In this document: positions 1 to 64,000 of the stretch, piece after piece
How positions within the stretch are numbered: position 1 is the first letter of the stretch
Layout of the letters: each line of letters begins with the position of its first letter
Source: Sulfurimonadaceae bacterium
Lineage (GTDB): Bacteria > Campylobacterota > Campylobacteria > Campylobacterales > Sulfurimonadaceae
Direction of reading: 5' to 3'
Length of the DNA stretch: 64,000 nucleotides
NCBI GenBank assembly: GCA_041553195.1
Contig: JBFEJN010000004.1
Coordinates: 3,036-67,035 of the forward strand
Notes under the pieces: model-generated
Database searches by the model: none
Seen by the model: the letters and a program-made list of their open reading frames with translations, nothing else
Told to the model about the DNA's origin: nothing
Made by a program: the position numbers and the translations under genes

Positions 1-40
1 GAATAGGGCGGCAAGCAGCTCTGATTTTCATAATATTCAT
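1..40 (-). CDS. 5' end of a gene running off the window (MNIMKIRAACRPI...)
   Basis: ATG at 40 on the minus strand with GGAG 6 nt upstream; frame open to position 1; too short to assign a product. Confidence 0.5.
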   Translation of the reverse strand, partial: MNIMKIRAACRPI

Positions 41-183
41 AATACTCTCCAGATACGTTTTAGTTCGCGCATTATAGTGAAACTATAGTTAATATACTTT
101 CAAGTTATGCAATTAATCAAATACTTTGATGAATTTTTATGTATGGTCTTGGATCCGAGCAGACGTTAACCGGTATGCAGTGG

Positions 184-591
184 TCAGAAAGCTCCACCGG
201 TAAGTGACGCCAAGGCAAAATAGACAAGCGGTGTATAGACGACAATGGAAAGATAGGGCATCAGCGGGTGAAGCGGTGCGATCAACATTGCCGACATCTC
301 GGCGGAAAGCTCTTTTTTCTCAAAGATCTGCTGGAGAAGCAGTATCTTGGTGGCGATGTCGACGGTCTTGATAAAGACGAGTGCAACGGCGCTGAAGGCG
401 AGGTCGGTGACCATGGCGAGGCCGATACCGAAGTAAAAGGTGGGATGCATCAGAAAAAAGAGGATGATGTTTTTGTTGTAGTAGCGATAGAGTTTGGCCA
501 GAATGCCGATAAGGTTGTCTGCTTTTTGCCACTGGACCTCGAAGAGTTCCAGGGCGATATAGACGATAAGCAGCAAGTAGATATTTTCCAT
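184..591 (-). CDS. Hypothetical integral membrane protein
   Basis: Several hydrophobic segments; start moved to the internal Met (MENIYLLL) because the ORF-track extension runs into the adjacent repeat. Confidence 0.7.
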   Translation of the reverse strand: MENIYLLLIVYIALELFEVQWQKADNLIGILAKLYRYYNKNIILFFLMHPTFYFGIGLAMVTDLAFSAVALVFIKTVDIATKILLLQQIFEKKELSAEMSAMLIAPLHPLMPYLSIVVYTPLVYFALASLTGGAF

Positions 592-656
592 GACGTCATT
601 ATAACGGATATTAGCGCTTAAGCGTAATAAGGGCTCCGTAGACAAATCAAAAGAAA

Positions 657-1008
657 GCTTGTCCACGAATTTCACGAATTAGAGCCTGGTAAAATTAGTT
701 TGAAACATTTCAAGAGACAATAATTTCTGTGAAGTGTATTGTTTGCGTTTGCTGTAATTGTACTTGTCCTTAAAATCATCATTATTAACGACTTCGTGTT
801 CATTCGTGTAATTCGTGGATAAATCAAAAGAACGGTTGTCCACGAATTTCACGAATTGGCACGAATTAGAGCGTTGGTAAATAAGTTAGTGAGTATAAAG
901 AGATAAAAATCCAGTTGGATGAATTGTTGACGTTAGATAATAATGCACTTGCTCTTAGTATTATCATTTTTAACGGCTTCGTGTTCATTCGTGTAATTCG
1001 TGGATAAA
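657..1008. repeat. Two tandem diverged copies (~657-823, ~836-1008) of a ~170 bp element with terminal inverted repeats
   Basis: Left end TTGTCCACGAATTTCACGAATT and right end TTCGTGTTCATTCGTGTAATTCGTGGATAA in both copies; internal segments alignable. Confidence 0.85.
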
Positions 1009-1145
1009 AAGAGAAAGAACGTTGAGACGGTTCTTTTGGTCGGAAGAGGGGTTTTAATTGCAGGTTACCCATAGCGGATGCTCTTTTAGCCAGAACATAC
1101 AAGCAACAAGATAAAATAAATAATATTTTTTATAAAAAGAAGACA

Positions 1146-1877
1146 ATGATTGAATACTATATAACAACCGGTGACGAGAGTGCTGTCAAAACAGAATTAG
1201 AGATGGATTATGTTGACGAAGCGCCGCAGCAAGAGCGTCCGTGGCTGCTTTGGGCCTTTGTCAAGATGCTCGAAGTCGACGAGATGGGTTTTCCGACCGC
1301 CGCAGAAGCCCAAAAGCTTGCGCGTGTCACGGAAACGCTGAAAGAGACGCTCTCCAAAGAGATCGATGCTATCGGTGTCGGACAAAAGTACGAAGACGGC
1401 TGGCTGGAGCTTTACTTTTATGCCCCTAGTGCCAAGAAATTTCAGAGCATTGTCGCCAGCGTGCTGGGTTCCGACTTTGTCAGCGACATCGGTTCCGCGA
1501 GAGATGCCAAGTGGGAACACTACCTCTACACACTCTACCCGAGCCCTCTGATGCTGCAGCAGGTACAGAGCCGTCATATTATGGAAGAGTTGAAAGAGGC
1601 GGGCGATGACCTTACCAAAGTGCGCGAAGTCGAGCACTACCTCGGCTTTTTGACCGAGACCAATGCCAAACGCGTGGCGGAGACCCTCTACCTGCACGGC
1701 TTTAAAGAGAAAGAGATCAGTTATAACAGCAGCGAAGAGTACGGGTACACGCTGATCGTGACAAAAGAACATGCCATCGATGCCGAACTGTTGGAAGAGC
1801 TGGCCTTTTTGCTGATTACTGCGACTGAAAAAGAGAACGGCATCTATGCCGGATGGAGCACGGGAGTCGCCTCTTGA
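1146..1877 (+). CDS. DUF695-like protein with C-terminal RraB-like domain
   Basis: Acidic protein; ELYFYA, D.KWEHY..LYP and REVEHY motifs resemble DUF695 plus ribonuclease E inhibitor RraB. Confidence 0.65.
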   Translation: MIEYYITTGDESAVKTELEMDYVDEAPQQERPWLLWAFVKMLEVDEMGFPTAAEAQKLARVTETLKETLSKEIDAIGVGQKYEDGWLELYFYAPSAKKFQSIVASVLGSDFVSDIGSARDAKWEHYLYTLYPSPLMLQQVQSRHIMEELKEAGDDLTKVREVEHYLGFLTETNAKRVAETLYLHGFKEKEISYNSSEEYGYTLIVTKEHAIDAELLEELAFLLITATEKENGIYAGWSTGVAS

Positions 1878-1882
1878 AAGAG

Positions 1883-3706
1883 ATGTTCAAGATCAAAGGC
1901 ACCTATGCCTATATTGTGGCGCTATTTTTAAACGCCTTTACCGATCTTGGACATAAGATCATTATTCAAAACACCGTTTTCAAGATCTACGACAACCAGG
2001 AGCAGATCATCCTGACGGCGATCGTCAATGCGCTGATACTGCTGCCCTTTATTATGGTCTTTACACCGGCCGGTTTTCTCTCGGACAAGTACCCTAAAAA
2101 CAAGGTCATGCTCTATGCGGCGGCCTTGGCGATCGTGCTGACACTCGCGATCACCGCGTCGTACTATATGGGGCTGTTCGAAGTGGCCTTTGGCTTTACC
2201 TTTTTGCTGGCGATGCAGAGTGCGATCTACTCGCCGGCGAAATACGGCTACATCAAAGAGCTGGTCAGCAACAAGTTTATTTCGGCCGGTAATGCAGCGG
2301 TACAGGCGGCAACGACCGTCGCGATCCTTGCCGGTATCGTTGTCTATACCCTGCTGTTCGAGTCCACATTGGGAACCTTTACAAGCGCCGACGACATTAT
2401 GCGCCAGATCGCGCCTTTGGGGTGGCTGCTGGTACTCGGCTCAGTGCTTGAGTTCTACCTGATGACCCGTCTGCCGAACAAACAGCGGGTCCCCTCCGAA
2501 CGCAAGTTCCGTCTCGGACACTACCTTTCGGGCTATTATCTGCGTAAAAACATGAAAACCATAACCCGAAAAGGCCCTATCGTCGAAGCCATCATCGGTC
2601 TCTCCGTCTTTTGGGGCGTCTCTCAGGTCGCTTTGGCGATCTTCGGCGCCTACGCGAAAGATCAGCTGCAGATCACCAACACGGTCTATGTGCAGGGCGT
2701 CTTGGGCCTTACGGCGATCGGGATCATTCTCGGCGCCATTATCGCGGCCCGTTTCTCAAAGTTCTTTATTCATATGGGACTGGTGCCGTTCAGTGCGCTG
2801 GGTATGACGCTGAGTCTGCTCTTTATTCCCATTCTGCACCATATCGGGCCGATTGCGGGGCTCTTTTTTACCTTCGGGATCTCATTGGGAATGTTTATTG
2901 TCCCTTTGAACGCCTTTATCCAAAAGCATGCACCGGGTGTCCACCTGGGAACGATACTGGCCGGTAACAACTTCATACAGAACATCTTTATGGTCACCTT
3001 CTTGATGGTGACGACCTTCTTTGCCTACAAAGGGCTCAATGCGACCGGACTTTTTTATGTTATTGCTGTTCTGAGCGGCGTGATGGCACTCTATCTGGCC
3101 CGAAAACATCAGCTTATTCTGGTCTGGTTTATCGGTGAGTTCCTGTTGTCGTTTCGGTACAAATTCGTCTACATAGGGCAGGGCAATGTGCCCCATGACG
3201 GGGCGGTCCTTTTGGCGGCCAACCACATCAGCTGGCTCGACTGGATCATTGTGCCCTTCGCGATAGAGCGGCGCACCGTCTTTATGATGGACCGTACCAT
3301 CTATAACTGGCCGATAGCCCACCACTTTTTTAAGTGGGGCAATGCCATTCCGGTCTCTGCCAGAGGGGCGAAGGATGCCTTTAGAATGCTGAAAGAGCGC
3401 ATCGACAACGGCAATATAGTGACGCTCTTTCCTGAAGGTGAGATCAACCGCGGCGAAGAGCTGCAGCCGTTCCAGCGGGGGTATGAGATCGCGGTCAAAG
3501 GCAGTGACGGGGTGATCATTCCGACCTATATCGGCGGGATGAACGGCAGCCGGCTGTCGCGTTCAACCAGACATTTTGTCGAGAAACGCTCCCTGTGGCG
3601 CCGTGAAGTGACGATCATCTACGGCGAACCGGTGCCGATGAGCACCAAGGCAGAGGAACTGCAAGCAATAGTACAAAAACTCAAAGAGGATTATTATGCA
3701 CAATAA
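1883..3706 (+). CDS. MFS lysophospholipid transporter (LplT-like) fused to a PlsC-type acyltransferase (Aas-like, no acyl-ACP synthetase domain)
   Basis: About 12 TM segments with GFLSDKYPK and YSPAKYG; C-terminal NHISWLD and FPEG acyltransferase motifs; start set at MFKIKG. Confidence 0.85.
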   Translation: MFKIKGTYAYIVALFLNAFTDLGHKIIIQNTVFKIYDNQEQIILTAIVNALILLPFIMVFTPAGFLSDKYPKNKVMLYAAALAIVLTLAITASYYMGLFEVAFGFTFLLAMQSAIYSPAKYGYIKELVSNKFISAGNAAVQAATTVAILAGIVVYTLLFESTLGTFTSADDIMRQIAPLGWLLVLGSVLEFYLMTRLPNKQRVPSERKFRLGHYLSGYYLRKNMKTITRKGPIVEAIIGLSVFWGVSQVALAIFGAYAKDQLQITNTVYVQGVLGLTAIGIILGAIIAARFSKFFIHMGLVPFSALGMTLSLLFIPILHHIGPIAGLFFTFGISLGMFIVPLNAFIQKHAPGVHLGTILAGNNFIQNIFMVTFLMVTTFFAYKGLNATGLFYVIAVLSGVMALYLARKHQLILVWFIGEFLLSFRYKFVYIGQGNVPHDGAVLLAANHISWLDWIIVPFAIERRTVFMMDRTIYNWPIAHHFFKWGNAIPVSARGAKDAFRMLKERIDNGNIVTLFPEGEINRGEELQPFQRGYEIAVKGSDGVIIPTYIGGMNGSRLSRSTRHFVEKRSLWRREVTIIYGEPVPMSTKAEELQAIVQKLKEDYYAQ

Positions 3707-4064
3707 ACCAAAACACAACCTGTTTAACAATACGATCTATGCTCTGGAAGGTCTGGTGGACATTACGAAACATGAGACCTCTTTTAAATGGCAGATACTG
3801 CTGTTTGTTGTCGGCACGGTCGTTGCCTGGCTTTTACCGATAGGCACGGGTTATAAATTTATATTGAGTATTTCATTGATCATTCCGGTGGTGGCTGAGA
3901 TCATCAACAGTGCAATAGAACGCGTTGTCGACCTGGTGACGCAGGAGTATCACATTTTGGCAAAACAGGCGAAAGATGCCGGGGCGGCAATCGTGTTTGT
4001 CTCCCTTGTCACTTTGGCTGCCATCTGGCTTGCGACCTTGGCAGTGGCCTTTTCGCTGGTGTAA
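3696..4064 (+). CDS. dgkA: Diacylglycerol kinase
   Basis: HETSF, EIINSAIERVVDL and AKDAGAA motifs; 3 TM segments. Confidence 0.9.
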   Translation: MHNKPKHNLFNNTIYALEGLVDITKHETSFKWQILLFVVGTVVAWLLPIGTGYKFILSISLIIPVVAEIINSAIERVVDLVTQEYHILAKQAKDAGAAIVFVSLVTLAAIWLATLAVAFSLV

Positions 4065-4065
4065 A

Positions 4066-6582
4066 ATGGCTGCCCGACGCGTCGCACTTTCTGTTGCATT
4101 GTCGCTTGCTCTGGGCAGTGTTGCGCATGCCGATGTGCAGATCTTCGGCGTCTCCGATAAAACGATCAATGCGATCCCTGTCATTCCCAAGAATGAGGCG
4201 CGGGGGATCAAGGCCTTTCAAGAGCTGAAACGCCCCCTTGAGAGCAACGTCAGCGACGGGTTTGACACGTTCGACCTTACCACCCATGGCAACAAAGATG
4301 CCGCTATTTTGTCCGGTCTCAACGTCGATGCGGACAAAGCCTCTGTTCATGAAAAGGGGTATAAACGTCCGCGTATCGGTCTGGTGTTAAGCGGCGGCGG
4401 TGCACGAGGCGGTGCCCACCTCGGCGTCATCAAAGCGTTTGAACGTCACAACATCCCTATCGACGCTATTGTCGGGACAAGTATGGGCTCGTTTGTAGGC
4501 GGGCTGTATGCCGCAGGATTGAGTACCAATGAGATCGAACGCAAGCTGACAACGATGGACTGGACGAAGGTCATTACCTTTGACTACGACCGTACGCAGA
4601 TTCCGTTTCGTCGTAAAAAACTGCAGCGCGCTTTCCCTGGGAACGCGATGGTCGGGGTCAACGCCGACAATGAGATCGTCTTTGGAACCGGTCTTTTTAA
4701 ACGTCAAAACATGCTGAAATTTTTGAAAAATGCCACCTACAATGTGAGCAATGTGCATGACTTTGACGACCTTCGCATTCCGTTTCGCTCTGTCGCAAGC
4801 CGTCTCGAAGACGGCGCGACCATCGTCTTGAGAGAGGGCTCCCTGGCAGACTCTATTTATGCTTCGCTTGCCATCCCGGGCGGGTTCGACCCTATTACGA
4901 TCAATGGCGATGTCCTTGTCGACGGCGGAGTGGCTGACAACCTGCCGCTTGATGTCATGCGTGAGGAGATGCAGGTCGATTACATCGTTGTTGTTGACAT
5001 TTCAACGCCGTATGACGAACATGCCAAGTTTGACAACTACATCTCGGTCATGGGACAACTCGTCAACATCCTGATGCGTAAAAATGTCGAAGAGACGATA
5101 GCGGGTATGGCGGGTCATGACAATGAACTCCTCATCGTTCCTGACCTTACAGGCTATACACCGCTCGATGCAGACAAGTACCCGGAGATCATTGCGGTAG
5201 GCCGTGCCAAAGCCGAAGAGGTCTATAACAGAGATCTTTCCCCCTTGAGTCTGTATGAGAAAGAGTATTTTCAATACCTTGCCGATCGGCCCCAACCTAA
5301 AAAATATGTTCCGCCCGTCATCGATAAGATCGTCATCGACAACGATACCTACCTGAACAACGAGAAGATACGCGCTTTGCTGCATGTCAAGCTGGGCGAA
5401 CCTCTGGACCACAAACAGCTTGACAGTGACATCGAGAGCATCTACAATCTTATGCTCTTTGACGATGTCACCTATAAGGTCAAAGAGGAAAACGGCATCC
5501 ATGTCCTGCATGTCATCACAACACCGAGTTGGGATGTGAACGGGCAGATAAAGTTTGCCCTGGGTTTTGAAGACAACTTTGACGGCCACAGTGACTATTC
5601 CGTAAAAGTCGAATACCGTAAATTCGGTCTCAACAGCTACGACGGCGAGTGGCGTACGCGTGTTGAGTTCGGACAGCAAAACCTTCTGTATACCGAGGTG
5701 TATCAGCCCATTGACCCTTATGGAACTTTTTTCGTGCGCCCGACGCTGTTTTACAGTAATGAAAAGCTGTATGTGACCCCGGAGCTGCTTGTCGGCGATG
5801 TGGTAGACAGTGACCTTGACCAGAGTGCGGTCCTGCAGGCAAAAGAGTACGGGGGCAGCCTTGGTCTGGGGGTCAATATTACCGATGACCTCAGAGTCGA
5901 AGCAGGCGCAATACTAAAACATGTCGAACCGTCGACTGACCTGCTTTTCTACGATACGGTTTCGGGGACAGCTGCATTTGAGACGGTCAGTGCAGAAGGG
6001 GATGTTGTCAATGCGTATGCTGAAATAGAATACGACAGCCTTGACAACGCTTTTTTCCCTCGCAGCGGTCATCGGGCTGACGTTAAATACCTCTATACAA
6101 ACCAGTTTTCGGAACCGACTGCGACCCTTTCACAATATTTTATTGACATGGCGGGGGCCTACACTTTTGGACGTCATACCTTCTCGCCACGGCTTGAATT
6201 CGGTCGGACCTTTGACACGACAGACCTGGGCAGTTCACAGGACTTTTCGAACTATTATACCCTTGGAGGCCTCTTCAAACTTTCCGGTCTGCCGACCAAT
6301 GCGCTCACCGGGAACAATTCTGTCTTTGGCGCCTTGGTTTATCGGTATCGATTGACGCAAGACGGTTTTTTCGGTTCGCTCTCGATGCCGCTTTATACGG
6401 GTGTCAGTTTGGAGAGCGGCAGTGCCTGGTACGGGACCGGCAGTTTTTCAACAAATAGGTTACTTTATTCAGGAAGTGCTTATATAGCTGCAGATACCAT
6501 TATAGGCCCCTTTTATTTGGGCGTAGGTACGACAGAGTTTGATTATTACAGTTTTTATATCTCATTGGGACAATCATTTTAA
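4066..6582 (+). CDS. Patatin-like phospholipase-POTRA-Omp85 barrel protein (PlpD-like, type Vd)
   Basis: Signal peptide; GGGARG, GTSMG and DGG patatin motifs; POTRA-like segment; beta-strand-rich C-terminus ending YISLGQSF. Confidence 0.85.
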   Translation: MAARRVALSVALSLALGSVAHADVQIFGVSDKTINAIPVIPKNEARGIKAFQELKRPLESNVSDGFDTFDLTTHGNKDAAILSGLNVDADKASVHEKGYKRPRIGLVLSGGGARGGAHLGVIKAFERHNIPIDAIVGTSMGSFVGGLYAAGLSTNEIERKLTTMDWTKVITFDYDRTQIPFRRKKLQRAFPGNAMVGVNADNEIVFGTGLFKRQNMLKFLKNATYNVSNVHDFDDLRIPFRSVASRLEDGATIVLREGSLADSIYASLAIPGGFDPITINGDVLVDGGVADNLPLDVMREEMQVDYIVVVDISTPYDEHAKFDNYISVMGQLVNILMRKNVEETIAGMAGHDNELLIVPDLTGYTPLDADKYPEIIAVGRAKAEEVYNRDLSPLSLYEKEYFQYLADRPQPKKYVPPVIDKIVIDNDTYLNNEKIRALLHVKLGEPLDHKQLDSDIESIYNLMLFDDVTYKVKEENGIHVLHVITTPSWDVNGQIKFALGFEDNFDGHSDYSVKVEYRKFGLNSYDGEWRTRVEFGQQNLLYTEVYQPIDPYGTFFVRPTLFYSNEKLYVTPELLVGDVVDSDLDQSAVLQAKEYGGSLGLGVNITDDLRVEAGAILKHVEPSTDLLFYDTVSGTAAFETVSAEGDVVNAYAEIEYDSLDNAFFPRSGHRADVKYLYTNQFSEPTATLSQYFIDMAGAYTFGRHTFSPRLEFGRTFDTTDLGSSQDFSNYYTLGGLFKLSGLPTNALTGNNSVFGALVYRYRLTQDGFFGSLSMPLYTGVSLESGSAWYGTGSFSTNRLLYSGSAYIAADTIIGPFYLGVGTTEFDYYSFYISLGQSF

Positions 6583-6593
6583 AGGATGAAATT

Positions 6594-7775
6594 ATGGCAA
6601 CAGTTTTGATTATCGGAGCCGGTGGCGTTGGTGGTGTAGTCACCCACAAATGTGTGTTAAACAAAGAGACGTTTACAAAGATCGTTTTGGCCAGTCGACG
6701 TCTGGAAAGTTGTGAAAAGATTCAGAAACAACTGCCTGAAGGTGCTATTGAGATCGCACAGGTCGATGCGGACAATGTGGACGAAACAGCGGCACTGATC
6801 GAAAAAGTGGGCGCGGACATCGTTATCAACGTCGCGCTTCCGTACCAGGACCTTAGCATCATGGACGCCTGTACCAAAGTCGGTGTCGACTACCTTGACA
6901 CGGCGAACTACGAACACCCGGACGAAGCGAAGTTCGAGTACAAAGAGCAGTGGGCGCGTGACGGTCAGTTCAAAGAGGCGAACATCATGGGTCTTCTCGG
7001 CAGCGGGTTCGACCCGGGTGCGACCAACATCTTTTGTGCCTACGCGCAAAAACACTACTTCGATGAGATCCACACCATCGATATTCTGGACTGTAACGCC
7101 GGTGACCACGGTTACCCGTTCGCAACCAACTTCAACCCGGAGATCAACCTTCGCGAAGTAAGTGCGAAGGGGCGTTACTGGGAGAACGGCACGTGGATCG
7201 AAACAGAGCCGATGGAGATCCACATGTCATGGGACTACCCGGAAGTCGGTCCGAAAGAGAGCTACCTTCTCTACCACGAAGAGATGGAGTCACTGGTCAA
7301 GCACATCAAAGGGCTTAAGCGTATTCGTTTCTTTATGACCTTCGGCGAGAGCTACCTCATGCACATGAAAGCACTCGAAAACGTCGGTATGCTGGGCATT
7401 GAACCGGTAGAGCACAAAGGGCAGAAGATCATCCCGATAGAGTTTCTGAAAACGCTTCTTCCAGACCCGGCTTCTCTTGGTCCGCGCACCAAAGGCAAGA
7501 CCAACATCGGTATCGTTGCCGAAGGTCTTAAAGACGGTAAAAAGAAGAAGATCTACATCTACCAGGTCAGCGACCACGAAAAGTGCTATGCAGAGGTCAT
7601 GTCACAGGCCGTCTCGTACACAACCGGTGTTCCGGCAATGATCGGCGCAAAGCTGATGCTCGAGGGCAAATGGCAGGGCAAAGGTGTCTTCAATATGGAG
7701 CAGCTTGACCCGGATCCGTTCATGGAGGAGCTCAACAAACAGGGCCTTCCTTGGAAGATCATCGAGCTGGACTAA
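6594..7775 (+). CDS. Carboxy(nor)spermidine dehydrogenase (saccharopine dehydrogenase family)
   Basis: IIGAGGVG Rossmann motif, YLDTANYE, GFDPG, VSYTTGVPA; nspC lies nearby. Confidence 0.88.
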   Translation: MATVLIIGAGGVGGVVTHKCVLNKETFTKIVLASRRLESCEKIQKQLPEGAIEIAQVDADNVDETAALIEKVGADIVINVALPYQDLSIMDACTKVGVDYLDTANYEHPDEAKFEYKEQWARDGQFKEANIMGLLGSGFDPGATNIFCAYAQKHYFDEIHTIDILDCNAGDHGYPFATNFNPEINLREVSAKGRYWENGTWIETEPMEIHMSWDYPEVGPKESYLLYHEEMESLVKHIKGLKRIRFFMTFGESYLMHMKALENVGMLGIEPVEHKGQKIIPIEFLKTLLPDPASLGPRTKGKTNIGIVAEGLKDGKKKKIYIYQVSDHEKCYAEVMSQAVSYTTGVPAMIGAKLMLEGKWQGKGVFNMEQLDPDPFMEELNKQGLPWKIIELD

Positions 7776-7793
7776 GAAGTCAAACTCGACCTC

Positions 7794-7923
7794 ATTCCAT
7801 CTCTTTGGAGATGGAATTCACTGCACTCTACAACACAGCAACCTTCATACCACACTATGTAAAGAACGATCAACCAATATAAAACAATGACATAGGTCTG
7901 CATTCATCTCCACTGAGATGAAT
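7794..7923. repeat. Pair of related perfect hairpins (REP-like) between convergent genes
   Basis: ATTCCATCTC-tttg-GAGATGGAAT at 7794-7817 and ATTCATCTC-cact-GAGATGAAT at 7902-7923. Confidence 0.7.
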
Positions 7924-7950
7924 CGAGTGGGGATCTGTGTGGGGAAAAGC

Positions 7951-9120
7951 TTAGAGTTTGGGCTGCAGATTTGCGCGGTTTATCTCATCCGTTGCTGCCG
8001 TATTGACGTCGGGCAGGCGTATCGGCTTTATCGAGTTGTTGTTTTCGTTTGAACGGTTTGTGTCTTCTGGGCGCTTGTGCTCATTAGGCAGGTCCGTGAC
8101 GTTGGCGACTTTTAGGGTTTCGGAAGGCTTGCTTTCTTGCGACAGCGTCGTCAAATCGGTTGCATGGGAACTCTCTTTGTCTTCTTCCGAGCCGTTAATG
8201 GAAGGGTTATCATCTTTTTTACATTTGTCAGCGATCTTTTCAGCAGGCTTTTCCTTCTTTGGAAGCAGATACTTTTTGTCGGCGACTTTGATGTTTTTCC
8301 AGCCCGGAGGCTGATATTGCGGATCGTCAAGCGTATAGAACTTGTTGCTTTTGATGACATAGTAGAGACGTTTGACATATTCATGACGAAGTTCTGAGTA
8401 ATGGTCAAGGTAGGGAATAAGCTCAAAAGGGTTGTCTGTGTGCAGGCGTGCAGTTCTAAATTCGCCATAGGCACGGCCTTTGGCCATCATGCGGTAATAG
8501 CCCTCAATAGAGTCCTCAAGATTGGCATACTTTTTGACGTAGATGGTCTTTTCACCGTTTCGTTGAACACCGGCAGCAATGCGCGGCTCATTTTTGTTGT
8601 AGGACCAGATACCAAAGATGTTGTTGGCTTCTCGGTAGAAACGCGAACTTCCCCAGCCCGTTTCGAGCGCAGCCTGAGCGATAACGATACTGACAGGATG
8701 TGTTCGTAACCGTTTAAGCAGACAGGGAATGCCGTCGACCTTATAACTCTTTTTGAGCTTATCGATCGTTGCCTTCTCCGAAGGGGTGAGCTTCTTTTTA
8801 AGGCTGAGTCTATAGACCATATTGTATTGGGCATCAAGACGTTTTTTGACCTTGGTAATGGCTGCAATGGTCTTGTCTAAAAAGATGCGTTTTGACTTTG
8901 CTGTGATGGCGGGTGCTTTATAGACTGTTTTTTTAATGGCAGGTTTCGTTTTAGCAAGGTTTGTATGGGTATTTGTATCGGTTTTGTCCGAAATATTTTC
9001 GATTGAGGTATTTTGCTCATCGAAGATACCGGTTTCCTGCAGGCCGGTAAAGACGGCGTACATACTGGCGACTAGTAAAAAAGCCATTATGGCTAAGACG
9101 GTCTGCTTCATTTCACTCAC
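7951..9120 (-). CDS. Glucosaminidase (GH73/Bax-like) domain protein with low-complexity C-terminal tail
   Basis: N-terminal TM segment; IAQAALETGWGSSRF, ANNIFG and LDHYSE motifs. Confidence 0.82.
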   Translation of the reverse strand: MSEMKQTVLAIMAFLLVASMYAVFTGLQETGIFDEQNTSIENISDKTDTNTHTNLAKTKPAIKKTVYKAPAITAKSKRIFLDKTIAAITKVKKRLDAQYNMVYRLSLKKKLTPSEKATIDKLKKSYKVDGIPCLLKRLRTHPVSIVIAQAALETGWGSSRFYREANNIFGIWSYNKNEPRIAAGVQRNGEKTIYVKKYANLEDSIEGYYRMMAKGRAYGEFRTARLHTDNPFELIPYLDHYSELRHEYVKRLYYVIKSNKFYTLDDPQYQPPGWKNIKVADKKYLLPKKEKPAEKIADKCKKDDNPSINGSEEDKESSHATDLTTLSQESKPSETLKVANVTDLPNEHKRPEDTNRSNENNNSIKPIRLPDVNTAATDEINRANLQPKL

Positions 9121-9186
9121 TTTTTCTGCTTGTTTAGCTAAAATACAAACAAATTAATAGCGTTATAATAACGAAAAAGTGAGAGA

Positions 9187-10323
9187 ATGTTAAATTACGA
9201 TAATTTGCCAAGTCCATCTTATGTTTGTGACCTTACACGATTAGAGAAGAATCTAAAACTATTGGCGCATGTCAAAGATGAGAGCGGGGCCAAGGTCATA
9301 CTTGCATTGAAAGGGTTTGCGATGTGGTCGACGTTCGGTCTCGTCCGTCAGTACCTTGACGGCGCAACGGCAAGCGGACTGCACGAAGCGAAGCTTGCCT
9401 ACGAAGAGATGAAAGGCGAGGTGCATACCTATTCACCTGCATTCAAAGAGGAGGAGATCGAAGAGATCGCTTCTATCTCCGACCATATTGTTTTTAACAC
9501 GCCATCGCAGCTAAGACGTTTTGCGGCCAAGGCCAAAGCGGTCAATCCCAAGATCTCTGTCTCACTGCGCGTCAACCCTGAATTTTCATCATCACCTGTT
9601 GACCTTTATAATCCCTGCGGGATCTACAGCCGTTTGGGAACGACGAAAAAGAACTTTGACGAAAGTATTCTCGACCAGCTTGACGGTCTTAATTTCCATG
9701 CGCTTTGCGAGCAGAATGTGGATGCGCTCGAAGGGGTACTGGCTGCGTTCGAAGAGAAGTTCGGTGCGTACATTGACGGTATGAAGTACATTAACTTCGG
9801 CGGCGGTCATCATATCACCCGTAAAGATTATGATGTCGAAAAACTCATCGAGGTCATCAAGGGCTTTAAAGCGCGTCATAACAATGTCGAAGTCTATCTC
9901 GAACCCGGCGAAGCGGTCGGCTGGCAGACCGGCGAACTGGTCGCTACCGTTCTCGATGTCTTTGAAAACGGCATGAACGTGGCCATTTTGGACACCTCGG
10001 CAGAAGCCCATATGCCGGATACCTTGGCCATGCCATACCGTGCCGACGTACGCGGTTCGGGCGAGGCGGGTGAAAAGGCCTACACCTACCGCTTGGGCGG
10101 AAACACCTGTCTGGCGGGCGACATTATGGGGGACTACTCATTTGACGCGCCTCTGCAGGTGGGCGATAGAATAATTTTTGAAGACCAGATCCATTATACC
10201 TTTGTCAAAAATACTACGTTTAACGGTATCAAGCTGCCTTCGCTTGTGTTGGTGACGCAAGAGGGTGAGGTAGAGGTGGTCAAAGAGTTCGGATATCCCG
10301 ACTACAAAAACCGTCTCTCTTAA
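9187..10323 (+). CDS. nspC: Carboxynorspermidine decarboxylase
   Basis: LALKGF PLP lysine, HFH-like NFHALCEQ, NFGGGH, EPGE, CLAGD; TATAAT at 9164-9169. Confidence 0.92.
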   Translation: MLNYDNLPSPSYVCDLTRLEKNLKLLAHVKDESGAKVILALKGFAMWSTFGLVRQYLDGATASGLHEAKLAYEEMKGEVHTYSPAFKEEEIEEIASISDHIVFNTPSQLRRFAAKAKAVNPKISVSLRVNPEFSSSPVDLYNPCGIYSRLGTTKKNFDESILDQLDGLNFHALCEQNVDALEGVLAAFEEKFGAYIDGMKYINFGGGHHITRKDYDVEKLIEVIKGFKARHNNVEVYLEPGEAVGWQTGELVATVLDVFENGMNVAILDTSAEAHMPDTLAMPYRADVRGSGEAGEKAYTYRLGGNTCLAGDIMGDYSFDAPLQVGDRIIFEDQIHYTFVKNTTFNGIKLPSLVLVTQEGEVEVVKEFGYPDYKNRLS

Positions 10324-10470
10324 AAAGTTCCAGCTTCGGCGCATCTTGCGTCCAACTCCGACGCTTGACGTACCGATGTACGTCTTCGGTCGGAGTTAAA
10401 CACAATCTACACCAAATCTGAAACTTTTTTCTGTGTATGAACTTTTTAAGATGAGCTTCGCCATCTTGCT
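10321..10470. repeat. Structured intergenic repeat, family A copy 1
   Basis: AAGTTCCAGCTTCGG ... GACGTAC-cgat-GTACGTC-TTCGG ... CACAATCTACACC ... AATCTGAAACTTTT ... GATGAGCTTCGCCATCTT, shared with 16024-16221. Confidence 0.85.
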
Positions 10471-10926
10471 TTACGCTTTATGTTCTTTTGTAAAGATCTC
10501 TGGTGGTATGGAGACGGGGATGGGGTCATGCAGGTGCATTGCGATCTCATCGGAGCTGCTGCTTTTGAAGAGCTGGTAGGGGACGTAGAGAAAGCGGGCA
10601 CCGATCTTGTCGTCGGCTTTATGGCGCTCTTCGAGGTGAATGCGTATGCCGTCATTTACGGGCGCTTTGTAATGTACCGGAATGCCGACCTTGGCAACAA
10701 TGGCGAGGCCGGTGATCTTGGGTTCGTCGATGACACGCAGGCGTAATGAGGCGACAAGCGCTTCGTATTGGTCGCCATGGCTCTTTTCGTCAGCAGTGAC
10801 ACTTTCGACATAACCGTTTTTATATAAGATCATTGCAAATGGGTTGAGTGCGTTTTGTTGTTCCAGGGTACTTTTGGCGTACATGACCGCTTCGTTCACC
10901 ATTTCAAAAAGTTGTTCTTCATACAT
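10471..10926 (-). CDS. Hypothetical protein
   Basis: 151 aa ORF from MYEEQLF with AAGGA upstream; no recognised motif. Confidence 0.7.
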   Translation of the reverse strand: MYEEQLFEMVNEAVMYAKSTLEQQNALNPFAMILYKNGYVESVTADEKSHGDQYEALVASLRLRVIDEPKITGLAIVAKVGIPVHYKAPVNDGIRIHLEERHKADDKIGARFLYVPYQLFKSSSSDEIAMHLHDPIPVSIPPEIFTKEHKA

Positions 10927-11069
10927 GTTTATCCTTATGTTCACGTATTTTAGCATACTGAAATGTTTAGTTTCGCAACGTGACTTTAAGAAATCTGAAC
11001 CTGAAAAATATTATCGTCCTTTTTAAGATAGTTACCCTTATAATCACAGCAACCAAACAAAGGATTTGC

Positions 11070-11408
11070 ATGCAAAAAATAGACATGAGCTCACCAGAAT
11101 TTTTAGCTGAGATGGAAAAAACCAAGAAGTTTACAGATAAAGTCAACAAACAATTTGGGTGGGTATACAATCCTAACGAAGATGTTAATGAAGGTGTGAC
11201 AATGGGGCTTGCCCGTCACAAGATGCTTTACGGTAAACGTTTCTGCCCATGTTTCATGGTCGTAGAAGATGAGAATGGAAAACACGTCAGTGCTGACAAC
11301 CGTACCTGTCCATGTCCTCCGGCGATCGAAAAAGAGATCCCTGAAGAGGGTAAATGTCACTGTGGGATCTTCTGTACCCCAGAGTACGCAGCCAATAACG
11401 ATCAATAA
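11070..11408 (+). CDS. ftrC: Ferredoxin:thioredoxin reductase catalytic subunit
   Basis: CPC...CPC...CHC motifs; AAGGA RBS before the ATG at 11070. Confidence 0.85.
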   Translation: MQKIDMSSPEFLAEMEKTKKFTDKVNKQFGWVYNPNEDVNEGVTMGLARHKMLYGKRFCPCFMVVEDENGKHVSADNRTCPCPPAIEKEIPEEGKCHCGIFCTPEYAANNDQ

Positions 11409-11602
11409 TTTCAGTGCATCTTGCACTGAAATTCACCTCTCAACGCACATAAGTGCGCCTTCGGGTTCACTTCAGCACAATCTACACTAAACTTATTATC
11501 GTTATGTTTTTTTTACATAAAATTCAGAATACTATAACTTTCTTGGATGTTTAGTTTCGGGTTCACTTCAGCACAATCTGCACTGAAATTATTGTCGTTA
11601 TG
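11394..11602. repeat. Structured intergenic repeat, family A copy 2, with a duplicated right arm
   Basis: CGCAC-ataa-GTGCG-CCTTCGG core; TTCGGGTTCACTTCAGCACAATCT present at ~11461 and ~11556. Confidence 0.75.
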
Positions 11603-11748
11603 CGCTCTTTACATAGAATCAAGCACTCTCATTCTCCGTTTTACCACCACTTGCATTATGATTTTTACTATAGTGATGGACAAAATACCTGAGCCTTATA
11701 TCGGCTGCAGGCTGTCATATTGGGTTTGCTTTGTGTAAGAGTGAGGTT

Positions 11749-12117
11749 TTAATTAAAGAGGGCGGCGATGATCTGTTTCGTGTTTATATCGTATTTGGTA
11801 TCAATAGCCAGCCAGAAGTAGTGTTCATTCTCTCCGTTGTCAAAGATGATCGCTTTGAGGTCCGGAAAACCGATCGTGATCAGCAGCATATCGACGTCGA
11901 TCTCATGTTGTGCTTTGTCGTCATTACTTAACAAGCTGAAGTTCTCTGGCTTTGGTGCGGTCTGTGCCAAAAGATCATAGATCGTCTCAAGACAGAGTTC
12001 CTGCTGCTCTTCGTCGAGTAGGGTCGGCCATGCTTGTGCGAGTGCATCGATGATCGAATGCACATCGGCTTGTTGAAGGAGCAATTGTTTACTCAGTTGC
12101 GACATCTCTTCTCCCAT
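11749..12117 (-). CDS. Hypothetical acidic protein
   Basis: 122 aa ORF starting 3 nt after the msrB stop; the true start may be the second Met. Confidence 0.6.
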   Translation of the reverse strand: MGEEMSQLSKQLLLQQADVHSIIDALAQAWPTLLDEEQQELCLETIYDLLAQTAPKPENFSLLSNDDKAQHEIDVDMLLITIGFPDLKAIIFDNGENEHYFWLAIDTKYDINTKQIIAALFN

Positions 12118-12120
12118 TAT

Positions 12121-12579
12121 TTATTTCTTTTTCGGGATAAATTTTATCGAGGTGTAGTTGACGCAGTGACGGGTGTTTTTCGGCGTCATGCGTTCGCCTT
12201 CGAAGACGTGGCCAAGGTGGCCGCCGCAGTTGGCACAGACGATCTCGACACGGCGCCCGTCGGCGTCAGGGACGCGTTTGACCGCGCCGGGGATCTCGTC
12301 GTCAAAACTCGGCCAGCCGCAGTGTGAGTCGAACTTGCTGTCGGTGGTGTAGAGCGGGACGTTACAGCGGCGGCAGACGTAGGTGCCTTCGCCCTGGGCT
12401 TTAAACTCTTCATAGTTGGCGCCGAAAGGACGTTCGGTCCCTTTACGCAGGATGACATACTCCTCTTCGGGTGTCAGTGTGTTGTATTCGATAGGCAGTT
12501 CTTTCAATTGTTTTCCTTCTTCAGCCTGGGCGATAAGCGCTCCCAGCAATAATATGAGTGATAGTACAAGGTGTTTCAT
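12121..12579 (-). CDS. msrB: Peptide-methionine (R)-S-oxide reductase with signal peptide
   Basis: LRKGTERPF, CxxC, SHCGWPSF, CxxC, GHLGHVF, RHCVN. Confidence 0.93.
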   Translation of the reverse strand: MKHLVLSLILLLGALIAQAEEGKQLKELPIEYNTLTPEEEYVILRKGTERPFGANYEEFKAQGEGTYVCRRCNVPLYTTDSKFDSHCGWPSFDDEIPGAVKRVPDADGRRVEIVCANCGGHLGHVFEGERMTPKNTRHCVNYTSIKFIPKKK

Positions 12580-12684
12580 AATAGATCCTTTTGTTTCTCT
12601 GTCTGCACCAATTGTAGAAGGTTTACATAAACAAATCCAAAACGATAGTAACTGTTGTAAAGGTGTAACGGTAGCGGGGGCTCT

Positions 12685-13581
12685 CTATTGGTCGCGTTTT
12701 TCATAAACTGCAGGGTAGTCTGTTTTAAAGCGGCGGTGCATCCAGAACCAATATTTGGGATCTTTCTGAATCGCCTGGCTTAACCATGTGGCGGTCGCCT
12801 GCGTTGTCTGAAGAAGGTCTTCCTCGTCGCTAAGCGCTTTGTTGGACTCAATAGCATCGAAAAATTTGACCCGGTAGTGCTCATGGTCATCCGTATAGAT
12901 CAGGGCCGGAACGATAGCGGCATCGAACTTTCGGGCAAGGTAGGCCGGGGTACTGACATGATGCACCGATTTACCGAGAAACTCCACCGCCAGACCATCG
13001 CTCTTTTTGATGTTCGTGTCGATCAAAATACCAACTGATTTTTTGGCACGCATCCGTTTAAACATCGCTTTCATCGCACCGTGGCGTTCCGCCGGCTGCA
13101 TGCCGAACTTTGTTCTGGAAAAGAGAAGGTACTCTTCGAAATAGGGGTTTTTCATCTTCTTGTAAATAAAGAGCAGGGGTTCGACAAAGGCGCCGATGGC
13201 ATTGCTGCCTATCTCCCAGGCACCAAAGTGCGAGGAGATAAAGACAATAGGGCGTCCCTGCTTTTGAATGTTCTCGACTACATCCCGGTTTTCAAAGGTG
13301 ACCTTTTGTTGAAACGCCTCCAGGCTCATGTGGCGGCTTTCCAGAATAAAGAGGGCGTTGTTGGCAAGGTTCTTGTAGCAGTAGCGGCTGACCTGTTCGA
13401 TCAGTGCACTGTCGGCCTTTTCGCCGTAGATGAACTCAAGGTTCTGTCTGATGACAAGACGATGCTTTTTGTCGATGTAGAAAGCCAGTTTGGCAATACC
13501 GAAAAAAAGTGCTTTGCGCCACGAGTGCGGCAGCAGCATTAACAATTTTTCAAAGCCGAGAAAAAGGTAGAAACCGATCAT
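12685..13581 (-). CDS. lpxL: Lipid A biosynthesis lauroyl/myristoyl acyltransferase
   Basis: HFGAWE, LIDTN, FLGK and WFWMHRRFK motifs. Confidence 0.85.
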   Translation of the reverse strand: MIGFYLFLGFEKLLMLLPHSWRKALFFGIAKLAFYIDKKHRLVIRQNLEFIYGEKADSALIEQVSRYCYKNLANNALFILESRHMSLEAFQQKVTFENRDVVENIQKQGRPIVFISSHFGAWEIGSNAIGAFVEPLLFIYKKMKNPYFEEYLLFSRTKFGMQPAERHGAMKAMFKRMRAKKSVGILIDTNIKKSDGLAVEFLGKSVHHVSTPAYLARKFDAAIVPALIYTDDHEHYRVKFFDAIESNKALSDEEDLLQTTQATATWLSQAIQKDPKYWFWMHRRFKTDYPAVYEKRDQ

Positions 13582-13695
13582 AGACGTTGCCCTTAAAGTA
13601 GTTGAGAGATTATAACGATTTAATGGTTAGTCCTGTGTTTAGGGTTATTAGATGTGCCCTTTAGCTATAATTACAATACAAAAGCAGGAGCTATT

Positions 13696-14985
13696 ATGAA
13701 TTTCGACGAACTTGGGTTAAACAGCCATATTTTAGACGCGGTCAAAGCAAAAAACTATGAGACGCCGACACCCGTACAAGAACAAGCGATTCCTGTTGCG
13801 CTTGACAAAAAAGACCTGCTGGTCAGTGCTCAGACCGGAACGGGTAAGACGGCGGCCTTCGTCCTGCCGATGCTGCAGCGTCTGGGTCACGACAAAAAAA
13901 ATGCGGACCGTCATCTGCTGCGCGGGTTGATTTTGGTGCCGACACGTGAGCTGGCGATGCAGGTCGGCGCGAATGTGGTTGAATACGGCAAAAACCTTCC
14001 TTTTACCTCAGTCAACCTTTATGGCGGTAAAAAGATCAGCACCGAAGTGGACCAGATCGAGAAGGGTGTCGACATCATCGTCGCAACACCGGGACGCCTG
14101 TTCGAACATCTTCAGCAAGGCAGCGTGACACTCGACAACATTAACTACTTCGTCCTCGACGAAGCGGACCGTATGCTGGACATGGGGTTTATTAACGAGA
14201 TCCGCGCGATTGCGGAGGTCATGCCCAAAGGGCGACAGACCTTTATGTTCTCGGCAACCTTTACGCCGAAGGTTGTGAACCTGGGCAAGTCGCTGCTGCG
14301 TAAACCCAAGATCATCGAGGTTGCTCGTCAGAACAAGACGGCCGACACGATCGAGCAGAAGGTCCATTTTGTCAACACGGACCAGAAGCTTGACCTTCTA
14401 AGCTACATGATCGGTTCGCAGAACTTTCAGCAGGTGCTTGTCTTTACCCGCACCAAAGACAGCTGTCAGGCGATCGCGGATGAGTTGAGCAGTGCGGGAC
14501 TTCCGGCGACGGTGATCCATGGCGATGTTCCTCAGGCCAAACGGACAAAAGCATTGCAGCAGTTCAAAGAGGGCAAGTTCAGAGTCCTTGTCGCGACCGA
14601 TGTTGCCGGGCGCGGTCTGGACATCAAAGACATGGACTATGTCATTAATTATGAGCTTCCGAGCGTGGCCGAGGACTATGTCCACCGTATCGGCCGGACG
14701 GGCAGAGCGGGTAAGAAGGGTCTTGCGATCTCCCTGGTCTCCGCTTATGATGTGGCGTATCTCTTTGAGATCGAGAAACTGATCGGTCTCAAGATGGAAG
14801 AGGTGAAAACAGAGGGCTACACCTTTGACGAACGCATCCCCGACCGCGGGGAGCAGCACAACCAGCGCGACCGGCGCAAAGCGGCGGCTGTTCGTAAACA
14901 TACGCCTAAAAAAGCAAAGACGAAAACGTATGCTGAGAAACCTAAAAAGACCAAGCAGACGAAACGAAACCGATTCCAAGGATAA
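13696..14985 (+). CDS. DEAD-box RNA helicase (RhlE-like)
   Basis: Q motif, AQTGTGKT, PTRELA, DEAD, SAT, HRIGRTGRAG; basic C-terminal tail; GGAG RBS. Confidence 0.95.
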   Translation: MNFDELGLNSHILDAVKAKNYETPTPVQEQAIPVALDKKDLLVSAQTGTGKTAAFVLPMLQRLGHDKKNADRHLLRGLILVPTRELAMQVGANVVEYGKNLPFTSVNLYGGKKISTEVDQIEKGVDIIVATPGRLFEHLQQGSVTLDNINYFVLDEADRMLDMGFINEIRAIAEVMPKGRQTFMFSATFTPKVVNLGKSLLRKPKIIEVARQNKTADTIEQKVHFVNTDQKLDLLSYMIGSQNFQQVLVFTRTKDSCQAIADELSSAGLPATVIHGDVPQAKRTKALQQFKEGKFRVLVATDVAGRGLDIKDMDYVINYELPSVAEDYVHRIGRTGRAGKKGLAISLVSAYDVAYLFEIEKLIGLKMEEVKTEGYTFDERIPDRGEQHNQRDRRKAAAVRKHTPKKAKTKTYAEKPKKTKQTKRNRFQG

Positions 14986-14988
14986 ATC

Positions 14989-16026
14989 ATGACGATCACC
15001 CCGGCAATGTCAGTCTCGGCGAAAGAAGCGTATACGATTGTGTCGCATCTGCAAAGCTATTTTGTAGAGCGGTTAAATCTGTTGAGTCAAGAGTTCGGTA
15101 AAGCGAAGCCGTACGAACCTGTACTATGGGTAAGAGATGACGGTCGTCATGGTGGAGGTGTGCGTTATGTTGCTATGGACGACAGGTTGTTCAATCGTGG
15201 TTCGGTCAACATCTCACAGGTCCATTATGATGACGATGGCACCAAAAAGCTTGGCTCTGCCACCGCGCTTTCAACGATCATCCACCCCTTCAACCCACTG
15301 GTACCCTCAGTCCACATGCACATCAGCTGGACAGAGATGAAAAGCGGTGCCGGGTATTGGCGTCTTATGGCGGACCTTAACCCGGCGATCGAGAACAAAG
15401 CTGCAACAAAGCAGTTTACGGCGTGTCTGAAAAAAGCGGCACCGCAACAGTTTGACGAGGGCACGGCCCAGGGCGACCGTTACTTTAACATCCCGGCGCT
15501 CGGCCGTCACCGTGGCGTTTCCCATTTTTACCTGGAGAATTTTGCCAGCGGTGATCTGGGTGCTGACCAGACCCTCGCCAAACGTTTCGGTGAGCAGATG
15601 GTGGACTGTTACATCGCTATTGTGAGAGAAGCCTTGCTTGCGAACATTCAGCCCACAGAAGAAGATTTTGAGATGCAGCTTGCCTACCATACGCTCTATC
15701 TCTTTCAGGTCTTGACGCTCGACCGCGGGACGACCTCAGGTCTCTTGGTCCACAACCAAAACGATGTCGGGATCCTTGGCTCGATTCCCCGCTACATCAA
15801 CAAACCGCTGCTTGTGCGTTGGAAAAAGCAGGTAGAACCGCCGCAAGATAAACTTGTCGATGCGCTTGTTGAAGCCCTGGGCAATGGCGATAAGGTTTTA
15901 GTGGAAGACGAGGTCAAGCAGCGCTTGGCCAATGTTGTCCGCGAACACTATAAAAAGTATCCTGAGGCCTTGAATATGCAGGCCAGCGGCAATATCGTCC
16001 CCCCAACAGTGGAAAACCATAAATAA
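14989..16026 (+). CDS. hemF: Oxygen-dependent coproporphyrinogen III oxidase (divergent)
   Basis: GGG, VNISQVH, IIHP.NP..P..HMH, YFNIPA.GRHRGV, DRGT..GL and GSIP match the HemF pattern. Confidence 0.75.
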   Translation: MTITPAMSVSAKEAYTIVSHLQSYFVERLNLLSQEFGKAKPYEPVLWVRDDGRHGGGVRYVAMDDRLFNRGSVNISQVHYDDDGTKKLGSATALSTIIHPFNPLVPSVHMHISWTEMKSGAGYWRLMADLNPAIENKAATKQFTACLKKAAPQQFDEGTAQGDRYFNIPALGRHRGVSHFYLENFASGDLGADQTLAKRFGEQMVDCYIAIVREALLANIQPTEEDFEMQLAYHTLYLFQVLTLDRGTTSGLLVHNQNDVGILGSIPRYINKPLLVRWKKQVEPPQDKLVDALVEALGNGDKVLVEDEVKQRLANVVREHYKKYPEALNMQASGNIVPPTVENHK

Positions 16027-16221
16027 AAGTTCCAGCTTCGGTGCAATTTGCGCTTCAGCTCACCACTCGACGCACACTAGTGCGCCTTCGGGTTCTCTTC
16101 TGCACAACTTACACCAAAACAAGGGTACCGCTCGCGAAGCGATGTTTCCTCGAAATCTGAAACTTTTTCCTGTTCAGGGGTGGTTCAGATGAGCTTCGCC
16201 ATCTTTCTTAGCACTTAGCAC
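16024..16221. repeat. Structured intergenic repeat, family A copy 3, with a ~35 bp insert
   Basis: Same terminal motifs as 10321-10470; extra segment at 16118-16152. Confidence 0.85.
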
Positions 16222-17163
16222 TTAGGATTTATTCGGGTCAAAGATCGAAAAGTCCACTTCCTCTTCGGGTATGGAAGTATCCAACTGCTTGAAATTGCCA
16301 AGGGTGTCACCTGTACCGACGATGCTCTTTAGGTTGTAGAGGTCTGCTTTGTCCAGTAAAAACTCTTTTACCAGTTTGAACCCGCCTTTTTCGAGCAGGG
16401 CGTTTGCTGTTTTCTGTTCGAGGTAGAGGAACATCAGACAGGTCGTCGAGGAGGCGAATTGTGCAATAAAGGCATTTTCCGTTTTAATGATGTCTTCTTG
16501 ATAGTTCTCGAGTTTGCCGACGCCGATAGCACTGACAAGCAGGGGCAGGTCGCACCAGCGGGCGATCAGTGCACTGAGTTCATCGGGGTGCATCGGGCGG
16601 ATATAGTCGGCATCATCCAGTGTTGTCGCCAGCATAAAACGCGAAACCGCGTTCATGACGTAGGGAAGGATGTTCTCTTCGACCACTTTCGGGTTTGCAT
16701 CGGCCAGTGTCAGCATGGTGATCTCGATGTTCAGCGCCTCTTTGGCCTGATAGTTCAGCAGACTGGCAAGGCCTTCGATACGGTTGTTTATAGGTACATT
16801 GGTCACAACTGCCGCCATCCGCAAAAAGGCGTCCGCCTCGATGATGTTCATGCCCGGGTACATGGACTGATCGAAGTGCAGACGGTGGTAGATACTGAAG
16901 AAACGTTCTCCGTCCTCTTCGGTCGTGATCAACATGGCCTCGAGTAGGACACCCGGGGAGAGTGTCGGCAGGATCAAGGCAAAATAGTGCTCTTTCTGGA
17001 TGAGCTCAAGCTCCGGATTGTTCTCTTGCAGCAGCTTAAATGCCAGCAGCACATCCGGGTTAAAAACAGTCGGTCTGGACAAGATGAGTTTTTTTAAAAA
17101 ACTGCCCTCGTCAGGGATCATAAATAGGCCGTTGATGGTGTTTGTATTGTTATCGATCTGCAT
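16222..17163 (-). CDS. Hypothetical protein
   Basis: 313 aa ORF from MQIDNN with AAGGA upstream; no recognised motif. Confidence 0.7.
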   Translation of the reverse strand: MQIDNNTNTINGLFMIPDEGSFLKKLILSRPTVFNPDVLLAFKLLQENNPELELIQKEHYFALILPTLSPGVLLEAMLITTEEDGERFFSIYHRLHFDQSMYPGMNIIEADAFLRMAAVVTNVPINNRIEGLASLLNYQAKEALNIEITMLTLADANPKVVEENILPYVMNAVSRFMLATTLDDADYIRPMHPDELSALIARWCDLPLLVSAIGVGKLENYQEDIIKTENAFIAQFASSTTCLMFLYLEQKTANALLEKGGFKLVKEFLLDKADLYNLKSIVGTGDTLGNFKQLDTSIPEEEVDFSIFDPNKS

Positions 17164-17340
17164 TGCTGTCCTTGTGTAGGTGGAATTATAACAGAGCTTC
17201 AACTTGACTCCCAAGACTAGGCATTTTGCTTTACTAACACACAAGGAAAATGTTTATATTGCTGTTCACGGGCACGTCTAACAACTGTGTGTTACAAAAT
17301 GTAGCATGGTGTGTAAATAACAAGCCTTGGTATATGGGGT

Positions 17341-17370
17341 TATAAGTAATTCAAATGATTTGAACTTATA
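17341..17370. promoter_or_regulatory. Interrupted palindrome upstream of the OMP gene
   Basis: TATAAG-taa-TTCAAAT-g-ATTTGAA-CTTATA, ending 27 nt before the ATG. Confidence 0.5.
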
Positions 17371-17397
17371 CTGGTCTGATAACACAAGGAGTTCAGA

Positions 17398-17949
17398 ATG
17401 AAAAAAGTGATTGCAGTGTCATTAATGGCACTTACCTTTGGTGCAGCTGCTGTTACAGCTGATGTTAAAGTCGGTCTTGGGTATACGATCGCAGACGGTA
17501 TCTTCAACCAGTACGTTGCACAGCCTGCCAATATCCGTGTTCCTATCGATTTTGACTTCGGTCTGCGTATCGAACCTGAAATCGGTCTGGGCACTGAAAC
17601 AACAACGAACAACGGTCCTTTCAATGTTGATGAGACAACGACTTATAGAACGCTGGCCGTAGGTGGATACTATACGATCTGGAAGGTTGAAAAAGTTAAC
17701 TTTTATGCAGGCGGCCGTCTAGGATTGACACAGATCGAGGCGGAAAACTGGAATGGGGCAGGTGGTGTCGATACTGTTAAAACCGACTACACCAGCCTTC
17801 AGGGTCTCTTCGGCGCCGAGTATATGTTTACGGAAGACTTTTCGTTCGGGGCGCAAGCCGGTCTGGAGTATCTATCCGGTTCAGGAGGGAACAGCGATAC
17901 GGATTCAATAGGGACGGTTACACACCTGTTGATCCATTACTTCTTTTAA
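17398..17949 (+). CDS. Outer membrane beta-barrel protein (about 8 strands)
   Basis: Signal peptide, amphipathic strands, C-terminal aromatic HYFF; AAGGAG RBS. Confidence 0.8.
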   Translation: MKKVIAVSLMALTFGAAAVTADVKVGLGYTIADGIFNQYVAQPANIRVPIDFDFGLRIEPEIGLGTETTTNNGPFNVDETTTYRTLAVGGYYTIWKVEKVNFYAGGRLGLTQIEAENWNGAGGVDTVKTDYTSLQGLFGAEYMFTEDFSFGAQAGLEYLSGSGGNSDTDSIGTVTHLLIHYFF

Positions 17950-17978
17950 CCACAATCGCCGAAGCCTTAGTGCTTCGT

Positions 17979-18977
17979 TTAACGCATTAACACTTCTACT
18001 ACACGACTAACACTGACTATACACCCCTCAAGATACCCGCCATCATGAAATGCTGATTCTGTTCCGGTAAATAAAAGTCTGTTGTCATATATGCTTGCAT
18101 CAAAACCATAATTAGGATGGGTCGCTAGTGACTGATGGTCGCTTTTCACAGAAGTGTAAGATTCTTTCGTCCAGTCGGTGATGTAGATGTTTTTTATTTG
18201 CTTGGCGGCGTCTCCAAAGAGTCTGGACATCTGTTCTCTGACCGCCTTCTCGCTTTTATCGTTTGCATTGGCATGAAAGAAACCAAAAAGTGCGGCTTTC
18301 TCCTCGGTGCAGGCATCGTGGATCTCGCCCAGCGGTCCGACATGGCTGAAGCCAAAACCGCTCAACCCTTTTTCCCGCCAAAACGGCGTTTCAAATTCGA
18401 CGGTGCATTTGGCGGCATTGCCCATCCAGGTCGGAATATTCGAAAGGGTCTTGGTAATATCGGCAGGCAGTTTCGGCTTGTACTCGAGGGATGCGGCGGC
18501 TAGTCGCGGCGGCAGGGTGTTGAGTACGATGTCCGCATTGTAGGTTGTCTCTTTTGTGTGTACCAGGAGGTGGTCGGTGCTTTTTTCGATGCCGGTCACA
18601 GGCGAATTTAAGATGATCGTATTGCCTGCCAGTTTGTGTTCCAGGGCCTTGAGAAGGGCGGCTATACCGCCCTTTATACGACCGGACGGTGGCGATGGCG
18701 GCGGGTTGAACATTTCGACACCCTGCGGTGTGTCGTAGAGGGCGAGTCCCTTCGTGTACTGCGTAAAAAGTTCCAGGTTGTTTTCGCGGATGAGCCGTAA
18801 CATGTGTTTTTGGTGGGGCCAGACCCATGAAGGGCCCATGTCAAAACCATCAACCGTATGAATACGTCCGCCGATGCGGTCGCGTGCTTCAAGAATGGTG
18901 ACATTACAATGTTGTTGAAGCAGGGTGGCGGCGTAAATGCCGCTCAGGCCTGCACCGATGATGACAATGTTTTTCAT
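17979..18977 (-). CDS. Flavin monoamine oxidase family FAD-dependent oxidoreductase
   Basis: IIGAGLSG, LEARDRIGGRI, DMGPSW, FTGTE, GGYLEG. Confidence 0.85.
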   Translation of the reverse strand: MKNIVIIGAGLSGIYAATLLQQHCNVTILEARDRIGGRIHTVDGFDMGPSWVWPHQKHMLRLIRENNLELFTQYTKGLALYDTPQGVEMFNPPPSPPSGRIKGGIAALLKALEHKLAGNTIILNSPVTGIEKSTDHLLVHTKETTYNADIVLNTLPPRLAAASLEYKPKLPADITKTLSNIPTWMGNAAKCTVEFETPFWREKGLSGFGFSHVGPLGEIHDACTEEKAALFGFFHANANDKSEKAVREQMSRLFGDAAKQIKNIYITDWTKESYTSVKSDHQSLATHPNYGFDASIYDNRLLFTGTESAFHDGGYLEGCIVSVSRVVEVLMR

Positions 18978-19034
18978 GGTGTAAGTGTAGTCATAGAGTT
19001 TTAAAGTTGTGCAGGGCAGTAAGAGTAGCTGAAA

Positions 19035-19481
19035 TTAATCAGCAAGAAAATCTTTTTCCCAGAAAAACTCTATCCAGTCATTGGCTTCGTGAAGCGCAAA
19101 ATCGGGCTGGATGACAGCCGTTTTTTTGTAGTAGATCGATGCGATCTTAAAGGTGACCTCCGGGAAACAGTTTTGCAGATGTTCCACGACCTCTTTGATG
19201 GTCTGGCCGCTGTCGACAATGTCGTCAAGCAGCAGCACTCTTTTGGCATGCTGGAGTTCAGGAACGTTAAAGATCTCACAGCTTTTACCCCGCTGGTCCC
19301 CTTCGTAGAGAATAGAGTTGATGCTCATAAGTTGACGGTTGTCGGTTGCTGAGGCGTAGGCATGGCCAAGGGTCAGACCGCCGCGTGCGATGGCGATCAG
19401 TGTGTCGGGACGGTAGTCAGCACTCAGTTTGACAAGGGCTTTGACATCGGTGACGAAGCGGTCATAGGAATAGTAGGTCAT
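19035..19481 (-). CDS. Type I phosphoribosyltransferase (purine salvage-like)
   Basis: IARGG and VLLLDDIVDSGQT PRPP-binding motif. Confidence 0.88.
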   Translation of the reverse strand: MTYYSYDRFVTDVKALVKLSADYRPDTLIAIARGGLTLGHAYASATDNRQLMSINSILYEGDQRGKSCEIFNVPELQHAKRVLLLDDIVDSGQTIKEVVEHLQNCFPEVTFKIASIYYKKTAVIQPDFALHEANDWIEFFWEKDFLAD

Positions 19482-20146
19482 CTCTCTTCACTCTCTTTTT
19501 GAAATAGGGCGCGGACTTTGAGCGTGGAGAGCGTGGATTCGTTTTGATAGATACTGAACTCCAGCTCACGGCACTCTTTCATGGTAAAGAGCCGCAGCTC
19601 GTTAAAGGTGAGCGGCCAGGGCGGACCGTCAAACTTTTCATGGTCGAGTTTGGCGTTGCAGACAGCCAGTACCTTGGCCTGAGGCCGCATCAAGGATGAG
19701 ATAGCCGTGATGACACGGTCGCGCAGCGCAAGCGGCAGGGACTGTATGGTAAAGGCCTCAAAGACAAAGTCGAACTGCCCCAGCAGGTCATCGGGGAGAT
19801 TAAAAAGGTCGGCGACGCGAAAATCGATGTCGGCCCCCTCGAAACGCTCTCTTGCCCACGCTATCGCCTCGGGAGAGATGTCGATGGCGGTGACTTCGAA
19901 ACCTGCCAGATAGAGAGCAAAGGCATCATCGCCCAAACCGCAGCCGATGACGATCGCCTTGGAGGGCGTGCCGGTAAAGTTCTCAAGATATTCTGTGAGA
20001 AAAGGGTTGGGTTCGCCTTTTGCCCATGCAATGGTCTCGATCTGTTTAGAGGCCTCCTTGTAGTAGTCGTCAAACCAACTGGTCGCCTCTTCTTGTGCTT
20101 TGTTGTAGTCAAATGGTGTCTGTTCAGCTTTATTCATGGACGACAT
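19478..20146 (-). CDS. Class I SAM-dependent methyltransferase (TPMT/TehB-like)
   Basis: VIGCGLGDD, AIDIS, ADLF, GPPW motifs. Confidence 0.85.
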   Translation of the reverse strand: MSSMNKAEQTPFDYNKAQEEATSWFDDYYKEASKQIETIAWAKGEPNPFLTEYLENFTGTPSKAIVIGCGLGDDAFALYLAGFEVTAIDISPEAIAWARERFEGADIDFRVADLFNLPDDLLGQFDFVFEAFTIQSLPLALRDRVITAISSLMRPQAKVLAVCNAKLDHEKFDGPPWPLTFNELRLFTMKECRELEFSIYQNESTLSTLKVRALFQKESEER

Positions 20147-20290
20147 TATGGCATTTTTGCATGAAAAAGAGGTTTATAAACGACACTGACATGAAGCTCT
20201 CAGTTATAAATCTGTATTATTAGTAAGCTTACCTGTGGGTGAGTTAAAAAAGGCATTATGTATGCCTAAGGGGAGCCTCCTATTCTTACC

Positions 20291-21424
20291 ATGCCCGATG
20301 AGATCTATAATCTCGAAAAAAACGACATACACGACAACCTGCTCTACTATCCCTACGGAATAAAACATCTTCTCTCCCTGCAAAAACAGGGGATGGCCGA
20401 AGATGAACCGCAATACATCAGCTCGTACCGCTCATTTGAAGGCGAGGCTTTTGAAAATTTTATCTATGAACGGCTATTGCGATGGTCGGTAACGCAAGAC
20501 GATATAGTCAAATTTATCTCTAAAGGGCCAAATGCGCCTAAAACAGAGTCGCTTCCAAACACCCTCTCTGTCAACGCCAAAGGACAGATCGTCTACCGTA
20601 CGAACCGCAACGAGATCGGCGAGTTTGACGCGCTTTTTATAACCAAAGACGGCACGCTGTACATGGTCGAGATGACATTGACCAAATCGGTGACCAACCT
20701 CAAGCGCCGTCTGCGTAAGAAAAAAGCCTTGCTGGAGACGATCTTTCCGCAATACAAGGTCAAGGCACTGTTGATCCTGAATGAAGGTGTTACGGGAACG
20801 AAGCAGCTTCAGGACTTCTGTACGGTCTGGATCACCAAGCCGTTTTTCGCCCAGGATATTTTGAGCTGGCTGAGCGACAAGGACAATGTCAAACGTAAAC
20901 CCTACCAAAAGGTCAAAGACAAAAGGGTGGTCGGAACAGCCCAACTGCAAATTAGACCGTTCAAATATTACAACACCCTCACATGGCTGATGAAACGTTC
21001 GAGAAGTAATAAAAAGACTGTTCTTGACATGCACTTTTTAAATAAACCCGACGTTGTCCGCAAGATCGATCTTATTACCAAGTTCTATATCGGTTACATG
21101 GATGCAGTGGACTTTAAAAAGATCGCGCCGGAAGTGACACGCGATATTCCCAAAAAAGTGGTGGTCGCGATCGAGAAGGAACATACGGGAGAACTGGGAC
21201 TGATCTATTTTCTGCAGCATGGCCGCCGCAACATCGACATGGTCCACATATTGGATCACGGCGGTGTCAAGGTCGAGAAGAAAGACCCGTACGGTATTAC
21301 CGTCAATGAAGTGCACCATATTTTGCGCGCGATCAAGCTCGAAGACAAGATAACTCCGGAGCAGAACGCAGAGATCAAACAGCTGCTTAAAGCTGATTTT
21401 GCCCGAAAAGACAGAATCGACTGA
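20291..21424 (+). CDS. Hypothetical protein with a restriction-endonuclease-like (PD-(D/E)xK) core
   Basis: GEAFE...GEFD...LYMVEMT pattern; assignment by eye. Confidence 0.55.
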   Translation: MPDEIYNLEKNDIHDNLLYYPYGIKHLLSLQKQGMAEDEPQYISSYRSFEGEAFENFIYERLLRWSVTQDDIVKFISKGPNAPKTESLPNTLSVNAKGQIVYRTNRNEIGEFDALFITKDGTLYMVEMTLTKSVTNLKRRLRKKKALLETIFPQYKVKALLILNEGVTGTKQLQDFCTVWITKPFFAQDILSWLSDKDNVKRKPYQKVKDKRVVGTAQLQIRPFKYYNTLTWLMKRSRSNKKTVLDMHFLNKPDVVRKIDLITKFYIGYMDAVDFKKIAPEVTRDIPKKVVVAIEKEHTGELGLIYFLQHGRRNIDMVHILDHGGVKVEKKDPYGITVNEVHHILRAIKLEDKITPEQNAEIKQLLKADFARKDRID

Positions 21425-21425
21425 T

Positions 21426-22163
21426 TTAGAAAATAGCGTCGTGCCACTGCACTAAGGTGAGCCGATACCCCTCGTTGACGGGTTTGACCTCATGGGTGTA
21501 GATGGGGTTGCTGGCAAAGACGATAAGTGTCCCCATTTTCGGTTTAAACATCACCGTGTTCCCCTCTCTGTCTCTAAAATAGTTAAAGGCCAATTCGCCC
21601 CCGTTAAAGCTATAGGGGTCTGTAATGCTCTCAGAGTACGCACTGGCAAAAAGAACGCTGCTGAGCTTTCGCTGGGGCGCGACCTGTTTGAACCCTATGA
21701 TATTGCCATCAAGATCGATCAGCATACTGGAATCATCGGCATGCGGTTTATAGAAAGAACCCTCTGTATACTCAAGGACCTGGACGTCGGTAGCGGTCGT
21801 GAGCGAGAGAGCGAAAAAGGCTTCGATCTGCGGCCGTGCTTTTGCAAAGGCCTCGGCATAGAGTTTGGCGTGAAGACGTTTGAGCTTGTATATTTTTGTC
21901 TTACGAATGCGCTGGTTCATCTTTTTGGAGCGGCTTCGCAGTGCGGCATGTTTGGCATTGTTGTCTTTTTGAATATTGTTGATGATCTGTTGACAGGTAC
22001 GTTCGTCCAGAAAATCTTCGATGATCAGGTACGGCAATTCGTTATAAGGGTTTGGCATCAGCGGCATCGCAATGTCAAGCGCGAACAGAAAATCTTCTGC
22101 AAAGATCTTGTCACTGATCTGGCGCATTGGTGTTACCGTTGCGGCCGGGGTTACGTCATACAC
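21426..22163 (-). CDS. 2OG-Fe(II) oxygenase (prolyl-hydroxylase-like)
   Basis: HAD, RKLS, GGEL, HEV.PV and R.T motifs; GTG start overlaps the SDR stop. Confidence 0.85.
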   Translation of the reverse strand: MYDVTPAATVTPMRQISDKIFAEDFLFALDIAMPLMPNPYNELPYLIIEDFLDERTCQQIINNIQKDNNAKHAALRSRSKKMNQRIRKTKIYKLKRLHAKLYAEAFAKARPQIEAFFALSLTTATDVQVLEYTEGSFYKPHADDSSMLIDLDGNIIGFKQVAPQRKLSSVLFASAYSESITDPYSFNGGELAFNYFRDREGNTVMFKPKMGTLIVFASNPIYTHEVKPVNEGYRLTLVQWHDAIF

Positions 22164-22983
22164 GCAGAAGTACCTTGTCGAGCCATGCTGTCGGCAACAG
22201 GCGTTTCAATGTTCCCAACAGATGCGTGGCAGTCGTCACATAATAGCGCGGTCGGGGCTGTTCTTTTTCGAGGGCCAGCAACACTTTTTTGATAACTTCG
22301 ATAGGCTCTTTGGTAAAGGGATCGTTCGTGCTTTTCTTCTCTTTGCGTGCCAGGACCTCCGCTTTATATTCCTCGGTAAAGACACTTTTTTCAATATCAA
22401 CGTATTGCAGGAACTTCTCGGTTGCATTGTCGCGAAACCTGGAGTGAACAGGACCGGTGTTCATTGTAACGACATGAATATTACTGCCCTGGAGTTCCAA
22501 ACGAAGGGTGTCGCACAGCCCTTCGATCGCATACTTGCTGGCATTATAGGCACCGCGAAACCGCAGTGCGATCAGACCAAGAACAGAAGAGTGCTGGATA
22601 ATACGGCCGTATCCCTGTCGGCGCATAATCGGAATAATGCGTCTGGTCATCTCGTGCAGGCCGATGACATTGGTCTCGAACTGTTCGCGCAAGGCTTCGC
22701 TCTTCACATCTTCGAGTGCACCGGGCTGTCCGTAGCCGGCATTGTTGAACAATGCGTAAAGGGTCCCACCAGTCTGCGCCAATACATGTTCAAGGGCACG
22801 CTCAATAGAGTCTGTGTCAGTCACATCGAGCTGCAAGGCGTTAAGCCCTTCTTGCGACAAACGTTCAACATCATCATGCTTGCGTGCAGTAGCAAAGACC
22901 TCATAGCCGTTGCGATGTAAATAGTGCGCTGTTTCATAGCCGATACCACTTGAACAGCCTGTGATGAGGATTGTTTTTTTCAT
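22156..22983 (-). CDS. SDR family oxidoreductase (YbbO-like)
   Basis: TGCSSGIG, NNAG, YNASK. Confidence 0.92.
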   Translation of the reverse strand: MKKTILITGCSSGIGYETAHYLHRNGYEVFATARKHDDVERLSQEGLNALQLDVTDTDSIERALEHVLAQTGGTLYALFNNAGYGQPGALEDVKSEALREQFETNVIGLHEMTRRIIPIMRRQGYGRIIQHSSVLGLIALRFRGAYNASKYAIEGLCDTLRLELQGSNIHVVTMNTGPVHSRFRDNATEKFLQYVDIEKSVFTEEYKAEVLARKEKKSTNDPFTKEPIEVIKKVLLALEKEQPRPRYYVTTATHLLGTLKRLLPTAWLDKVLLRV

Positions 22984-23070
22984 GATGGAATTTTAGCCAA
23001 ATTGTGCGGGTTTATGAACTGTTTATGTGTTCATTCTACAATTTAAACAAAAGGTCATAAGGAGTCAGGT

Positions 23071-23616
23071 ATGAAACAGATCCTATTAGGTGTAGCACTG
23101 CTGCTGATGGCATCGATGCTTGCAGCAGAAGAAGTGAAAAAAGCATATTTTGCAGGCGGTTGTTTCTGCGGTGTCGAGTATTATCTTGAAAAACTCGACG
23201 GGGTCAAAGATGTCGTCTCTGGTTTTATGGGCGGGCATCTCAAAAACCCCTCATATCGGGAAGTCTCCTACACTAACACCGGTCATGTGGAGACGGTAGA
23301 GGTCATCTATGACCCCTCAAAGATCTCGTATGAGACACTTGCGAAAAACTTTTTTGAGATCCACGACTTTACACAGACCAACGGGCAGGGGCCTGACATC
23401 GGCAGTCAGTACCTCTCGGTTATCTTCTATGGAGACATGCAGGAGAAAGCGGTGGCACAGAAACTGGTCGAAATCCTGACAAAAAAAGGGTACAAGGTGG
23501 CCACCGAAATAAAAAAGGCGGAGACCTTCTATCCGGCAGAGGGGTATCATCAGGACTATTACCAGCGGCACGGAAAATTGCCGTATTGCCACAGCTATAA
23601 GAAGGTGTTTGATTGA
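23071..23616 (+). CDS. msrA: Peptide-methionine (S)-S-oxide reductase with signal peptide; GCFC in place of GCFW
   Basis: FAGGCFCG, TGHVE, HD.TQ..GQG.D.G.QY, AE.YHQDY, YCH. Confidence 0.9.
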   Translation: MKQILLGVALLLMASMLAAEEVKKAYFAGGCFCGVEYYLEKLDGVKDVVSGFMGGHLKNPSYREVSYTNTGHVETVEVIYDPSKISYETLAKNFFEIHDFTQTNGQGPDIGSQYLSVIFYGDMQEKAVAQKLVEILTKKGYKVATEIKKAETFYPAEGYHQDYYQRHGKLPYCHSYKKVFD

Positions 23617-23725
23617 TGTAAGATAAAAGTGTCTGCTTTTTCTCGTTTGTCAATGCCGTTTCAGACGCCATGGCATATAATGAAGAACATAGAGATAATG
23701 TCGATTTTCTAAAAAAGGAGAAGCG

Positions 23726-24235
23726 ATGGAGACCAACGCCTTACCTCATTACGACATGAGCGATAACCCCACCAACTGTTGCCCACGGTTCAAACCTCAG
23801 GGATGGGATGAACAGGAACTCCACTTTAAAGACAAACTGTTCCTCAAAGCGACAACCCGGAGTTTTTTCCATATCCCGCTTAACATGGGCACTGTATTTC
23901 CCCGGACCTTCGAGGCGATTCAAAAAGCGGATGCCCAAAATATGGACCAGTTCATCGTACTTTCCTATGACCCATCCGCTTGGAGAGGTGAACACTATTT
24001 CTCAGTGACCAAAGCGGTGCCGGACCAGGAGATGGTGGAGATAAGCGGCGACTTTCTGACCAAGGTCTTTGAAGGTCCCTACAAAGATGCGCCGAAGTGG
24101 GAAAAAGAGATGGAATCCTTTGTCCAAAGCAAGGGGAAAAAGGTGAAAAAAACCTATTTTTTCTATACGACGTGCCCAAAATGCGCGAAGTTCTATGGCA
24201 AAAACTATATGGTCGCTGTCTCCGAGGTTGAATAG
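23726..24235 (+). CDS. Conserved hypothetical protein (GyrI-like small-molecule-binding; often loosely labelled hydrolase)
   Basis: CCP near the N-terminus, VFEGPY and YTTCPKCAK.YGKNY; AAGGAG RBS. Confidence 0.65.
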   Translation: METNALPHYDMSDNPTNCCPRFKPQGWDEQELHFKDKLFLKATTRSFFHIPLNMGTVFPRTFEAIQKADAQNMDQFIVLSYDPSAWRGEHYFSVTKAVPDQEMVEISGDFLTKVFEGPYKDAPKWEKEMESFVQSKGKKVKKTYFFYTTCPKCAKFYGKNYMVAVSEVE

Positions 24236-24307
24236 TGATGGAGAAAAGGTCCTGGTATTAATGGCAGTGGAGTATAATGCCGGCATATCATTTTTAGAGG
24301 GCGTAAG

Positions 24308-25450
24308 GTGCAGATCTCACAAGCAACCAAAATAACTTTACTGTTACTCTCCATGGTAACAGTGATGTCCAATGTTGCCATCATTACCTCCTTGCCGCAT
24401 CTTAAAAACCATTTTCCGGACGTGGCGGAGATGGAACTCTACTCACGTCTTATGATCACACTGCCGTCCCTCTCTATCGCCTTTCTTGCCCCGTTTTTAG
24501 GGCATCTTTTACATCGGCTGCGAAGAAAGACCTCTGTCGTTATCGGACTGCTGCTGTTTGCGCTTACAGGAAGTGCCGGTCTCTACCTGCAGACCATCGA
24601 GACTTTGCTGCTTTCACGCGCCTTGCTGGGCGTTGCTATCGCTATTCTGATGATAGTCACGACGGCGCTGGTGGGCGACTACTTTGCCGAGGCGACCCGT
24701 CACAAATACATGGGACTCCAAAGCGCCTTTACCTCGGTCGGGGGCATCCTGTTTCTCATCGGCGGCGGTCTGCTCAGCGACATGGACTGGCGTTATCCGT
24801 TTGGCATCTATCTTGTCGGGGTGCTCTTTTTGCTCCCGGTCATCCTCTTTTTACGGGAGCCGGAGACGACGAAAACAGAAACAGCACCGGACGAACTGCA
24901 GCCCCGTCTCATGGGCATCTATTTTCTGGCTTTTCTTTTAATGCTCATCTTCTACGTCCTGCCGACGCAGATGCCGTTTTTGATCATCAACCACTTCGGG
25001 GCAAGCGGGACCTTGACCGGCACGATCATCGGTACGGCCTTTGTTGCCAATGCCATGGGGGCGATGAGCTTTTCCAAACTCAAACAGCACTTCAGTTTTA
25101 AGATGATCTACGTCATCGGTCTCGGTATCATCGGGACAGGGTTTATTTTAATAGGGCTAGTCGAGGATGTCCACTATTTTTTCCTGACTTCTCCGATCAT
25201 GGGCTTTGGCGGCGGTGTGTTGATGACCAATATTATGGCGTGGATGTTAAGCAAGTCGCATCACAGCAAACGCGTTAAGTCTTCGGGCTACATCACCAGT
25301 GCGATCTTTTTGGGGCAGTTTGCTTCACCGATAGTCTTTCACCCAGTGGTGCTTTTCTTCGGGATACAGGACTTCTTCTCCGTCATCGGTATGGTACTTT
25401 TGTCGATTGTAGCGTTGCTCATGCTTTTGAAGGGCTATTTGAAGCTCTAG
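24308..25450 (+). CDS. MFS transporter
   Basis: About 12 hydrophobic segments; GTG start; TATAAT at 24273-24278. Confidence 0.85.
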   Translation: MQISQATKITLLLLSMVTVMSNVAIITSLPHLKNHFPDVAEMELYSRLMITLPSLSIAFLAPFLGHLLHRLRRKTSVVIGLLLFALTGSAGLYLQTIETLLLSRALLGVAIAILMIVTTALVGDYFAEATRHKYMGLQSAFTSVGGILFLIGGGLLSDMDWRYPFGIYLVGVLFLLPVILFLREPETTKTETAPDELQPRLMGIYFLAFLLMLIFYVLPTQMPFLIINHFGASGTLTGTIIGTAFVANAMGAMSFSKLKQHFSFKMIYVIGLGIIGTGFILIGLVEDVHYFFLTSPIMGFGGGVLMTNIMAWMLSKSHHSKRVKSSGYITSAIFLGQFASPIVFHPVVLFFGIQDFFSVIGMVLLSIVALLMLLKGYLKL

Positions 25451-25539
25451 GAACTTGCGCGAGCGAAGATGTTTAAATATCATGTTTTAAGTGAATGCGG
25501 TATAGACTTGAATTATCTAAACACCCAGGGTGAACATTT

Positions 25540-26142
25540 ATGAAGTATCTTTGGCTCATTACCTTTACCATTGTCTTTATCTGGTCCGGCATCGAGCCCA
25601 AAGACAGGTTGACGTGGGGTCTTGAAGTCGCACCTGCTGTGATCGCTTTAGCGGTCATTATCTACACCTACCGCTCCTTCAAACTGACCCCTTTCGTCTA
25701 TGTGCTGATTCTGCTTCACTGCATACTCTTGATGGTCGGCGGACACTACACGTATGCTGAAGTCCCTCTCTTTGAGTACCTGAAAGAACCGTTAGGATTT
25801 ACCCGTAACAACTTCGACAAGCTGGGCCATTTAATGCAGGGCTTCGTCCCCGCACTGGTTGCCAGAGAGATCCTGATCCGTAAAAGCATCATTGTTCATG
25901 CGGGGTGGCGAGACTTTTTCATTCTCTCTTTCTGTCTGGCTGTCAGTGCGTTTTATGAGATCATAGAGTGGTGGGTCGCCTTGGCCTCGGGAGAGAGTGC
26001 CGAAGCCTTCCTTGGGACGCAGGGCTATATATGGGACACGCAGTCCGACATGTGGCTTGCCATGGTCGGGGCTTTAGTCGCGTTACTGCTGTTGGGCAAA
26101 GTGCATGACAGACAGATCGAAGCGCTAAAGAACGGGCAGTGA
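25540..26142 (+). CDS. DUF2238 (YjdF-like) inner membrane protein
   Basis: GGHYTYAEVP, RNNFDKLGH, YEIIEWW, GTQGYIWDTQSDM. Confidence 0.85.
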   Translation: MKYLWLITFTIVFIWSGIEPKDRLTWGLEVAPAVIALAVIIYTYRSFKLTPFVYVLILLHCILLMVGGHYTYAEVPLFEYLKEPLGFTRNNFDKLGHLMQGFVPALVAREILIRKSIIVHAGWRDFFILSFCLAVSAFYEIIEWWVALASGESAEAFLGTQGYIWDTQSDMWLAMVGALVALLLLGKVHDRQIEALKNGQ

Positions 26143-26173
26143 CCGCGGTAACAGAGATCAAAGGGTATAAAGA

Positions 26174-26977
26174 GTGAAAAAAGTAACCTCGTTAAGTCTG
26201 GCATTTGCATTTTTAATTATGAGCTATACGGGTATTATGCTCTTTCTGACGCCTAAGGGGCGCGTTGCTTACTGGAGCGATTGGCATCTTTTCGGTTTGA
26301 CCAAAACGCAATATGCAGATCTACACACCACATCGATGGTCACCTTTCTCTTTTTTGCTCTCTGGCACATCTACTACAACTGGAAGCCGATCGTCAGTTA
26401 CTTGAAGGATGTCAATAAAAAAGTCTCTTTTACTAAAAAAGAGTTTTTGATTGCCCTTGGCATCAACCTCTTTTTCGTTGTCGGTACACTTTACCACGTG
26501 CAGCCGATGAACGCGTTCCTGCAGATGGGCGATACCATCAAAGAGTCGTGGGCAAAACAGTATGAGGAACCGCCGTACGGTCATGCCGAGGAGACGAAGT
26601 TAAAGGTACTATGCCAGAAGTTAAACATCGACCTTGCCCAGGCTAAAGAGAAGTTGCAGCGTAACAACATTGTCTTTGACGAAAGGCAGTCGCTGCAGAC
26701 CATCGCCCGAAACAACAACACGACACCAAGCAGTATTTACAATCTGATTAAAAATGCCAATGACGCATCGCACAGTAAAGAGGAGAACATTCCTGCCTCA
26801 TTGGGACGTAAAACCCTGCAGGAACTGAGCGATATGCATAAGATCGATCTGAACAGGTCGATAGAACTCTTAAAGGCAAAGGGCGTAAGTGATGTGACCC
26901 CTGAGAGTAAAATGAAAAACATCGCCGATGAGCTTGGCCTGATGCCGGTGGATGTCTATACGCTTCTGATCAAGTAG
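26174..26977 (+). CDS. DUF4405 domain membrane protein
   Basis: 3 TM segments with DLH and HIYYNWK; soluble C-terminus with two similar small domains (TL..L....IDL). Confidence 0.75.
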   Translation: MKKVTSLSLAFAFLIMSYTGIMLFLTPKGRVAYWSDWHLFGLTKTQYADLHTTSMVTFLFFALWHIYYNWKPIVSYLKDVNKKVSFTKKEFLIALGINLFFVVGTLYHVQPMNAFLQMGDTIKESWAKQYEEPPYGHAEETKLKVLCQKLNIDLAQAKEKLQRNNIVFDERQSLQTIARNNNTTPSSIYNLIKNANDASHSKEENIPASLGRKTLQELSDMHKIDLNRSIELLKAKGVSDVTPESKMKNIADELGLMPVDVYTLLIK

Positions 26978-27099
26978 AACCAGATAACTGCAGGGTGCAA
27001 GCGCACATATGCATACCATTCACCTTTCTCGGCGCTCTGTTTAGAGATGCACATAAGCTTTCTTAGTTAAAATAGCACTACTATTACAGAAGGTTTTTT

Positions 27100-29817
27100 A
27101 TGTCTAAGACCATAACGATTATTGATACGTTCGGCTTCTTTTTTCGAAGCTTTTATGCTCTCCCGCCGCTGACCAACAAAGACGGCTTTCCAACCGGACT
27201 CCTGACGGGTTTTACCCACTTCATCGAGCGCGTTGAAAAAGAGCACACTACCGACTACCTTGTCTTCGCACTCGACTCAAAAGGACCGACCTTTCGCAAT
27301 GAGATCGATCCCAACTATAAGGCAAACCGTTCCGCACCGCCCGAAGAGCTCTCCATGCAGCTGCCGATCGCGATAGAGTGGATCGAGAAGATGGGGTTTC
27401 ACTCTATTGCCAAAGACGGGTTCGAAGCCGATGACATTATTGCGTCATTGACGATCGAGGCCAAAAAGAGAGGGTACACGGTTCGCGTTGTTTCGCACGA
27501 CAAAGACCTCTATCAGCTCATCGACGATGACAAAGTCGTCCTTGTGGACGCCATTAAGCGCAAAGAGATCAACGAAGAGGAGTGTTTTAGCAAGTATGGT
27601 ATCCATCCGTGCCAATTTACAGACTATCAGGCGATTCTCGGTGACAGTGCGGACAACGTGCCCGGTGTCAAAGGTATCGGTAAAGTCGGTGCTGAAAAGC
27701 TTCTGACCCAGTATGAAACCCTTGAAAATATCTATGCGCATATCGATGAGATCAAACCGCCGGGTGTCCAGAAGAAACTGCGTGAGTTCGAAGAAGACGC
27801 GTGGCGCTCAAGAGAACTGGTCACACTGCGTACGGATATTTTAGAAGGCATTGATTTCGAACCGTTTGCACTGCCCGAAGCAAACCCTTTCATACCCATC
27901 TATGATGAACTCGTCAAATATGAGATGAACGGAATTCTGCGTGTACTGCATGCCAAAAAACTGGTCGACCCGCAGACACGCCCAACCGAGACAAAGCCGA
28001 AAACGGCCGATGAGGTCATGGCCGAGATGGCGCCTAAGCGTCTTGACTTTGACACCAAACTCATTACAGACGAAAAAGAGCTGATGGCACTCGTGAATGG
28101 ACTCAAGGCCGACGACATTGTTGCCTTTGACACCGAGACGACCGGGTTGGACCATGCAAAAGATCATATGGTCGGATTCAGTTTTGCACTCAATGACGAG
28201 ATGGCGTACTACGTACCTGTTGCACACTTCTACCTCGGCGTGCCGGAGCAGGTCTCCAAAGAGAGTGCGCAAGAGGCGCTTCGCAAGATCTTCAGCTCGC
28301 GTGTTGTCGGCCATAACGTCAAGTTTGACCTCCATTTCGTCGCCGACTTTTTGGGTGTTGAGACGCTCGATATTTACGGTGACAGTATTGTGCTGGCCTG
28401 GCTGGTCAACCCTGAGAGCAAACATTCGCTCGACCATCTGGCTGAGGTGTGGCTGGACCATAAGATGATCGCCTTTACCGAGACCGTTAAAAAAGGAGAG
28501 ACCTTCGCGTCGGTCGAACTTGAAGATGCGACGGAGTATGCGGCAGAAGATGCGCTCATTACGTTAAAACTCTACAACATCCTGCTGGAAAAGCTGAAAC
28601 TTCAGAGTGCTGAACATCTTATCGATCTTGCCCACTCGCTGGAGTTTCCGTTTATAACGACACTGCTGGAGATGGAACGCAACGGGATCATGACGGATGC
28701 AAAAAGTCTGGAACATTTTAAGATCGAAGCCAAAGGGAAGTTGGTTGAGTTGACATCAGCTATCTATGAATCAGCCGGCGGCGAGTTTAACATCAACTCG
28801 CCAAAACAGCTCGGTGACATCCTTTTTGACAAACTGCAGCTGCCTGTCGGTAAAAAGCGCAGCACCGATGTCAAGGTTCTGAACGCTCTGGCCGGTCAGC
28901 ATCCTATTATCGACCTGATCTTGCAGTACAGAGAGATGTTCAAGCTCTACTCGACCTACATCGAACCGCTGCTGGAGCTTAATGCACAGAGCAGTGACGG
29001 CCGCATCCACACCTCGTTCGTTCAGACGGGGACGGCAACAGGACGTCTGAGCTCGAAAAATCCGAACCTTCAAAACATCCCGACGCGTTCGGAGCTCGGT
29101 GCAAGAATCCGAGAAGCCTTTGTCGCGCCGAAAGGCAAACTGCTGATCGGTCTTGACTATTCGCAGATCGAGCTGCGTCTGCTGGCGCACTTTACCGAGG
29201 ACAGTGTCCTTATTGATGCCTTTAAACATGACAAAGATATCCACATGCAGACAGCGATCGTGCTCTTCGGTGAAGAGGAAGCTGCCGCAAAACGAAACAT
29301 CGCCAAAACGGTCAACTTCGGGCTGCTGTACGGTATGGGACCGAAAAAGCTCTCCGATACGCTGGGCATTACGACCAAAGAGGCCAAAGTGATCATCGAG
29401 AAATATTTTGAGAGTTTTACGACGGTCAGACATTATTTTGCATCGATCGTTGAACTCTCCAAAGAGCAGGGCTATGTCGAGACACTGTTACGCCGCCGCC
29501 GCTACTTCGACTACGCTACAGCAGTCCCAATGATAAAAGCGGCGTATGAGCGTGAATCCGTTAACACTGTCTTTCAGGGCTCGGCGGCAGATCTTATAAA
29601 ACTCTCAATGAACAAGATCGCATCGGTCATAAAAAAGAGAGGCCTTCCTGCCAAGATGCTGCTGCAGATCCATGATGAATTGATCTTCGAGGTGGATGAA
29701 AAAGAGGCGGAGACGATTGCTGCAGAGTTCCAGGAAATCATGGAGACGGTTTTGGCACTGAAAGTGCCGCTTAAGACCTCTCTTAATATCGGAAAACACT
29801 GGGGTGAGCTTAAATAA
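27100..29817 (+). CDS. polA: DNA polymerase I
   Basis: 5'-3' exonuclease (EADD, GDSADN), 3'-5' exonuclease DTET, polymerase DYSQIELR, KTVNFGLLYG, IHDEL. Confidence 0.97.
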   Translation: MSKTITIIDTFGFFFRSFYALPPLTNKDGFPTGLLTGFTHFIERVEKEHTTDYLVFALDSKGPTFRNEIDPNYKANRSAPPEELSMQLPIAIEWIEKMGFHSIAKDGFEADDIIASLTIEAKKRGYTVRVVSHDKDLYQLIDDDKVVLVDAIKRKEINEEECFSKYGIHPCQFTDYQAILGDSADNVPGVKGIGKVGAEKLLTQYETLENIYAHIDEIKPPGVQKKLREFEEDAWRSRELVTLRTDILEGIDFEPFALPEANPFIPIYDELVKYEMNGILRVLHAKKLVDPQTRPTETKPKTADEVMAEMAPKRLDFDTKLITDEKELMALVNGLKADDIVAFDTETTGLDHAKDHMVGFSFALNDEMAYYVPVAHFYLGVPEQVSKESAQEALRKIFSSRVVGHNVKFDLHFVADFLGVETLDIYGDSIVLAWLVNPESKHSLDHLAEVWLDHKMIAFTETVKKGETFASVELEDATEYAAEDALITLKLYNILLEKLKLQSAEHLIDLAHSLEFPFITTLLEMERNGIMTDAKSLEHFKIEAKGKLVELTSAIYESAGGEFNINSPKQLGDILFDKLQLPVGKKRSTDVKVLNALAGQHPIIDLILQYREMFKLYSTYIEPLLELNAQSSDGRIHTSFVQTGTATGRLSSKNPNLQNIPTRSELGARIREAFVAPKGKLLIGLDYSQIELRLLAHFTEDSVLIDAFKHDKDIHMQTAIVLFGEEEAAAKRNIAKTVNFGLLYGMGPKKLSDTLGITTKEAKVIIEKYFESFTTVRHYFASIVELSKEQGYVETLLRRRRYFDYATAVPMIKAAYERESVNTVFQGSAADLIKLSMNKIASVIKKRGLPAKMLLQIHDELIFEVDEKEAETIAAEFQEIMETVLALKVPLKTSLNIGKHWGELK

Positions 29818-29973
29818 TAAATCGGGCACATCATAAACCGGTGTTTGCTGTGGCACATTTTTATCAAACTTGGGTAAAAGTGCCATTGAAAAAGGGTTGC
29901 TACGTCATATTTGATGCAGAATTAACCTTGAGTTAACCAAGACGACATACAATAAGAGATCGATATCAGACAG

Positions 29974-30005
29974 CTTTAAATACCCTATATATAGGGTATT
30001 TAAAG
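29974..30005. promoter_or_regulatory. Perfect 32 bp palindrome upstream of ccsBA
   Basis: CTTTAAATACCCTATATATAGGGTATTTAAAG, ending 19 nt before the ATG. Confidence 0.65.
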
Positions 30006-30024
30006 TAGTCTATCAAGGAACAGG

Positions 30025-33000
30025 ATGAAAACAATTTTAGGAATTATCGGCTCGATGAAGATGATGGCAGTGTTAATGCTTATTTTTGCCGTCGCAAGCG
30101 GGTACGCTACTTTCATAGAGAACGATTATGGGACGATGACAGCACAGGCTGTTGTCTATAAAGCACGCTGGTTTGAGGTACTGTTGATCGTTTTGGCGAT
30201 CAACCTGGTACTTAACATTATCCGATTTAACATGATACAGAAGAAAAAAGCACTTGTCTTGCTTTTTCATGTCTCATTTTTAGTGATCTTGGTCGGCGCC
30301 GGTGTGACACGTTATTTCGGTTTCGAAGGCATGATGCATATCCGTGAAGGACACAGCTCGAATTTGTTGACATCATCGGACACCTATCTTAAAGCGGTGT
30401 TTACCGACAGTGAAGATAAAAAAAGCCAATTTAAAACACAGATGCTGCTCTCAAAGATGTCGCACAACAGTTTTGAGACCAAGGTGGACCTTGAAAATGG
30501 CAGCAATGTAGAGATCTCGCTTTTAGAGTATATTCCCAACGCAACGTACTCTCTTCAGGAAGATCCGAATGGTCAGCCGATTATCAATTTAATGGTTACA
30601 GGCGGCGGTGCAGGGGAGTCTGTACAGTTAAAAGAGGGTGACAGCTATGAAGGTGACGAAGTCGTTTTGAACTTCGGTTCGACGGCGACGTTTGACAAAC
30701 CTGTTGTCTCATTCTTTGTCGTTGAGGGGCAGCTCTACATGAACCATCCTATGGCTTTGAACTACATGCATATGGATGACAAAAGTACGGGTGCGACAGA
30801 CGCGTCAGAAAAGTCTGAAGCGACCATGCGTACCCTCTTTACGGCAGGTACAACCAACTTTGTCGTAAGAGACTTCTATGCGAAAGCAAAACAGGTCCTT
30901 GTTGCCAGCGAGAAAAAGTCCGGGCCGATGATGAAGGCAAGTTCAAAAGATGCACTTCGTTTTGAAGTGACTTATAATGGCGAGAAAAAAGAGGCCGTTG
31001 TCTTTGGGAGCAAAGGGTTGATCGGTGCAGCGGCCGATATCGATTTTAATGGCCTGAAGGTAGCATTGACGTATGGTGCAGAGTACATCAAGCTGCCGTT
31101 TTCATTGAAACTTGTCAACTTTGACCTGGAACGTTATCCGGGTTCTAACTCACCGGCTTCGTATGCAAGCGATGTTGTCTTGCAAGACAGTGAAGAAGGG
31201 ATCAACGAACCGTTCAGAATCTACATGAACCATGTTCTTGACCACCGCGGCTACCGCTTTTTCCAGTCGTCGTATGACCAGGATGAAAAAGGAACCGTGC
31301 TTTCGGTCAACAATGATCCGGGAACGTTGCCGACCTATATCGGCTACCTGTTGCTGGCTATCGGTATGTTCGGCTCGTTCTTTGTGTCAGGGCGTTTCAG
31401 CCGTCTTATGAAAGTGGCGCGCGACGCGAGCGATGCACAAAAAGTGGCGGCTTCACTGCTACTGCTTTTAGGTCTGTACCATACACCGTCACTGCAGGCT
31501 GCTGAAAACCCGTTGGTCACAGAGGTCAAAAAGTTTGACAAAGGCCACGCAACGCGCTTTGGCGAATTGGTCATACAGGACAGCGCAGGGCGCATGAAAC
31601 CTATCGATACCCTCAGTACCGAGATCATGCACAAGATGAACCGTAACAGCTCGATCCTCGGTCTTGATGCGAATCAGATCATCCTTGGTATGATGACACG
31701 TCCAGAGGCGTGGCGCGAGATCAAACTGATCCGTACGTCGCACAAAGATGTCAACAAACTTCTTGGTCTGGATGCAGGCGAGAAAACGGCGGCCTTTTCA
31801 CAGTTCTTTGAGTTCCCGGATGAAATGGCCGGTTACAAACTGACGCAGGCGGTCAATGAAGCGATCCGTAAAGCACCGGGCAAACGCGACAAGTTCGACA
31901 AAGCGGTACTGCAAGTCGACGAACGTCTTAATGTTGCCTACATGGTCTTCTCGGGTGCACTGCTTCGTATGTGGGCTGTTCCCAATGATGACAACAACAA
32001 GTGGCTGGACACCATGGGTGCACTGCAGACTTTGCAGGGTGCCGACGCGTATCAGATCCGGGAATTGGCCGTCAACTATTTTACAGCGGTTGATGTCGGC
32101 ATGGCAACAGATAATTGGAGTGATGCAGATAGAGCGCTTAAAGCGATAGACATGTATCAGCGAAATGTCGGTGCCGCAGTCTATCCGCAGCAGAGCAAGA
32201 TCAATCTTGAGATCTGGATGAACCATGCCAACATCTTCGAGCGTCTATGGCCGCTCTATTTCCTGGTCGGTTTCACACTGCTTGTCCTTTCGTTCGTCAA
32301 GATCATCAAACCCAAGTTCAAGCTTGGTTTCTTTGCCAAGACAAGTTTTGTACTGCTGGTTCTGTTCCTTGTCGCACACACGATCGGTCTGGCAATCCGC
32401 TGGTACATCTCGGGGCACGCACCATGGTCTAACGGGTATGAGTCGATGGTCTATATTGCCTGGGCAACGGTATTGGCAGGATTTATCTTCTCCAAACGTT
32501 CGCCGATCACCTTGGCGGCAACATCGATCCTTACCGGGCTTATTCTTTTTGTTGCGCACCTTAACTGGATGGACCCGCAGGTGACGAACCTGGTTCCGGT
32601 ACTTCAGTCGTACTGGTTGAGTATTCACGTTTCGATGATTACGGCAAGTTACGGTTTCCTTGGACTGGGTGCATTGCTCGGTTTCATTACACTGATATTG
32701 TTTATTTTGAAAAACAAGAGCAACGAACGTCAGATCTCCTTGTCGATCAAAGAGCTCAACGCCATTAACGAGATGAGCCTGATGATCGGTCTTGCGATGC
32801 TGACGGTCGGTAACTTCCTTGGCGGTGTCTGGGCAAATGAGTCTTGGGGACGCTACTGGGGCTGGGACCCGAAAGAGACATGGGCACTTGTAACGATCCT
32901 GGTCTACGCAGTGGTTATCCACCTTCGTTTTATCAAGTCACTGTACACGCCGTATCTCTACTCGGTCATCTCACTCGTGGCCTTTACGTCGGTACTGATG

Positions 33001-33162
33001 ACCTATTTCGGTGTCAACTACTACCTTGCGGGAATGCACTCCTACGCCAAAGGCGACCCGGTGCCGATTCCTGACTTCGTGCCGGTGACCTACGCGATCG
33101 TCTTTATTATTATCGCATTGGCGGCACGTAACCGTAAACTGTTCGATCCTAAAAACTGCTAG
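30025..33162 (+). CDS. ccsA: Fused system II cytochrome c synthase CcsBA
   Basis: ResB/CcsB-like periplasmic region; WGRYWGWDPKETW (WWD domain); GMHSY. Confidence 0.93.
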   Translation: MKTILGIIGSMKMMAVLMLIFAVASGYATFIENDYGTMTAQAVVYKARWFEVLLIVLAINLVLNIIRFNMIQKKKALVLLFHVSFLVILVGAGVTRYFGFEGMMHIREGHSSNLLTSSDTYLKAVFTDSEDKKSQFKTQMLLSKMSHNSFETKVDLENGSNVEISLLEYIPNATYSLQEDPNGQPIINLMVTGGGAGESVQLKEGDSYEGDEVVLNFGSTATFDKPVVSFFVVEGQLYMNHPMALNYMHMDDKSTGATDASEKSEATMRTLFTAGTTNFVVRDFYAKAKQVLVASEKKSGPMMKASSKDALRFEVTYNGEKKEAVVFGSKGLIGAAADIDFNGLKVALTYGAEYIKLPFSLKLVNFDLERYPGSNSPASYASDVVLQDSEEGINEPFRIYMNHVLDHRGYRFFQSSYDQDEKGTVLSVNNDPGTLPTYIGYLLLAIGMFGSFFVSGRFSRLMKVARDASDAQKVAASLLLLLGLYHTPSLQAAENPLVTEVKKFDKGHATRFGELVIQDSAGRMKPIDTLSTEIMHKMNRNSSILGLDANQIILGMMTRPEAWREIKLIRTSHKDVNKLLGLDAGEKTAAFSQFFEFPDEMAGYKLTQAVNEAIRKAPGKRDKFDKAVLQVDERLNVAYMVFSGALLRMWAVPNDDNNKWLDTMGALQTLQGADAYQIRELAVNYFTAVDVGMATDNWSDADRALKAIDMYQRNVGAAVYPQQSKINLEIWMNHANIFERLWPLYFLVGFTLLVLSFVKIIKPKFKLGFFAKTSFVLLVLFLVAHTIGLAIRWYISGHAPWSNGYESMVYIAWATVLAGFIFSKRSPITLAATSILTGLILFVAHLNWMDPQVTNLVPVLQSYWLSIHVSMITASYGFLGLGALLGFITLILFILKNKSNERQISLSIKELNAINEMSLMIGLAMLTVGNFLGGVWANESWGRYWGWDPKETWALVTILVYAVVIHLRFIKSLYTPYLYSVISLVAFTSVLMTYFGVNYYLAGMHSYAKGDPVPIPDFVPVTYAIVFIIIALAARNRKLFDPKNC

Positions 33163-33167
33163 AGCTC

Positions 33168-33191
33168 TCCCTGCGAAAGCAGGGACTTTTA
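33168..33191 (+). terminator. Rho-independent terminator after ccsBA
   Basis: TCCCTGC-GAAA-GCAGGGA followed by a T-rich tract. Confidence 0.8.
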
Positions 33192-33279
33192 CTATTTTTT
33201 TCATTCTGCCCGCTTTTTTGCCCCTTTTCAGACCTTCTAGTATAATGGTCTCATAGCTATATATAAAAAAGGCCATACA

Positions 33280-33606
33280 ATGAAGGGAAAGATGAACATT
33301 ACCTACAAAGTCCTCTGTCAAAAAGACACGAACCTCGAGATCACGATAGATGCGTTGTTAAACAACGAGAAAGTGGTCAAAGCGATTAAAAGTGAGTTCG
33401 CCAATGGGGTACGCAACCTCGTGCTCAACAGTGAGGATAAAGAGGCACTGTTGACGCTCGCGACCGAAAAAGAGCTCTACACCTTCGAAGTGAACAAAAA
33501 CGATTATGCTGACATCCTCGACCTCGCAGAAGAGAATGCCCGAAGCCGTAAGCTGTTTAAAAAAGAGTGCGACAGGGTGGAGATCGTCGATATCGAGACG
33601 GTGTAA
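33280..33606 (+). CDS. Hypothetical protein
   Basis: 108 aa ORF; TATAAT at 33241-33246; no recognised motif. Confidence 0.7.
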   Translation: MKGKMNITYKVLCQKDTNLEITIDALLNNEKVVKAIKSEFANGVRNLVLNSEDKEALLTLATEKELYTFEVNKNDYADILDLAEENARSRKLFKKECDRVEIVDIETV

Positions 33607-33715
33607 AGAACGGTTGTCTTGTGAAAGAATTTTACTGTCAGGATCATCCAGACTGTCCAAAGTGTTGCAGGCAAAACTATTTTACACTTTTTTGAAAGGT
33701 GAAAATAGGTGTAAG

Positions 33716-34582
33716 TCAGCCACCTGAGTCAATACATATACCAATAGGAATGTATTTTTCTGCCATATAAAGTCTCCCGTCTTCATCTTCAATGAGTACT
33801 AATACCTTACTATTGTTACCATAAGACAGTTTGATTTTAACCTCGAAATCAATGATGCTTCTTTTTTGTACCAAATATTGACATACCAACCTAAGGTCAT
33901 TATCATCAAAAGCAATCGTATTATATTTAATATCCATATAGGTAGCTTGACGGTCTGATTCCGTTGCAAAAAGTGTTACTGATTTTGCTTTGATATTACT
34001 TTGGATTGTTATAGGAACAGCACCTCCATTTGCAGCAACACTGGGTGCTGTAATTTTTATATTCGTACTCTTGATCAAGCCTCTGTTGCCAAACTGTTTT
34101 TGTATCGCGTCATTTGAGATATTGATACTATGATTATTCTCAGGTACCTTTTGTATTGTCACTAAATCAGGTGACTCATTTTCTATTGTAATCATACTTT
34201 CCTGTGCTAATAATCGGTTGTTATTATCAACAGTCTCTAACCTTAGAACAGAACTGTTTCCTCCATGATACAGAAACTTAAAAATAGGATTTCTAGCAAC
34301 ATATGGGGTTACAATAGCATTAAAGACGACATCGTCCCCCTCTATTACCCGTATGCGCTTGATGTAGTTTTGGGGTATCTGCTTATGTTCAGCTAGTTGT
34401 TGAGTTAACATAGTACTTTTGAGTAACATTTTTACAAAGGTTAAACCATTTGAATATCGTTTGGACTTGATTTTACCGGCACTGGCTTTACTGACATGAC
34501 CTTGTAGTGTATCGACCCCCTGCGCACTTAACAGAGTTATGTGTATGAATAGAAAGATAAAAACTAATACTTTTTTCTGCAC
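33716..34582 (-). CDS. SoxZ-SoxY fusion-like sulfur carrier protein with signal peptide
   Basis: N-terminal SoxZ-like (KIK..., MLT..., RNPIFKF); C-terminal SoxY-like (APSVAANGGAVP, IIDFEVKIKL, DGRLY); ends IGICIDSGG; GTG start with AAGGA RBS. Confidence 0.75.
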   Translation of the reverse strand: MQKKVLVFIFLFIHITLLSAQGVDTLQGHVSKASAGKIKSKRYSNGLTFVKMLLKSTMLTQQLAEHKQIPQNYIKRIRVIEGDDVVFNAIVTPYVARNPIFKFLYHGGNSSVLRLETVDNNNRLLAQESMITIENESPDLVTIQKVPENNHSINISNDAIQKQFGNRGLIKSTNIKITAPSVAANGGAVPITIQSNIKAKSVTLFATESDRQATYMDIKYNTIAFDDNDLRLVCQYLVQKRSIIDFEVKIKLSYGNNSKVLVLIEDEDGRLYMAEKYIPIGICIDSGG

Positions 34583-34735
34583 TTACGTATCCTTTGTGTC
34601 TGCTTCTCTTGTTTCCACGGTGTCTATGGAACGAGGGAGAGCGGAAATCGTCGATATTGAGTCTAGAGTTGAGAGAGCAGATGCTCCTAGCCTTTAAATA
34701 ACCTTGACACGTATTTAAAGCCTAAGTCGGTACGA

Positions 34736-35710
34736 TCAATGCTTGTATAGATTAATGATCTTTAGGTTCCAGACAGCTTCATTGCTTGTTTTTCCTGTCC
34801 AGAATGCTTTTCGTTGTGCCAGGTAATCATGCGCTTCCTTGGTTCCAAGGTCACCGATACTTTTCAAGGCCATTGCTCGCTCTTGCCACAGCGTGGCATT
34901 TTTATTGATAGAGACGAGGAAGGAAAACGCATTTTTGTCACCCAGTATACCGATGCTCGAAATAGCGGCCAGTCTGACGTACTCATCCGGGTCGCTTGTC
35001 AGTGTCTTGAGGAACTCTATGCTGTTTTTGTTGTTGGAAAAGCCCAGTTCGTAAACATCCATATAGGCCGATCTGCCATGCTCTTTCGCAGTGATGCTCT
35101 GTTCGAGTTTTTTAATAGACGCGTCACTCAGTTTATGGCCGAAATAGGCTTGGTTGATCTTTGCAACAACCTCTTTGATCAACAGGGTGGTCGCTTCGTT
35201 ATAGCAAGGCTCAAAGACTTCGTTCATGCTCCATACCGGTGTTTTTGCTCTTTTTACTAATGAAACAAAGGTTTTGTCTTCGTTACCGACATGCATCTTG
35301 ACTTTCAGGGTCGATACGGTGACAAGAGGCGAGAACCCTGAGACTCTGTGTGTAATGATCTCAAAGTGCTCCAATGTCAATTTATCCTCAGCAGGGGTGA
35401 CAAAGGTCAGCGGGATCTTTCGTGCTGCTATCTCATTTTGAAGCCCGGACCTTATAAAATCATTGGCATCTATTTTTTTATTATCATGCTCAAGAATAAA
35501 GACGTTGGTCATCTCTCCTACGGCGACTTCATGCTCTTCTTTTAGATCACTTTCAAACTGGACCTTGAGTGCACTGCTTGGTGCATGCTCATAGCCTGTT
35601 TCTGACGGCTTGGGTGAGTCAACCGGAATTTTGATACTACACGCTTGTATGAAAACGACTGCAAGACCCACTGCAAGATAGGTGGTGGCTCTTTTTAGCT
35701 GTTCTTTCAT
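34736..35710 (-). CDS. Lipoprotein with C-terminal HEAT repeats
   Basis: Lipobox IQAC; DPDEYVRLAAISSIGILG and ERAMALKSIGDLG; AAGGAG RBS. Confidence 0.75.
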   Translation of the reverse strand: MKEQLKRATTYLAVGLAVVFIQACSIKIPVDSPKPSETGYEHAPSSALKVQFESDLKEEHEVAVGEMTNVFILEHDNKKIDANDFIRSGLQNEIAARKIPLTFVTPAEDKLTLEHFEIITHRVSGFSPLVTVSTLKVKMHVGNEDKTFVSLVKRAKTPVWSMNEVFEPCYNEATTLLIKEVVAKINQAYFGHKLSDASIKKLEQSITAKEHGRSAYMDVYELGFSNNKNSIEFLKTLTSDPDEYVRLAAISSIGILGDKNAFSFLVSINKNATLWQERAMALKSIGDLGTKEAHDYLAQRKAFWTGKTSNEAVWNLKIINLYKH

Positions 35711-35868
35711 TGTCACTCCTTTTGCTTGTATTGCTATAGAGATATAGCTATTGATCAACATATACTATAGCAAAATTGGATTGGTTTTTTCTTAATGAAT
35801 GTGGTGTAAAAAGAGGTGGAACCTTCTTTCGAAAAGAAGGTGTAAATGGAGCGTCAGGAGGTAAAAGG

Positions 35869-36990
35869 TTATTTAAACCAGCCCCTGACACGGTCAAAGG
35901 CCGATTCAAAAAGAGACTCATGCGGTTTTGACTCGACGCCAAAGCTCTCCTGAAGCTGGTCGAGGAGGTCGTATTGGTCGTCGGTCAGTTTTTTAGGGTA
36001 GGTGATGTTGACCTGGGCGATCAGCGAACCTTTGCCGTGACCATGAACATCTTCGATACCTTCGCCGCGGAAGGTGAAGTGCTGCTTGTCACGTGTGCCG
36101 ATGTCGAGTTTAAGGTCCAGCTCACCTGTCAATGAAGGGATCTTGATCGTTTCGCCCATAACGGCTTGTGTAAAGAAGACCGGTACTTCGACATAGACGT
36201 CAGTACCGTTACGGATAAAGGTCTTGTCCTCTTCCACAATGAACGTCACATAGAGGTCACCGCGGCTGCCGCTTTTACCAATGTTCCCTTTACCGGAGAC
36301 TCTCAGGCGGTTCTCGGTGTCAACACCTGCAGGGACTTTAACCGTAACAGACTCTTTGACATTCTCAAAGCCTTTGCCGTTACAGTCAGAACACTTTTCG
36401 CCCGGCATCGTACCTTCGCCATGACAGGCCGGACAGGTCTGAGAGAAGGTCATAAAGCCCTGGCGTACATAGACCTGACCTTTACCGCCACATTGGTTAC
36501 AGGTTTCGACCTTGCCGTCTTTGGCACCGGTACCTTTACAGGTACCACAGGCATTTTTGTAGGTAAAATCGATCTCTTTTTCACAGCCGAAAACCGCTTC
36601 TTTAAAACTCAGACGTATCTCTACAGCCATGTCAAGCGGGTACTTCTCCTGTGGCCCGCGTGAACGGCGTCCGCCGCCGGCACCGCCGCCGAACATCTCT
36701 TCAAAGATGCTGCCAAGGTCGTCAAAACCGCCGAAACCGCCGGAGCTGCGTCGGCCACCGCCGTTTTGAAGCCCCTCTTTACCGTAACGGTCATAGATGG
36801 AACGCTGCTGATCGTCGCTCAGGACCTGGTAGGCCTCATTACAATACTTAAAATTCTTTTCTGCTTCCGGATCACCGGGATTACGGTCCGGGTGCCATTG
36901 TTTAGCGAGTTTACGGTACGCTTTTTTAATCGTTGATTTGTCTGCATTTTGTGAGACTTCTAATATTTCATAGTAACTTAGATCTTCCAA
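35869..36990 (-). CDS. dnaJ: Chaperone DnaJ
   Basis: HPD motif, G/F region, four CxxCxGxG repeats. Confidence 0.97.
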
Positions 36991-37085
36991 TTCGTAGCCT
37001 TTTTACATAGATGTTAAAAATTATTTTGGAATTATACCATTTGATCCGCTCAAACAGTAATTAAATAAGAAAAGAGGTATTTCAG

Positions 37086-38222
37086 GTGTACGTTTTGTTT
37101 AAGATTTTCGCTGTACTCACACTGGTTTTTTTGCTCAATGGCTGTGCCGAAAAGATGTTGACAGTGAACCTGACAGATGAAAGTACAACAAAAGGTCATT
37201 TTGTCTCTTTCGGTGACCTGAAAGGGTGGCAAAATGAGGACCATACCGAAGCCTTGCGTCTCTTAAATGCAGCCTGCCTTTCCGGACGCCTGCCGCCATC
37301 ATTGTCACAGCTCTGTTCTTTGTCTCAAGACACAGCCAATGCCAGAGAATTTTTTGAGACCCATTTCCACCCTTTTATGCTGGCAAGTGAAACGGGCGAT
37401 GAACGTCTGTTGACAGGCTATTATGAACCGCAATTCCAAGGCTCTTTGCAACCAGGTCCTAATTATCCTTACCCGCTCTATAAACGTCCGAAAGATATCG
37501 TCAATATCGAACTCGCTTCCGTCTATACGGACCTTGAAAACCGCAGGTTCTATGGACGACTGGAAGGTAAGAGAGTCGTACCTTACTACTCCAGACATGA
37601 GATCAACGAAGGCAGGTTAAATGAAAAGCCGTTGTGTTACCTGAAAAGTGATATTGACCGTTTCTTTCTGCAGGTTCAGGGTTCGGGCAGGATCATACTG
37701 GAGAATAACGAAACGATCTTTGTCGGGTATGACGGTCAAAACGGTCACCCCTACCGATCAATCGGCAAAGCCCTTGTTGAAAGCGGCGCCATTGCGCAGG
37801 ATGAAATCTCGCTACAGAGTATCCGTCTGTGGCTCAACAACCATCCTGATGACACCAAAAAGGTGTTGGAAAGCAACCCGAGCTTTGTCTTTTTCGATAA
37901 ACGGACCAAAGCAGCATCCGGCGCTATGGGCATTGAGTTGACCGCTATGCGGAGTGTGGCGGTCGATAAAAGCAAAATACCGCTGGGATACCCGCTTTTT
38001 CTATCGGCTGTGAACCCTCTCAACGGCAGTGAACTTGACCGAATCGTCTACGCACAAGACACGGGAGGTGCCATAAAGGGTCAGGTGAGGGCAGATCTGT
38101 TCTGCGGCTCCGGCAAAAAAGCCGAAGCGCTGGCGGGCGGACTGCGGTCACCGTTACAGCTTTATCTTTTAATCCCTGACAAGATGACAGAACTAATCTC
38201 AAAATCATCCTCACTTCGCTAA
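37086..38222 (+). CDS. mltA: Membrane-bound lytic murein transglycosylase A
   Basis: Lipobox LNGC, TGYYEP, FFLQVQGSG, NPSFVFF, QDTGGAIKG, DLF. Confidence 0.92.
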   Translation: MYVLFKIFAVLTLVFLLNGCAEKMLTVNLTDESTTKGHFVSFGDLKGWQNEDHTEALRLLNAACLSGRLPPSLSQLCSLSQDTANAREFFETHFHPFMLASETGDERLLTGYYEPQFQGSLQPGPNYPYPLYKRPKDIVNIELASVYTDLENRRFYGRLEGKRVVPYYSRHEINEGRLNEKPLCYLKSDIDRFFLQVQGSGRIILENNETIFVGYDGQNGHPYRSIGKALVESGAIAQDEISLQSIRLWLNNHPDDTKKVLESNPSFVFFDKRTKAASGAMGIELTAMRSVAVDKSKIPLGYPLFLSAVNPLNGSELDRIVYAQDTGGAIKGQVRADLFCGSGKKAEALAGGLRSPLQLYLLIPDKMTELISKSSSLR

Positions 38223-38231
38223 AATGCAGCA

Positions 38232-38801
38232 ATGAACAATTCACTTGAAAAATTTAACCGTCTTGTCGATGCCCTGGAAGAACTGCCGACTGTCGGGCAG
38301 AAGTCTGCGACCCGTCTTGCCTACCATATGGTCATGAAAGATAACTTTTCTGCGCTCAAGATAGCCCATGCCATCGAGGATGCTCTCGGAACGCTTAGAA
38401 AGTGTATTTCCTGCGGCGGTATGAGTGAAGATGAACTCTGCTATATCTGTTCAAACGAGAGCCGTAATCATGAAGTCCTCTGTATTGTTGAAACGGCAAA
38501 AGATATTTTGACGATAGAAGAGAACGGTCTGTTTGACGGCCGCTATTTTGTATTGGACTCTATGGACGAGTTTACGATCACCCATCTTCAGGAGCTGGTC
38601 GCCAGCGGTATCACCGAAGTCCTTTTCGCCTTGACACCTTCTATCGCAAATGATGCCGTCATTTTATATATTGAGGACAAACTCCAGGCGTATGATGTGA
38701 TGTTTACCCGTATCGCCCAGGGTGTTCCGACAGGGGTGAGTCTGGAAAACATCGACATGCTGTCGCTCTCACGTGCTCTCGAAGACAGGGTTAAAATATG
38801 A
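38232..38801 (+). CDS. recR: Recombination protein RecR
   Basis: LPTVGQKSATRLA, C4 zinc finger, Toprim domain, TRIAQGVP.G. Confidence 0.93.
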   Translation: MNNSLEKFNRLVDALEELPTVGQKSATRLAYHMVMKDNFSALKIAHAIEDALGTLRKCISCGGMSEDELCYICSNESRNHEVLCIVETAKDILTIEENGLFDGRYFVLDSMDEFTITHLQELVASGITEVLFALTPSIANDAVILYIEDKLQAYDVMFTRIAQGVPTGVSLENIDMLSLSRALEDRVKI

Positions 38802-39268
38802 TATTTCGTACTCTTCTTACTGTGAGTATCATTGTCTTCACCGGTTGTTCCACGATGGGGCTGAAAAGTGATTCGGTGGGGGTAGAAACCAAAGAGTTCG
38901 GACAGTGCATTGCCAATACAAAAGAGGGCCCCCGTTTCAATAAGAAAAAGGTGACCTTTTACTGTGCAGACAACAGGGTTCTGCTTGGCGACGTGTATGA
39001 AAAAGAGGGTGTAGAATACATCGACAGTGCAATTTTGAGCAAACGTGACGGCAAATATGTCGTCACAGATAAAAAGCGCGTACGTTTTGTCCGGGGTTTT
39101 CATTCAGTTTGTCAGTTGCAACCGATACAAGGTGAGGGCGATAAAAAAATAAAACGCTTCTATTTCGATCAGAAATTAAAAGAGTGCCGTCCGTTTGAAT
39201 GGAACGGAAAAGGTGGTTTTGTCCCTTTTAAAAATGTTGATGAGTGCGAGCAGTACTGTCATGATTAG
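38798..39268 (+). CDS. Lipoprotein with C-terminal BPTI/Kunitz-like domain
   Basis: Lipobox FTGC; C-x6-G...RFYFD...C..F.W.G...F....C...C aligns to Kunitz spacing. Confidence 0.75.
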   Translation: MIFRTLLTVSIIVFTGCSTMGLKSDSVGVETKEFGQCIANTKEGPRFNKKKVTFYCADNRVLLGDVYEKEGVEYIDSAILSKRDGKYVVTDKKRVRFVRGFHSVCQLQPIQGEGDKKIKRFYFDQKLKECRPFEWNGKGGFVPFKNVDECEQYCHD

Positions 39269-39279
39269 AGGTGTCTGAG

Positions 39280-39771
39280 ATGTTTGGCTTTTTTCGAGAT
39301 TGGTGGAAGAAACAGGACCGGATTGTCTATATTCGCATACGAAACAACACGATAACGTTTTATCATTATCCACACGGTGTAGAGTATGAAGAAGATGCTA
39401 TTCTAGCAGTGCGACATAGCGGCAGTAAAAGTGTTGTTACAGCAGTCGGAAAAGCTGTTTTTACGCTCAAGGAGAATGACAAGTCTGTCGTGTATGAACC
39501 ATTTAACCCTTTCACGTATGAAGATCCTGAAAACTTTACACTGGCAGAAAAACTTATTCGAGCACTGATTACATCGGCACCTGAGTTTAAATATACGATA
39601 GTTTCGCCTAGAGTCATTGTCCACCCGGATAAGACCTATATCAGCAAAATGGAAGAAGAGGCCTATAGAGAGCTTGCTTTGAGTGCGGGAGCACGCGAAG
39701 CGGTTGTGTATGTTGGCAACAAACTGCAACCGGAAGAGTTTGAGCGGGTGATGAATCTAAAACATCAATAG
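39280..39771 (+). CDS. Short MreB-like protein (N-terminal lobe only)
   Basis: AVGK, PF....NF..AEKL, SPRVIVHP, EEEAYRELALSAGAR resemble the MreB N-terminal half. Confidence 0.6.
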   Translation: MFGFFRDWWKKQDRIVYIRIRNNTITFYHYPHGVEYEEDAILAVRHSGSKSVVTAVGKAVFTLKENDKSVVYEPFNPFTYEDPENFTLAEKLIRALITSAPEFKYTIVSPRVIVHPDKTYISKMEEEAYRELALSAGAREAVVYVGNKLQPEEFERVMNLKHQ

Positions 39772-39894
39772 TACTGTGATACTCAAGAAGATGAATAGAC
39801 TGATAGTTTTACTGATTGACAGAAAAAACAATTTGCAAAGTTAGTTCCATTTATAAATAAGCAAAACCTGTAAATTGTATGGATGTGTGTGGAA

Positions 39895-39930
39895 AAAGAA
39901 GAAAAAATAGCGTATCACCGGAGTGATACG
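39895..39930 (-). terminator. Rho-independent terminator of the sdh operon
   Basis: CGTATCAC-loop-GTGATACG at 39911-39930 followed on the minus strand by a T-rich tract. Confidence 0.8.
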
Positions 39931-39938
39931 AGCGTAGA

Positions 39939-40820
39939 TTAAACGAAATCTACTGATGAAACGTGGTGTTGTAGACCAAGCTCAGCTGCAGTACAACCGA
40001 GTGCAAGACCGATCATCTGCTGCATGTGCAGAACCGGAAGCTTGACTTCACGGCCGATTGCTACAGAAGCGTGGTGATACTGTGTATCCAACTTAAGGTG
40101 ACATAGAGGACAAGGTGTGACCATCCAGTCCGCATTGTTATCCATGGCACCGGCAAGAGCATTACCCGTCAAAGTAGCTGCAGTCTTTGGTGCTTGAAGT
40201 TCAGCGTGGAAACCACAGCATTTGTTTTTCTCTTCATAATCGACATTCTGACCACCACACGCGATGATAAGGTCATCAAGTGACGTAGGGTTGTAGGAGT
40301 TCTCCGGTGTCTTGTGCGTTTCGTTCTGAAGCTCAGAAGGGCGGATGTTATGACAACCGTAGAATGGTGCGATATTAAACTGGCTAAGCGGCTTAACGAC
40401 CATCTCTTTGATCTTGTCAAGGCCGAAGTCGTCAATGATCGCGTAAAGAAAGTGTGTGATCTGTGAAGTACCCTTGTACTCTAGACCAACTTCGCCAAGT
40501 TTTTCGTTGACACGTGCTTTAAGTTCCGCATTGTTGTCAAGACGGTGTTTTGTCATCGCCGTGTTAAGTTGACAGGTATTACAGATCGTTACCATTGTAA
40601 GGCCATGCTTTTCAGCATAAGCGATATTCCGTGCATTAAGCACTAATGATAAAAAGTCATCATAATCCTGAAGGTGAGAAGCTCCACAGCAAGACGCTTC
40701 CGTCAGTTCGACAAGCTCAATACCGAGTTTGTCGGCAACAGCCATCGTTGACATCATCTGCTCTGGTGTTGACTCTTTTGCAGTACAACCCGTAAATAGG
40801 GCATATTTTAATTTAGACAT
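39939..40820 (-). CDS. sdhE: CCG-domain (HdrB-like) membrane-anchor subunit of type E SDH/FRD
   Basis: FTGC, SCCG, CNTC, FYGC, KCCG, CPLC. Confidence 0.88.
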   Translation of the reverse strand: MSKLKYALFTGCTAKESTPEQMMSTMAVADKLGIELVELTEASCCGASHLQDYDDFLSLVLNARNIAYAEKHGLTMVTICNTCQLNTAMTKHRLDNNAELKARVNEKLGEVGLEYKGTSQITHFLYAIIDDFGLDKIKEMVVKPLSQFNIAPFYGCHNIRPSELQNETHKTPENSYNPTSLDDLIIACGGQNVDYEEKNKCCGFHAELQAPKTAATLTGNALAGAMDNNADWMVTPCPLCHLKLDTQYHHASVAIGREVKLPVLHMQQMIGLALGCTAAELGLQHHVSSVDFV

Positions 40821-40828
40821 ACCTGCTC

Positions 40829-41812
40829 CTAAAATTTCGTTGTTGAAGATGACTTGATAAGTTTTTGGATCTCATCAAGGTTATCTGATTTCGGCATGTT
40901 CCAAGGAAGAACGATCTTACCTTTTTTGAACATCTGAAGAGCAACCGGAACGTGTTTAAGCACACCGATGTTACCTTCTGAGTAGCGTACAAGTTCACCT
41001 TCATCAAGAAGACCGTGTTTCTTGATAGAGTGAGCGAAGCCGACAGCGTGACGCGAAGCGACATTTTTACGCACGTTACCGTCTGTAAAGATCATGTTGT
41101 GAAGCTTGGTGATCTTGTCGATCGGGTTGATCTCTTTTGGACAGGCGTCAGCACATTCGTAACACTTGACACAGTCCCATACCCCTTGACCCGGTGCATC
41201 GACTGTATCAAGACGTTCTTCTTTTGCATTGTCACGCGTATCAATACCAAAACGGTATGCTGCGACAAAGGCTGCAGGCCCCATAAAGTTCTCATTGATC
41301 TCTACGGCCGGACAGGAATAATGACACGCACCACACTGAATACAGAGGTCTGCTTCGTCAATTTTTTCATTGTCTTCGATAGAAACAAGATTCTCCATTG
41401 CCGGTGTTTCGTCGATCTCTGCTTCAAGATACGGCTTGGCTTGCGCATGCTTTTCCCAGAAGTCTGATTTATCGATAATAAAGTCTTTGATCGCACGTTT
41501 CGTACTTGATGGCTCAAGGGTGATCTCATCACCAAAGAGGTCGACCATCTCATGCATGTTGACTTTACATGCCAGTGTCGCTTTACCGTTTACTTTCATT
41601 GCACAGGCACCGCAGATACCGTGACGGCAGCTACGGCGGTACGAGAAAGAACCGTCAAAGTCCCATTTAATGCGGTTCAAGATATCAAGAACAACCTCTT
41701 CAGAGGTGACTTCCATTTTGTACTCTTTGTACATTGGAAGATAATCTGTCTCCGAATTGAAACGAAATACTTTGAACGTGACATCTTTAGTTGTAATAGA
41801 ATTGTTATTCAC
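40829..41812 (-). CDS. sdhB: Succinate dehydrogenase/fumarate reductase Fe-S subunit
   Basis: SCRHGICGAC...C; CIQCGACHYSCP; CVKCYECADACP. Confidence 0.92.
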   Translation of the reverse strand: MNNNSITTKDVTFKVFRFNSETDYLPMYKEYKMEVTSEEVVLDILNRIKWDFDGSFSYRRSCRHGICGACAMKVNGKATLACKVNMHEMVDLFGDEITLEPSSTKRAIKDFIIDKSDFWEKHAQAKPYLEAEIDETPAMENLVSIEDNEKIDEADLCIQCGACHYSCPAVEINENFMGPAAFVAAYRFGIDTRDNAKEERLDTVDAPGQGVWDCVKCYECADACPKEINPIDKITKLHNMIFTDGNVRKNVASRHAVGFAHSIKKHGLLDEGELVRYSEGNIGVLKHVPVALQMFKKGKIVLPWNMPKSDNLDEIQKLIKSSSTTKF

Positions 41813-41821
41813 GTTATCTCC

Positions 41822-43534
41822 TTAGTATGTTCTTGCTTTGAGTTCATGCTTGCCGAGAACGACATCCATGTAGTCTAGAGTGATGTTTCCTTCTTCATCC
41901 ATGTACGCCATAGTGTGTTTCAAGAAGTTCTCATCGTCACGCGTTGTAAAGTCTTCACGGTAGTGTGCACCACGGCTCTCTTTACGTGCTAAAGCGCTTT
42001 CAACGATAAAGAGTGAATAGTCAAGCATGTGACCGAATTCGATCGCTTCTTGTAACTCTGTGTTGAAGATCGTTGACTTATCGTCGATACGGATGTTCTT
42101 GTAGCGGGCACGAAGATCTTTAACGATCTTGATCTGTTCAGTCAGTGTCTCTTCTGTACGGAAGACACCGGCATTGTCTGTCATGCTCTGCTGTAGTTCT
42201 TCACGAAGACCAGGAACAGTTTCTGTACCGTTGTTTGTGAGTACCCATTCGATTTCAGCATTCATACGGTCCGCATCCGCCTCTGTGGCTGTTTTAAGTG
42301 AAATTGTGTCAATGTCTTTGACCATTGATTTACCGACAAAGCGGCCAAAAAGCATGGCTTCAAGAACCGAGTTTGCGCCAAGACGGTTTGCACCATGTAC
42401 ACTCACACATGAACATTCACCGGCAGCATAGAAACCTTCTACAAACTCCGTGTTGTTTTTACGAACGTGGCCGTCGATGTCACAAGGGATACCACCCATA
42501 GAGTAGTGGGCAGTCGCAGAGATCAGGATAGGCTCTTTAATCATGTCCAGACCCAGGAAGGTGATCGCAAGATCACGAAGCTCAGGGAGACGTTCCATAA
42601 TAAGGTCTGCACCGAGGTGTGTCAGGTCGATAAAGACGGCATCTTTACGAGGACCAACACCGCGGCCTTCACGAATTTCCTGGATAATCGCACGGGCAAC
42701 GACGTCACGAGATGCAAGTTCCATCGCATTCGGCGCGTATTTTTCCATAAAGCGTTCGCCTTCCGAGTTGAAAAGGCGTCCACCTTCTCCACGGGCTGCT
42801 TCGGAGATAAGAACACCGTTACCTGAAAGACCTGACGGGTGGAACTGTACAAACTCCATATCTTCAAGAGGAAGACCGTGACGAGCAACGATAGAAAGCC
42901 CGTCACCCGTATTGGCATGGGCGTTGGAGTTGATCTTAAATGAGCGTGCATAACCACCCGTTGCAAACATCACTGCTTTTGCATTGAAGATGACTCTTTC
43001 CATATTTCGAATGTTGAAGGCAACAACCCCATAGGCTTTGCCGTCTTCATAAAGAATATCGGCTGCGTAGTACTCGTCCCAGTACTCAACACCTTCACGG
43101 TAAGCTTGTTCATACATGGTCTGTAAAAGCGTTAGACCTGTACGGTCTTTTGCATAACAGGCACGTGGAGACGACTGTCCGCCAAAAGGGCGTTGTGCGA
43201 TCATCCCGTTTTCCTGGCGACTGAATACAGCACCCATGCGTTCTGCCCAGCGAATTGTCTCCGGAGCATTTTTACACATAAATTCAACAGCATCCTGGTC
43301 TGCCAGGTAGTCAGCACCTTTAACCGTGTCAAACTCGTGCAATTCAACGCTGTCTGCGTCGCTAAATGCGGCATTTACTCCACCTTGCGCTGCACCTGAA
43401 TGTGAGCGAAGAGGGTGTAGTTTAGTGATAACTGCAACTTTTTTACCAGCTTTTTGTAGTTCGCGAGCCGCTGCATTTCCAGCTAGACCAGCTCCGACAA
43501 TTACTGCATCATAAGTATGAATAGGAATACTCAT
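41822..43534 (-). CDS. sdhA: Succinate dehydrogenase/fumarate reductase flavoprotein
   Basis: [40 protein letters not shown]. Confidence 0.95.
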
Positions 43535-43688
43535 TAACCGTCCTTCAATAGAGTGTACATAATAAAAATCGATTATAGCGTCTCAAATACTTTTCTATGG
43601 TTAAAGAGAAAAATAGTGGCGTAAAGTGACACGTATTTAGGCGAAGTTGGAGCGGAGTGGGAAAATTAGTAGCAACTTGGTTGTTATG

Positions 43689-44900
43689 CTACTTTAAAGC
43701 GGTGCTCTTATCACGAAGCTGGGCAATACGGTTACCGCCGTGTTGAATAGACATCGAGAGTACCTTATTGGCTTTTGCCAGGATCTCATCCAAGTTTTGT
43801 GTCGACATCTTTTGCACAAAACCGCCACTTAGCGTTACCTTGTGGTTCTGGCCGTCAGCTGTTTTAAATGGTGCTTCTTCAACACTTTTACGAATGAGCT
43901 CGCAATCATTGATGGCACTCGTTTTGTCATTGCGTGAAAGCAATATAGCAAATTGGTTGTGATCCATGCGACCGATAATGTCATTGTGCTGACGGTAAAG
44001 AGAAAGCATGAAGCCGACTTTTTTAATCAATGCTTCAGTAAAATCCTGTGAATACTGCATTTCCAATTCATTGAGCTTGTCGACAGCAAAAATACAAACT
44101 GCGGTGTAGTTGCCAAGTTTTTGATTCTTTTTCTCACCGTATTCATGTAAAAACCCTTTGTAACTGTTAATGCCGGTCACACTGTCAAGATAGGCAGGGT
44201 TCTTTGTCGCAGTTATTTTCGGTGCACGTCCCATGTTTTTGGAGACCGCTTCTGCTTCTGAGGTATAAAACTCTGCCATTTCATCATGTTCAGACATGGT
44301 CAAAACCTTTATATCACCTCGAATTTGTTTCAGTCTGCGTGTACTCCACAATGTACTCAACATGATGAGCAGAAGAAGGGCACTGATGAGTACAATTTGT
44401 ATTGCGAAACGCTTCTCTTCAAAGAGAACGTTTTGCGATATGAGAGCATTGATCTGTGTGATTAAAGTGTTGTATGTCTCTGTAAATTGTTCTTCGCGTT
44501 TTTTAAGTTCTTCTTGACTTGTATTTTCTTGTGTATACCACGCTCCCGCTGCTATATTAAAGTCGTTGATAGTCTTTTGAAGTTTCGAAAGCTCATGTTG
44601 ATAGTTTCCGGTATTTGTATACTTGTTGATAAGGTCATAGGCATAGATACTCTTAAGCGCATTGTTTTCATGGCGCAAGATCGTGTTTTTGCCGCGAAAC
44701 TGAATATTGGCAAGATCAAGGTCATCCCGGCCAAGCTTATATACGGCTGTAGCCAGCTCTTTCTCATTTTTTAAATTGTTTAATTTGTTAAACGATGTAT
44801 ATTCACTCACTATTGTAACGGTGAGCAGTGTCGCAAGCAGCAACTGTAAAAGGTGGAGAGATCTTATAGTGCCAAATGTCTTGAATATTGAGATTTGCAT
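43689..44900 (-). CDS. Membrane protein with degenerate GGDEF domain
   Basis: Two TM segments; DSVTG...; the signature site reads RMDHNQF; VTLSGG. Confidence 0.75.
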   Translation of the reverse strand: MQISIFKTFGTIRSLHLLQLLLATLLTVTIVSEYTSFNKLNNLKNEKELATAVYKLGRDDLDLANIQFRGKNTILRHENNALKSIYAYDLINKYTNTGNYQHELSKLQKTINDFNIAAGAWYTQENTSQEELKKREEQFTETYNTLITQINALISQNVLFEEKRFAIQIVLISALLLLIMLSTLWSTRRLKQIRGDIKVLTMSEHDEMAEFYTSEAEAVSKNMGRAPKITATKNPAYLDSVTGINSYKGFLHEYGEKKNQKLGNYTAVCIFAVDKLNELEMQYSQDFTEALIKKVGFMLSLYRQHNDIIGRMDHNQFAILLSRNDKTSAINDCELIRKSVEEAPFKTADGQNHKVTLSGGFVQKMSTQNLDEILAKANKVLSMSIQHGGNRIAQLRDKSTALK

Positions 44901-45060
44901 TATGAACCTTATATTTAGATGTTAATTTGTGTTTATGAACATTTTATTGCGAAAGGGGTTAATCGAGACTTAAAAAAAAGTTATATTTCTTGTATTCGCG
45001 CCCATGAGATAGAGGTAAACGTTTGGAAATTGGATAAAATACACATAAAAAAGAAGAAAT

Positions 45061-45891
45061 GTGAACGTCGAAAGCTATTTTATTAAACTCTTTTCAGGGC
45101 ATACGCACCATATTGGAGATGACGGGGCCGTTATTGGACGCCAAGTCTTCAGTAATGATGCCTTCTGTGAAGATGTACATTTTAAACGCAGTTGGATGAC
45201 ACTCCGACAGATCGCTTATAAATCGATGCTGATCAATATTTCTGATGCCATTGCGATGAATGCAAAGCCTCAATATGCACTTTTGAGTGTGGCCATTCCT
45301 TCTTCTTACTCTTTACATGATCTCCGAGAACTTCATGCCGGCTTTCAAGAAGCAGCCGAAGAATATGATCTGGAGATCATTGGAGGAGACACTGTCTCTA
45401 ACAGCAAGTTGGATATTTCAATAACGATTATCTCTCAGAGTGATAAACTTCTCCATCGTAAAGGACTCAAGGAAGGAGACCTTTTGGCATACACCGGCGC
45501 CTTGGGAAAAAGTGCCAGAGATCTACGCTATTTATTACGTGGCGGCAAGGTACATGCAAAATCCAAGTTTGTACGTTTTGGCCTTCGAAAAGAGTTTATT
45601 GCAGATGCTACTCGTTTCCTTTCAAGCGGTATGGATATTTCTGATGGTTTGGGAAGTGATCTTGAGCGGCTTCATAGCTTAAATAGGATAGGATTCGATT
45701 TTAATAAGAAATTAGACAAAAAGCTGTTTTGCAGTGGTGAAGAGTATGAGATGTTGGTCGGATTCGACCCGCGTCAGCGTAAAAAGATCATTCGCCTGGC
45801 TGCCAAAAATCGTACCCCTTTGCATATCTTTGCCGAAGCCAAACGAACCGCTTATAAAAGCCGCTGTAAAGCACACCATTTTAGAACCTGA
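45061..45891 (+). CDS. thiL: Thiamine-monophosphate kinase
   Basis: IGDDGAV, NISDAIAM, IIGGDT, MDISDGL, GEEYEML. Confidence 0.9.
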   Translation: MNVESYFIKLFSGHTHHIGDDGAVIGRQVFSNDAFCEDVHFKRSWMTLRQIAYKSMLINISDAIAMNAKPQYALLSVAIPSSYSLHDLRELHAGFQEAAEEYDLEIIGGDTVSNSKLDISITIISQSDKLLHRKGLKEGDLLAYTGALGKSARDLRYLLRGGKVHAKSKFVRFGLRKEFIADATRFLSSGMDISDGLGSDLERLHSLNRIGFDFNKKLDKKLFCSGEEYEMLVGFDPRQRKKIIRLAAKNRTPLHIFAEAKRTAYKSRCKAHHFRT

Positions 45892-45930
45892 CCGAGTCGT
45901 GTTTGGTTTGAGCACAATATTAGGACATTT

Positions 45931-47028
45931 ATGAACAGATTTTACGCACTGTCACACACGCCCATCGCTTTTCATTTTAGACAGAATCCGCGGGACTTCG
46001 TCGTTGACGAACAACCCTTATATGAATTCAGCGGTGAAGGTGAACACCTGGTGCTTCTGATGCGCAAGAAGAACCTTGCAACATGGGATGCTATCAGTAT
46101 GATCGCCAACCATTTGGGTATTAATGCCCGTGAGATAGGTTATGCAGGTCTTAAAGATAAAAATGCATTGACCAAACAGTATATCTCTATCTTAAAAAAG
46201 CACGAAGAAAAGCTTGCAAGTTTTGAACATGAGAATATTAAATTTCTTGAGCGAACGTATCACAATAACAAAATCCGTTTGGGGCACTTAAAAGGCAACC
46301 GTTTTTTTATTCGTCTTAAGAAAGTCAATCCGACGGCAGCCAAGAAGCTTTCGGAAGCGTTGAAAGTTATAAAAGAAGTGGGCATGCCCAACTTCTTCGG
46401 ATATCAGCGTTTTGGGGCAGACGGAAACAACTATAAGATCGGTGAAGCTATTTTGAAAGGCAAGCGAAAAGAGCGTAATGTCAAATTAAAGCGTCTTTAC
46501 ATTAATGCATTTCAAAGTCACATGTTCAATCTCTGGTTAAGCCGTCGTCTTGAGATCAATTCGCTTGTCTCGAGTTTTGAACCCGAGGCCCTTTGCGACG
46601 TCTTGAATATGCCGGAAAATGTTATTGCCGCATTGAAAACGCAGACCCATCCGTTTAAGATCTTTCTGGGTGACGTGTTGAAACACTATCCGCACGGTTC
46701 ACCGTTTGAATACGAAGGCGATGCAAAAGATATTGAACGTATTGATGCAAAAGAGGTGGTTCCTACCGGACTCTTATTGGGCAAACGTTCACGCCGTGCC
46801 GGCGGTCTTGCCGGCGAGATCGAAAAAGAGTTTGACATGGATTACAACCAGATTGACGGCGATCGCCGTTATGCATGGGTTTATCCGGAAAATATAGAAT
46901 ACGAATACAAAGAGAACGAAGCATGGTTCGAGATGCACTTTACGCTGCCGAAAGGGTGTTACGCTACCGTGCTTGTCGAAGAGCTGGCGAAACGCCCGCT
47001 ACAACCAGAATTAACCAAGGAGTCATAA
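45931..47028 (+). CDS. truD: tRNA pseudouridine(13) synthase
   Basis: DFVVDE, YAGLKDK.A.T.Q, GN.F, NFFGYQRFG, F.LPKG.YAT. Confidence 0.95.
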   Translation: MNRFYALSHTPIAFHFRQNPRDFVVDEQPLYEFSGEGEHLVLLMRKKNLATWDAISMIANHLGINAREIGYAGLKDKNALTKQYISILKKHEEKLASFEHENIKFLERTYHNNKIRLGHLKGNRFFIRLKKVNPTAAKKLSEALKVIKEVGMPNFFGYQRFGADGNNYKIGEAILKGKRKERNVKLKRLYINAFQSHMFNLWLSRRLEINSLVSSFEPEALCDVLNMPENVIAALKTQTHPFKIFLGDVLKHYPHGSPFEYEGDAKDIERIDAKEVVPTGLLLGKRSRRAGGLAGEIEKEFDMDYNQIDGDRRYAWVYPENIEYEYKENEAWFEMHFTLPKGCYATVLVEELAKRPLQPELTKES

Positions 47029-47847
47029 ATGCGTCATCTAACCAGTCTGTTTTCACAAGGGTTCGGCAAGTTTGCCAATACGCACTTCCCAAAACCGGTT
47101 CAGGATCTTGTTAACAAGGGATATGTAAACTTGATGGGACTTGATATGAGTGAGTTCCGCGATCCGACGACATACGAGACACTTAATGCACTGTTTACCC
47201 GTTATTTGGAGATGCCGCGTCCATTTTCTGATGATCCGAAAGATTTCATTTCGCCATGTGATTCATTGATCACAGAGTGTGGCCGTATTCATGAAGATAT
47301 CGCCATGCAGATCAAAGGCATGTATTACAATGTCAATGACTTCTTGGGCAATGAGATTTCGGATGAAAACAAGGCCAAGCTGACGGACGGTGAATACATC
47401 AACTGTTACCTGTCACCGAAAGATTATCACCGTTATCATATTCCGTGCGACTTGACAGTCAAAAAGGCAGTCCATATTCCAGGGAAACTATACCCTGTCA
47501 ACCTCCCTTATTTAAAGAAACAGCCGAACCTTTTTATTGAGAATGAACGTGTTGTGCTCGAATGCGAATCGGGTGAAGGAAAACTTTTCTATCTGGTATT
47601 GGTCGGTGCACTGAACGTAGGTGTGATGCAGGTGTCGTTTGAATCCGCTATCAAGACCAATGCGTCAACTACAGATGTTACTGTCTATGTGTATGAAGAT
47701 GGAATAGAACTTTCCAAAGGTGATGATTTGGGCTGTTTTGAGATGGGTTCAACAATTATTATTTTAACTGAGCCCGGGATGCTTGAGCCAACTGTTAATG
47801 CAGGTGATAAAGTCTCTTATGCACAGACGATTGCAAGGTGTAGGTAA
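47029..47847 (+). CDS. psd: Phosphatidylserine decarboxylase
   Basis: SPCD, YLSPKDYHRYH, ENER, VGALNVG, FEMGST self-cleavage motif. Confidence 0.93.
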   Translation: MRHLTSLFSQGFGKFANTHFPKPVQDLVNKGYVNLMGLDMSEFRDPTTYETLNALFTRYLEMPRPFSDDPKDFISPCDSLITECGRIHEDIAMQIKGMYYNVNDFLGNEISDENKAKLTDGEYINCYLSPKDYHRYHIPCDLTVKKAVHIPGKLYPVNLPYLKKQPNLFIENERVVLECESGEGKLFYLVLVGALNVGVMQVSFESAIKTNASTTDVTVYVYEDGIELSKGDDLGCFEMGSTIIILTEPGMLEPTVNAGDKVSYAQTIARCR

Positions 47848-47907
47848 CCTACTGCTTGTACTTTGAGGCGTGTGACATTGTCACCTCTCGCCAGTGTCAC
47901 TTCTGAA

Positions 47908-48507
47908 CTATCTGTTTTTAACTTCCATTTTTGCCATTAACTTCCCGCCTTCTTCATAAATATCCATTCTGGTGTCGATAGGAAATTTTTGCTTGGCAAG
48001 TTCGTCTTGCACAGAGTGCAGTACCGCTGCAAAACGCTGGAACATCGGTACGATGACATAATCGATGTGATCTTGTTTGACTTGTGCAGCAAGTCGTTTG
48101 ACGGCACAACTGTACAGTTTCTCATTGGTCGCGTATTGAAGCCGATAGTCCTCCATCATCTGAATGTTTTTTAGTAAGGCTTCTCTTTCTGCAGTTGAAA
48201 TGGACTTGTTTTCTTTTGCCCGTTTGAGTTCATCGTCGATCATCTTTTTTTCAGCTTCAATTCCTTCTTGGATAGCTTGTTCCAAATCACTGCAATACTT
48301 TTTAAGCCCATCAACGATGTCACTGTCGCTAAGGCGACCACTGTTGACCGCATACTGGTAGGTCTTATTCTCAAAAGAGCTGTTGTCAAGTGCTTGTAAA
48401 AGTTGAACGGCTATATTAAGGTATGTATATCTGTCGTCATACTGGGAATCGAAACTGATACCCGTTTTGGAAATAAGTGGTTTTGGGCCTACATATTTAA
48501 TGTGCAT
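47908..48507 (-). CDS. Hypothetical protein
   Basis: 199 aa ORF from MHIKYVGPKP; helical and charged; divergent from the signalling pair. Confidence 0.7.
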   Translation of the reverse strand: MHIKYVGPKPLISKTGISFDSQYDDRYTYLNIAVQLLQALDNSSFENKTYQYAVNSGRLSDSDIVDGLKKYCSDLEQAIQEGIEAEKKMIDDELKRAKENKSISTAEREALLKNIQMMEDYRLQYATNEKLYSCAVKRLAAQVKQDHIDYVIVPMFQRFAAVLHSVQDELAKQKFPIDTRMDIYEEGGKLMAKMEVKNR

Positions 48508-48754
48508 TCTAAATACCTTATTTGAGAGTCTGAGACGATATAGTCTTGTATGGTACACTCGAGTTTGTTGTAGCTATTGTAGCATAAGAATATCTGATGC
48601 GAGAAACATATTGTGCTGTTTTAGTGCCGTTGTTGCGTATATAAACATCTTATCAACTTTGATTATATGATTTTATGCTACTCTGCTTATGATTGAAGCC
48701 TTGAGACAGATTGTTATCACCAAAGGCTTGATTAAATTATTTAAGGATACCGGT

Positions 48755-50455
48755 TTGAATCAAGGTCTAATACTTTTACTGACATTAATGTTGGGATCAT
48801 CTGCAACACTCTCGTCTGCTCCATTGGGTGCTCCTCCGCAGCTTAATGCGAACGCTCAGAACACTCCGAAACTCAAAGATGGACATCGCATTGTTGTAGA
48901 CAAGTTTACAAGTAGACAGGATGCAGATTTCCAGTTGAGTTCACTGTTGGATTTCATGGACAGTAACTCTAAACTCATTAACCTTGAGTTGGCGAACGGG
49001 TTTGATTATGCAGTTAAAGAAGACAATGGCCTGTTTGTAGTCAGCATCGAACCTTTTATCGATGAAGATGTCCTAAATGATGTGTTGTTGACGGTTAAAG
49101 AGCAGTATCCAAAAGCACAAGCAGAAGTGTGCATTGAATGTGTCAGAGAAGATCTACTTAAGAGTATTGTTCAGCAAAATGCAGAACAAGAGCAAGAATT
49201 GCTTGAAAATGCTATTGCTCTTGATGACAATAGCAGTCGCGTGGAAGTACGTGTTGAGGAAGATATCAATACAGAAGAGGTCATTGCAAATAAGAAAGCT
49301 GCTGATGTTGAAGTGTCTGCGTTCGTATTACCGTTTGACAAAGAGTACATTATGTATGGTGCCGGTGGGTTTGCGCTGTTGATCTTGATCTTTTTACTCG
49401 TGCGTAAACCGAAGAAAGCCTCGGATAAAGAGATGAGAGAGATGTATGCCGAGGCACAAAGACTGGAAAAAGAGATGAGCGGCGAGACTGAGGTAAACCC
49501 TGAATCAGCCTCAGAAGAGGCTGTCGCGGCTGTAAAAGAGATACAGCATAAAGCCGATGATACTGCTGCTCATGATGTTGCAATTGAGCAAGAAGCTGAA
49601 CCGGAAGCAGAAGTCACATCTGAACCAGCCGCAAAACCGCAGGCCAGAGGTGAACTGAACCACAAACTGCGCGAACCCAATAGCAGTATAGGGACGATCA
49701 CAAAAGAGAACTTTAAAGAGTTTGAAGGCTTACGTCTTCTTATCGCAGAAGACAACCTGATCAACCAAAAAGTGATTGTCGGTCTTTTAAAAGAGTCTGG
49801 TATCAATATCAAAATCGCAAATGACGGGCAGGAATGTCTTGAAATCCTGGCGGATGATCCGAATTATCCGATTATTTTGATGGATGCACATATGCCTCGC
49901 ATAGACGGTCTTGAAGCGACGCGACGTATTCGTGCAAATCCGGCGTATGATCATATCACTGTCATGGCTTTGAGCGGTGATACGGGAGCAGATGATATTC
50001 GAAAAATGCGTGAATGCGGTATGGAAGAGCAGTTGGAAAAGCCGCTTAAAGTCGCAGCACTTTATCAGGCACTGTACTGTTATTTTGACCCAGATATGCT
50101 TGGTGGACCTGCCGAAGATCTGCCTGAGATCCATCTGGATAACTCACTTGGTCTTGAGATGCTTGGCGGTGACCTTGAACTTTATCATGAGATCCTGGCT
50201 GAATTCCAGTCTCTTTATCATGACTCGGATGAGAAGATAGAATTGTGGCTTAAGCATGGCGATTATGATAAAGCAAAGGCATTGCTCTTGGATGTCAAAG
50301 GTATTGGTGAAAGTATTGGTACAGCTGAACTTACACAGACAGCTGACGAATTCAGAGAAGCCATTATTGCAAACCAAACCGAAAAATTCGGACAACTTCT
50401 TAAACTTTATCGTTCACAGTTACAATCTATCTTGGCAGATATTGCAGAGGTTTAG
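48755..50455 (+). CDS. Membrane response regulator: periplasmic SPOR-like domain, TM, acidic linker, REC, His-less Hpt-like domain
   Basis: TTG start with AAGGA RBS; LIAEDN...ILMDAHMP...KP receiver; Hpt helix reads LDVKG. Confidence 0.8.
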   Translation: MNQGLILLLTLMLGSSATLSSAPLGAPPQLNANAQNTPKLKDGHRIVVDKFTSRQDADFQLSSLLDFMDSNSKLINLELANGFDYAVKEDNGLFVVSIEPFIDEDVLNDVLLTVKEQYPKAQAEVCIECVREDLLKSIVQQNAEQEQELLENAIALDDNSSRVEVRVEEDINTEEVIANKKAADVEVSAFVLPFDKEYIMYGAGGFALLILIFLLVRKPKKASDKEMREMYAEAQRLEKEMSGETEVNPESASEEAVAAVKEIQHKADDTAAHDVAIEQEAEPEAEVTSEPAAKPQARGELNHKLREPNSSIGTITKENFKEFEGLRLLIAEDNLINQKVIVGLLKESGINIKIANDGQECLEILADDPNYPIILMDAHMPRIDGLEATRRIRANPAYDHITVMALSGDTGADDIRKMRECGMEEQLEKPLKVAALYQALYCYFDPDMLGGPAEDLPEIHLDNSLGLEMLGGDLELYHEILAEFQSLYHDSDEKIELWLKHGDYDKAKALLLDVKGIGESIGTAELTQTADEFREAIIANQTEKFGQLLKLYRSQLQSILADIAEV

Positions 50456-50488
50456 ACCTCTGTATACACTGCGCTTAGGCCAATATCA

Positions 50489-53134
50489 ATGAAATATTTT
50501 TTACCTTTTCTCATTACCGTATTATTATCACCCCTGTTTTCAGCAGACAATATCCTGCACAAAACTATTATTGTCGGTAGTTTCCTTGTGGAGAATGATG
50601 CTTTTGTCCAAAAAGAGGAATTTGAAGCCTGGGCCATGCGCTCAAAACGTATAGCAGCGTTAAAAGAGAAACATGCTTTTTATTTTGTGACCAGATCATC
50701 AGGACCGTATGTCGTTGTTGCATTGGAACCTGTCGACAGTGAAGCTGTGACCAACGAACTTTTTGAATTAATAAAGCCGGTTTATCATGATGCCTTTATT
50801 TCGAGAGTCCGTTCCAGCCAACTACTGTCAGCGTATGCCAAAGGTGAACTTCCAGAGCAAAACAACTCTTCGTCAAACGGAAGTAGTGTTACTGTTGGTA
50901 GCACTAAGAAAAAAAGTGTCGCAGTACCTGCCACAGCGGCTGATACAATGCTCCGTTCCAATGATGTCGCTTCTAAGACAGTAACTGTACCAACCGAAGC
51001 AGCACAAGCATCATGGTCATCAACGTCACTTTTCCTGTCTCTTGGTGTGATCGTCTTAGTAATGATTATCATCTATCTCCTCTTGCGTCAACGTAAAATC
51101 ACACAGTATCTTCATGATGTTGAAGAGAAGATCATTATCCTGAACAACTCTAATGAAGATTTAAACAGTGCCAATCTCAGCTATAAAGATTCGATCGTAG
51201 AACAAGAAGGACTCTTTAATGAGATGTCCGGAAAGTTGAAGTATCCGGCTCAGGATATTCTGGGAAAAGCTGATAAAATAGGTGACACCGATCTAAGCGA
51301 TAAACAGTCAATTGAACTGCGTAATATAAAGGACTCAGGACAGGTATTGTTCGCGATTGTAGATGATTTACTTGACTTTATGAAGATCCGTTCAAACAAA
51401 CTTGAAATCAATGTCAAAGCGTTCGACATCAATGAACTACTTGACATTATTGTGCGTTCTGTATTGGAACGTATTGAGAAAAAAGATGTCGAAGTGGTTT
51501 TTGATATTGAAAAAAATGTACCGCCAAGAATCATCGGGGATCCTATCCGTATCGGTCAGGTACTGACAAACCTGCTTGAAAACGGTATAAAGTTCACGAA
51601 TGCCGGTGAGGTAAAACTGCACGTCAAACAACTGAGTAAAAATGCCGACAGAATTCAGCTGATGTTTGAGGTGATCGATACCGGAGTCGGAATCTCTGAG
51701 TCAAAACTGGATGATATATTCACCCCGTTTTATCAGATTAAAAACACAAACAGTGCCGGTCTTGGACTTTCTATTTCCAAGGCCCTGGTTGAGATGATGG
51801 GCGGAGAGATTCTGATTTCTACTGAACTTAACAGAGGGTCTTCTTTTACCTTTGTCCTCGCACTGCAAGAAGTTGATTCAGATGAAAAACGCCACTATCG
51901 ATTGCCGGACAATGCCTATAAAAAACGCCGTATTCTGATTGTTGATTACCACGATAATGCAGCCAATGCGATGAAAAAACTTCTAGAATATTTCAATAAT
52001 GAAGTGGACATCTTTTCACAGTCAGAACTTGCGTCAATGGCACCGGACATTAGAGTTTATGATCTTGTTTTTGTCTCGGAAAAACTGCTTTCCTTTGACC
52101 TTATCAAACAGATCTCACCGCTCAAAGAGAGCGGTGAGATCAAAGTGGTTATAGTTGGCAGTATGCTGCAAGGCAGCAAGAATACCAATGTTATTGAACG
52201 ACTGGCGGACAGTCGTATTATGAAACCGGTCAATCAACAGACCATCCTGGATCTGTTTGTTGACTTCTACGGGGATGAGGCCCTCGATGCCCTGCAACTT
52301 CCTGATAATACGCCTGTAACAGCATCTATGCCGCGTATTGTGATCGAACGTACGCAAAAACTTGATGTGAATAAAGATGATTTTGTTGTCTTCAGTGGTG
52401 CGCGCATTCTGTTAGCAGAAGACAATATTATTAATCAAAAAGTGATCAGTAGTCTTTTAAAAGACAGCGGTATTGAAGTTGAAATGGCGGAGGACGGAAA
52501 GGTCGCTGTGGCGATGGCACAGAGCATAGAGTATGATTTGATCTTAATGGACGTGAACATGCCGGTCATGAACGGTTATGAAGCAACCGAACGTCTGAAA
52601 GCATCGCCGGCAACATCGCACCTTCCTGTTGTGGCACTTTCCGGGAGCACGATGCCGGAAGAGATCGCATTGATGAAAGCTTCAGGGATGGATGACCGCT
52701 TGGAAAAACCGATCAAAATACCGGAACTTTTTTCAGTTTTCAGTAAGTATCTCAGCGTGCATCCTATTGCAGAAGAGAGCGTTGAAGAGTCCATTCCTGA
52801 CCAGTTTTATCAGTATGAAGAGGGCGTTGAGCGATGCGGAGGGGATGTTGCACTATACAGTGATCTGGTCGAAGAATTTATAACCATTTACCAAGATTCG
52901 GACAAGGCGCTTGAAAATCTCTATTTGCACAAGAATTCTCCAAAGCTCAAAGAGATGAGTCTTGATATTAAAGGTGTCAGTGCAAACATCGGTGCGTATG
53001 CCTTGGCAGTCGCTGCAAAGAAGATCAACCAGACAAGTCTTTCAAGCAAAAGCATGCCGACATTTATAGAGAGTTATAAAAAGACACTGCACAAGACTTT
53101 GAACGCACTGATGTCACAACGCAAGAGTGCCTAG
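50489..53134 (+). CDS. Hybrid sensor kinase-like protein: SPOR-like, TM, His-less HisKA, HATPase, degenerate REC, REC, His-less Hpt
   Basis: H-box reads MSGKLKYP; N box NLLENGIKF, G1 DTGVGI, G2 GLGLSI; REC DLILMDVNMP; Hpt helix reads LDIKG. Confidence 0.85.
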   Translation: MKYFLPFLITVLLSPLFSADNILHKTIIVGSFLVENDAFVQKEEFEAWAMRSKRIAALKEKHAFYFVTRSSGPYVVVALEPVDSEAVTNELFELIKPVYHDAFISRVRSSQLLSAYAKGELPEQNNSSSNGSSVTVGSTKKKSVAVPATAADTMLRSNDVASKTVTVPTEAAQASWSSTSLFLSLGVIVLVMIIIYLLLRQRKITQYLHDVEEKIIILNNSNEDLNSANLSYKDSIVEQEGLFNEMSGKLKYPAQDILGKADKIGDTDLSDKQSIELRNIKDSGQVLFAIVDDLLDFMKIRSNKLEINVKAFDINELLDIIVRSVLERIEKKDVEVVFDIEKNVPPRIIGDPIRIGQVLTNLLENGIKFTNAGEVKLHVKQLSKNADRIQLMFEVIDTGVGISESKLDDIFTPFYQIKNTNSAGLGLSISKALVEMMGGEILISTELNRGSSFTFVLALQEVDSDEKRHYRLPDNAYKKRRILIVDYHDNAANAMKKLLEYFNNEVDIFSQSELASMAPDIRVYDLVFVSEKLLSFDLIKQISPLKESGEIKVVIVGSMLQGSKNTNVIERLADSRIMKPVNQQTILDLFVDFYGDEALDALQLPDNTPVTASMPRIVIERTQKLDVNKDDFVVFSGARILLAEDNIINQKVISSLLKDSGIEVEMAEDGKVAVAMAQSIEYDLILMDVNMPVMNGYEATERLKASPATSHLPVVALSGSTMPEEIALMKASGMDDRLEKPIKIPELFSVFSKYLSVHPIAEESVEESIPDQFYQYEEGVERCGGDVALYSDLVEEFITIYQDSDKALENLYLHKNSPKLKEMSLDIKGVSANIGAYALAVAAKKINQTSLSSKSMPTFIESYKKTLHKTLNALMSQRKSA

Positions 53135-53347
53135 TTTCACAAGCTTTTCAGCTCTCTTTTTTTACAATACTTTATAACAAAGGATACAGTTGTTTATACG
53201 CTTTGTCCTGACCATTTTTCGAACAATATTTGTAAATTCATCATTTTGCATCTGTATAAGTGACCTTGGAGACAGAGAAGTTTAGCTGAGTGTTTACGCT
53301 ATGTTCGATGTATCTACTGTATAATCCAAATTAAAAAGTACCCTTCT

Positions 53348-53596
53348 ATGAGAATTGACAAATATTTAAATGCGGTCAACATCACGAAACGCCGCAGCGT
53401 AGCGCAGGACATGATCAACTCAGGTGTCGTCTCAATAAACGATAAAGTAGTCAAAGCCAGTAAGAATGTAGAGATCGGCAATATTATCACGATCGCGTAT
53501 TTGAAAGAACCAAAAAAGTATGAAGTCCTTGCAATACCGACAACCAAGTCGACCCCTAAAGCTGAGCAGGACAAATATATCAAGGAGTTGGCATGA
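53348..53596 (+). CDS. S4 domain RNA-binding protein (Hsp15/YabO-like)
   Basis: MRIDKYL....KRRSVA...KASK; TATAAT at 53320-53325. Confidence 0.88.
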   Translation: MRIDKYLNAVNITKRRSVAQDMINSGVVSINDKVVKASKNVEIGNIITIAYLKEPKKYEVLAIPTTKSTPKAEQDKYIKELA

Positions 53597-54579
53597 ATTA
53601 TGATGAAGCGTTTAGAGCCTTTACGGCACTCTTTAACCACGAGTTGAACGATGACGAGATGCGCAATTTTTTACTCTCGATGAAGCTGGACGAAAACACA
53701 CCCGTCGAAGCGCTGGCTGCAGCTGCCACTGTGATGCGTTCAAACGCCATAGCACTGCCTGTTGCAGAGCAGCTGCGTCCGCAACTGCTGGATGTGGTCG
53801 GAACAGGCGGCGATAAGATCGGCAGTTTCAATATCTCATCTACCGTGGCGCTTCTCTGTGCCTCTATGGGGTCGTACGTTGCCAAACACGGCAGCCGTTC
53901 TGTTACCTCAAAGTCGGGTAGTGCAGACATGTTTGAGTCTTTGGGTGTACGACTTGACCTTACGATCGAACAGAGCGCGCGGCTGCTCGAAGAGAGCGGC
54001 TTTACGTTCATGTTTGCACAGAACCATCACCCTGCCATGAAGTTTATTATGCCGGTACGTAAAAGTATCAGTGAGAAAACTATTTTTAATGTGCTGGGTC
54101 CTTTGACAAATCCGGCCGGGGTAGAGAAGATCATGCTGGGTGTTTTTGATAAGGCCTTTGTGCCAAAGATCGCGCAGGCGCTTCAGATCAACAGTGTTAA
54201 GTCGGCGATGGTCGTCAGTTCGAAAGAACGCATGGATGAGATCAGTATCTCCGACATCAGCTACGCTGCCCGTGTAACGGAAGCAGGCATTACAGAGTAT
54301 GAGATCGATCCTGCTGTGTTTGGGATTAAACGCCAGCCGCTCTCCGCGATTGTCGGCGGTGATGCGGATGAAAATGCGCAGATCCTGCACAATATCTTTA
54401 ACAACAGGGCCACGGATGCGCAGCGTGACATTGTCCTGATCAATGCTGCCAACGCTTTTATTGTCGATGGGAAAGCGCGCGATATTCAAGATGGTCTGGA
54501 GATAGCGAGAGAGGCCCTTTTAGGCGGAAAAGCAAAGGCCAAGCTGGAGCAGATCATTCAGGTGAGTCAAAAACTGTGA
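53593..54579 (+). CDS. trpD: Anthranilate phosphoribosyltransferase
   Basis: DVVGTGGD, FNISS, AKHGSR, FNVLGPLTNP, MDEIS. Confidence 0.95.
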   Translation: MNYDEAFRAFTALFNHELNDDEMRNFLLSMKLDENTPVEALAAAATVMRSNAIALPVAEQLRPQLLDVVGTGGDKIGSFNISSTVALLCASMGSYVAKHGSRSVTSKSGSADMFESLGVRLDLTIEQSARLLEESGFTFMFAQNHHPAMKFIMPVRKSISEKTIFNVLGPLTNPAGVEKIMLGVFDKAFVPKIAQALQINSVKSAMVVSSKERMDEISISDISYAARVTEAGITEYEIDPAVFGIKRQPLSAIVGGDADENAQILHNIFNNRATDAQRDIVLINAANAFIVDGKARDIQDGLEIAREALLGGKAKAKLEQIIQVSQKL

Positions 54580-54992
54580 GCGTATTAAAATGCTCGCTCG
54601 ATGAGTTGCATACTGTCTGCAAGGCTATTGTGGAGGCGCTCCCGGATGGCGGTGTGGTCATTTTACAAGGAACGCTTGCCAGCGGTAAAACAACATTGAC
54701 GCAGGCTTTTGCGAGGTACCTTGGATTGGATGAAGCCGTAACGTCACCGACTTTTTCCCTGCAACAGCGTTACGGTGACAAGCTCTACCATTACGATATT
54801 TACAATCAGGGGCTGGACCATTTTCTCTCTTTAGGTATGCTCGAAGAGTTGGAGCACGAGGGGTACCATCTCATTGAATGGGGTGATGAATCACTGGCCA
54901 AACTCCTGCAGAGTGCACAGATCGCAACGGTGACAGTCAAGATTGATAAAGCAGATGAAAACAGTAGAACATACAGGATCGAAAATGCATAA
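54576..54992 (+). CDS. tsaE: tRNA threonylcarbamoyladenosine biosynthesis ATPase
   Basis: GTLASGKTT, VTSPTF, HYDIY, LIEW. Confidence 0.92.
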   Translation: MSVLKCSLDELHTVCKAIVEALPDGGVVILQGTLASGKTTLTQAFARYLGLDEAVTSPTFSLQQRYGDKLYHYDIYNQGLDHFLSLGMLEELEHEGYHLIEWGDESLAKLLQSAQIATVTVKIDKADENSRTYRIENA

Positions 54993-55707
54993 ACTGATAG
55001 CAAACAATCTCGTTAAAACGATTAAAGGAACAGAGATCGTCCGCGGAATGTCGTTAGAAGTCAGCTCCGGCGAAGTGGTCGGACTGCTCGGACCGAACGG
55101 GGCCGGGAAGACTACCAGCTTTTATATGATCTGCGGGTTGGTCGAGATGACCAGCGGCGAAGTCATTCTCGATGGTGAAGACATCTCCCATATGCCGCTG
55201 CATCAACGAGCTGTCAAAGGCATCGGCTATCTTCCCCAGGAAGCGTCGATCTTTAAAGACCTGACGGTCGAAGAGAACCTGATGGTGGCGGCCCAGGTCA
55301 ACATCAAAGGCGAAAAAGCGCAGTATGAACGGATCCAGGAACTCTTGGACATGTTCAATATTGAGCCGATCCGTTACCGTAAAGGGATCTCGCTTTCAGG
55401 TGGGGAACGACGCCGTGCGGAGATTGCCCGTGCCCTTATAAACTCACCGCGATTTCTGTTGCTGGACGAACCGTTTGCCGGTGTCGATCCGCTTGCCGTC
55501 AGTGACATCCAGGAAGTTATCCATCAACTGGTGCAATACGATATCGGTGTCCTGATCACGGACCATAACGTGCGTGAAACTCTGGACGTTTGCGACAGAG
55601 CCTATGTCATCAAAAGCGGATCGCTTCTTGCTTCGGGTACCAGTGAAGAGATCGGACGCAATGTCGATGTCCGTAAACACTACCTGGGTGAATCGTTTAA
55701 ACTCTAA
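54985..55707 (+). CDS. lptB: LPS export ABC transporter ATP-binding protein
   Basis: GPNGAGKTT, YLPQEASIF, LSGGERRR, DEPFAGVDP, ITDHNVRET. Confidence 0.95.
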   Translation: MHKLIANNLVKTIKGTEIVRGMSLEVSSGEVVGLLGPNGAGKTTSFYMICGLVEMTSGEVILDGEDISHMPLHQRAVKGIGYLPQEASIFKDLTVEENLMVAAQVNIKGEKAQYERIQELLDMFNIEPIRYRKGISLSGGERRRAEIARALINSPRFLLLDEPFAGVDPLAVSDIQEVIHQLVQYDIGVLITDHNVRETLDVCDRAYVIKSGSLLASGTSEEIGRNVDVRKHYLGESFKL

Positions 55708-55716
55708 GTCTGCGCG

Positions 55717-56475
55717 ATGACAAAAAAACTTGAGGCGGTAAAGCGTCGTTTAGACGCCGAGGCTGCTCAACGAAACAGCCTCGATGAACTCCATCTCTCC
55801 CGTCCCGACCCGATTATGCCGGCACGTGAGTATGATGACGAATATATTGCTCTGCTTTGCGCACTGTTCGGTTACGGGCGGGCAGACAGTATTATCAGGT
55901 TTCTCTACTCTTTAGACTTTTCATTGTTAGATGCGTCAGAAGCACAGATAGAAAAAGAGTGCGCCTCCTTTTATTATCGATTCCAAAACGGTGACGACGT
56001 TGCAGAGATCTTTCGAACGCTGCGTCGATTGAAGCAAGAGGACTCTCTTGAAACGCTCTTTTTTGAGGGTTACAGAAAAGAGGAGGATGTACTTTCGGGT
56101 CTCAACAGTCTCATCTCTTCAATGCATAAAGTCAACCCGTATGAGAGCAGGGGATACCGCTTTTTGGTGGGGCAGGAAGTGACAAAGACAAAAGGCAACT
56201 CAGCGATGAAGCGCTGGATGATGTATCTGCGCTGGATGGTCAGAAAAGACAATATCGACATGGGGCTTTGGTTTAAAGTCGATAAAAAAGATCTTATTAT
56301 GCCGCTGGACACCCACACTTTCAATGTCTCCAAAAAGTTGGGTCTGCTCAAACGCAAGAACTATGATCTTGAAGCTGCTTTGGAGCTGACACAGACACTC
56401 AGGAACTTCGATGCGGCCGATCCTGTCAAATATGATTTTGCACTCTATAGGATAGGGCAGGAGAAAATGTTATAA
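55717..56475 (+). CDS. TIGR02757/DUF2400 family protein
   Basis: FGYG, KR.MMYLRWMVR, PLDTH, DPVKYDFAL. Confidence 0.88.
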   Translation: MTKKLEAVKRRLDAEAAQRNSLDELHLSRPDPIMPAREYDDEYIALLCALFGYGRADSIIRFLYSLDFSLLDASEAQIEKECASFYYRFQNGDDVAEIFRTLRRLKQEDSLETLFFEGYRKEEDVLSGLNSLISSMHKVNPYESRGYRFLVGQEVTKTKGNSAMKRWMMYLRWMVRKDNIDMGLWFKVDKKDLIMPLDTHTFNVSKKLGLLKRKNYDLEAALELTQTLRNFDAADPVKYDFALYRIGQEKML

Positions 56476-56476
56476 T
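56468..56476 (+). promoter_or_regulatory. Extended -10 promoter element
   Basis: TGTTATAAT (TGnTATAAT) ending 29 nt before the ATG at 56506. Confidence 0.5.
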
Positions 56477-56505
56477 CGCGAAATATAAACGCAAAAGGAT
56501 GCCAT

Positions 56506-56940
56506 ATGGAATGCGAATTTCCCACTATTAATGCCAATGACGCTCAGATGAAGACGATCTTGGAAAGTGTTAAGACCATTGCGGTTCTCGGTCTCTCTCC
56601 GGACGAGAGCAAAGACAGTAACATGGTCGCACGCTACCTTCAAAGTGTTGGCTACACGATCATTCCCGTTTACCCAAAAGTAGACCAGGACATCCTGGGT
56701 GAAAAAGTTTACACCTCTTTAGCAGAGATTCCGGGTCAGGTCGACATGATCAACATCTTTCGTAAACCCAATGCGCTCGATGCGATTGCCGATGCTGCAA
56801 TCGCTCGTGGTGATGTTAAAGTCTTCTGGTCCCAAAAAGGCATCGTCAACAACGCCGCTGCGCAAAAAGCAGAAGATGCAGGCATGCAAGTGGTCCAAAA
56901 CCACTGCTCTATGGTCGAACACCGAAAACTTTTAGGATAA
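56506..56940 (+). CDS. CoA-binding protein (YccU-like)
   Basis: IAVLGLS, IIPVYP, VDMINIFR, WSQKG. Confidence 0.88.
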   Translation: MECEFPTINANDAQMKTILESVKTIAVLGLSPDESKDSNMVARYLQSVGYTIIPVYPKVDQDILGEKVYTSLAEIPGQVDMINIFRKPNALDAIADAAIARGDVKVFWSQKGIVNNAAAQKAEDAGMQVVQNHCSMVEHRKLLG

Positions 56941-56943
56941 ATA

Positions 56944-58155
56944 TTGATACCTTTAGAAAAAATAGAACAAGCGCACCACCGTATTAAAGGTGTTGCCGTC
57001 AATACTCCATTCTCATATGCTCCATTTCTGAGCGGCGAAAGCGGTGTCGAGGTCTATCTTAAAAAAGAGAACCTTCAGATGACAGGGGCATTTAAACTTC
57101 GCGGTGCCTTTAACAAGATCGCTTCACTTTCTGATGCCGAGCGGGCGCAGGGTGTTGTGGCTGCCAGTGCCGGCAACCATGCCCAGGGTGTTGCCTATTC
57201 TGCGCAACACTTTGGCATTCGTGCCGTCATTGTCATGCCAGATTCAACCCCGCTTACGAAAATAAACGGTGTACGTCATTTCGGTGCCGAAGTTATTTTG
57301 GCGGGCAGCAATTATGATGAAGCGTATGCATATGCGACGACATACGGAAAAGAAAACGGTCTTGTCTTCGTACACCCTTTTGAGGATGCAGAGGTCATTG
57401 CCGGGCAGGGTACGATCGCGTTGGAGATTCTGGAAAAAGCGGACGATCTGGACGCGGTTATTGTCCCGGTAGGCGGTGGCGGGCTTATCTCCGGTATTGC
57501 AGCAACGATTAAAGCGATCAATCCAAAGATCGAAGTAGTCGGTGTCAGTGCAGCCGGCGCGCCGGCACTCAAAAACTCCTTTGATGCCAAAACACCGATC
57601 GACTCTCTTTCTGTACGTACGATCGCAGACGGTATAGCGGTAAGAGATTGCTCCCCGATCACACTTAACTACATGCTGGAGACAGTGGACACTTTCATTA
57701 CCGTAGATGAAAATGAGATAGCAAGTGCGATCCTTTTCTTGCTTGAAAAGCAAAAACTTGTTGTCGAAGGGGCCGGAGCTGTTGGCGTTGCTGCTCTTTT
57801 ACACAAGAAACTGCCGCATTTGGCAGGCAAAAAAGTAGCGGTTGTTCTCAGTGGCGGGAATGTTGATGTAACGCTGCTCTCTGTTATTATCGAAAAAGGT
57901 CTGATCAAGTCGCACCGTAAGCTCAAGCTGACCGTGACCCTGGTTGACAAACCGGGTTCGTTAATGTCATTGACCCAACTCCTCAAAGATCTAACGGCAA
58001 ATATTGTTCATATCGCGTATGACCGTACCTCGACCGATCTTGATTACGGTGATGCAAATGTCACGATCCACCTTGAGACGAAAGGTGAAGAACACCAAAA
58101 AGAGATCGTTAAAACACTGCATGACAACGGTTACCTCAGTAACGAATTCCACTAA
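56944..58155 (+). CDS. ilvA: Threonine ammonia-lyase with C-terminal ACT domain
   Basis: ENLQMTGAFKLRGA, SAGNHAQG, PVGGGGL, DKPG. Confidence 0.92.
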   Translation: MIPLEKIEQAHHRIKGVAVNTPFSYAPFLSGESGVEVYLKKENLQMTGAFKLRGAFNKIASLSDAERAQGVVAASAGNHAQGVAYSAQHFGIRAVIVMPDSTPLTKINGVRHFGAEVILAGSNYDEAYAYATTYGKENGLVFVHPFEDAEVIAGQGTIALEILEKADDLDAVIVPVGGGGLISGIAATIKAINPKIEVVGVSAAGAPALKNSFDAKTPIDSLSVRTIADGIAVRDCSPITLNYMLETVDTFITVDENEIASAILFLLEKQKLVVEGAGAVGVAALLHKKLPHLAGKKVAVVLSGGNVDVTLLSVIIEKGLIKSHRKLKLTVTLVDKPGSLMSLTQLLKDLTANIVHIAYDRTSTDLDYGDANVTIHLETKGEEHQKEIVKTLHDNGYLSNEFH

Positions 58156-58206
58156 TAATTTTTTTATAGATGGCCTTTGCCATCTGCTCTCTGCAAAGGT
58201 TTTTCC

Positions 58207-59163
58207 ATGATAGCAATTGACCTGGGTTCAAACAGTTTTCGCTGTATTGAGTATGATTGTGAGACAAAGCAATTCGGCCGCAGTTTTGAATGCATCGTCA
58301 AGACGGCTGACAGAATGCATGAGACCGGCATTATCAGTGACGGTGCAGTTGAACGGGTTGTCGCTGCTCTCAAGGGTGCTGATGATGTGTTGGATCTGAA
58401 ATCTAATGACGTCAGGGCTGTGACAACACAGGCAATGCGTATGGCGAGCAACGCTGAGGATGTCATCAGCACGATCAAGGAACAAAGCGGTGTTGCGTTT
58501 GAGATCATCAATTCCGATGAGGAAGCCTTCTATACCTTGATCGCTGTCGAAGCGCGTTTGCAGGCATTACAACTCGAAAGCAGCCATTTCGTTCTTATCG
58601 ATGTCGGGGGCGGTTCAACTGAGATCATCTTTTATAACGAAGGTACGATGCAGAGCAGAAGCTTTCCGATCGGTATTGTGACAACAGCGCAGGTCTGTGA
58701 AGAACATCAAAATTTTCATACGTATCTGGATAAGCAGTTTCAAGATCTGGTCACCTATGTAAGGCATTATTATGAGAACGTCGGTAAACCGCACGTTTTT
58801 ATTGCGACGGCTGGTACACCGACAACCATGGCGGCGTATCTGCTTGGGATGAATTATCAAGACTACGATGTTGACAAGATCAATGGCTATAGACTCTCGT
58901 TAGAAGGCACACAGCAGGCACTCGATGGGCTGATGGCATTAAGTGAAGAGAAGAGGGCTGAAGTGGTCGGTGTCGGGCGAGAAAGTCTGATACTCGCCGG
59001 AATCGTCATCGTTCAAAAGCTGTATGATGTTTTGGGATTTAACGAGGCAGTTGTGATTGATGACGGCGTACGCGAGGGCGTGGCAATAGACTATTGCCAA
59101 AAGGCTAACGCTTCAACTCGTTCCAACAGTTCCAATCCATACGGCAGAGATTTGAGTGTTTAG
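58207..59163 (+). CDS. ppx: Ppx/GppA family phosphatase
   Basis: IDLGSNS, T.AMR, DVGGGSTE, GVREG. Confidence 0.88.
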   Translation: MIAIDLGSNSFRCIEYDCETKQFGRSFECIVKTADRMHETGIISDGAVERVVAALKGADDVLDLKSNDVRAVTTQAMRMASNAEDVISTIKEQSGVAFEIINSDEEAFYTLIAVEARLQALQLESSHFVLIDVGGGSTEIIFYNEGTMQSRSFPIGIVTTAQVCEEHQNFHTYLDKQFQDLVTYVRHYYENVGKPHVFIATAGTPTTMAAYLLGMNYQDYDVDKINGYRLSLEGTQQALDGLMALSEEKRAEVVGVGRESLILAGIVIVQKLYDVLGFNEAVVIDDGVREGVAIDYCQKANASTRSNSSNPYGRDLSV

Positions 59164-59403
59164 ACTTGCAGTGCAGAGATTAAGCGATGTACAAGTCAGA
59201 CAAATGCTCTTAACACTGCACAGTTTTCACATCGTAAGGTACTGATCAATCAGCGCAATATTAAATTTGTTTGAAAGAAAAACAGACTCCGATATTTAAC
59301 AAAAAATATAGCTTGTTTTGCCTATAATAGGCGAATTTTTTCATCTCCGGGGTTTTGGAGAAGCAGTCAAATATTGATTGTATTATATTTTTGAGGAGAC
59401 GCT

Positions 59404-61104
59404 ATGCAGATCAGCGGAGCGCAGATGGTTATCGAGGCATTGATCGCCGAAGATGTAGACACCGTTTTTGGATACCCGGGTGGGGCCATTATGAACGTTT
59501 ATGATGAGATTTACAAGCAAGATGGTTTTGAACATATCTTGACACGTCATGAACAAGCTGCTATTCACGCAGCCGAAGGTTATTCGAAGGTCACGGGTAA
59601 AGTCGGTGTCGCAATGATCACATCGGGTCCTGGTTTTACAAATGCAGTCACCGGCCTTGCCGATGCCTATATGGACTCCATCCCTATGGTCGTTATCTCA
59701 GGACAGGTGCCGATGAGTCTCATTGGGACGGATGCTTTCCAGGAGATCGATGCTATCGGTATCAGCCGCTCGTGTACAAAACACAACTACCTCGTAACAG
59801 ATGCTAAAGACCTTCCGCGTATTTTGAAAGAGGCGTTTCATATTGCGGCAACCGGTCGTCCTGGTCCGGTGCATGTTGATATTCCAAAGGATGTTACAGC
59901 GCAGATCGAAGAGTTCGTCTATCCTGACACTATTGAGATCCCGACGTACAAACCGCATACAAAAGGCAACAAGCGCCAGATCAAAAAAGCAGTTGAGGCG
60001 ATTGCTGAAGCAAAACGCCCGCTCTTCTATCTTGGCGGCGGTATTATTAACTCGAATGCAGCAGAAGCTGTGCGCGAACTAGTACAAATGACAGGAATCC
60101 CTGCTGTTGAAACGTTTATGGCACGGGGAACTTTGCGTTATGATGATCCGCTTCTTATCTCTATGCTGGGTATGCACGGTTCATACGCAGCAAATATGGC
60201 CATGAGTGAGACAGACCTTGTTATTGCGTTGGGTGCACGTTTTGACGACCGTGTAACCGGTAAACTTTCCGAGTTCGCAAAACATGCAGGCGTCATCCAT
60301 GTTGACATTGACCCGGCGAGTATCTCTAAGCTTGTCAATGCCGATTATCCGATTGTCGGTGACGTCAAAGGTGTTGTCGAAGAGATGATCGAGTTGGCTA
60401 AAGAGAACGTTGATTCGGAGCGTTACACGCCATGGTTGGAAACGGTTGAGCATTTCGACAAACTTCATCCGCTACGATACAACGAAGATACGGATAACAT
60501 TAAGCCTCAGTGGGTTATTGAACGTGTCGGTCAATTGCTCGGCGATGATGCCAACATTTCGACAGATGTCGGACAGCACCAGATGTGGGCAGCGCAGTTT
60601 TATCCGTTTACCCGTCCTCGTCAATGGATCAGCTCGGGTGGCCTTGGAACGATGGGCTTCGGTTTCCCCGCTGCACTAGGCGTAAAGCGGGGTGCAATGG
60701 ATAAGGTCAGCATTAACTTTACCGGTGACGGTTCAATTTTGATGAACATTCAGGAGTTGATGACGGCTGTAGAGAAGAAACTGCCGGTTATCAACATCAT
60801 CCTGAACAACAACTACCTTGGTATGGTCCGTCAGTGGCAGACACTTTTTTACGACAAGCGCCATTCCGAGACAGACCTTTCCGTACAACCTGACTTTGTC
60901 ATGTTGGCGCAGAGTTTCGGGGGTGTCGGTTATGTTGTTAAGACTAAAGAAGAGTTTGATGCAGCATTGAAAGATGCAATTGAGAAAAATGTTGTTGCTT
61001 TGATCGATGTCAAAGTTGAGCGTTTGGAAAATGTTTTACCGATGGTTCCCTCAGGCGGATCACTGTTTAACATGATGTTACTAGAAAACAAGAAGGAGTC
61101 ATAA
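59404..61104 (+). CDS. ilvB: Acetolactate synthase large subunit
   Basis: GYPGGA, RHEQ, TSGPG, DVGQHQMW, GDGS ThDP motif; TATAAT at 59323-59328; GAGGAG RBS. Confidence 0.95.
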   Translation: MQISGAQMVIEALIAEDVDTVFGYPGGAIMNVYDEIYKQDGFEHILTRHEQAAIHAAEGYSKVTGKVGVAMITSGPGFTNAVTGLADAYMDSIPMVVISGQVPMSLIGTDAFQEIDAIGISRSCTKHNYLVTDAKDLPRILKEAFHIAATGRPGPVHVDIPKDVTAQIEEFVYPDTIEIPTYKPHTKGNKRQIKKAVEAIAEAKRPLFYLGGGIINSNAAEAVRELVQMTGIPAVETFMARGTLRYDDPLLISMLGMHGSYAANMAMSETDLVIALGARFDDRVTGKLSEFAKHAGVIHVDIDPASISKLVNADYPIVGDVKGVVEEMIELAKENVDSERYTPWLETVEHFDKLHPLRYNEDTDNIKPQWVIERVGQLLGDDANISTDVGQHQMWAAQFYPFTRPRQWISSGGLGTMGFGFPAALGVKRGAMDKVSINFTGDGSILMNIQELMTAVEKKLPVINIILNNNYLGMVRQWQTLFYDKRHSETDLSVQPDFVMLAQSFGGVGYVVKTKEEFDAALKDAIEKNVVALIDVKVERLENVLPMVPSGGSLFNMMLLENKKES

Positions 61105-61574
61105 TGCAAGATGAAAGAAGAGTAATCTCTGTAATTGTGGCAAACGAGGCGAGTGTACTTTCGCGTATTTCCGGGCTTTTTTCGGCACGTGGTTACAATG
61201 TTGTCTCATTGACTGTTGCGCCGATCCCAGACAGTGAATATTCACGTCTGACAATTGTTACGATGGGATCAGTACGCGTTATCGAGCAGATCACAAAACA
61301 GCTTCATAAACTTATCCCTGTTCTTCGTGTCACCGATACGAAAGAGATGATCGAAAAAGAGATGGTCCTTGTCAAGTTCCCGATCAGTGAAGACTTGAGC
61401 GACATCTCTGTTCTTTCAAACGCGTATAATGGTAAGATCGCGAATGTAAGTGAAGATACGATCATTGTTATGGTCGCTGATGAACCAAAGCGAGTAGAGC
61501 ATTTTTTAATGGCAATCAAACGTTTCCATCCGACAGAGATCGTTCGTGGCGGTACAGTCGCAGTAGAACGTTGA
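61104..61574 (+). CDS. ilvN: Acetolactate synthase small subunit
   Basis: VLSRISGLFSARGYN ACT domain; KQLHKL. Confidence 0.92.
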   Translation: MQDERRVISVIVANEASVLSRISGLFSARGYNVVSLTVAPIPDSEYSRLTIVTMGSVRVIEQITKQLHKLIPVLRVTDTKEMIEKEMVLVKFPISEDLSDISVLSNAYNGKIANVSEDTIIVMVADEPKRVEHFLMAIKRFHPTEIVRGGTVAVER

Positions 61575-61590
61575 TGATTAAGGGATCGCG

Positions 61591-62547
61591 ATGATAGACT
61601 TAAAGACGCTGATGCGCGAGATAGACGTCGAGTTCGATGGTAAGTCTATTTCTATTTCGTCGATGAACACACTCAGTGCCGCGACCGAGAGTGAGTTGAG
61701 CTTTTTGCAGAATAAAAACTATATCAAAGAGCTTACAGAGACAAAAGCGGGTGCGGTGTTTGTCTCTCCCGGGATGATCCAACACGTTCCGGAATCGACC
61801 ATTGCTGTTGTTGTTGAAGAGCCATATTTGGCGCTTGCAAAAGCAAGTAAGTTCTTTGCCCCTGCATTGATCGATCAAGATGGCCCAGAACCTGTAATAG
61901 GTGAAGGCACACAAATAGCCGAAGGTGCAAATTTGGCAAAAGGTACCATCATCGGCAAAAACTGTACGATTATGCCGGGTGCTTACATCGGCCGCGATGC
62001 GGTTATCGGTGACAACACGGTCATTCACTCTAATGTTTCTGTGTATCACGACTGTAAAATAGGGTCAAACTGTATCATTCACGCCTCTTCGGTCATAGGC
62101 AGTGACGGTTTCGGTTTTGCAACGACAAAGCTGGGTACACATGTCAAGATCTATCAAAACGGTAATGTTGTCGTTAAAGACGATGTAGAGATCGGTTCAT
62201 GTACTACCGTGGATAGAGCTGCTTTTGGGACAACCTTGATCAAAGAGGGGGTCCGTATCGACAACCTGGTACAGGTCGGGCATAACTGTGTAATCGGTGA
62301 GTACGCTGTATTGGTCTCACAGTCAGGTGTAGCCGGTTCAACAGAGTTGGGACGTAATGTTGTCCTGGGTGGACAGTCTGCAGCAGCAGGGCATCTTAAA
62401 ATAGCACCCTTCACAACGTTCGCTGCACGCTCTGGAATCACAAACGATGTAAAAGAGAGTCATAAAGTCTATGGAGGCTTTCCATTGATGGAGCAGCGCA
62501 CCTGGCTTAAACTACAGGTCAAACTTTCTCGCTTGCTGAAGTCGTAG
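61591..62547 (+). CDS. lpxD: UDP-3-O-(3-hydroxymyristoyl)glucosamine N-acyltransferase
   Basis: Hexapeptide repeats, IGSDGFG, DVEIG..TTVDRA, IDNLVQVGHN. Confidence 0.95.
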   Translation: MIDLKTLMREIDVEFDGKSISISSMNTLSAATESELSFLQNKNYIKELTETKAGAVFVSPGMIQHVPESTIAVVVEEPYLALAKASKFFAPALIDQDGPEPVIGEGTQIAEGANLAKGTIIGKNCTIMPGAYIGRDAVIGDNTVIHSNVSVYHDCKIGSNCIIHASSVIGSDGFGFATTKLGTHVKIYQNGNVVVKDDVEIGSCTTVDRAAFGTTLIKEGVRIDNLVQVGHNCVIGEYAVLVSQSGVAGSTELGRNVVLGGQSAAAGHLKIAPFTTFAARSGITNDVKESHKVYGGFPLMEQRTWLKLQVKLSRLLKS

Positions 62548-62665
62548 ACTTCGGCTTTTCTACGTTTATCTCACCTTTCTTATTTCCTATTTTCACTACT
62601 AAAAATAATATTTCTTCAAGTTAAAAGAGATACACTATAAGATATTTTAAGACAAGGAACATCAT

Positions 62666-62887
62666 ATGAGCGGTAAAGTCACATTAGAAACAAGTATTCC
62701 ACTGGAGGGCACAAAAAACGGTGTTATTTCGATCTCACAGATTGAAGAGCCTTACGGTCCAAAGTCCGGTACGGTAGCAAGTATCGGCATCTCTCTTGCA
62801 GGTAATGCAGAAGAACCTGAATGGAAAGTACATCTTCCGCTTGGTAACCTTGACGCTGTCATAGAGGCTCTTCAAAAACTGAAATAA
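62666..62887 (+). CDS. Small hypothetical protein
   Basis: 73 aa; AAGGA RBS; followed by a hairpin. Confidence 0.7.
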   Translation: MSGKVTLETSIPLEGTKNGVISISQIEEPYGPKSGTVASIGISLAGNAEEPEWKVHLPLGNLDAVIEALQKLK

Positions 62888-62893
62888 CCTCTT

Positions 62894-62924
62894 TTGCACC
62901 CTTAAAGGTGCAAGGCTTCCTTTT
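62894..62924 (+). terminator. Probable terminator
   Basis: TTGCACC-cttaaa-GGTGCAA followed by a pyrimidine/T tract. Confidence 0.55.
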
Positions 62925-63023
62925 ACAACATATTTTCTTTTTATCATTATTTATAATATTTATCTACAGCTAAATCACAGTTTTTCTATTTTATACTAAA
63001 ACAAAACGGTATTAGGATATCTT

Positions 63024-63554
63024 ATGAAACGCAGGGTGATAACAGCTGTTTTGATTACTGTAGTAATCGCTGTAACAATGTACTGCCTTCCTGCTTCTAA
63101 AGCGGAGAGGGTCATGGTCTTTCCAAAATGGAAAAAGAGCTATGACTTGACAAAAGGGATCATTGAGTCTGATGCGCATAACGCTTATGTTGAGATACTT
63201 ATGAATAAAAAAGCGGTGGATGCGTACATCAATGTAAAACCGTCCTTCCCGGTCGGATCAGAGGTTTTTAAACCGCTTTACAGTGATGCTGAGGGCAAAT
63301 CATTCGCACGTTTGGTCATTATGGTCAAGATGGAAGAGGGATATGACAGTGCGCATGGCGATTGGTGGTACGGTGTATATGACGAAAGCGGTACCAAGAT
63401 GGCATACGAAGGGCGGATTCCGGAGTGTATAAGCTGTCATGCTATGGCGAAAGAGACGGACTATATGTTTTCTCGCAGTGTCATGAAGAAGCTGCATGGT
63501 ATCGATACAAATGAGTTTGAAGAATACTTTCCGGATGATGGAGAAACATATTGA
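63024..63554 (+). CDS. Cytochrome P460 / c'-beta family protein
   Basis: Signal peptide; FP.GS..FK, MVK, GDWWYG; C-terminal CISCH followed by DYMF. Confidence 0.8.
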   Translation: MKRRVITAVLITVVIAVTMYCLPASKAERVMVFPKWKKSYDLTKGIIESDAHNAYVEILMNKKAVDAYINVKPSFPVGSEVFKPLYSDAEGKSFARLVIMVKMEEGYDSAHGDWWYGVYDESGTKMAYEGRIPECISCHAMAKETDYMFSRSVMKKLHGIDTNEFEEYFPDDGETY

Positions 63555-63900
63555 CCCCGATCAATCCTTGATGAAATGATTATTGTCAGAAATGATATAA
63601 CCATTTGAACCGTAGATACCCTTTCAATATTTTCAAAAAAAACTTTTAAATACAAACTTACAGTACTTCTGATTCGCAATGTAGCGTAGTTCAACGATTA
63701 TTCGGTTCTATAATTGTGATATTTCAATAATATCTTGTATGTCATTCTACAACATTTGCATGTTCAGTTAATCCACAAATAAATAGTATATATGTTAAAA
63801 GTAATTATTGCTTGTTTTTAACAAAAAAAGTTTATTTAAATGTTAACTTCAGCTTAGAAGTTATAAAATGAAATGATTTTCTTATATTCAAGGAGTGAAA

Positions 63901-64000
63901 ATGAAAGTTCAAAGTTATATTGTATTATCAGCGCTGACAGCAGCACTGATTGGTTTTGCAGGTTGTGGTAGTGATAGTGAGGATGCAGTAACTACTGTCA
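63901..64000 (+). CDS. Lipoprotein, truncated by the window end
   Basis: AAGGAG RBS; MKVQSYIVLSALTAALIGFAGC lipobox. Confidence 0.75.
   Translation, partial: MKVQSYIVLSALTAALIGFAGCGSDSEDAVTTV

Follow-up and report, generated by a model that had tools for sequence, protein, structure and literature searches.

A Kunitz protein of sulfur-oxidizing bacteria, real, well conserved and membrane-anchored, defines what is, as far as could be found, the first four-cysteine clade of a known bacterial Kunitz lipoprotein family. The gene lies directly downstream of recR in the window (the whole 64,000-nucleotide stretch of Sulfurimonadaceae DNA that was analyzed), and its product joins an N-terminal beta domain to a C-terminal Kunitz domain from which one disulfide and the trypsin-binding residues appear to have been lost in one ancestral step. 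We put at about 0.5 the probability that the protein is now a re-purposed, tethered Kunitz binder that no longer works as a trypsin-type inhibitor.

The coding evidence gathered at this locus concerns the forward strand (the Pfam match, 33 homologues and dN/dS values of 0.03-0.27), where a 156-codon open reading frame begins at the first possible start codon 3′ of an in-frame stop (Table 1). As the preliminary description had claimed, the gene overlaps the recR stop codon: the stop and the ATG of the lipoprotein share the tetranucleotide ATGA at 38798-38801. The signal region reads M-I-F-R, then a hydrophobic stretch, then the lipobox F-T-G-C17. A lipobox was scored as present under the pattern [LVI]-x-[GAS]-C, with F-T-G-C in the window's protein and L-S-G-C as the family consensus. 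Cys17 (codon 38846-38848) is the predicted lipid anchor; it and Gly16 are each at least 90% conserved in the homologue alignment. GC content is 0.43 in the Kunitz gene vs. 0.465 in the window, and an NCBIfam search with the 156-residue protein returned nothing.

Table 1. Features of the Kunitz locus, in positions of the window
Feature	Position	Strand	Evidence
mltA, lytic transglycosylase A lipoprotein	37086-38222	+	Pfam MltA and 3D domains
recR, directly upstream of the Kunitz gene	38232-38801	+	Pfam RecR domains
Antisense open reading frame, 171 aa	38588-39103	-	
Whole coding sequence, 156-aa two-domain Kunitz lipoprotein, stop included	38798-39268	+	Open reading frame list, translation; 33 homologues
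Signal peptide and lipobox, residues 1-17	38798-38848	+	Read from sequence
All-beta domain, residues 18-103	38849-39106	+	AlphaFold2 model
Kunitz/BPTI domain, residues 104-154	39107-39259	+	Pfam, PDB sequence matches, fold search
Counterpart of the protease-binding loop, BPTI 12-19, G-E-G-D-K-K-I-K	39131-39154	+	Gapless register; clade position table
Secondary loop W35-N36-G37-K38; Lys138 for Cys38, Asn for canonical Gly36	39200-39211	+	
ORF166, 166-aa reading frame, downstream	39271-39771	+	Weak MreB N-terminal similarity

The C-terminal domain is a Kunitz domain by profile, register and predicted fold. Pfam Kunitz_BPTI (PF00014) aligns to it over profile positions 1-52 of 53 at 40.5 bits (E 3.1e-10), where the curated gathering cut-off is 21 bits. 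When all six frames of the entire 2.35-Mb genome were searched with this profile, only this locus matched (42.1 bits, E 2.6e-10), and the same search of 14 control genomes gave no match. Every match in a PDB sequence search with the domain was a Kunitz protein. HMMER alignments to dendrotoxins place it in gapless register with BPTI numbering from Cys5 to position 38, followed by a single one-residue gap between positions 38 and 51 (cysteine spacing 8/15/7/11/3), in agreement with the preliminary description, in which about 51 C-terminal residues aligned to BPTI almost without gaps. Its assignment of individual residues can likewise be read off the sequence. C105, C130, C150 and C154 correspond to BPTI Cys5, 30, 51 and 55; G114 (39137-39139) occupies position 14, D115 (39140-39142) is P1 and K116 is P1′; and N136-G137-K138 are positions 36-38, with the codon of Lys138 at 39209-39211. 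The framework of six cysteines (5-55, 14-38, 30-51) is therefore incomplete, with Gly at 14 and Lys at 38, and homology together with the invariance of the four remaining cysteines points to a connectivity of 5-55 plus 30-51. An AlphaFold2 model of the whole protein, computed from an alignment of 33 sequences, gives the Kunitz part a hairpin (strands 117-124 and 129-136) and a C-terminal helix (147-154) at modest confidence (pLDDT 48-76). Structural searches with this part returned Kunitz chains only, both by VIA-align (Z 5.0-6.1, rmsd 2.0-2.5 Å, 41-45 residues) and by Foldseek (TM on target 0.5-0.79). A Kunitz profile search and a structure prediction, both put forward earlier as checks, each returned a Kunitz domain.

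Homologues of the protein share its four-cysteine pattern. A search of 5.8 billion proteins yielded 33 homologues of 137-163 aa with 57-84% identity; those that carry a name belong to Sulfurimonadaceae or Campylobacterota MAGs, and NCBI calls two of the 33 "BPTI/Kunitz ... domain-containing protein". C37, C56, C105, C130, C150, C154 and G114 are invariant in their alignment. Adding distant members gave a set of 45 distinct four-cysteine domains, all from Sulfurimonadaceae or metagenome contigs and representing at least three genera, in which Gly14 and the four-cysteine pattern lacking Cys14 and Cys38 are universal (45/45) and the four cysteines, Gly14, Trp35, Gly37, Phe45 and Asp49 are invariant. 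The Kunitz part shows dN/dS of 0.03-0.27 (Nei-Gojobori; 0.034 in the least saturated pair), which indicates purifying selection and not decay. This survey, together with the single change on the tree described below, upholds the proposal that Cys14 and Cys38 were lost together from a domain that is folded and non-canonical.

Kunitz domains are widespread in bacteria, and the earlier premise that they are mainly animal needs qualifying, as it understates a large bacterial branch. A single motif, W-[SG]-G-[KCR]-x-G-[FIV]-V-P-F, run over 185,579 species genomes, gave 274 confirmed Kunitz stretches in many phyla, including Bacteroidota (the most), Gammaproteobacteria, Marinimicrobia, Syntrophaceae, the candidate phyla radiation (CPR) and one Nanoarchaeota MAG. 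Among 55 domains parsed from the scan, 43 are canonical six-cysteine domains and 12 are without Cys14 and Cys38. All 12 come from Sulfurimonadaceae or from other Campylobacterota, with some records labelled no more precisely than Helicobacteraceae, Campylobacterales or Campylobacterota.

The four-cysteine domains differ from canonical bacterial domains at the positions that define a trypsin-type reactive site. P1′ (position 16) is Lys, Gln or Glu in 40/45 four-cysteine domains (K18, Q12, E10) vs. Ala or Gly in 50/51 canonical ones (A44, G6), position 36 is Ser, His or Asn in 42/45 (S26, H10, N6) vs. Gly in 51/51, and the Pro that mostly occupies P3 (position 13) in canonical domains has been lost. 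In the window's protein, D115, K116 and N136 stand where the determinants of MEROPS family I2 call for a P1 Lys/Arg or other S1-fitting residue, a P1′ Ala/Gly and Gly36-Gly37. P1 itself is mixed in the four-cysteine set (D29, K5, E3, N2, I2, T2, S1, Q1): Asp is confined to the main subclade, other lineages have K, T, I, E or Q, and the g7 and P0038 lineages are non-acidic (K, T, I or Q). Canonical bacterial domains are also mixed at P1 (R12, K12, D6, F5, E5, M4, Q3, N3, Y1), and because 11/51 are acidic, an acidic P1 is not special to the four-cysteine clade, nor is it unusual, as had been supposed. The most variable positions in the clade are loop positions 13, 15-17, 34 and 38, the last being variable among the 45 domains, and positions 6, 28, 31, 32 and 49 become strongly conserved and may contribute to an interface with the N-terminal domain; lower entropy outside the loop is partly expected, given that the clade spans a narrower taxonomic range than the canonical domains it is compared with.

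Phylogeny suggests that the 14-38 bridge was lost once, after the N-terminal domain had been gained. Three proteins (P0036, P0041 and P0057) combine the N-terminal domain with a six-cysteine Kunitz domain (P1 Q, R and R, respectively); they were found in none of the family's species genomes, where the best identity was 46%. In a careful maximum-likelihood tree of 50 two-domain proteins, unrooted and with the two trait columns removed, one branch with support of 99/95 splits the 47 four-cysteine rows from the 3 six-cysteine rows. A single change between four and six cysteines is recovered in 100% of bootstrap trees, and a quick tree agrees. Parsimony on this tree, with the six-cysteine intermediates and a six-cysteine outgroup, places the gain of the N-terminal domain first and one loss of Cys14-Cys38 second; that the change was a loss and not a gain is suggested by outgroup parsimony on an unrooted tree. 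Because the four-cysteine clade branches from six-cysteine bacterial two-domain forms and has the bacterial 11-residue spacing, the loss appears to be convergent with that in animal proteins.

We propose that the protein descends from a canonical bacterial Kunitz lipoprotein that would have been a trypsin-type inhibitor. The N-terminal beta domain would have been added to it, and one ancestor would then have lost the Cys14-Cys38 bridge and fixed Gly14. Alongside the loss of the bridge, Arg would have given way mostly to Asp at P1, Ala to Lys, Gln or Glu at P1′ and Gly to Ser, His or Asn at position 36, and the P3 Pro would have disappeared. The fold-defining core (Cys5-55, Cys30-51, Gly12, the aromatics at 21-23, Phe33, Trp35, Gly37 and Phe45) has stayed under strong purifying selection.

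The N-terminal domain is predicted with confidence as a six-stranded, all-beta unit when modelled alone (AlphaFold2, pLDDT 87, pTM 0.77). It contains the two further cysteines noted in the preliminary description, Cys37 (38906-38908) and Cys56 (38963-38965), both invariant in the 33 homologues and expected to pair with each other. No Pfam family matches it at E up to 0.1, its model finds no clear counterpart among PDB structures (top E of 0.54 in Foldseek, top Z of 3.1 in VIA), an ESM Atlas search gave no usable match, and its profile, run against 1.84 billion representatives, is matched over its full length by proteins of 151-160 aa only. Profile-profile comparison (hhalign) aligns it with repeats of META-domain lipoproteins at 96.3% probability (E 1.8e-9, 63 columns, both cysteines aligned), and hmmsearch of the whole library finds six META-type proteins (E 2.5e-6 to 3.7e-4), each with at least two full-length repeats. 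The repeat consensus is C-x-F-A-G-T-G-A-T-L-A-F-D-E-K-R-x-N-[FY]-T-C ... L-L-G-[DE]. On this profile evidence the N-terminal domain is homologous to the repeats of META-domain lipoproteins. A Cys-pair beta module of about 75 residues, for which Pfam has no model, occurs in 2-4 copies in P0046-P0048, P0056, P0058 and P0062, and long metagenome lipoproteins with the repeated module also carry META, DUF4377, YscW or DUF333. We rejected P0039, P0040, P0042-45, P0049-55, P0059-61 and P0063-65 as relatives of the domain, their scores being sums of short matches below 12 bits in repetitive sequence. There is no support for an MliC/PliC-like lysozyme inhibitor: Pfam gives no match at E up to 0.1, and PliC, which appears in the fold search with the whole-protein model at Z 2.5 and rmsd 6.2 Å, is absent from the domain-only list.

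Downstream of recR lies a variable slot for envelope proteins. In the window, mltA, recR, the Kunitz gene and ORF166 form a tight run headed by mltA. The Kunitz gene directly follows recR in 13 related genomes from at least four genera of Sulfurimonadaceae, with mltA upstream in 10/13 of the compared loci. In genera g3 and g6, the slot is filled by an 82-89-aa lipoprotein with a canonical six-cysteine Kunitz domain (P1 Arg, P1′ Ala/Gly, Gly36), which has the G-x-V-P-F signature and the shortened 38-51 segment of the window's domain and, given its place in the same slot, is a positional orthologue of the window's gene. In G077, a complete genome of the window's own genus without the Kunitz gene, the ORF166 homologue comes straight after recR. 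Since contents differ among genomes, the slot is variable and the Kunitz gene accessory. At two Kunitz-less loci (L114 and L116, genera g2 and g4), recR overlaps a gene for outer-membrane phospholipase A1 (Pfam PLA1, 217 bits).

Distribution within the family is patchy, with the Kunitz gene in 30/353 species genomes. The four-cysteine two-domain form occurs in g1 (10/15 genomes), g7 (7/17) and g12 (1/1), the short canonical form in g3 (4/4) and g6 (4/5), and a form of about 284 aa with an N-terminal canonical Kunitz domain in g17 (3/66). The gene was found in 0/194 genomes of g2 and in none of 277 genomes of 13 other Campylobacterota families. An example of the g17 form (G097, locus L003, 919-1773, minus strand) is an exported protein of 284 aa, encoded at another locus, with six cysteines and P1 Lys in its Kunitz domain; its C-terminal part, about 190 residues long, has no Pfam match. 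In genome G006, a 48-bp tandem repeat (3.9 copies, 98% matches; L020, 4695-4881) at the 3′ terminus of recR, ahead of the Kunitz gene, extends the open frame to 225 aa.

Neighboring genes offer no obvious partner. ORF166 starts two bases past the Kunitz gene and is weakly similar to MreB over the N-terminal third of the latter (25.1 bits in Pfam, slightly below the cut-off of 27, and E 3.6e-6 in NCBIfam), and it is conserved at about 54% identity within the window's own genus, G077 included. As G077 keeps ORF166 without the Kunitz gene, and ORF166 is present in the genus with or without it, ORF166 is probably not a functional partner. No link of the protein to recR or mltA beyond co-transcription is evident.

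On function, we favor a re-purposed, non-canonical binder over an inhibitor of shifted specificity. The large P1′ residue, the loss of Gly36 and the dendrotoxins as best PDB matches lean toward non-canonical binding, and among BPTI variants, those with acidic P1 residues give the weakest complexes with trypsin and chymotrypsin (PMC3407930, citing Helland et al. 1999). The product would be an exported, lipid-anchored, two-domain protein whose Kunitz head serves as a folded, membrane-tethered binding unit. This head would no longer block trypsin-like proteases; its remodelled loop surface may instead recognize another envelope or extracellular partner, with the N-terminal domain as a second module or a spacer. 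Several points count against re-purposing, among them the modest model confidence of the Kunitz part, the taxonomic narrowness of the clade and the unrooted tree behind the polarity. Four-cysteine Kunitz proteins can still inhibit trypsin, as do anntoxin and the C51A/C59A mutant of LmKTT-1a (PMC3721222), and loop positions that vary may equally well be the pattern of true inhibitors evolving against proteases. A more specific version, which we regard as unlikely, is that the Kunitz inhibitor was converted, in parallel to dendrotoxins and conkunitzins, to a non-protease ligand of a channel, porin, receptor or other envelope protein, and that the N-terminal domain would be the founding characterized member of a new family of small disulfide-bonded beta modules shared with META-domain lipoproteins.

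A search of the own genome for proteases found no exported S1A or S1B protease, only an HtrA-like one, which favors the binder reading. The candidates considered as endogenous protease partners, an HtrA-like S1 protease and a signal-less 363-aa protease, were set aside; neither is encoded near the Kunitz gene. The latter (L108, 1432-2523, plus strand, on contig C34 of the own genome) is a trypsin-fold (Trypsin_2) protein without signal peptide that has a zinc-ribbon-like C-terminal motif (Cys-x2-Cys ... Cys-x2-Cys), and its gene follows one for an uncharacterized 442-aa protein.

A possible but less probable reading than re-purposing is that the domain remains a standard-mechanism serine-protease inhibitor, its specificity shifted so that Asp, Glu or Asn at P1 would be aimed at Glu/Asp-specific S1 endopeptidases made by competitors or grazers, or possibly at HtrA of the same cell; tethered in the envelope, the protein would give ecotin-like protection. 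The positional orthologues look classical, Gly12, Ile18, Arg20 and Gly37 are kept, and the contact-loop positions vary among lineages as they do in arms-race inhibitors. The acidic P1 of some canonical domains further suggests that acid-directed inhibitors of the Kunitz type may be ordinary in bacteria, and the inhibitory activity kept by anntoxin is in line with this reading. Against it stand the P1′ residues of the four-cysteine clade, the loss of both Gly36 and the bracing disulfide, the lack of an acid-specific S1 protease encoded in the own genome, and the g7 and P0038 lineages with their non-acidic P1. That the classical determinants are gone, and that some genomes of the same genus have no copy (G077), would also fit an ex-inhibitor domain drifting after loss of function, yet decay of this kind is very improbable given dN/dS of 0.03-0.27, residues invariant across 45 distinct sequences from at least three genera, and no frameshift or stop in any copy. 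Animal toxins being the best matches of solved structure, a recent animal-to-bacterium transfer or contamination of the assembly also has to be weighed; its probability is negligible, and we reject it on synteny, which holds in 13 genomes, with the gene translationally coupled to recR. The bacterial lipobox, the bacterial-type 11-residue spacing, the G-x-V-P-F signature common to 274 bacterial stretches and a GC content close to that of the window (0.43 vs. 0.465) speak against an animal origin as well.

Bacterial Kunitz domains are abundant in genome databases and almost untouched experimentally. We found no paper linking Kunitz domains with Sulfurimonas in a literature search, and experimental work on a "bacterial Kunitz" turned up in a single paper, which deals with F6W77 of Acinetobacter baumannii (PMC11511053). 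The recR slot provides a natural series, from a six-cysteine lipoprotein with P1 Arg through a six-cysteine two-domain form to a four-cysteine two-domain form with remodelled loop, which spans one genomic position and traces a clear evolutionary path that starts from canonical orthologues there. Comparing its members could reveal how a classical inhibitor scaffold takes on a different function and how a Kunitz fold copes without the 14-38 bridge, in a case separate from those in animals. The locus also flags an unnamed, confidently folding beta domain without clear solved relative. Practical weight is modest, since the hosts are uncultured sediment sulfur oxidizers and the NCBI label already reads Kunitz-containing.

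Among known proteins, conkunitzin-S1 (PDB 1Y62/2CA7) and anntoxin (2KCR) share the four-cysteine framework of the window's domain, with disulfides 5-55 and 30-51 only (PMC3721222), and both are significant sequence matches (E 6.6e-6 and 4.5e-6, respectively). Unlike the window's protein, they are secreted single-domain toxins without a lipid anchor, the former a K+ channel blocker and the latter a neurotoxin that also inhibits trypsin. In the PDB, the top sequence matches are alpha-DTX (1DTX) and DTX-I (1DEM), at E 7e-8 and about 40% identity. Dendrotoxins, homologous to Kunitz inhibitors, block Kv1 channels and are not known to inhibit proteases. In the printed alignments they resemble the four-cysteine clade in a large P1′ and W-S-G at 35-37; unlike the window's protein, they keep three disulfides and are snake-venom proteins, and the likeness is one of sequence. 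BPTI and MEROPS family I2 belong to the same Pfam family and share the predicted fold, whereas the window's domain is without Cys14-Cys38, P1 Lys/Arg, P1′ Ala/Gly and Gly36. F6W77, whose Kunitz domains are likewise reported from a bacterial genome, has five classical six-cysteine domains, P1 Arg and anticoagulant activity, and is not a lipoprotein of the window's architecture (PMC11511053). Closest in kind are the canonical bacterial Kunitz lipoproteins (the short forms of sister genera and PF00014 proteins of Bacteroidota, Gammaproteobacteria, Marinimicrobia and others), which are lipobox-anchored, 33-39% identical to the window's domain, and share with it G-x-V-P-F and a 38-51 segment one residue shorter. 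These canonical forms have six cysteines, P1 Arg, P1′ Ala/Gly, Gly36 and no N-terminal domain, whereas the window's protein has four cysteines, Gly14, P1 Asp, P1′ Lys, Asn36 and an 86-residue beta domain.
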